22,236 nt of DNA from Elusimicrobiota bacterium (lineage in GTDB: Bacteria > Elusimicrobiota > UBA8919): NCBI GenBank assembly GCA_043816185.1, contig JBDRIG010000059.1, forward strand, positions 1 through 22,236, in the 5' to 3' direction. The notes beneath the pieces were generated by a model. It saw nothing but the letters and a program-made list of their open reading frames with translations. It was not told where the DNA came from and did no database searches. The position numbers were made by a program, and so were the translations under genes. Each line of letters begins with the position of its first letter. Within the stretch, counting starts at the first letter, position 1. Below are positions 1 through 22,236 of this stretch, piece by piece.

Positions 1-182
1 ACACCTTTATTATTGGTGTCATTTACAAATTTATATTCGTTTATCTCCACCCGTTTAGCGGGAAGGAAGCGTGTCAAAAGATGCTGATTTTTGACAAAGG
101 GGATGCTATTTTCTACTTGACATGCTTTTCCATAGATGATGGACATTTTGCTATTGTGACACAGTGTGAATGACAACCTTAT

Positions 183-674
183 TTATAAATCAACTATCTC
201 TGGGAGGGTTATCTCTGGTGATTTTGTGTCAAGGATTGCAACGGTGCTTCTTCCGGTAGTCCAACCTCCACATTCACCTGGATTGATAATAAGAGCAGAA
301 TGCTTTCTTATATCGGTTTTGTGAGTATGCCCGTAAATGACGACATCATATTTTTTATCTTTCAACAATTGATCAATAGATTTCGATTGGTGCATCAAAA
401 CTATTTTTTTACCATCAAGCTCAAATTTATATGGTGACTCGTGAAGTTCTCCGATATTTTTGAATCTCTCTAAAAGATAGGATTTATCGCCGTCATTATT
501 ACCGAACACGCCGACTAATTTCATTTTTAATCCATCAAATTCTTGAGCGGTAAATGGTGAAACATAATCGCCTGCATGCAGAACAATATCAACATTTTTC
601 TGATTAAAAAAATTTACCGCTTTTCTTATAGCGTTCATATTGTCATGTGAATCGGACATTATACCTATCAACAT
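183..674 (-). CDS. YfcE/MJ0936-family metallophosphoesterase
   Basis: Calcineurin-like motifs SDSH, HAGD, GNND, GHTH and NPG in a 163-aa ORF. Confidence 0.9.
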   Translation of the reverse strand: MLIGIMSDSHDNMNAIRKAVNFFNQKNVDIVLHAGDYVSPFTAQEFDGLKMKLVGVFGNNDGDKSYLLERFKNIGELHESPYKFELDGKKIVLMHQSKSIDQLLKDKKYDVVIYGHTHKTDIRKHSALIINPGECGGWTTGRSTVAILDTKSPEITLPEIVDL

Positions 675-685
675 TTTTCGTCTTT

Positions 686-1105
686 TTAAACTCCTATAAT
701 TTTCACAATAATTTTTCGCTCACGATGACAATTATCCATATCAACAAAAACAACTTGCTGCCAAGTTCCCAAAATCATTTCACTTTTTTCTATAGGAATA
801 GTAACTGCTGGCCCCAACAAAGATGCCCTCAAATGCGAAGCAGCATTTTTATCGGAATGGGTTATATTATGATTATACTCGCCATTTTCGGGAGCAATTT
901 TTTTAAGCAGATTTTGGAAATCAGCAACAAGCCCTGGTTCATATTCTATTGTTGTAATAGCACCAGTTGCACCAGCGACAAAAACACTTAAAATACCATC
1001 TTTGATTTCTGATTTTTCTAAAATCTCTTTAATTCTCGACGTGATATCAATAATATCACAGTTACCCTTCGTTTCAAAACTAATTTTATCCGTAAATATT
1101 TTCAT
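686..1105 (-). CDS. yjbQ: YjbQ/UPF0047 family protein (secondary thiamine-phosphate synthase family)
   Basis: DIIDIT, YNHN...NAASHLRASLLG and LGTWQQV motifs. Confidence 0.88.
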   Translation of the reverse strand: MKIFTDKISFETKGNCDIIDITSRIKEILEKSEIKDGILSVFVAGATGAITTIEYEPGLVADFQNLLKKIAPENGEYNHNITHSDKNAASHLRASLLGPAVTIPIEKSEMILGTWQQVVFVDMDNCHRERKIIVKIIGV

Positions 1106-1171
1106 ATAAATAATTTACTAAACTTGCATTAACAAAAATCAAAAAAAGTCGTTAAACCAATTTTATCAATA

Positions 1172-2563
1172 TCAAACAACGTATTGTGATTTTTTGTTTT
1201 TCGCTAAAAATTCCTCTATTTCTTTTTTTTCTTTTTCAAAACCACTTCTTCCCATTAAACCATAAGTAAGTATTTTACCCAATTCTACCCCTGGCTGGTC
1301 AAAAGCATTTATTTCAAAAAGTTCGCCAATATATGCAGTTGCAAGTTCCAACATATAAAATAACTGTCCTATTGTATGCTCGGAAACTTCTGGAAAAACT
1401 ATTGTGCAATTTGGTCTTAATTGTTTTGTAAGTGCCACGCGGGTTGCTTCTTCTTCCGATTTTATCAGTTCATTAAGCGTGTGTTTTTCAAGATAATGCT
1501 TTTCCGATGTTTTCGGAATTACGATATTTGCACGATATTTTTCAACAGATAAAAATGTTATTATTTTATCGTAAGGCCCCTCAATGTAAAGTTGAACTTG
1601 CGAATGCTGATCAGTTACACCTAATGCTTTAATCGGAGTTGGGCCAACATTCACTACGTCGCCCTTGATGTTTGTTTTTTTTCCAAGTGACTCTGCCCAC
1701 AATTGCCTGAACCAATCGGAGACATCTTTTAGTGATTGAACATATGGCATCATCACGTCGATTTTTTTGCCCTTCTGATAGAGAAGATACTGGATTGCGG
1801 CATAAATTGCAGCAGGATTTTTTGATATGTTCTGGCCACAACGGATGTCCATATCCATTGCACCTTTCAAAAGTTTTTCAATTTTTATTCCACAGAAAGC
1901 TGCAGAAATAAGACCTACCGGCGATAACACAGAAAATCTTCCTCCGACATTTGCTGGTATTACAAAAGAAACAATTTTTTCTTTTTCAGCAAGCTCTCTT
2001 AAATAGCCTTTTTTTTCGTCGGTTGAAATAATAATGTGCTTTTGCCAGTTTTTAACACCAACTTTTTTTATCAAGGCATTTTTTAGAACGAAAAAGATTG
2101 CAAGACATTCCGCAGTAGTACCCGATTTTGAAATTATATTAAAAACTGTTTTTTTCAAATTGAGAACATCTAATAATGATTTTATAGATTCCGGATCAAC
2201 ATTATCTGGCACAAAAAGGCGCGGACAGTTTTTTCTCTCTTTTTTTGAAAGAAGATTCCAATACTGGTGATTTAACGCCGTCTGAATCGCGATATTTCCG
2301 AGTGCAGAACCACCTATCCCTATTACCACAAAATCATCAAATTTTGTTCTTTGTTTTTTTGCAAAATCACTTATTTTTTTTGCATCTTCCATCTTATACG
2401 GAAGTTCCATAAACCCTAATATTCCCTTTGATTTTTTCTGCTGAACGACGTTGCGAGCAGAAAAAAGTTTGGGATAAAGCAGCTGTAAATCCTTTTGATT
2501 TACTCCATGAACGCCTACGAGACCAGCCATACAATTTGTGTAGTCAAGTTTAATATCAGCCAT
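1172..2563 (-). CDS. pgi: Glucose-6-phosphate isomerase
   Basis: GIGGSALG, SKSGTTAE, VGGRFSVLS, QLWAESLGK, DQHSQ and FDQPGVE motifs. Start placed at ATG 2563, after a GAGGAGG RBS, rather than at 2578. Confidence 0.95.
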   Translation of the reverse strand: MADIKLDYTNCMAGLVGVHGVNQKDLQLLYPKLFSARNVVQQKKSKGILGFMELPYKMEDAKKISDFAKKQRTKFDDFVVIGIGGSALGNIAIQTALNHQYWNLLSKKERKNCPRLFVPDNVDPESIKSLLDVLNLKKTVFNIISKSGTTAECLAIFFVLKNALIKKVGVKNWQKHIIISTDEKKGYLRELAEKEKIVSFVIPANVGGRFSVLSPVGLISAAFCGIKIEKLLKGAMDMDIRCGQNISKNPAAIYAAIQYLLYQKGKKIDVMMPYVQSLKDVSDWFRQLWAESLGKKTNIKGDVVNVGPTPIKALGVTDQHSQVQLYIEGPYDKIITFLSVEKYRANIVIPKTSEKHYLEKHTLNELIKSEEEATRVALTKQLRPNCTIVFPEVSEHTIGQLFYMLELATAYIGELFEINAFDQPGVELGKILTYGLMGRSGFEKEKKEIEEFLAKNKKSQYVV

Positions 2564-2768
2564 TTTTTTCCTCCTCAAATTCTTTCACGATTTCTTTAAT
2601 TTCAATTTCTGCCTTTCTAAGTTTAGTTTTCAACATTTTTATTAATCCTGCTGCTCTTTTTACTGATTCTGCAAGATTGTCTATTTCAACATTCTCCCTT
2701 TCCAAATCAGCAAGAATCTTTTGCAACTCGTCTAGTGATTTTGAATACGAAACTTTTTCTTCTATCAC
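2556..2768 (-). CDS. xseB: Exodeoxyribonuclease VII small subunit
   Basis: 70-aa helical protein matching the XseB pattern (SYSKSLDELQKILADLE...L..AE). GTG start with GGAGGTG RBS; overlaps the pgi start. Confidence 0.9.
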   Translation of the reverse strand: MIEEKVSYSKSLDELQKILADLERENVEIDNLAESVKRAAGLIKMLKTKLRKAEIEIKEIVKEFEEEKNG

Positions 2769-2835
2769 CTTTCACCTCCCCCTATAAGTAGAACACCCAC
2801 AAGCACTCTGCTACCTTTTTACGATTTTCCAAAAT

Positions 2836-5800
2836 TCACAACCCCATTATATTGTAAATACTACTGCTTTTACCATAATAAGAATCGTAGATGTGCTGAT
2901 AAATTCTATTGCAACAATCGGCATACATTTCTTTTGTGTAACTTTCAGGCAATTCTTCATTAAGAATATTCTGTATAGTTAGAAGCACATCTGCTCTTGC
3001 CTGTTGTTTTTTTCGCCAGTCCAATACGAGTTTTTCTTCTTTAAGGGTTTCAAGAAGTTTTTTAGATGCAAGTTTGACTTTGTCCTTTTCAGTATTCTTT
3101 AAGTCAGGTTTATATAACAGGTCAAATACGGCAAGTTGTTCTTCAGTAAGTTTTTCAGATATGTGCCTCTTTTCTTCAGTATTTAATTCTTTAGAAAACT
3201 TTTTAAGTTCATTAAAAAACATTTCTACATTCATTGCTCCAATATTATACTCGTCAACTAATTTTTGAAATTTTTCAAGGAAACCAGTTCTTTGCTTATT
3301 CAATTTGACCAACGCAACCAGTAAATTATTTATGCTATTTTTAAGCATTGACACTTCAATATGTTTTTTGTCTTTAATGAATTTTTCTTTTAACATATCA
3401 AAATCTATTTTACTTAAATCAATCTTATTACCGTAGGAAGAAGAAATAATGTCTGATATGATAAATCCTTTGGCATCAATGGAATTGTCAAGCAGGTTTT
3501 CCATTTTCTTTTTTACTTCTTCAATATCTGTTTCAGGAGATAGTTCTCCTATCTTATCTGCTATTGTTTTGAACATATAATACTTAACTCTAAATATTTC
3601 CGCCTTGGGGTCGGGAAGTATTGCTTTATACAGTTTTTTTATCAGGTTTGTTAAACTGATGAATTCTTTCCTTGTTTTTTCGTTTGAGATTATAATATCA
3701 ACCGCTTCAGTGATAAGTTTTATTGTAGTCAATTTATTGGCTTTAATAATCTTGTCAATATCAATCTTCTGTTGTTTGCAAAAAGTAGTCGCTTTATCAA
3801 TAACATCTTTTAATTCTTTTATCAGTTCGTCTTTTGGTTTGACGGGGTAATCAATCTCTTTGCCGCCAGGATTATATATGGCAAGTGCTTTTTGTAAACT
3901 CCTGAAAATGCCGATATAATCAACAATCAGTCCGTTGGGCTTATCGCCAAACACCCTGTTTGCTCTTGCTATTGTCTGCATAAGAGTGTGGTTTTTCATC
4001 GGCTTATCAAGATACATTGTTGAAAGACAAGGAACATCAAAGCCCGTCATCCACATAGAACAAACAAAAACAATTCTGAACGGATCCTGTTCATCTTTGA
4101 ATTTCGTTTCTAAATCTTCATCCAGCATTCTTTTACGGTGAGTTACAATATCCAATCCGAGGTCTCTGAATATTTTAATTTCATTTTGGTTATTTCCCCA
4201 ACTTACAACTACTGCTATATCGGTTTTTTCAAGATATTCAATTCTCTTTGTGAAAATTTCTTTTTCCCTGTCATCTCTTGCTTTAAGTTTTCTTGTACGT
4301 TCAATTTCTAATTTCAGATATTTTTTTACTTTATCATACATTTTAACAGCGGTTGGTCTGTCAATGGAAACAACCATCGCCTTGCCCTGATAACCTCTTG
4401 AAGAAAAATGCTTAACTATATCTTCCGCTATTTTTTCTAAACGGTCATCACGGGTTATTATATGATATGCTCTTTCAAACTCTCTCATTAGTTTTTCTTC
4501 CTGCCTGTCATCAAGCATAGCATCTTCAAGAATTTCTTCCAACCCAGTGCTTAAAACTTCACTATCCAATTGGACTTCTGGAATCCTGTTTTCATAATAC
4601 AACGGAACTGTTGCATTATCATCAACCGACTGTTTGAAACTATAAATGCTGACATAGTCGCCAAATGTCCCCTTTGTTTTTTCTTCGCCCACTATCAGTG
4701 GGGTAGCAGTAAATGCAATGAACGAAGCATTAGGCAATGCTTTCCGCATATTCATTGCCAATTGGTCATATTGTGTGCGGTGGGCTTCATCTGTTATTAC
4801 AATAATGTCGCTGCGGTCAGTTATGGGGTATTCCTTTTCTTCGTCTGTTCCCTGCTTACTTCCAGCAGGGACAAACCTGAACTTATGTATCAATGTAAAT
4901 ATGTTCCTGTGGTCTTCTTTAAGAAGTTGTTTTAAGTGAGAGCAACTATCAGCGTGAACTTCAATTTCCGTTACCGCACCGGTACTTTCAAAATTATTGT
5001 AAATCTGCTTGTCTAATTCTATTCTGTCTGTAACTATAAGAAAAGTATAGTTGCCATAAAATTTCCGCAGTATTTTCTGCGAGAAAAAAATCATTGAAAA
5101 ACTCTTACCGCTTCCTTGTGTATGCCAGAATACACCGAGTTGCCCTTTTTTGTTTTTAATATCTTTGAACGATTCTAATGTCTTATTAACTCCAAGATAC
5201 TGATGATTTTTTGCAAGAATTTTTATATAAGAACTGCCTTCTTTACCTCTTTTCTGAAAAAGAATAAAGTTTTCAAAAATATCAAGAAACTTGGATTTTT
5301 CACAAGTTCCTTTTATTATCGTATCAAGGGAAACAATTCCTTTCTCCCCCTCGTTGCTGATTTTCTTCCATTCGTTGAAGTGTTCCCAATCAGCAGTCAT
5401 TGAACCAATTTTACTTTCAGAACCGTTTGATAAAATAACAAATGCGTTATACCAGAAAATCTGCGGAATGGTATCCTTGTAATCGGTCAAATTGTCATTG
5501 AAAGCATTTTTAATGTTTCTATGAATTGCTTTAAGTTCAACAAAAATTAACGGTATGCCATTAACAAAGGCAACAAGGTCTGCCCTGCGTTTATACATAT
5601 CCCCGTTAATCCAGAACTGTGATGCAAGAAAGAAATCGTTATTTTCAGGATTGTCAAAATCAATGACTTTAACGGTTTCTAATTCTTCACTCCCATCTTC
5701 TTTACGGACAGGAACTTTCACTCCGTCTTTAAGAAGTTTGTATATTTCCCTATTTGCCACACTTGGATTTAATATGATGCGGTTTTTGGTTATTTCTTCA

Positions 5801-6021
5801 ACAGCGAGATTTATACTTTCAGGTTTCAATGTCGGGTTTAGACGGGATAGAGCGGTTTTTAGTTTTGGAATAAGGACAACATCCATAGAAGTTTCTCTGC
5901 CGAGTGTAGAATTCTGTCCGAACTGTTCTTCATAACAGTTTTGATGTTCATACCCGAGAAATTGAAATATCTCAATAGCACTATTTTCTATCAGTTGCTG
6001 TTCTGAAAAATTACCTGTCAT
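2836..6021 (-). CDS. hsdR: Type I restriction-modification endonuclease subunit R
   Basis: Nuclease motif RADLVAFVNGIPLIFVELK, Walker A HTQGSGKS, DEAH, FTATP, MTGFD and QTIARANR; uninterrupted 1061-aa ORF. Confidence 0.95.
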   Translation of the reverse strand: MTGNFSEQQLIENSAIEIFQFLGYEHQNCYEEQFGQNSTLGRETSMDVVLIPKLKTALSRLNPTLKPESINLAVEEITKNRIILNPSVANREIYKLLKDGVKVPVRKEDGSEELETVKVIDFDNPENNDFFLASQFWINGDMYKRRADLVAFVNGIPLIFVELKAIHRNIKNAFNDNLTDYKDTIPQIFWYNAFVILSNGSESKIGSMTADWEHFNEWKKISNEGEKGIVSLDTIIKGTCEKSKFLDIFENFILFQKRGKEGSSYIKILAKNHQYLGVNKTLESFKDIKNKKGQLGVFWHTQGSGKSFSMIFFSQKILRKFYGNYTFLIVTDRIELDKQIYNNFESTGAVTEIEVHADSCSHLKQLLKEDHRNIFTLIHKFRFVPAGSKQGTDEEKEYPITDRSDIIVITDEAHRTQYDQLAMNMRKALPNASFIAFTATPLIVGEEKTKGTFGDYVSIYSFKQSVDDNATVPLYYENRIPEVQLDSEVLSTGLEEILEDAMLDDRQEEKLMREFERAYHIITRDDRLEKIAEDIVKHFSSRGYQGKAMVVSIDRPTAVKMYDKVKKYLKLEIERTRKLKARDDREKEIFTKRIEYLEKTDIAVVVSWGNNQNEIKIFRDLGLDIVTHRKRMLDEDLETKFKDEQDPFRIVFVCSMWMTGFDVPCLSTMYLDKPMKNHTLMQTIARANRVFGDKPNGLIVDYIGIFRSLQKALAIYNPGGKEIDYPVKPKDELIKELKDVIDKATTFCKQQKIDIDKIIKANKLTTIKLITEAVDIIISNEKTRKEFISLTNLIKKLYKAILPDPKAEIFRVKYYMFKTIADKIGELSPETDIEEVKKKMENLLDNSIDAKGFIISDIISSSYGNKIDLSKIDFDMLKEKFIKDKKHIEVSMLKNSINNLLVALVKLNKQRTGFLEKFQKLVDEYNIGAMNVEMFFNELKKFSKELNTEEKRHISEKLTEEQLAVFDLLYKPDLKNTEKDKVKLASKKLLETLKEEKLVLDWRKKQQARADVLLTIQNILNEELPESYTKEMYADCCNRIYQHIYDSYYGKSSSIYNIMGL
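4849..4871. repeat. Short hairpin insert within hsdR (TCCCTGCT-7 nt-AGCAGGGA), encoding part of FVPAGSKQG
   Basis: Perfect 8-bp inverted arms; shares ccctgcttact and gcagg with 9193-9218. Confidence 0.7.
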
Positions 6022-6069
6022 TTAGAGTCCTCTTGTATTTATATAATATTGGTTGTTTCAAATTTTATT

Positions 6070-6573
6070 TCAATGCCATTCAGCATAAATATCACTTTCT
6101 TCTTTAAAAGTATGCTTCTCAATGTATTTTGCTTTTTCTAAAAAATCTTTTTCATTTCTGATTATATGGTCATAGAATGACCTTTGCCATATTCTATCGT
6201 GTTCGCGTAGGGGTGGGCTTGCCCACCCAATTATTGTCTGTGTAACCTTTACTTTTACTTTGCCAATATACTGCTGCCACAAATTTATTTTTCTATCGTT
6301 TGATAGAGTTATAAGCCCGTGTAAATGATTCGTCGCAATAATTATTCCATGAATAACTATTCCAAGTTCTTTCGCAATATTTTTTAATACCTCAATCGTT
6401 TTTTCTCGTATGATTTGGTCATTAAAAATCTTCTCCCGCTCAAATGTGCAAATTGTAAAAAAATACGGTCCTGGTAAAAAATAATCCCATGTTTTTAATC
6501 GTAAAGAAGATTTGCGTATGCGTATAAATGACGGGCGACCAAGGTCGCCCCTACGCGTGTTAGGCATTTTCAT
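6070..6573 (-). CDS. REP-associated tyrosine transposase (RAYT / IS200-like Y1 HUH endonuclease)
   Basis: SLRL..WDY..PG.YFFTICT N-terminus, HUH motif NHLH, WQRSFYDHIIR and candidate catalytic Tyr in KYIE. ATGA overlap with the hsdS stop. Confidence 0.88.
   Translation of the reverse strand: MKMPNTRRGDLGRPSFIRIRKSSLRLKTWDYFLPGPYFFTICTFEREKIFNDQIIREKTIEVLKNIAKELGIVIHGIIIATNHLHGLITLSNDRKINLWQQYIGKVKVKVTQTIIGWASPPLREHDRIWQRSFYDHIIRNEKDFLEKAKYIEKHTFKEESDIYAEWH
6204..6228 (+). repeat. GTAG-type REP hairpin inside the RAYT gene
   Basis: cgcGTAG-GGGTGGGC-tt-GCCCACCC, a perfect 8-bp GC-rich stem. Confidence 0.85.
6533..6557 (-). repeat. GTAG-type REP hairpin at the 5' end of the RAYT gene
   Basis: Minus strand reads cgcGTAG-GGGCGACC-tt-GGTCGCCC, a perfect 8-bp stem. 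Confidence 0.85.
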
Positions 6574-7682
6574 TCTGTGTCCTCTGTTTTTATGTCTAAA
6601 TCCGAGACATTAAGTTTACCCGAAATGAGTTTTGGGAGTAAAATATCTCTGGTTTCTATAAGATTGTTATTTTTGTCGTCAAGTAAGTTTATTTGCTTAA
6701 AAATAGGCACAACAATTTTGTTAAATTCAGAAATTAAATCTTGCTCAGGAATGACTAATTTTAGAGCAGAAATACCTTCAAGAGTAATTTGAGGTTGGGC
6801 TGTTCCTCCGATATAGTTATAAAGTCCTATATTCAGCAAACTATGGTAAAGAAAGAGTTTTTGTTCTTCATTTATATCAAAAATAAAAGAATTATTAGTC
6901 ACGAATGATTTTGGTTTTGTTATTTTTATCTGCCCCACGCTGCCCCGACATCCTGTAATTACCATCGGATTTTCATAATTATATTCATCATATTTTCCTA
7001 TAACTTTTGCGGCACCATAAACTAAATATTCCCCGTCTTTTTTCATTTTTGTAGTCGGCAGAGTTTTTCCATATCGTATATTACAAATATCAAAAATATT
7101 TTTTATTTCCCATTTTACAGGGATTTTGCCGAGTTCAGAGTTAACCATTTTTACTTTTTCGTGTCCTGGGAAACGAAACTTGACAAACCATTCGTTATAG
7201 AGGGTCTGTGCTATTTTCTCTAATATCTTAATTCGGCGATTGTTGTTTTCAATCAGGTCATCGTAGGCAGAAAGTACAGTGGCGATTGTTTTTTGTGCTA
7301 CTATTTTATGGACTTTGATTTCTAAATTATCAAGGTCATTTCTATTAAGAGTCGGGACACCAGTGCCTGAATTAAATTTATCCAGATTTATTGTCTGGAG
7401 ATAATAGTATACATAGTCCGAGTAATTACCCTTGAAATCCTTTACCCATAACGCTGTATTATGTGGCCAATATTTTTCATTGATAAATTGAACTTTCCCT
7501 AAAGAACCACTTCTTCCAGTCACCACACCAGGTGGATTGACCTTATATTGATTATGATATCCTAAAATAGATGTTGAACCAACCACTGGATATAAACCTT
7601 CAATCATATCCTTTTTAGGTAAATCAAAACCTCTTTGAAGTGTAATAAAATTTTTGAATTTAATTGTTTGCAATTTTGCCAT
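6570..7682 (-). CDS. hsdS: Type I R-M specificity subunit S
   Basis: Two TRD-like halves joined by the conserved LSAYDDLIENNNRRIKILE...LYNEWFVKFRFPG...LGKIP spacer; C-terminal L.ETRD.LLPKLISG. Confidence 0.93.
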   Translation of the reverse strand: MAKLQTIKFKNFITLQRGFDLPKKDMIEGLYPVVGSTSILGYHNQYKVNPPGVVTGRSGSLGKVQFINEKYWPHNTALWVKDFKGNYSDYVYYYLQTINLDKFNSGTGVPTLNRNDLDNLEIKVHKIVAQKTIATVLSAYDDLIENNNRRIKILEKIAQTLYNEWFVKFRFPGHEKVKMVNSELGKIPVKWEIKNIFDICNIRYGKTLPTTKMKKDGEYLVYGAAKVIGKYDEYNYENPMVITGCRGSVGQIKITKPKSFVTNNSFIFDINEEQKLFLYHSLLNIGLYNYIGGTAQPQITLEGISALKLVIPEQDLISEFNKIVVPIFKQINLLDDKNNNLIETRDILLPKLISGKLNVSDLDIKTEDTE

Positions 7683-7728
7683 TAAACTCCGATTAGTTTT
7701 GAACTATTATACTATGCTTCACTCATTT

Positions 7729-8763
7729 TCAATACTTCAGTTTTGACTCAATCTGCAAAATGCTTTTTTCTCTTTCAATTTCTGCCTTGAGTTCTTTTTC
7801 AGTCGGTAGATAAAGTTTATATTTTGAAGCAAAAATTCGTTTACTCTCACTTAGAAGAGTATATTTAACCATTGTTCGATTTTTATCCGAGCAGAGTATG
7901 AGTCCGATGGTTGGATTGTCATCTTGCTGTTTTACTTCTTTCTCAAAGTATCGCACATAAAAATCCATTTGCCCAATATCTTGATGTTTAAGTTTTCCAA
8001 CCTTCAAATCAATGATAACAAAACACTTCAAAATGTAATTATAAAATACGAGGTCAATGTAGAAATGCTCGTTCTCAACAGTTATCCTTTTTTGTCTTGC
8101 CACAAATGTAAATCCCTTCCCTAATTCAAGGATAAATTCCTGTAAATGTTCAATTAATGCTTGCTCAATCTGTGTTTCATTAAACTGGTGTTTTTCCGGG
8201 ATACCAAGAAACTCAAGAATATATGGGTCTTTTACTGCATCTTCTGGTTTTTCAATTATATGCCCTTTTTGTGCAAGTTTTAGAACACCTTTTTTATCTT
8301 TACTTAATGAAATTCTTTCAAATAAAAGAGAGTCAATTTGGCGGTCAAGTTGCCTTGTGCTCCAGTTTCCCGCTATCGCTTCTTTAATATAGAACGCTCT
8401 GGCATTCGTATCGTTCACTCGCATAAGAAGACGATAGTGTGTCCAAGTTAATTCTTGACGCAGTGCGTCAAGAATTGGAAACATCATATAAAATTTACGC
8501 ATATTCCATACATTAGTTGCGTCAAAACCCTTACCGAAATCGTTTGTTAATTTTTTGGAAAGTTTCTCAATAAGTTCCTTACCATAAACAGCCCGGCGTT
8601 TGCCTTTTTGTTCTTCTTCAACTATGAGATGCCCAATATTCCAATATGCTTCAACTATCGTAAAATTTACTGCCCTGTAAATTTTATTTCGTGCTTCATC
8701 TAAAATCGTTTTGATTTTTTTATAGAGCGTATTAAAACTTTCTAAAGGAATTAATTTATTCAT
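7729..8763 (-). CDS. YhcG/DUF1016 family PD-(D/E)XK nuclease-domain protein
   Basis: AYWNIG, WS.RQL.RQI, KDPYILEFL, LELGKGF.FVARQ, IDLVFYN, IDLK, GQMDFY and PTIGLILC motifs. Confidence 0.93.
   Translation of the reverse strand: MNKLIPLESFNTLYKKIKTILDEARNKIYRAVNFTIVEAYWNIGHLIVEEEQKGKRRAVYGKELIEKLSKKLTNDFGKGFDATNVWNMRKFYMMFPILDALRQELTWTHYRLLMRVNDTNARAFYIKEAIAGNWSTRQLDRQIDSLLFERISLSKDKKGVLKLAQKGHIIEKPEDAVKDPYILEFLGIPEKHQFNETQIEQALIEHLQEFILELGKGFTFVARQKRITVENEHFYIDLVFYNYILKCFVIIDLKVGKLKHQDIGQMDFYVRYFEKEVKQQDDNPTIGLILCSDKNRTMVKYTLLSESKRIFASKYKLYLPTEKELKAEIEREKSILQIESKLKY
8450..8476. repeat. Perfect 27-bp palindrome within the yhcG-like gene
   Basis: AATTCTTGACGCA-g-TGCGTCAAGAATT; encodes ILDALRQEL. 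Confidence 0.9.
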
Positions 8764-8765
8764 AT

Positions 8766-10353
8766 TTATTCTATCTCCAATATCTTTGTAATGTTTTCTG
8801 ATATTTGACTTTCTACCTTTTTCGCTTCCGCATTAAGAATATTCAATTCTTTGTTCAATTCCTCTATCCGTTCCCTAAAATCAAAGTCGTCTTCTTCTCT
8901 TTCAGCAACTCCGACATAGCGACCTGGGTTCAGTGAATATCCCTGTTCCGTGATTTCTTTTATTGTTGCTACTTTGCAGAGTCCTGCAACATTCTGATAT
9001 TTACCTTTTGGGAAAGATTCTTTCATCAGTTTTTCACTGCCACTAATTGTTTCAACTTTTCTACCACGGTATAATCTTACTATGTTTGAAATGAACTCTG
9101 TTTGTTCAGGGGTATATTCTCTATGGGCACGGTCAATTTGTTTGTATATACTACGGGTATCAATGAATAGGACTTTGTCTTTATTGGATGTCCCCTGCTT
9201 ACTACATGCAGTGGCAGGTTTTCGTTTTTCCTTTATCAAAAAACCATAATGTGCAGGGTAGTGCTACGGTATAAAAGAAGTTTGGACCAACGGAGATAAT
9301 TACATCTACCACCCCTTCTTCTATCATCTTTTTTCTGATGTCCTGTTCTGATTGTCTGGCATCAGCGGCAGAGTTTGCCATAACAAAACCTGCTCTGCCT
9401 TTGTCATTAAGTGTATTAAGAAAAATCTGTATCCATAAATAATTGGCATTATCGGGTTTTGGTATTCCATAACTGAATCGCTTGTCTTCCTTGATTTTTT
9501 CTTTATCTACTCCGCTTACATTGAAAGGCGGATTTGCCATTACGAAATCAAACTTATTTATTGAATTGTGCGGGTCATCGTAATAAGTATTCCCTGGTTT
9601 TATATCTCCTGATAGATTGTATATGGCAAGGTTCATCTTGCATAGTTTTATCGTCTCGGCGGTTTTCTCCTGACCGTATATGGAAATTTCTTTGTTTGGT
9701 ATTGCTTTATGTTTTTCTACAAATTTTGCACTATGAACAAACATACCGCCAGAACCACAGGCCGGGTCATAAATTTTACCGTGAAACGGTTCTATAACTT
9801 CCACTATAAGTTTGACAATAGAGGCAGGAGTGAAAAATTCTCCGCCTTTTTGTCCTTCCGCTAATGCAAATTTGCCGAGAAAGTATTCATAAATTTTGCC
9901 GAATATATCTCCTTCAGCGTCCATAGGAATACTTGAGAGTGTTTTTAATAGGGCTATCAAAACATCTTTTTCAAATTCGTTATATGTTTTGGGCAGGATC
10001 CCTTTAAGTTCTTCATTTTCGGACTCTATTTGTTTCATTGCATTGTTGATGGCTTTTCCGATGTCTTCACTTTCAGGAAGGTTATTTAAGTAACCGTAAC
10101 GGCTGGTTTCTGGGATATATAAAATACCTTTTGCCTGATAATCGGTTTTTGATATTCCTTTACGGCTTTTTGATTTCCGATGTTGTTTTTCAATCTCCTC
10201 ATTTGCGATAGAGAATCTTATATCAGCATAGAGTAAAAAGATTAACCCTAATACCGGGACGGAATATTCTGACGATTTCAAATGTGAGTTTGCTCTGAGT
10301 TGGTCTGCGACTTCCCAAAGCCGTTTTTCTGTATCAGTGTGATTGCCAGACAT
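8766..10353 (-). pseudogene. hsdM: Type I R-M methyltransferase subunit M, split by a +1 frameshift near 9190-9230
   Basis: ORF 9202-10353 has [23 protein letters not shown] and NPPF. The continuation KDKVLFID...YSLNPGRYV and the C-terminal helix lie in another frame (8766-9239). Confidence 0.9.
9190..9218. repeat. Hairpin insert at the hsdM frameshift
   Basis: Minus strand CCTGC-cACTGCATGTAGTaa-GCAGG. Removing 9190-9217 (28 nt) restores the frame as DKGKTKTSNKDKVLFID. Confidence 0.7.
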
Positions 10354-10387
10354 TGCTAATTCTCCTTATCAAACTTTACCTATTCTT

Positions 10388-11968
10388 TTATTTTGTAGTG
10401 ATTCGCCCTCCGAATTTTCCATCTCTCAGTTCAATTTTTACGTCATCTCCAACGACTATATTTTCTACACTTTTTACAATTTTACCTCCACAATTATAAA
10501 CTAACCCAAACCCTAACTTTAATATGTTAACTGGATTTTTTGAGTTATTCAGTCGTTCTAATGTTTTTAATTTTTGAGAACTGTCTTCAAAAATCTTTTT
10601 CAGATTCCATTTTATTTTTTCCGATATCTGGCAGACTTTATTTTCAAGTTCCCTAACAAGAATAATGGTTGCTGATTTTACTTCATTGGTCATATTTTTT
10701 AGTCGTTCTTTTTCATTTGATAAAATCCATTTCTGAGTTTCTAAAATATCATCGGATAATTTCTCAATAGCAACCTCAAACTTTCTCACTTTTTCAACAA
10801 CAAACTGGGCAGTTGCCGTCGGTGTTTTGAACGATTGATTTGAAACCTCATCAGCAATTGTTCTGTCTATCTGATGCCCTATTCCGGTCAAAACTGGACT
10901 TTCTGAGTTTGCAATAGCAACTGCCACACCCTCTTTATCAAAACCCATCAAATCCGATGCGCTGCCACCACCACGAACAATTGCTATAACATCAACTGGA
11001 TATTTATTTAACGTAAAAATTGCATTTCTCACTTCGCTTTCAAGATTATTTCCCTGCATTCTCGCATCACACAAAAAAACCTTAAAAGAATAATTGGATT
11101 TTTTAAGCTCGTCTATAAAATCATTGTAGGCTGCGCTTCCGACGGACGTTATAAGTCCAACATTTAATGGAACAAGAGGAATTTCTATTTTTTTGTTTTT
11201 GTCAATCAGCCCTATTTTTTCTAATCTTTCGAGTATAAGTTTTCGTTCTAACGCCATTTTACCAATGGTATATTCAGGCTCTATATCAGTAATACAGATC
11301 TGCAATTTCCCATATGGTGGATAAAAATCAACAAAACATTTTGCTTTTATTTGAAGTTCGTCTTTTAAAACAAAACCCGGTGCAATCGCTTCCATTTTAG
11401 CTTTAATTATATCTCTATCGTCACCTCGAATCATCGCTGAAATAGTTGCTTTTCTTTCTTTTGTTTGAGAATCCTGTTCAACAAGTTCAAAATAAACTTG
11501 ACGATAAGAACGAGTATTCGCTCTTACAATATCAAAGTCGTAACGATAAATTTCTCCGCAAACCCACACACTGTCCTTGAATGAGCTATTGAGCACATGC
11601 TTTATCTGACTGTTGAGTTGACTTATTGTAAGAGGCGTGTTTGAATTTATGGTAAGTTTCTTCTCTAAATTATTTTGTGAAAATAGCGGGCTGTCATCGA
11701 AAAGCGTTTGACTAGTTGATGATTTTTCGCATACTTTTGACTGAGTGTTTTGTATTAAATCAATGATTTCTACGCCGTACTGTTTCAGTTTTTTTTCGCC
11801 AATACCTTTTACATTTGACAACTCGGAAAGTGTTTGCGGATTAGATGTGGCAATGTTTTTCAGAGTTGGATTGGAAAGTACAAAATATTTTTTATCGTTG
11901 GTAATTCCCTTTTTTTTGGCTTTCCAATCACGCCAATTTCTTAAACGATTGTAGATTTCGTCTATCAT
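10388..11968 (-). CDS. xseA: Exodeoxyribonuclease VII large subunit with N-terminal HRDC domain
   Basis: TISQLN...VWVCGEI OB-fold start; GLITS...AAYND, IVRGGGS..DL, TGIGHQID and TPTA motifs. First ~75 aa fit HRDC (LRNWR...A...TLKNIA...P.TL.EL..VKGIGEKKLKQYG). Confidence 0.92.
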   Translation of the reverse strand: MIDEIYNRLRNWRDWKAKKKGITNDKKYFVLSNPTLKNIATSNPQTLSELSNVKGIGEKKLKQYGVEIIDLIQNTQSKVCEKSSTSQTLFDDSPLFSQNNLEKKLTINSNTPLTISQLNSQIKHVLNSSFKDSVWVCGEIYRYDFDIVRANTRSYRQVYFELVEQDSQTKERKATISAMIRGDDRDIIKAKMEAIAPGFVLKDELQIKAKCFVDFYPPYGKLQICITDIEPEYTIGKMALERKLILERLEKIGLIDKNKKIEIPLVPLNVGLITSVGSAAYNDFIDELKKSNYSFKVFLCDARMQGNNLESEVRNAIFTLNKYPVDVIAIVRGGGSASDLMGFDKEGVAVAIANSESPVLTGIGHQIDRTIADEVSNQSFKTPTATAQFVVEKVRKFEVAIEKLSDDILETQKWILSNEKERLKNMTNEVKSATIILVRELENKVCQISEKIKWNLKKIFEDSSQKLKTLERLNNSKNPVNILKLGFGLVYNCGGKIVKSVENIVVGDDVKIELRDGKFGGRITTK

Positions 11969-12009
11969 ACATTTTTTTCACAAGTTAACACTACTTCATT
12001 CATTATTCA

Positions 12010-12930
12010 TTATTTCACTAACGTAAGCCAGTTATATTTATCGTTTGTCTTACCTCTTAAAATATTAAAATATGCTATCTGTAACTTTTTCGTAATTTCA
12101 CCACAACCACCTTTTCCTATGGTTATATTATCAATTTTTGAAACAGGCGTAATCTCCGCAGCGGTACCACTTAAAAAAACTTCATCAGCAATATAAAGCG
12201 ATTCTCTTGGGATAGAATGTTGTTCGATTCTCATTTTCATATCTCTTGCAATCGTAAATACGGTATGCCGCGTAATACCTGCAAGTATAGACGAGCTAGT
12301 AGGCGGTGTAAAAATCACTCCGTTTTTGACGATAAAAATGTTTTCTCCGCTTGCTTCCGAAACATAGCCATAGACGTCAAGTGCAATCGCCTCGTCGTAC
12401 CCACCTTGTATTGCTTCCATTTTTATTAATTGAGAATTGATATAATTTCCACCCGCTTTGGCAAGTGAAGGAAATGTATCGGGTGCGGCACGTCTCCAAG
12501 ACGAAACAATAACGGATGCACCTTTCTCCAACGCTTCTTTACCGAGGTAAGCACCCCACTTCCATGCGGCAACAGCACAATTAATAGGATTTTTTAACGG
12601 ATTAACCCCTATTTCGCCATACCCACGGAATACAATCGGCCTGATATAACATTCTTTGAAATTATTTTTTTTTACAATATCAACAGTTGCCTTGAAAAAA
12701 TCCTTCTTGGAAAAAGGAATTTCCATTCTGTAAATTTTTGCCGAATCATAAAGACGATCAATGTGAGCATCAATCCTAAATATAGCAGGACCTTTTTGCG
12801 TATCGTAGCATCGCATCGATTCAAAAATGGATGAGCCGTAATGAACAACGTGTGACATTAGATGAATTTTTGCATCTTGCCAGTCAACAAATTTTCCATC
12901 AAACCAAATTTTCCCCTCTCCAAAACTCAT
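12010..12930 (-). CDS. ilvE: Branched-chain amino acid aminotransferase
   Basis: HYGSSIFE, YIRP, AKAGGNY (PLP lysine), EASGENIF, ILAGITR and SGTAAEITP motifs. Confidence 0.95.
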   Translation of the reverse strand: MSFGEGKIWFDGKFVDWQDAKIHLMSHVVHYGSSIFESMRCYDTQKGPAIFRIDAHIDRLYDSAKIYRMEIPFSKKDFFKATVDIVKKNNFKECYIRPIVFRGYGEIGVNPLKNPINCAVAAWKWGAYLGKEALEKGASVIVSSWRRAAPDTFPSLAKAGGNYINSQLIKMEAIQGGYDEAIALDVYGYVSEASGENIFIVKNGVIFTPPTSSSILAGITRHTVFTIARDMKMRIEQHSIPRESLYIADEVFLSGTAAEITPVSKIDNITIGKGGCGEITKKLQIAYFNILRGKTNDKYNWLTLVK

Positions 12931-13044
12931 AATAGCCTCCGATAATATTACAAAATTACAAAAAATTTAAACAATCTCATAACAACAATCATTTATTTTA
13001 TTCTACAACACTACATTTACGATGCTACATTTATAACATTACAT

Positions 13045-13881
13045 TTATTTTTTTCTTTTTTCAAATTTTTCCAATTCTTTTTTCACTTTCTCTGCTTTTT
13101 TGTCATCGACAATCCATTTTGATGGAGCATCTTCCATCACCTTACTAAAAACCCGCAGGCTTTTTATTGCTTCCCTCAAATCGCTTTCTAATTTTTCGTC
13201 CGTTAATAATTTGCCAAATATTCCATCGCCCGCCTCTATTGATTTAGAAATTTTTTCAAGTGAAGTAAGCGTTGAATCAAACTTTTTCAAAATACTTGTA
13301 GGTCGCCCTTCGGTAACTAAATTTTTTAGTTCTTTCGAAATAATTGTTAAATCTTTCGAAATAATTGTTAAATCGTATGAAAACTTGTTAAGATTATTTA
13401 TTGTAAATTTTATGCTACTATCGGTGGTTAAACTTTTTAATGAATTCAAAAGTGAATTTATTGCTGACTGCGTTCTATCAAACATTTTATCAATACTTAT
13501 TGGATCAATACCAATGACTGTATCTCCATTTTTCAACAATTCAAAAGTATCGTTTCCAAAAGTAAGTTGAATAAATTTTACCCCTATAATTCCCGATGAA
13601 AAAATGTATACGTCGGCATTCTTATAAATCTTCACATCGGTATCTACCCAAACAATTACCTTGGCTTTTCCATTCTCTAATGTTATATTTTTTACATAGC
13701 CAACATTTACACCAGCAATTTGCACATTTGCCTGTTTTAAGAGTCCTTGAACATCATTAAATAAAATGTTAATCTCATAACCTTTCTCGAAGATTCTAAG
13801 GCTCGACAAAATCATAACCGAAGCAGCAAGAATAATTGCTCCAAAAATAATTACGATTCCAACTTTGGTTTCTTGTTTCAT
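13045..13881 (-). CDS. mlaD: MlaD/MCE-domain protein
   Basis: MKQETKVG plus TM helix, F.DVQGL...V.IAGVNVGYV, GIIGVKFIQL and a helical tail with G.GIFGKLL.D. Start set at ATG 13881 with GGAG RBS. Confidence 0.88.
   Translation of the reverse strand: MKQETKVGIVIIFGAIILAASVMILSSLRIFEKGYEINILFNDVQGLLKQANVQIAGVNVGYVKNITLENGKAKVIVWVDTDVKIYKNADVYIFSSGIIGVKFIQLTFGNDTFELLKNGDTVIGIDPISIDKMFDRTQSAINSLLNSLKSLTTDSSIKFTINNLNKFSYDLTIISKDLTIISKELKNLVTEGRPTSILKKFDSTLTSLEKISKSIEAGDGIFGKLLTDEKLESDLREAIKSLRVFSKVMEDAPSKWIVDDKKAEKVKKELEKFEKRKK
13331..13374. repeat. Perfect 21-nt tandem duplication in mlaD
   Basis: tctttcgaaataattgttaaa twice, giving DLTIISK-DLTIISK. Confidence 0.95.
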
Positions 13882-13998
13882 AGTTAACTCCGTGAACACA
13901 CTGAACCGACTCGAAACTTTCACTATGGCGAATAGAACCAGCACACTTGTTTACCATCGTCGAATAGAGAACTGGTCTATATTTATTTCGTGTTCCGC

Positions 13999-14778
13999 TT
14001 AGCGAAATTCTGTGTCTGTTTCGTATTCTTTTATCTTCATTTTTATTGGTCCTGTTGAAGAACCAGTTGTGAACTGTTTTACGTACTGATTTTCTGTTTT
14101 TTTGATTTCATCAGGTGTTCCTACTTCAATAATTTTACCGTCGTAAAGCATAGCAATTCTATCGGAAATTTTATACGCACTGGTCATATCGTGAGTTACA
14201 ACTATTGAGGTAATGTTTAATGATTTTTGAAGATTAATTATTAAGTCGTCAATAATATCTGCCATAATAGGATCTAATCCTGTCGTTGGCTCATCGTAAA
14301 AAATATATTTTGGGTCTGTCGCGATTGTCCTTGCTAATGCAACTCGCTTTTTCATTCCACCAGACAATTCCGACGGCTTCATTTGCTCTATGTTTTCAAG
14401 TCCCACCATAGAAAGACATATCTTAACCTTTTTTGAAATTTCTTCGTTCGATTTATCGGTAAGATTCCTCAGACCGAAAGCCACGTTGTCACCAACGGTT
14501 AAAGAATCAAAAAGCGCGGCGCCCTGAAAAAGAAATCCAAAATTTTTTTGAACTTTTGAAAGTGATTTTTCGCCAAGCTTAGTTATCTCAATATCATCAA
14601 CAAATATTTCACCAAAATCTGGTTTCAAAAGTCCAACGATATGTTTTATAAGAACAGATTTTCCACAACCACTACCACCGATAATAGTAATCGTTTCTCT
14701 ATCTTTAATCGTAAGATTTACACCACTTAAAACTTTATTATCTGCAAATGCTTTATGCAAGTCAACAATTTTTATCAT
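13999..14778 (-). CDS. mlaF: ABC transporter ATP-binding protein, MlaF/Mkl family
   Basis: GGSGCGKS, FQGAALFDSLTV, LSGGMKKRVALAR, DEPTTGLDP and VTHD motifs. Confidence 0.92.
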   Translation of the reverse strand: MIKIVDLHKAFADNKVLSGVNLTIKDRETITIIGGSGCGKSVLIKHIVGLLKPDFGEIFVDDIEITKLGEKSLSKVQKNFGFLFQGAALFDSLTVGDNVAFGLRNLTDKSNEEISKKVKICLSMVGLENIEQMKPSELSGGMKKRVALARTIATDPKYIFYDEPTTGLDPIMADIIDDLIINLQKSLNITSIVVTHDMTSAYKISDRIAMLYDGKIIEVGTPDEIKKTENQYVKQFTTGSSTGPIKMKIKEYETDTEFR

Positions 14779-14791
14779 CGTGTTAAATAAA

Positions 14792-15256
14792 TCATATAAT
14801 ATTTGAGTCTTTTTCCTTGCTTCTTGGTAAAAACGAATAGATAAATAAAATTGTCATTCCAACTGTAATCGCAGAATCGGCGATATTAAAAACAGGCCAA
14901 ATACGGAAGTCCAAAAAATCAACAATTTCTCCTCGAAAAATACGATCGGAAAGGTTGCCGATCGCACCGCCCAATATTAGTGAAAAAGATACTTGGCTTA
15001 TATGAAAAATATTTTTTCTGGTAAAAATTAAAACTGAAATTAAAATTATAGCAACGATAGAAAAAATAAGTAAAACCTTTCCATATCCCTGGAATATTCC
15101 AAATGCAGCACCTGTATTTGTAATGTATGTTATATGAAAAATATTTTTTAAAACAGCAACTGACTCTCCTAAATAAAATTTTTTTATTATAATAAATTTT
15201 GTAAGTTGATCTAAAATTAAAACGATAATAATAATTATTATAGATTTTTTACACAT
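14792..15256 (-). CDS. lspA: Lipoprotein signal peptidase II
   Basis: DQLTK, NTGAAFG, GNLSDR, VDFLD and FNIAD motifs; follows ileS. ATG 15256 chosen; TTG at 15265 is an alternative start. Confidence 0.95.
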   Translation of the reverse strand: MCKKSIIIIIIVLILDQLTKFIIIKKFYLGESVAVLKNIFHITYITNTGAAFGIFQGYGKVLLIFSIVAIILISVLIFTRKNIFHISQVSFSLILGGAIGNLSDRIFRGEIVDFLDFRIWPVFNIADSAITVGMTILFIYSFLPRSKEKDSNII

Positions 15257-18063
15257 TTTGAACAAATCTCTTTGTGGTCAGCGTCAATACCAACAGTTTC
15301 AGACCACATCCAACAACGAGTACATTTTTTACCTTCCGCTGGCAAAACCTTGACTTCTATATTTTCTAATTCATCCTTACTACCACCAACAGACTCTTCA
15401 TTAATTTCAAGTTGCGAAACTAAAAACGTATATAAAAGATTTTGGTGATTTTCTTTTAAAAATTTCTTTTTTTCGTCATCATTAGTATATACTACAACCT
15501 TTGCTTCAAGCGAATTTCCTATAAGTCCTTTTTTCCTCTCATCTTCAAGAAATTTTAATACAACGTCTCTAATTTTTATGATTTTTTCAAATTTTTTTTC
15601 TATTTCTTGGTTTATAAATTTTTCATTGACTCCCTGAATATTCAACAAAAATACAGATTCTTCCCATTTCCCTTTTTCTTCGTTACAGGTTTTATCTGTG
15701 GTGAATCCATTTGTTCCACCTCGCTTCTCTATATATTCTTGATAAGATTCTTCCGCAGTAAAAGAAATTATTGGAGTAAGAAATGGAAGTAAACTAAGAA
15801 ATATCTCTTCAATTACTGTTTGGGCTGATAATCGCTCTTTTGATTTTTTATTGAAAGTATAAAGACGATCTTTCAACATATTAAAATAAAACGATGAAAG
15901 TTCAACAACACAAAAGTTATATATTAGACGAAAGACCTTATGAAATTCGTAGTTATCATAACCAGTTTTTAACTCGGAAATAAGCCACTGAAGTTTTGAA
16001 AGCATCCATTTATCAACATCTAAAAGTTCATCGTAAGAAATCCTATCTTTCTCAGTAAATTCACTGATGTTGCCAAGTATAAATCTAATAGTATTTCTTA
16101 TTTTTCTATATGCATCAATTGACTGGGTAAGGATTTCTTCTGATAGACGAACATCGTCCTGATAATTTTCGGATGCAACCCAGAGCCGCAAAATTTCTGC
16201 ACCATATTTTTTTATTACGTCCGATGGGTCGATTACATTGCCTAATGATTTTGACATTTTTTTCCCTTCGCCATCAACAACAAAACCATGTGTTAAAACC
16301 GTTTTATATGGAGGTTGTTCCTCAATAGCGACGGAAGGTATAAGCGATGTTTGAAACCAACCACGATGCTGGTCACTTCCCTCTAAATATAAATCAGCTG
16401 GAAAACAAAGCGCTTCATTAGTCCTTAAAACCGCAAACGATGAAACGCCAGAATCAAACCATACATCTAAAATATCGTCGGATTTTTTGAAATTTTCGCC
16501 ACCACATTTCTTGCATTTTGTGTTTTCATCTAAGATCTCTTTTATTGGCATTTCAAGATATTTATTGGAACCATATTCTGCTGTTATTGTCTCAATTTTC
16601 TCCAAAATATTTTCATCTAAAATCGGTTCATCGCAATTACAGCAATAAATAATTGGTATTGGTGTTCCCCAAAATCTCTGACGACTTAAACACCAGTCGG
16701 GACGAACCTCAAGCATACTTTTAATTCTATTTTCTCCATACTGTGGAACCCAATTTACTTTTTTTATTGATTCCAATAATTGTTGTCTTAGATTTTTATG
16801 ATTTACTGACAAAAACCACTGTTTTGTTGCTCTGAAAATTATCGGATTTTTGCATCTCCAACAATGAGGATAAGAATGAGAAATATCCTGACTTGCAAGA
16901 AGCAGTTTTTTTTCTTCAAGAAATTTTATTATTTTTTTATTTGCATCGAAAACATTTTCACCATCAAATTTTGGCACATCTTTCGTAAATCTTCCCTTCT
17001 CATCGACGGGTGAGATGACAGGTAGATTATATTTTAATCCAACGATATAATCGTCTTCGCCGTGACCAGGTGCAATATGAACAATTCCAGTACCATCGTC
17101 TAATGAAACAAAATCAGCAACCACGCCAATAGATTCCCTCTCAACAACAGGATTCTGACATTTAATTCCTTCGAGTTGAGAACCTTTAATTTTTGATATA
17201 ATTTTATAATCTGATACTTTTAGTACTTTTTTTAAGTATTCAAGGCGTGCTTCGGCAAAAATATATATTTCGCCATTTGAAATTTCTGCGATTACATAGT
17301 CAATATTCGGTTGAAATGCAATGGCAACGTTGGCGGGAAGTGTCCATGGAGTTGTGGTCCAGATGAGAACAGACAGAGTGGAAAAGGAAGCAAGAGAGAG
17401 AGAAGCAGGTAGATCAATAACAGGAAATTTCACAAAAATAGACGGTGAAGTGTGATCAGCATATTCAACCTCCGCATCAGCAAGTGCCGTTTCGCAGGTT
17501 GCACACCAATAAACTGGTTTTAATTTTCTATAAATATAACCATCTTTGAGAAGTTTTCTAAATACGGAAATAATTGTGCCCTCATACTCGTTTTTTAGGG
17601 TCAAATACGGATTTTCCCAATCACCAAAACAACCCAACCGCATAAATTCGTTACGTTGAATTTCAACAAACTTCATTGCAAAGTTCACCGCTTTTTTTCT
17701 GAAGTCAATTTTATTTACAACGTCCTTGCTAAGTCCCTTCTCCTTCATCAATTGATATTCTATTGGAAGTCCGTGACAATCCCATCCAGGAATATATGGC
17801 GAATCAAAACCAGATATAAATTTATATTTTATCACTATATCTTTAAGTATTTTATTAAGAGCGGTACCGAGATGAATATGTCCATTAGCATATGGAGGAC
17901 CATCGTGTAAAATGAATTTTTTTTTACCCTTATTTTTTTTGGTAAGTTTTTGATAGATATCAATTTTTTTCCAAAAATCCAGAATCTGCGGCTCCTTCTG
18001 TGAAAGATTTGCCTTCATTGAAAAATTTGTTTTCGGAAGATTTATTGTTTTAGTGTAGTCCAT
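15238..18063 (-). CDS. ileS: Isoleucine--tRNA ligase
   Basis: LHDGPPYANG, HIGH-like HLGT, GWDCHGLP, WTTTPWT, EGSDQHRGWF, KMSKS and a C-terminal Zn finger CTRCW...CSKC. ATG 18063 chosen over TTG 18072. Confidence 0.97.
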   Translation of the reverse strand: MDYTKTINLPKTNFSMKANLSQKEPQILDFWKKIDIYQKLTKKNKGKKKFILHDGPPYANGHIHLGTALNKILKDIVIKYKFISGFDSPYIPGWDCHGLPIEYQLMKEKGLSKDVVNKIDFRKKAVNFAMKFVEIQRNEFMRLGCFGDWENPYLTLKNEYEGTIISVFRKLLKDGYIYRKLKPVYWCATCETALADAEVEYADHTSPSIFVKFPVIDLPASLSLASFSTLSVLIWTTTPWTLPANVAIAFQPNIDYVIAEISNGEIYIFAEARLEYLKKVLKVSDYKIISKIKGSQLEGIKCQNPVVERESIGVVADFVSLDDGTGIVHIAPGHGEDDYIVGLKYNLPVISPVDEKGRFTKDVPKFDGENVFDANKKIIKFLEEKKLLLASQDISHSYPHCWRCKNPIIFRATKQWFLSVNHKNLRQQLLESIKKVNWVPQYGENRIKSMLEVRPDWCLSRQRFWGTPIPIIYCCNCDEPILDENILEKIETITAEYGSNKYLEMPIKEILDENTKCKKCGGENFKKSDDILDVWFDSGVSSFAVLRTNEALCFPADLYLEGSDQHRGWFQTSLIPSVAIEEQPPYKTVLTHGFVVDGEGKKMSKSLGNVIDPSDVIKKYGAEILRLWVASENYQDDVRLSEEILTQSIDAYRKIRNTIRFILGNISEFTEKDRISYDELLDVDKWMLSKLQWLISELKTGYDNYEFHKVFRLIYNFCVVELSSFYFNMLKDRLYTFNKKSKERLSAQTVIEEIFLSLLPFLTPIISFTAEESYQEYIEKRGGTNGFTTDKTCNEEKGKWEESVFLLNIQGVNEKFINQEIEKKFEKIIKIRDVVLKFLEDERKKGLIGNSLEAKVVVYTNDDEKKKFLKENHQNLLYTFLVSQLEINEESVGGSKDELENIEVKVLPAEGKKCTRCWMWSETVGIDADHKEICSKCVKNL

Positions 18064-18068
18064 AAAAT

Positions 18069-19109
18069 TCAATTGTAAACGAAAAACCGTTGTATTTTTT
18101 TGTTATTCGGTTTTTTTATTACTCCTTTTTCTGTAATGATTGCAGATATAAGATTGTGGGGCGTAACATCAAATGCTGGGTGAAATGCTTTAACGCCAAC
18201 GGGAGATATTCTGTGTCCATTGATAAATGTAACTTCATCAGAATTCCTATATTCAATTTTTATTTTTTTACCGTTAGAAATACTAAAATCAAAAGTAGAA
18301 ACCGGTGCGGCAACATAAAACGGTATTTTATTGTGCTTACATAAAACAGCAAGTGTATAGGTTCCAATTTTGTTGGCGGTGTCGCCATTGACAGCAATTC
18401 TATCAGCACCGACGATAACACCATCGATTTTGCCTGTTGAAATGAAATATCCAGCCATGTTATCAGTTATCAAAATACATGGAATTTTTTCTTGTAAAAG
18501 TTCCCATGTTGTCAGTCGTGCTCCTTGCAAATATGGTCTTGTTTCGTCGACATAAACCAATTTTATTTTTCCTTGTCTATGTGCTGTTTTTATGATACCT
18601 AAAGCAGTTCCCCAACCAGCAGTTGCAAGTGTGCCTGCATTACAATGGGTGAGAATAGTTGATTTTTTTTTAAAAAGTTTGGAGCCGTTTTCACTTATTT
18701 TTTTATTTATAGCAATGTCTTCTCTATAAATTCTATCTGCTTCTGTCTTAATAACAATTATTAACTCTTGCACTGATGAACCATTAAATAATTGAACGAC
18801 TTTATTTATTCTGCCAACTGCCCACAAAAGATTTACTGCTGTAGGTCTGGCGGACGTAAGATGTAGGCTAACAATTTTAAGATATTTTTTTAAGCCTTCA
18901 ATGCTTTTAATTTTTTTTTCTAAAGATGCAAGATACATTCCGTAACTAGCGGCAACACCTATTGCTGGAGCACCACGAATAGCCATATCTTTAATACATT
19001 TATAAACATCTCTATGGTTTTTACAGATAATATATGCAATTTTAGACGGTAAAAGTCGCTGGTCTAAAATTTTCAAAACGTTTTTTTCGAGATAGAGCGT
19101 TTCAATCAT
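18069..19109 (-). CDS. mtnA: S-methyl-5-thioribose-1-phosphate isomerase
   Basis: LDQRLLP, IRGAPAIG, RPTAVNL, THCNAG, ETRPYLQGARLT, NKIGTY and FDVTP motifs. Confidence 0.95.
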   Translation of the reverse strand: MIETLYLEKNVLKILDQRLLPSKIAYIICKNHRDVYKCIKDMAIRGAPAIGVAASYGMYLASLEKKIKSIEGLKKYLKIVSLHLTSARPTAVNLLWAVGRINKVVQLFNGSSVQELIIVIKTEADRIYREDIAINKKISENGSKLFKKKSTILTHCNAGTLATAGWGTALGIIKTAHRQGKIKLVYVDETRPYLQGARLTTWELLQEKIPCILITDNMAGYFISTGKIDGVIVGADRIAVNGDTANKIGTYTLAVLCKHNKIPFYVAAPVSTFDFSISNGKKIKIEYRNSDEVTFINGHRISPVGVKAFHPAFDVTPHNLISAIITEKGVIKKPNNKKIQRFFVYN

Positions 19110-19905
19110 TTGATATTTCCTTTGACCTTTTTACTGCTACACAAATTGCTTTTTCAAATATTTTTCCAAAATTTGACTTCAATAAAACTTTAAACGCTGC
19201 CTCAGTTGTTCCACCTTTTGATGTTACTTTTTGTCTTAAAATTTCTGGTTCAACATCAGACAAAGTTAACATTTTAGATGCGCCAAACAATGTTTGATTT
19301 ACAAGTTTTTTTGAAACATCTTTTTTTAATCCGAGTTTTTCGGCGATACAACGCATAATTTCAGCAATGTAAAAAATATATGCAGGCCCACTGCCAGAAA
19401 CGGCAGTTACGATATCCATATCTTTTTCAGCAACGATAACTACAATTCCACAGGAACTTAAAAGTTTTTCTACAAACTGAACATCTGTTTTGCTGGCATA
19501 TTTACCCGCTGCAATAGCAATTGCACCCTCGCCAAATAATGCAGGCGTATTGGGCATAATTCTTACGACAGATACTTTCTTTAGATATTTTTCTATTCTT
19601 GATGTTTTAATACCTGCGGCGACTGATATTACAAGTTTATTACCGCTACAAACGCAAGCAATTTCTTTGAGCACTTCTTCAATTTGATATGGCTTAACGG
19701 CAAGAAAAATTATATCAGAATATTTTACCACATCCGAGTTTGAATAGAATTTTTTAAGTTTATAATCCTTACAAATACAATTCAGTAATTTTTTGTTTAT
19801 ATCGGAAACAAAAATATTTTTAGATACAAAACCACTTTTTATAATTCCAGAAATTAGGGCCTTTGCCATATTTCCTGTACCTATAAAACCAATTTTTTTA
19901 TTCAT
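19102..19905 (-). CDS. proC: Pyrroline-5-carboxylate reductase
   Basis: IGFIGTGNMA, LAVKP, RIMPNTP, SGSGPAY and VTSKGGTT motifs. Start set at ATG 19905. Confidence 0.95.
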   Translation of the reverse strand: MNKKIGFIGTGNMAKALISGIIKSGFVSKNIFVSDINKKLLNCICKDYKLKKFYSNSDVVKYSDIIFLAVKPYQIEEVLKEIACVCSGNKLVISVAAGIKTSRIEKYLKKVSVVRIMPNTPALFGEGAIAIAAGKYASKTDVQFVEKLLSSCGIVVIVAEKDMDIVTAVSGSGPAYIFYIAEIMRCIAEKLGLKKDVSKKLVNQTLFGASKMLTLSDVEPEILRQKVTSKGGTTEAAFKVLLKSNFGKIFEKAICVAVKRSKEISND

Positions 19906-19918
19906 TATATTCACAATG

Positions 19919-20032
19919 AGACTGTGCACAATCCATCTTTTACCATCTAGTGTTGGATTACAGTACCATATTTTATCATCAGTTACTATCTTCTATAAAA
20001 ATGCAACTTTTTAGCTCATTGCGACACAGTCT
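19919..20032. mobile_element. Putative 114-bp MITE-like element with imperfect terminal inverted repeats
   Basis: Left end AGACTGTG-CACAA; the right end reverse-complemented is AGACTGTGTCGCAA. It abuts the pcm truncation, and a similar end occurs at 153-169. No clear target-site duplication. Confidence 0.5.
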
Positions 20033-20033
20033 G

Positions 20034-20243
20034 ATTAACGCAATAATATATGGTTGTGAAATTGTTTGTTTTTCGAGAATGGAAAGCGGATAGTTGCCAT
20101 ATGCATTATCATAAAATTTTTTTTCAATGAACTTTTCGCGTGGAATTTTCAGCATTGCATCAATTACTTTTTTTGTCAGAAATCCCACGTATAACAATCT
20201 GCGTTTCCACCATTTTTTGACGCAACGTTTTAAAATCATTCAT
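20034..20243 (-). pseudogene. pcm: Protein-L-isoaspartate O-methyltransferase remnant (5' part only, frameshifted)
   Basis: ATG 20243 gives MNDFKTLRQKMVETQIVIRGISDKK. An extra A in the A7 run (20168-20174) shifts the frame to VIDAMLKIPREKF...AY...PL.I...QTISQPY. No SAM-binding motif follows. Confidence 0.88.
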
Positions 20244-20604
20244 TATTTTTTAATAAATCCAAAGTTATTTCTAATTCCTTTTTCGTTTTTTTAAGTAGAT
20301 CGGTTAGTTGCATTTCTTTTTTAAAAATCGAATCAGGATGTTTTTTGTTAATACGTTTTTCTTCAATTAAAAATTTTTTAACACCTGCGATCGTCAATTT
20401 TCTTATGTAAAGTAGATCTTTAATTTTCATTATAAGATCGATATCTTGTTTTATATATTTTCGTTGACCAGATGTTCTTCTTGCTGGTCGCAAAATACGA
20501 AATTCTTGTTCCCAATATCGTAAAATATATGGTTTAACATTGGTTAGTTTTTCTACTGCTCCAATCGAAAAATAATTTCTATCTTCTAATTCCATATCGC
20601 TCAT
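20236..20604 (-). CDS. MerR-family HTH regulator (type usually linked to ihfA)
   Basis: YFSIG.V...VKPYILRYWEQEF..L.P.R...GQRKY...DI...IK.LLY...TIAG. Confidence 0.9.
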   Translation of the reverse strand: MSDMELEDRNYFSIGAVEKLTNVKPYILRYWEQEFRILRPARRTSGQRKYIKQDIDLIMKIKDLLYIRKLTIAGVKKFLIEEKRINKKHPDSIFKKEMQLTDLLKKTKKELEITLDLLKNNE

Positions 20605-20711
20605 TTTACTTCACCCATACCCAAATTAACGCCCGAATTCATATCCAAATTAAACCAAATGCTGCTAATTTTTATTCTGTGTCTTTATTTGAGTATTTTG
20701 TTCCATGTTTC

Positions 20712-20972
20712 TTACTCTAACGGTGTTTCCGACGCCTTAAATCGTATAACTTTTTTTGACATAATTTTTATAATTTCTTTTGTTTTCAAATTTCTCACAC
20801 AACGTTCTTTTCTTGTTTTTGTATAGAGCGTTCCAATACCCTTCAGATGAATCTTTTCACCTTTAGCGAGTGATTTTTTAACTGTCAGTAGAAATTCCTC
20901 AAACGCATCGGTCGCTTCTTTCTTGCAACAAGTCCTTTTTGACATTTGCTTAATAATTTCTTTTTTATCCAT
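20712..20972 (-). CDS. HU/IHF family DNA-binding protein (divergent)
   Basis: MDKKEII...L.KGEKI.L.GIG...R.ER..RN..T...I.I....V.FKAS pattern, 86 aa. Confidence 0.85.
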   Translation of the reverse strand: MDKKEIIKQMSKRTCCKKEATDAFEEFLLTVKKSLAKGEKIHLKGIGTLYTKTRKERCVRNLKTKEIIKIMSKKVIRFKASETPLE

Positions 20973-21071
20973 AATTATTCGTTTCGCCTATTACACAAAA
21001 CTGGTGTTGAGCATTAACACGAAACTGCTCTACGTCCATTCTGTGCCATATTTCGTGTCTACTTTGCTTTT

Positions 21072-22064
21072 TTATTCTGGTTTTGCACTTCTTGACATAA
21101 GAGTGTAAATTGCTTCTTTCGGATTTTTATTTTTAAAAATTATTTTGTAGACTTCATTTACTATGGGCATCTCAATTTTTAATTTCTTCGAGAGTTCCAT
21201 AACTGCTTTGGCAGTCGGCACTCCTTCAACAACCATTCCATTTTTTTTTATCGCATTTTTTACTGATAGCCCAGATCCTACGAGTTCACCAAAATTTCTA
21301 TTCCTAGAATTTTTTGAAAATGCCGTCATAACTAAATCGCCCATACCCGTTAATCCAGAAAAAGTTTCTTTTTTTGCCCCGAGTTTTACTCCAAATCGTG
21401 TAATTTCAACAAGTCCGCGAGTTACTATCGCAGCTGCTGTATTATCACCAAACCCCATTCCTTTTGCAATACCAGTAGCGATAGCAATTATATTTTTTAT
21501 GGCACCACCGACTTCAACTCCAATAATATCTGAATTTGTATAAATTTTCAAATTTGTCGTTGAAAAAATTTTCTGGATTATTTCCGAATTTTTTTTTGCC
21601 AAGACGGAATTTCCTGTTGAAACCATTGTCGTCGGAAATCCTTTTGCAACCTCTTTTGCAAAACTTGGACCCGACAATATCACAATATTTTTTGTGTTTA
21701 GTTCATCTTCGATAATTTCCGATAGTAGTTTTCCAGTCGCTATTTCAATACCCTTACTTACAATAACAAAAATCTGATTTATATTCGTATACTTTTTTAT
21801 TTTTTTTGCCGTTTCTCTTATTGCTTGAGACGGAACAGAAAGAACTATTATATCTTTTTTTGCAACCGCGAGTTCAATATTATTCGTAAAAACAATATTT
21901 TTATTTAATTTAACATGAGGAAAAAACAATGGATGACGATATTTTTTTAAGTATTCTAATCGCGATTTATCAAATTCCCACAGAGATACTTGATATTTTT
22001 TTTTAATGAGATGTTGTGCGAGTGTTGCACCCCATGCCCCTGCACCAATTACAGAAATATTCAT
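21072..22064 (-). CDS. gpsA: NAD(P)H-dependent glycerol-3-phosphate dehydrogenase
   Basis: IGAGAWG, SKGIE, LSGPSFAKEV, GVEVGGAIKN, GLTGMGDL, SRNR and VVEG motifs. Confidence 0.96.
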   Translation of the reverse strand: MNISVIGAGAWGATLAQHLIKKKYQVSLWEFDKSRLEYLKKYRHPLFFPHVKLNKNIVFTNNIELAVAKKDIIVLSVPSQAIRETAKKIKKYTNINQIFVIVSKGIEIATGKLLSEIIEDELNTKNIVILSGPSFAKEVAKGFPTTMVSTGNSVLAKKNSEIIQKIFSTTNLKIYTNSDIIGVEVGGAIKNIIAIATGIAKGMGFGDNTAAAIVTRGLVEITRFGVKLGAKKETFSGLTGMGDLVMTAFSKNSRNRNFGELVGSGLSVKNAIKKNGMVVEGVPTAKAVMELSKKLKIEMPIVNEVYKIIFKNKNPKEAIYTLMSRSAKPE

Positions 22065-22236
22065 TTTTTGTTTATACCAGTTACATGGTTTTTACATATT
22101 GATACCGTTGAAAAAGTCAGTTGTAATTTCAGTTGGTATGCCTAAACAATATTTTCAAGCAACCACAAGGACAATAATTGTTAGTAACATTTACGGTTTT
22201 TCAAATATTTTCAAATTTTCGTTCTTTGAATCATTT

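What the first reader, a model, noticed from the sequence alone, without database searches (positions are those of the whole stretch)
4849..9218. A tiny hairpin element inserted in two R-M genes: in frame in hsdR, at the frameshift in hsdM
Seen (minus strand): hsdR has CCTGC-TGGA-AGTAAGCAGGGA-ACA at 4846-4869 and hsdM has CCTGC-CACTGCATGT-AGTAAGCAGGGG-ACA at 9189-9218. They share CCTGC/GCAGG arms, an identical 11-mer AGTAAGCAGGG and the same 3' junction before ACA. They translate alike, as PAGSKQGT and [10 protein letters not shown]. From recalled family consensus, each looks like about 9 extra codons (KFR^TDEEKEYP; DKGKTK^TSNKDKVLFID). Inference: a mobile palindromic micro-element that enters coding sequence, analogous to Rickettsia palindromic elements. 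The neighbouring HUH enzyme might mobilise it, although it lacks the GTAG foot.
Basis: partly seen in the sequence, partly recalled or inferred. Interest (0 to 1): 0.75.

Follow-up and report, generated by a model that had tools for sequence, protein, structure and literature searches.

The report
Tiny hairpin repeat inside restriction genes
Two restriction-modification genes each carry a copy of a 28-base hairpin repeat that is scattered through the genomes, and often the genes, of many uncultivated bacteria; one copy adds nine amino acids and the other breaks its gene.

Summary
hsdR (2836-6021, minus) and the split hsdM (8766-10353, minus) each hold a hairpin with the same 11-mer, far beyond chance. 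Both are insertions. All 41 closest HsdR homologs, one of them 93% identical, lack the nine residues FVPAGSKQG. HsdM homologs of 92-95% identity are empty where the window has 28 extra bases and a +1 frameshift.

The two copies belong to a large repeat family. One truncated scan of species genomes gave 94 tagged copies in 44 assemblies from about ten phylum-level groups. The element has a 5' tail RCYTG, a 7-bp stem YCCCTGC/GCAGGGR with a covarying closing pair, and a 9-nt loop. A model built without the window scores its copies at 44.9 and 35.3 bits.

Family copies sit in loops of other REP hairpins, beside heptamer repeats, and in frame in genes such as priA, ligA, pheT and tilS. In genes, 28 of 30 are in sense orientation.

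Intragenic REP-like palindromes are already published, so this is a new variant of a known kind. Nothing links it to the neighbouring RAYT-like gene, which has its own GTAG hairpins. The mobilising enzyme is unknown.

The parts
4849..4876 (-). Family copy in hsdR: the 28-mer GTTTGT-CCCTGC-TGGA-AGTAA-GCAGGG-A. The net gain against homologs is 27 nt (4849-4875), encoding FVPAGSKQG (residues 383-391). All 7 stem pairs are intact.
   Evidence: Sequence. Scores 35.3 bits, E 3.6e-8, against model R1, which was built without window sequences. The nine residues are absent from 41 of 41 closest homologs. It is the only gap in the 93.0% alignment to P0004. ssDNA fold -8.9 kcal/mol, z -3.16.
9192..9219 (-). 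Family copy in hsdM: the 28-mer ACCTGC-CACTGC-ATGT-AGTAA-GCAGGG-G. It is inserted between the Lys codon (9220-9222) and the Thr codon ACA (9189-9191). It causes a +1 frameshift and brings TAG TAA into the upstream frame. One stem pair is non-standard.
   Evidence: Sequence. Scores 44.9 bits, E 8.2e-11, against R1. Of 41 closest HsdM homologs, 40 have nothing at this position, including P0124 and P0125 (94.7% and 92.3% identical over the N-part).
2836..6021 (-). hsdR, type I restriction subunit R, 1061 aa, intact reading frame.
   Evidence: Pfam HSDR_N, SWI2_SNF2, ResIII, T1R_D3-like, T1RH-like_C. The insertion lies between the TLIHKF segment and the DEAH box when aligned to EcoR124I HsdR.
9202..10353 (-). 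hsdM N-terminal fragment (383 aa). It ends in a stop codon supplied by the element.
   Evidence: Pfam HsdM_N and N6_Mtase profile positions 3-236 of 311; translation.
8766..9191 (-). hsdM C-terminal part in the +1 frame (TSNKDKVLFID... to the stop).
   Evidence: Pfam N6_Mtase profile positions 232-311 of 311; translation; alignment.
6070..6573 (-). RAYT-like Y1 HUH ORF (167 aa) between hsdS and hsdR. HLH and RSFY motifs are present.
   Evidence: Pfam Y1_Tnp E 1.6e-8. NCBIfam REP_Tyr_transpos 73.2 bits, below the cut-off of 80. PDB hits are IS200-type transposases and TnpArep 4er8, E 0.011.
6533..6554 (-). GTAG-tagged REP hairpin (GTAG plus an 8-bp GC stem and a TT loop) inside codons 7-14 of the RAYT-like ORF. 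It is a different repeat kind from the hsdR and hsdM element.
   Evidence: GTAGGGGNNNNC: 2 found, 0.09 expected.
6207..6228 (+). Second GTAG-tagged REP hairpin, inverted relative to the first, inside the RAYT-like ORF (codons 116-123). It causes no net length change against homologs.
6570..7682 (-). hsdS specificity subunit.
   Evidence: Pfam Methylase_S.
7729..8763 (-). YhcG/DUF1016 PDDEXK nuclease gene between hsdM and hsdS.
   Evidence: Pfam YhcG_C and DUF1016_N.

Best explanation
The two hairpins are solo copies of a widespread, non-coding, REP-like palindromic repeat.

Anatomy. The unit is 27-28 nt: a 5' tail RCYTG, a 7-bp stem YCCCTGC/GCAGGGR and a 9-nt loop ARGYAGTAA. It usually follows AA.

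What happened here. The copies entered a type I restriction-modification operon after it diverged from relatives that are still 92-95% identical. In hsdR the net gain is 27 nt. This is read through as a nine-residue loop (FVPAGSKQG) about 20 residues before the DEAH box, and the frame stays open. In hsdM the full 28 nt went in between a Lys and a Thr codon. That shifts the frame and supplies TAG TAA, so hsdM is most likely a fresh pseudogene and the system is probably inactive.

Shown: the insertions, family membership, multi-copy and multi-phylum distribution, the stem covariation, in-frame residence in many genes, and the sense-strand bias.

Inferred mechanism (about 0.4). The unit is a non-autonomous element. 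It is copied as a folded single strand at the replication fork by a trans-acting HUH/Y1-type enzyme, as proposed for REPs, and inserts just 3' of short A-rich sites. Selection then keeps only copies that land in tolerant loops and preserve the frame. The enzyme is unidentified and is probably not the neighbouring RAYT-like gene.
For: Insertions:
- 41 of 41 closest HsdR homologs lack the nine residues. The alignment to P0004 has 975 of 1048 identical positions and a single 9-residue gap.
- 40 of 41 closest HsdM homologs are empty at the site.

Family:
- After one duplicate locus was dropped there were 123 matches. Of these, 94 carry the additional 5' hexamer RYHTRY, which chance would give in about 1% of matches. 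They fall in 44 assemblies, up to 12 in one.
- The untagged matches are mostly singletons in other phyla.

Structure:
- The closing pair covaries: C-G 46, T-A 34, T-G 4, T-T 1 of 85.
- On 52 distinct rows it is CG 29, UA 18, UG 4, other 1. Of 500 shuffles, 0 reach the observed covariation score.

Independent scoring:
- Model R1 (52 sequences, none from the window) gives 44.9 and 35.3 bits for the two copies. Nothing else in the window scores above 9.7 bits.
- The three pgi chance matches that share the hsdR 21-mer do not reach E 0.01.

Coding residence:
- 30 of the 87 tagged copies with enough flank lie in ORFs open at least 200 nt on both sides.
- 23 of 26 such ORFs have Pfam domains, including PriA, LigA, PheT, TilS, MurD-like and Cas10.
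- In LigA, KPAPASSKQG is present only in the query's own record among 56 aligned sequences.
- 28 of 30 are in sense orientation, and 20 use the same ..PA.SKQG frame as the window copies.

Target and length:
- A is found at positions -8 and -7 in 60 and 68 of 85 copies.
- Host REP hairpins have loops of 4 nt (23) or 30-31 nt (30), a difference of 26-27 nt.
Against: - No copy could be counted in the source genome, which was not found among the rows returned. Within the 22-kb window there are only these two copies.
- Empty sites are known only at the protein level. The exact junctions, any target duplication, and the choice between 27 and 28 nt are therefore unresolved.
- The scan pattern was derived from the two window copies and fixes 17 bases, so family variation is under-sampled and only one stem pair was free to covary.
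- The hsdR copy differs from the nearest family variant at 3 of 28 positions. Its loop variant (TGGA) was otherwise seen only in chance pgi matches.
- No enzyme is linked to the family. One weak RAYT-like hit was found in 1.02 Mb of flanks. Di Nocera et al. state that CGTC REPs lack a dedicated transposase (abstract).
- The sense-strand bias could come from selection on the encoded peptide rather than from the mechanism.
- The frameshift could be a base-calling or assembly error in the A-run next to a hairpin.
Confidence: 0.75

Rival explanations
1. The neighbouring RAYT-like HUH enzyme (6070-6573) mobilised the two copies locally.
For: An HUH/Y1 ORF with HLH and RSFY motifs lies inside the same operon, between the two insertions. 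Both window copies are in the 7.5-kb operon and none is in the other 14.7 kb. TnpA-REP enzymes process folded single-stranded hairpins (Corneloup et al. 2021, PMC8266576, abstract only).
Against: The ORF carries two canonical GTAG hairpins of its own. Their stems and loops are unrelated to the element, and the element has no GTAG tag next to its stem. Corneloup et al. report that TnpA-REP and their cognate REPs co-evolve (abstract). tblastn of this protein against 1.02 Mb around family copies found one weak hit, E 2.9e-4. Two of two copies falling in a third of the window is expected by chance about one time in nine.
Confidence: 0.1
2. The copies are not transposed. They are written in by repair or recombination: a short patch copied from another genomic copy, or template switching at a hairpin during replication. 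The family would then spread by gene-conversion-like events.
For: The 5' tail is a near-duplicate of the 5' stem arm (GCCTGC then CCCTGC), and the sequence offers several alternative pairings. Copies occur in tandem and beside heptamer repeats, which are typical slippage products. In hsdR the bases just outside the stem can also pair with the flank. No transposase is associated.
Against: The same 27-28-nt unit has sharp conserved edges in unrelated flanks across 44 assemblies. Nearly identical units occur in several phyla. Insertion lands at a precise point in 4-nt loops of other hairpins.
Confidence: 0.15
3. hsdM is really intact. The element there is a 27-nt in-frame insertion, as in hsdR, and the extra base is a sequencing or assembly error in the A-rich run next to the hairpin.
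For: The junction lies in AAAAACGAAAA, which has homopolymer runs. In-frame copies in the ..PA.SKQG frame are the commonest state in other genes, and the hsdM downstream frame reads PATACSKQG. The net gain in hsdR and in nested loops is 27 nt.
Against: A full family unit including the covarying last base is 28 nt. The hsdM copy matches it end to end at 44.9 bits, so a plain insertion predicts exactly this frameshift. No read data are available.
Confidence: 0.12
4. The resemblance is chance, or these are native variable loops of the two proteins.
For: Both sites are length-variable among homologs. A 21-mer identical to the hsdR copy occurs by chance in pgi genes of three phyla, where it encodes FPAYFQQG on the other strand.
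Against: Shuffle controls, the absence from homologs of 92-95% identity, and model scores of E 8e-11 and 4e-8 while the pgi matches fail.
Confidence: 0.02
5. Full-length HsdM is still made by translational bypassing of the 28 nt. A Thr codon ACC would be the take-off site and the Thr codon ACA the landing site, giving exactly DKGKTK-T-SNKDKV.
For: Skipping from ACC (9217-9219) to ACA (9189-9191) restores a product of the same length as the homologs. A hairpin and in-frame stops lie in the gap.
Against: The take-off and landing codons are not identical. The stops are four codons downstream, not adjacent. No such system is known in bacteria outside phage T4 gene 60 (recalled). Family copies in other genes are simply read through.
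Confidence: 0.03

Closest known systems
CGTC-tagged REPs (Di Nocera, De Gregorio and Rocco 2013, PMC3733652), which include Rickettsia RPE-4 and RPE-6 and Neisseria dRS3
   Same: Both are short GC-rich hairpin repeats with an unpaired 5' tag, in many copies. Both are sometimes inside ORFs, where they are translated, often in DNA replication and repair genes, and neither has a dedicated transposase. In the same genomes, 3 of 123 scan matches have the full CGTC-type layout (TGTC, an 8-bp stem starting AT, a CCAG tail) with the same stem core CCCTGC and the same 9-nt loop as the element. Thirty family copies sit inside the loop of TGTC-ATTCCYGC...GCRGGAAT-CCA hairpins.
   Different: The stem is 7 bp and does not start with AT. 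The loop is 9 nt, against 4-5. There is no CCA tail. The tag is RCYTG rather than CGTC, although TGTC can be read in the T-variants, where it overlaps the stem. The taxa are not alpha-proteobacterial. Copies also occur nested in other REPs' loops and beside heptamer repeats.
GTAG-tagged REPs/REPINs with RAYT (TnpA-REP) enzymes
   Same: Hairpin plus 5' tag architecture, proposed single-strand mobilisation in trans, and a RAYT-like gene present in the window.
   Different: There is no GTAG next to the stem. The element does not flank the RAYT-like gene, which has its own GTAG hairpins. No inverted doublet was seen in the window. The family is near-identical across several phyla, whereas REPIN-RAYT systems are described as mostly vertically inherited (bioRxiv 10.1101/2022.05.22.493013, start of abstract in the listing).
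Rickettsia palindromic elements RPE-1 (recalled: Ogata et al. 2000; cited within PMC3733652)
   Same: A selfish palindromic insert read through in frame inside protein-coding genes, tolerated in surface loops.
   Different: RPE-1 is described as a longer palindromic insertion (PMC3733652 passage). It is restricted to Rickettsia, and no sequence relation was tested.
Translational bypassing elements (phage T4 gene 60; yeast mitochondrial byps), recalled
   Same: A short GC-rich hairpin insert in a coding sequence that interrupts the frame, as in hsdM.
   Different: No matching take-off and landing codons, and no evidence of bypass. Other family copies are translated.

Membership tests
28-nt hairpin repeat family defined here (model R1) | 5' tail RCYTG(Y) directly before the stem | tested here: met
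   hsdM has ACCTGC and hsdR has GTTTGT. Both were aligned over all 30 model positions. The tag is present in 94 of 123 scan matches.
28-nt hairpin repeat family defined here (model R1) | 7-bp stem YCCCTGC/GCAGGGR with a covarying closing pair, and a 9-nt loop ARGYAGTAA | tested here: met
   In hsdR all 7 of 7 pairs form, with a T-A closing pair. In hsdM 6 of 7 form, with a C-G closing pair. Covariation is shown. The loops are TGGAAGTAA and ATGTAGTAA.
28-nt hairpin repeat family defined here (model R1) | Many copies per genome | not testable with these tools
   The source genome was not identified. Other genomes hold up to 12 copies among the rows returned. About 16 extra diverged copies were found in 0.98 Mb of flanks.
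CGTC-tagged REP superfamily (PMC3733652) | Unpaired terminal CGTC, TGTC or CCTC tag | tested here: inconclusive
   hsdR reads TGTC, but its last two bases are in the stem. hsdM reads CTGC.
CGTC-tagged REP superfamily (PMC3733652) | Stem of 8-9 bp starting with A-T pairs; loop of 4-5 nt; unpaired CCA tail | tested here: not met
   The stem is 7 bp and starts Y-R, the loop is 9 nt, and there is no conserved base after position +21. The definition is taken from section 6 of the paper.
GTAG REP / REPIN-RAYT system | GTAG tag adjacent to the hairpin | tested here: not met
   There is no GTAG 5' of either stem. In hsdM, GTAG occurs only inside the loop.
GTAG REP / REPIN-RAYT system | Cognate repeats flank the RAYT gene in inverted orientation | tested here: not met
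   The hairpins at and inside the RAYT-like ORF are GTAGGGG-type with TT loops, not the element.
IS200/IS605-derived miniature elements | Two different subterminal hairpins (left and right ends) and insertion 3' of a specific 4-5-nt target | tested here: not met
   There is a single hairpin of 28 nt. Only a loose preference for AA before the unit is seen.
Intragenic palindromic elements read through in frame (RPE-like behaviour) | Present inside an intact ORF, absent from close homologs, length a multiple of three | tested here: met
   Met for hsdR, which gains 27 nt or 9 aa. Not met for hsdM, which gains 28 nt and is frameshifted.
Rfam RNA families | Match to any curated covariance model | tested here: not met
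   20 loci with family copies gave only two matches, both far below their gathering scores and to unrelated families.

The most novel reading that the evidence does not exclude
The 28-mer is the recognition hairpin of a still unidentified single-strand DNA mobilisation system, distinct from GTAG-type RAYTs. That would make it in effect a third tag class of REPs. This system would have carried a nearly invariant unit across about ten phylum-level groups. It would insert the unit next to short A-rich sites and into the loops of other REPs, and place it almost always in the sense strand of genes, including essential ones. Under this reading the hsdM copy is a recent insertion caught before selection removed it, and the HsdM loop is a recurrent landing site for several unrelated palindromic elements.
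Probability: 0.3. Interest if true: 0.7.

Novelty: new variant of a known kind. Interest (0 to 1): 0.55.

Why it matters
For annotation. The element explains an apparent frameshift in hsdM and an odd nine-residue loop in HsdR. It also gives a compact model for recognising the same unit in metagenome-assembled genomes, where it lengthens real proteins such as PriA, LigA, PheT, TilS and Cas10 and may seed spurious ORFs.

For biology. The unit is only 27-28 nt long, yet it is almost identical in Nitrospirota, Nitrospinota, Desulfobacterota-type lineages, Pirellulales, Elusimicrobia, some Gammaproteobacteria and candidate phyla. In genes it is found in sense orientation 28 times out of 30. That is hard to reconcile with the mostly vertical, lineage-specific picture of REPINs. 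Di Nocera et al. left open which enzyme moves tag-bearing REPs that lack a RAYT, and a family this sharply defined is well suited to phyletic profiling for that enzyme.

For restriction-modification. This is a natural case of a type I system probably switched off by a micro-element. One HsdM loop has also taken in different short inserts in at least 7 of 120 relatives.

Tried and rejected
I listed hairpins with my own script instead.
- Rfam gave nothing relevant for 20 loci.
- BLAST of a 30-nt family unit found no match in plasmids. In phages it found only 18-19-nt partial matches, in lysozyme genes of Yersinia phages and in a Mycobacterium phage, which I take as chance. Both collections hold mainly cultured hosts.
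- tblastn with the RAYT-like protein against all loci gave one weak hit.
- The AlphaFold2 model of HsdR from a 41-sequence alignment was poor: mean pLDDT 56.5, pTM 0.32. Residues 383-397 are coil with pLDDT below 50, but at this quality that says little. No fold search was made.
- The identity of the hsdR 21-mer to pgi genes of three phyla, and the pgi gene next to hsdR, raised the idea of a copy from pgi. I rejected it. The window's pgi lacks that motif, the pgi matches lack the 5' tail, and they fail the model.
- Other strong hairpins in window genes were checked: yhcG 8450-8476, pgi 2432-2466, mtnA 19038-19071. They are not insertions, or could not be shown to be.
- A full-text search for the two 11-mers found 15 papers. 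The 12 listed look like primer strings in unrelated studies, judged by title only. Two keyword searches for intragenic REP-like repeats found nothing on this family. Papers outside the held library were not searched.
- The lower identity of the HsdM C-part (73.7% and 84.1%, against 94.7% and 92.3% for the N-part) is also seen in a more distant homolog. It cannot be read as decay.

Full report
**1. The observation.**
On the minus strand, hsdR (2836-6021) reads AGG TTT GTC CCT GCT GGA AGT AAG CAG GGA ACA. hsdM reads ACG AAA ACC TGC CAC TGC ATG TAG TAA GCA GGG GAC ATC C.

The 11-mer AGTAAGCAGGG occurs only at these two places, even with one mismatch allowed. Shuffles expect 0.12, and 1 of 100 reached two. 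The only two CCTGC-N(0-20)-GCAGG hairpins in the 22-kb window are these same places. Shuffles expect 0.05, and 0 of 100 reached two.

hsdM is split into an N-part ORF (9202-10353, ending [11 protein letters not shown]) and a C-part frame (reading [16 protein letters not shown]...).

**2. Both are insertions.**
I aligned HsdR with its 41 best database relatives. All 41 go straight from KF(R/S/G) to T/S-E/D-..., and none has FVPAGSKQG. Against the closest relative (P0004), 975 of 1048 aligned residues are identical (93.0%), and the only gap in the whole alignment is this nine-residue block.

I aligned the two HsdM fragments with 41 relatives. Forty have nothing between DKGKxx and TxxKDKV. These include P0124 and P0125, which are 94.7% and 92.3% identical over the N-part. 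Removing 28 nt (9192-9219) restores DKGKTK-TSNKDKV, the same length as the relatives. Removing 27 or 30 nt does not. This follows from reading the sequence.

**3. The two copies belong to a large family.**
The only scan of species genomes allowed used a gap-free pattern that both copies fit, with 17 specified bases. For uniform base composition, my arithmetic expects about 70 chance matches in the whole 596-Gb collection.

After one duplicate locus (L101) was dropped, there were 123 matches:
- 94 carry the same extra hexamer RYHTRY directly upstream. Chance would give this in about 1% of matches.
- 3 carry TGTCAT.
- 26 carry something else.

The 94 tagged copies come from 44 assemblies. The richest are:
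- 12 copies in one Nitrospirota MAG.
- 6 each in an Elusimicrobia MAG, a Nitrospinota MAG and an unclassified MAG.

The record titles name Nitrospirota, Nitrospinota, Deltaproteobacteria/Thermodesulfobacteriota/Myxococcales, Pirellulales, Gammaproteobacteria, Elusimicrobia, Omnitrophota, Ratteibacteria and Latescibacterota. Some of my phylum labels are from recall. The untagged matches are mostly singletons in other phyla, as chance matches would be. Three of them are pgi genes, where the opposite strand encodes FPAYFQQG.

**4. Anatomy.**
Across 85 distinct tagged copies, conservation runs from position -8 to +21 and stops sharply on both sides. The layout is:
- AA, with A in 60 and 68 of 85 copies at the two positions.
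- The tail RCYTG.
- The stem YCCCTGC.
- The loop ARGYAGTAA.
- The stem GCAGGGR.

Only one stem pair was left free by the search pattern, and it covaries: C-G 46, T-A 34, T-G 4, T-T 1. On 52 distinct 30-mers the counts are CG 29, UA 18, UG 4, other 1. None of 500 shuffles reached the observed covariation score, and all slid registers pair far worse.

The tail is a near-repeat of the 5' arm.

A covariance model built from those 52 sequences, none from the window, scores the hsdM copy at 44.9 bits (E 8e-11) and the hsdR copy at 35.3 bits (E 4e-8). The next best match in the window, at 9.7 bits, is the same hsdR hairpin read on the other strand. Run over 0.98 Mb of loci, the model gave 95 matches. 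About 16 were diverged copies that the exact pattern had missed, and the pgi look-alikes were not among them. Rfam has no matching family.

**5. Where family copies sit.**
- Thirty of 94 lie inside the loop of another hairpin of the form TGTC-ATTCCYGC...GCRGGAAT-CCA. In the fetched DNA, such hairpins have loops of 4 nt (23 cases), 9 nt (10) or 30-31 nt (30). The long class equals a 4-nt loop plus 26-27 nt. The duplicate locus was not removed from this count.
- Some 9-nt loops resemble the element's own loop.
- Twenty of 94 are flanked by heptamer repeats such as GGGGCAA.
- Of the 87 with enough flank, 30 lie in reading frames open at least 200 nt on both sides.

Of 26 such frames sent to Pfam, 23 are real genes. 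They include PriA (two), PheT, LigA, a MurD-like ligase, TilS (two), PmbA/TldD, a XerC-like integrase, Cas10, a P-type ATPase, UDP-glucose dehydrogenase and UDG. The element sits mostly between domains.

In the LigA case, KPAPASSKQG is present only in the query's own record among 56 aligned ligases.

Of the 30 copies in ORFs, 28 are in sense orientation. Twenty are read as ..PA.SKQG, the frame of both window copies, and eight as ..LPLQ.VSRG. In antisense orientation all three frames are free of stops (read from the consensus). Stop avoidance therefore does not explain the bias.

**6. The window context.**
The operon runs hsdM, yhcG-like nuclease, hsdS, a RAYT-like ORF, then hsdR, all on the minus strand.

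The RAYT-like ORF has Pfam Y1_Tnp at E 1.6e-8. Its NCBIfam REP_Tyr_transpos score is 73.2 bits, below the cut-off of 80. Its weak PDB matches are IS200-type transposases and TnpArep.

The ORF contains two canonical GTAG hairpins in inverted orientation, each GTAGGGG plus an 8-bp stem with a TT loop, at 6554-6533 (minus strand) and 6207-6228 (plus strand). For the pattern used, 0.09 were expected and 2 were found. They are unrelated to the hsdR and hsdM element.

tblastn with this protein found one weak hit in 1.02 Mb around family copies elsewhere. Nothing ties this gene to the element.

**7. Consequences.**
In HsdR the nine residues lie between the TLIHKF segment and the DEAH box. EcoR124I HsdR has a gap there, and relatives vary in length there. 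The structure model was too poor to add much: pLDDT 56.5, with residues 383-397 as low-confidence coil.

In hsdM, the N-part frame runs into TAG TAA inside the element. No in-frame ATG follows in the C-part frame (read). hsdM is therefore most likely inactive. A type I enzyme needs the M subunit for both methylation and restriction (established knowledge of type I systems), so the whole system is probably off. This is an inference.

**8. Mechanism.**
Shown:
- The same unit was added at two places after divergence from relatives of 92-95% identity.
- The unit is multi-copy in many genomes.
- Its ends are sharp.
- It tends to follow AA.
- It is found inside small hairpin loops.
- It has a strong orientation bias in genes.

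Inferred (about 0.4): movement as a folded single strand by a trans-acting HUH/Y1-type enzyme at the fork, as proposed for REPs (Corneloup et al. 2021, abstract only). Selection would then filter for tolerant loops and for frame.

Rivals:
- Local action of the neighbouring RAYT-like gene (0.1).
- Templated repair or slippage (0.15).
- A sequencing error making the hsdM copy look 28 rather than 27 nt (0.12).
- Translational bypass from ACC to ACA (0.03).
- Chance (0.02).

**9. Comparison with what is known.**
Di Nocera et al. 2013 (abstract, section 6 and passages read) sort REPs into GTAG- and CGTC-tagged superfamilies. They report REPs inside ORFs, many in replication and repair genes. They equate Rickettsia RPE-4 and RPE-6 with CGTC REPs, and they note that CGTC REPs lack a dedicated transposase.

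The host hairpins in section 5 fit their CGTC layout. Three scan matches combine that layout with the element's stem core and loop. The element itself fails the CGTC definition on stem length, the A-T start, loop size and the CCA tail, and it fails the GTAG definition outright.

It therefore behaves like an intragenic REP or RPE and is probably kin to CGTC REPs, but it is a distinct variant. I found no paper on it: a string search and three keyword searches turned up nothing. The held library lacks most subscription journals, and I did not read the supplements of the 2013 paper.

**10. Limits.**
- The source genome was not among the rows returned, and the scan was truncated.
- The scan pattern fixed most positions, so diversity and covariation are under-sampled.
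- Most genomes are MAGs.
- The inserts seen in other HsdM and HsdR relatives are known only as peptides. Their resemblance to translated palindromic repeats is from recall and is untested.

Noticed in passing
HsdM relatives P0160, P0174, P0183, P0189, P0203, P0214, P0225 (alignment block at the window's insertion site, equivalent to window 9191/9192): Seven of the 120 best HsdM relatives carry unrelated short inserts of 6-40 residues at exactly the loop where the window has its element. Examples are AINGVP/AINGVS/TINGVS and PPSPP...GEG-type strings. The loop looks like a recurrent landing or tolerance site. The peptides resemble translated palindromic repeats, but that is from recall and no DNA was seen.
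   Followed up: partly
HsdR relatives P0093, P0098, P0102, P0111, P0122; P0053, P0061, P0086; P0082; P0119: Other rare in-frame inserts occur at four other positions of HsdR relatives. PPLPPFTKGGMGGF-like strings are found in 5, TLTPTLSQ(K/G)ER-like strings in 3, and there are two singletons. This suggests that this widely shared type I system often picks up short repeats.
   Followed up: no
window 6533-6554 (-) and 6207-6228 (+): Two GTAG-tagged REP hairpins with TT loops and different, internally complementary stems lie in inverted orientation within the RAYT-like ORF. One is in codons 7-14. The other is in codons 116-123, with no net length change against family profiles. A REP inside its own presumed transposase gene is odd.
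   Followed up: partly
window 8450-8476: A perfect 27-nt palindrome (12-bp stem, 3-nt loop) lies inside the yhcG-like gene and encodes PILDALRQEL. Pfam coordinates show no extra residues there, so it is not an insertion. A perfect 12-bp stem is rare by chance in 22 kb (my estimate is about 0.02-0.05).
   Followed up: partly
window 2432-2466, 19038-19071, 8661-8686: Further long perfect stems of 10-11 bp lie inside coding sequence: the pgi N-terminus, the mtnA-like N-terminus, and yhcG. They were not compared with homologs.
   Followed up: no
loci L016, L020, L029, L053, L082, L088, L099 and others: Family copies in Nitrospinota and Deltaproteobacteria MAGs are often bracketed by tandem heptamers (GGGGCAA or GGGTCAA), inside ORFs as ...KGQGA-SLPLQAVSRG-GKGQG... 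The unit is 28 nt, which is four heptamers. This may be a link between the hairpin and heptamer slippage.
   Followed up: no
loci L010, L035, L057, L100, L118 (one Elusimicrobia MAG); L001, L034, L076, L079, L092, L104, L107 (one Nitrospirota MAG): In these genomes the 28-mer recurs with near-identical flanks of 25-30 nt on both sides. There it travels as part of a larger composite repeat: a host REP with the unit in its loop, followed by a second hairpin.
   Followed up: no
loci L006, L039, L065: pgi genes of three phyla encode FPAYFQQG with a 21-mer that is the exact reverse complement of the hsdR copy's core. I judged this a coincidence: there is no 5' tail and the model score is below threshold.
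   Followed up: yes
window 19979-20239: An 86-residue ORF matches only positions 16-65 of the 210-position PCMT (protein-L-isoaspartate methyltransferase) profile. It may be a gene fragment.
   Followed up: no
LigA relatives P0245-P0279 (linker between the HhH and BRCT domains): The LigA linker in Nitrospinota relatives holds several different short low-complexity inserts (SPLTPLFQRGVRGDL-type, VVSGQWSVVS-type, ERQEARSKKQ-type). It is another loop that collects repeat-like sequence.
   Followed up: no
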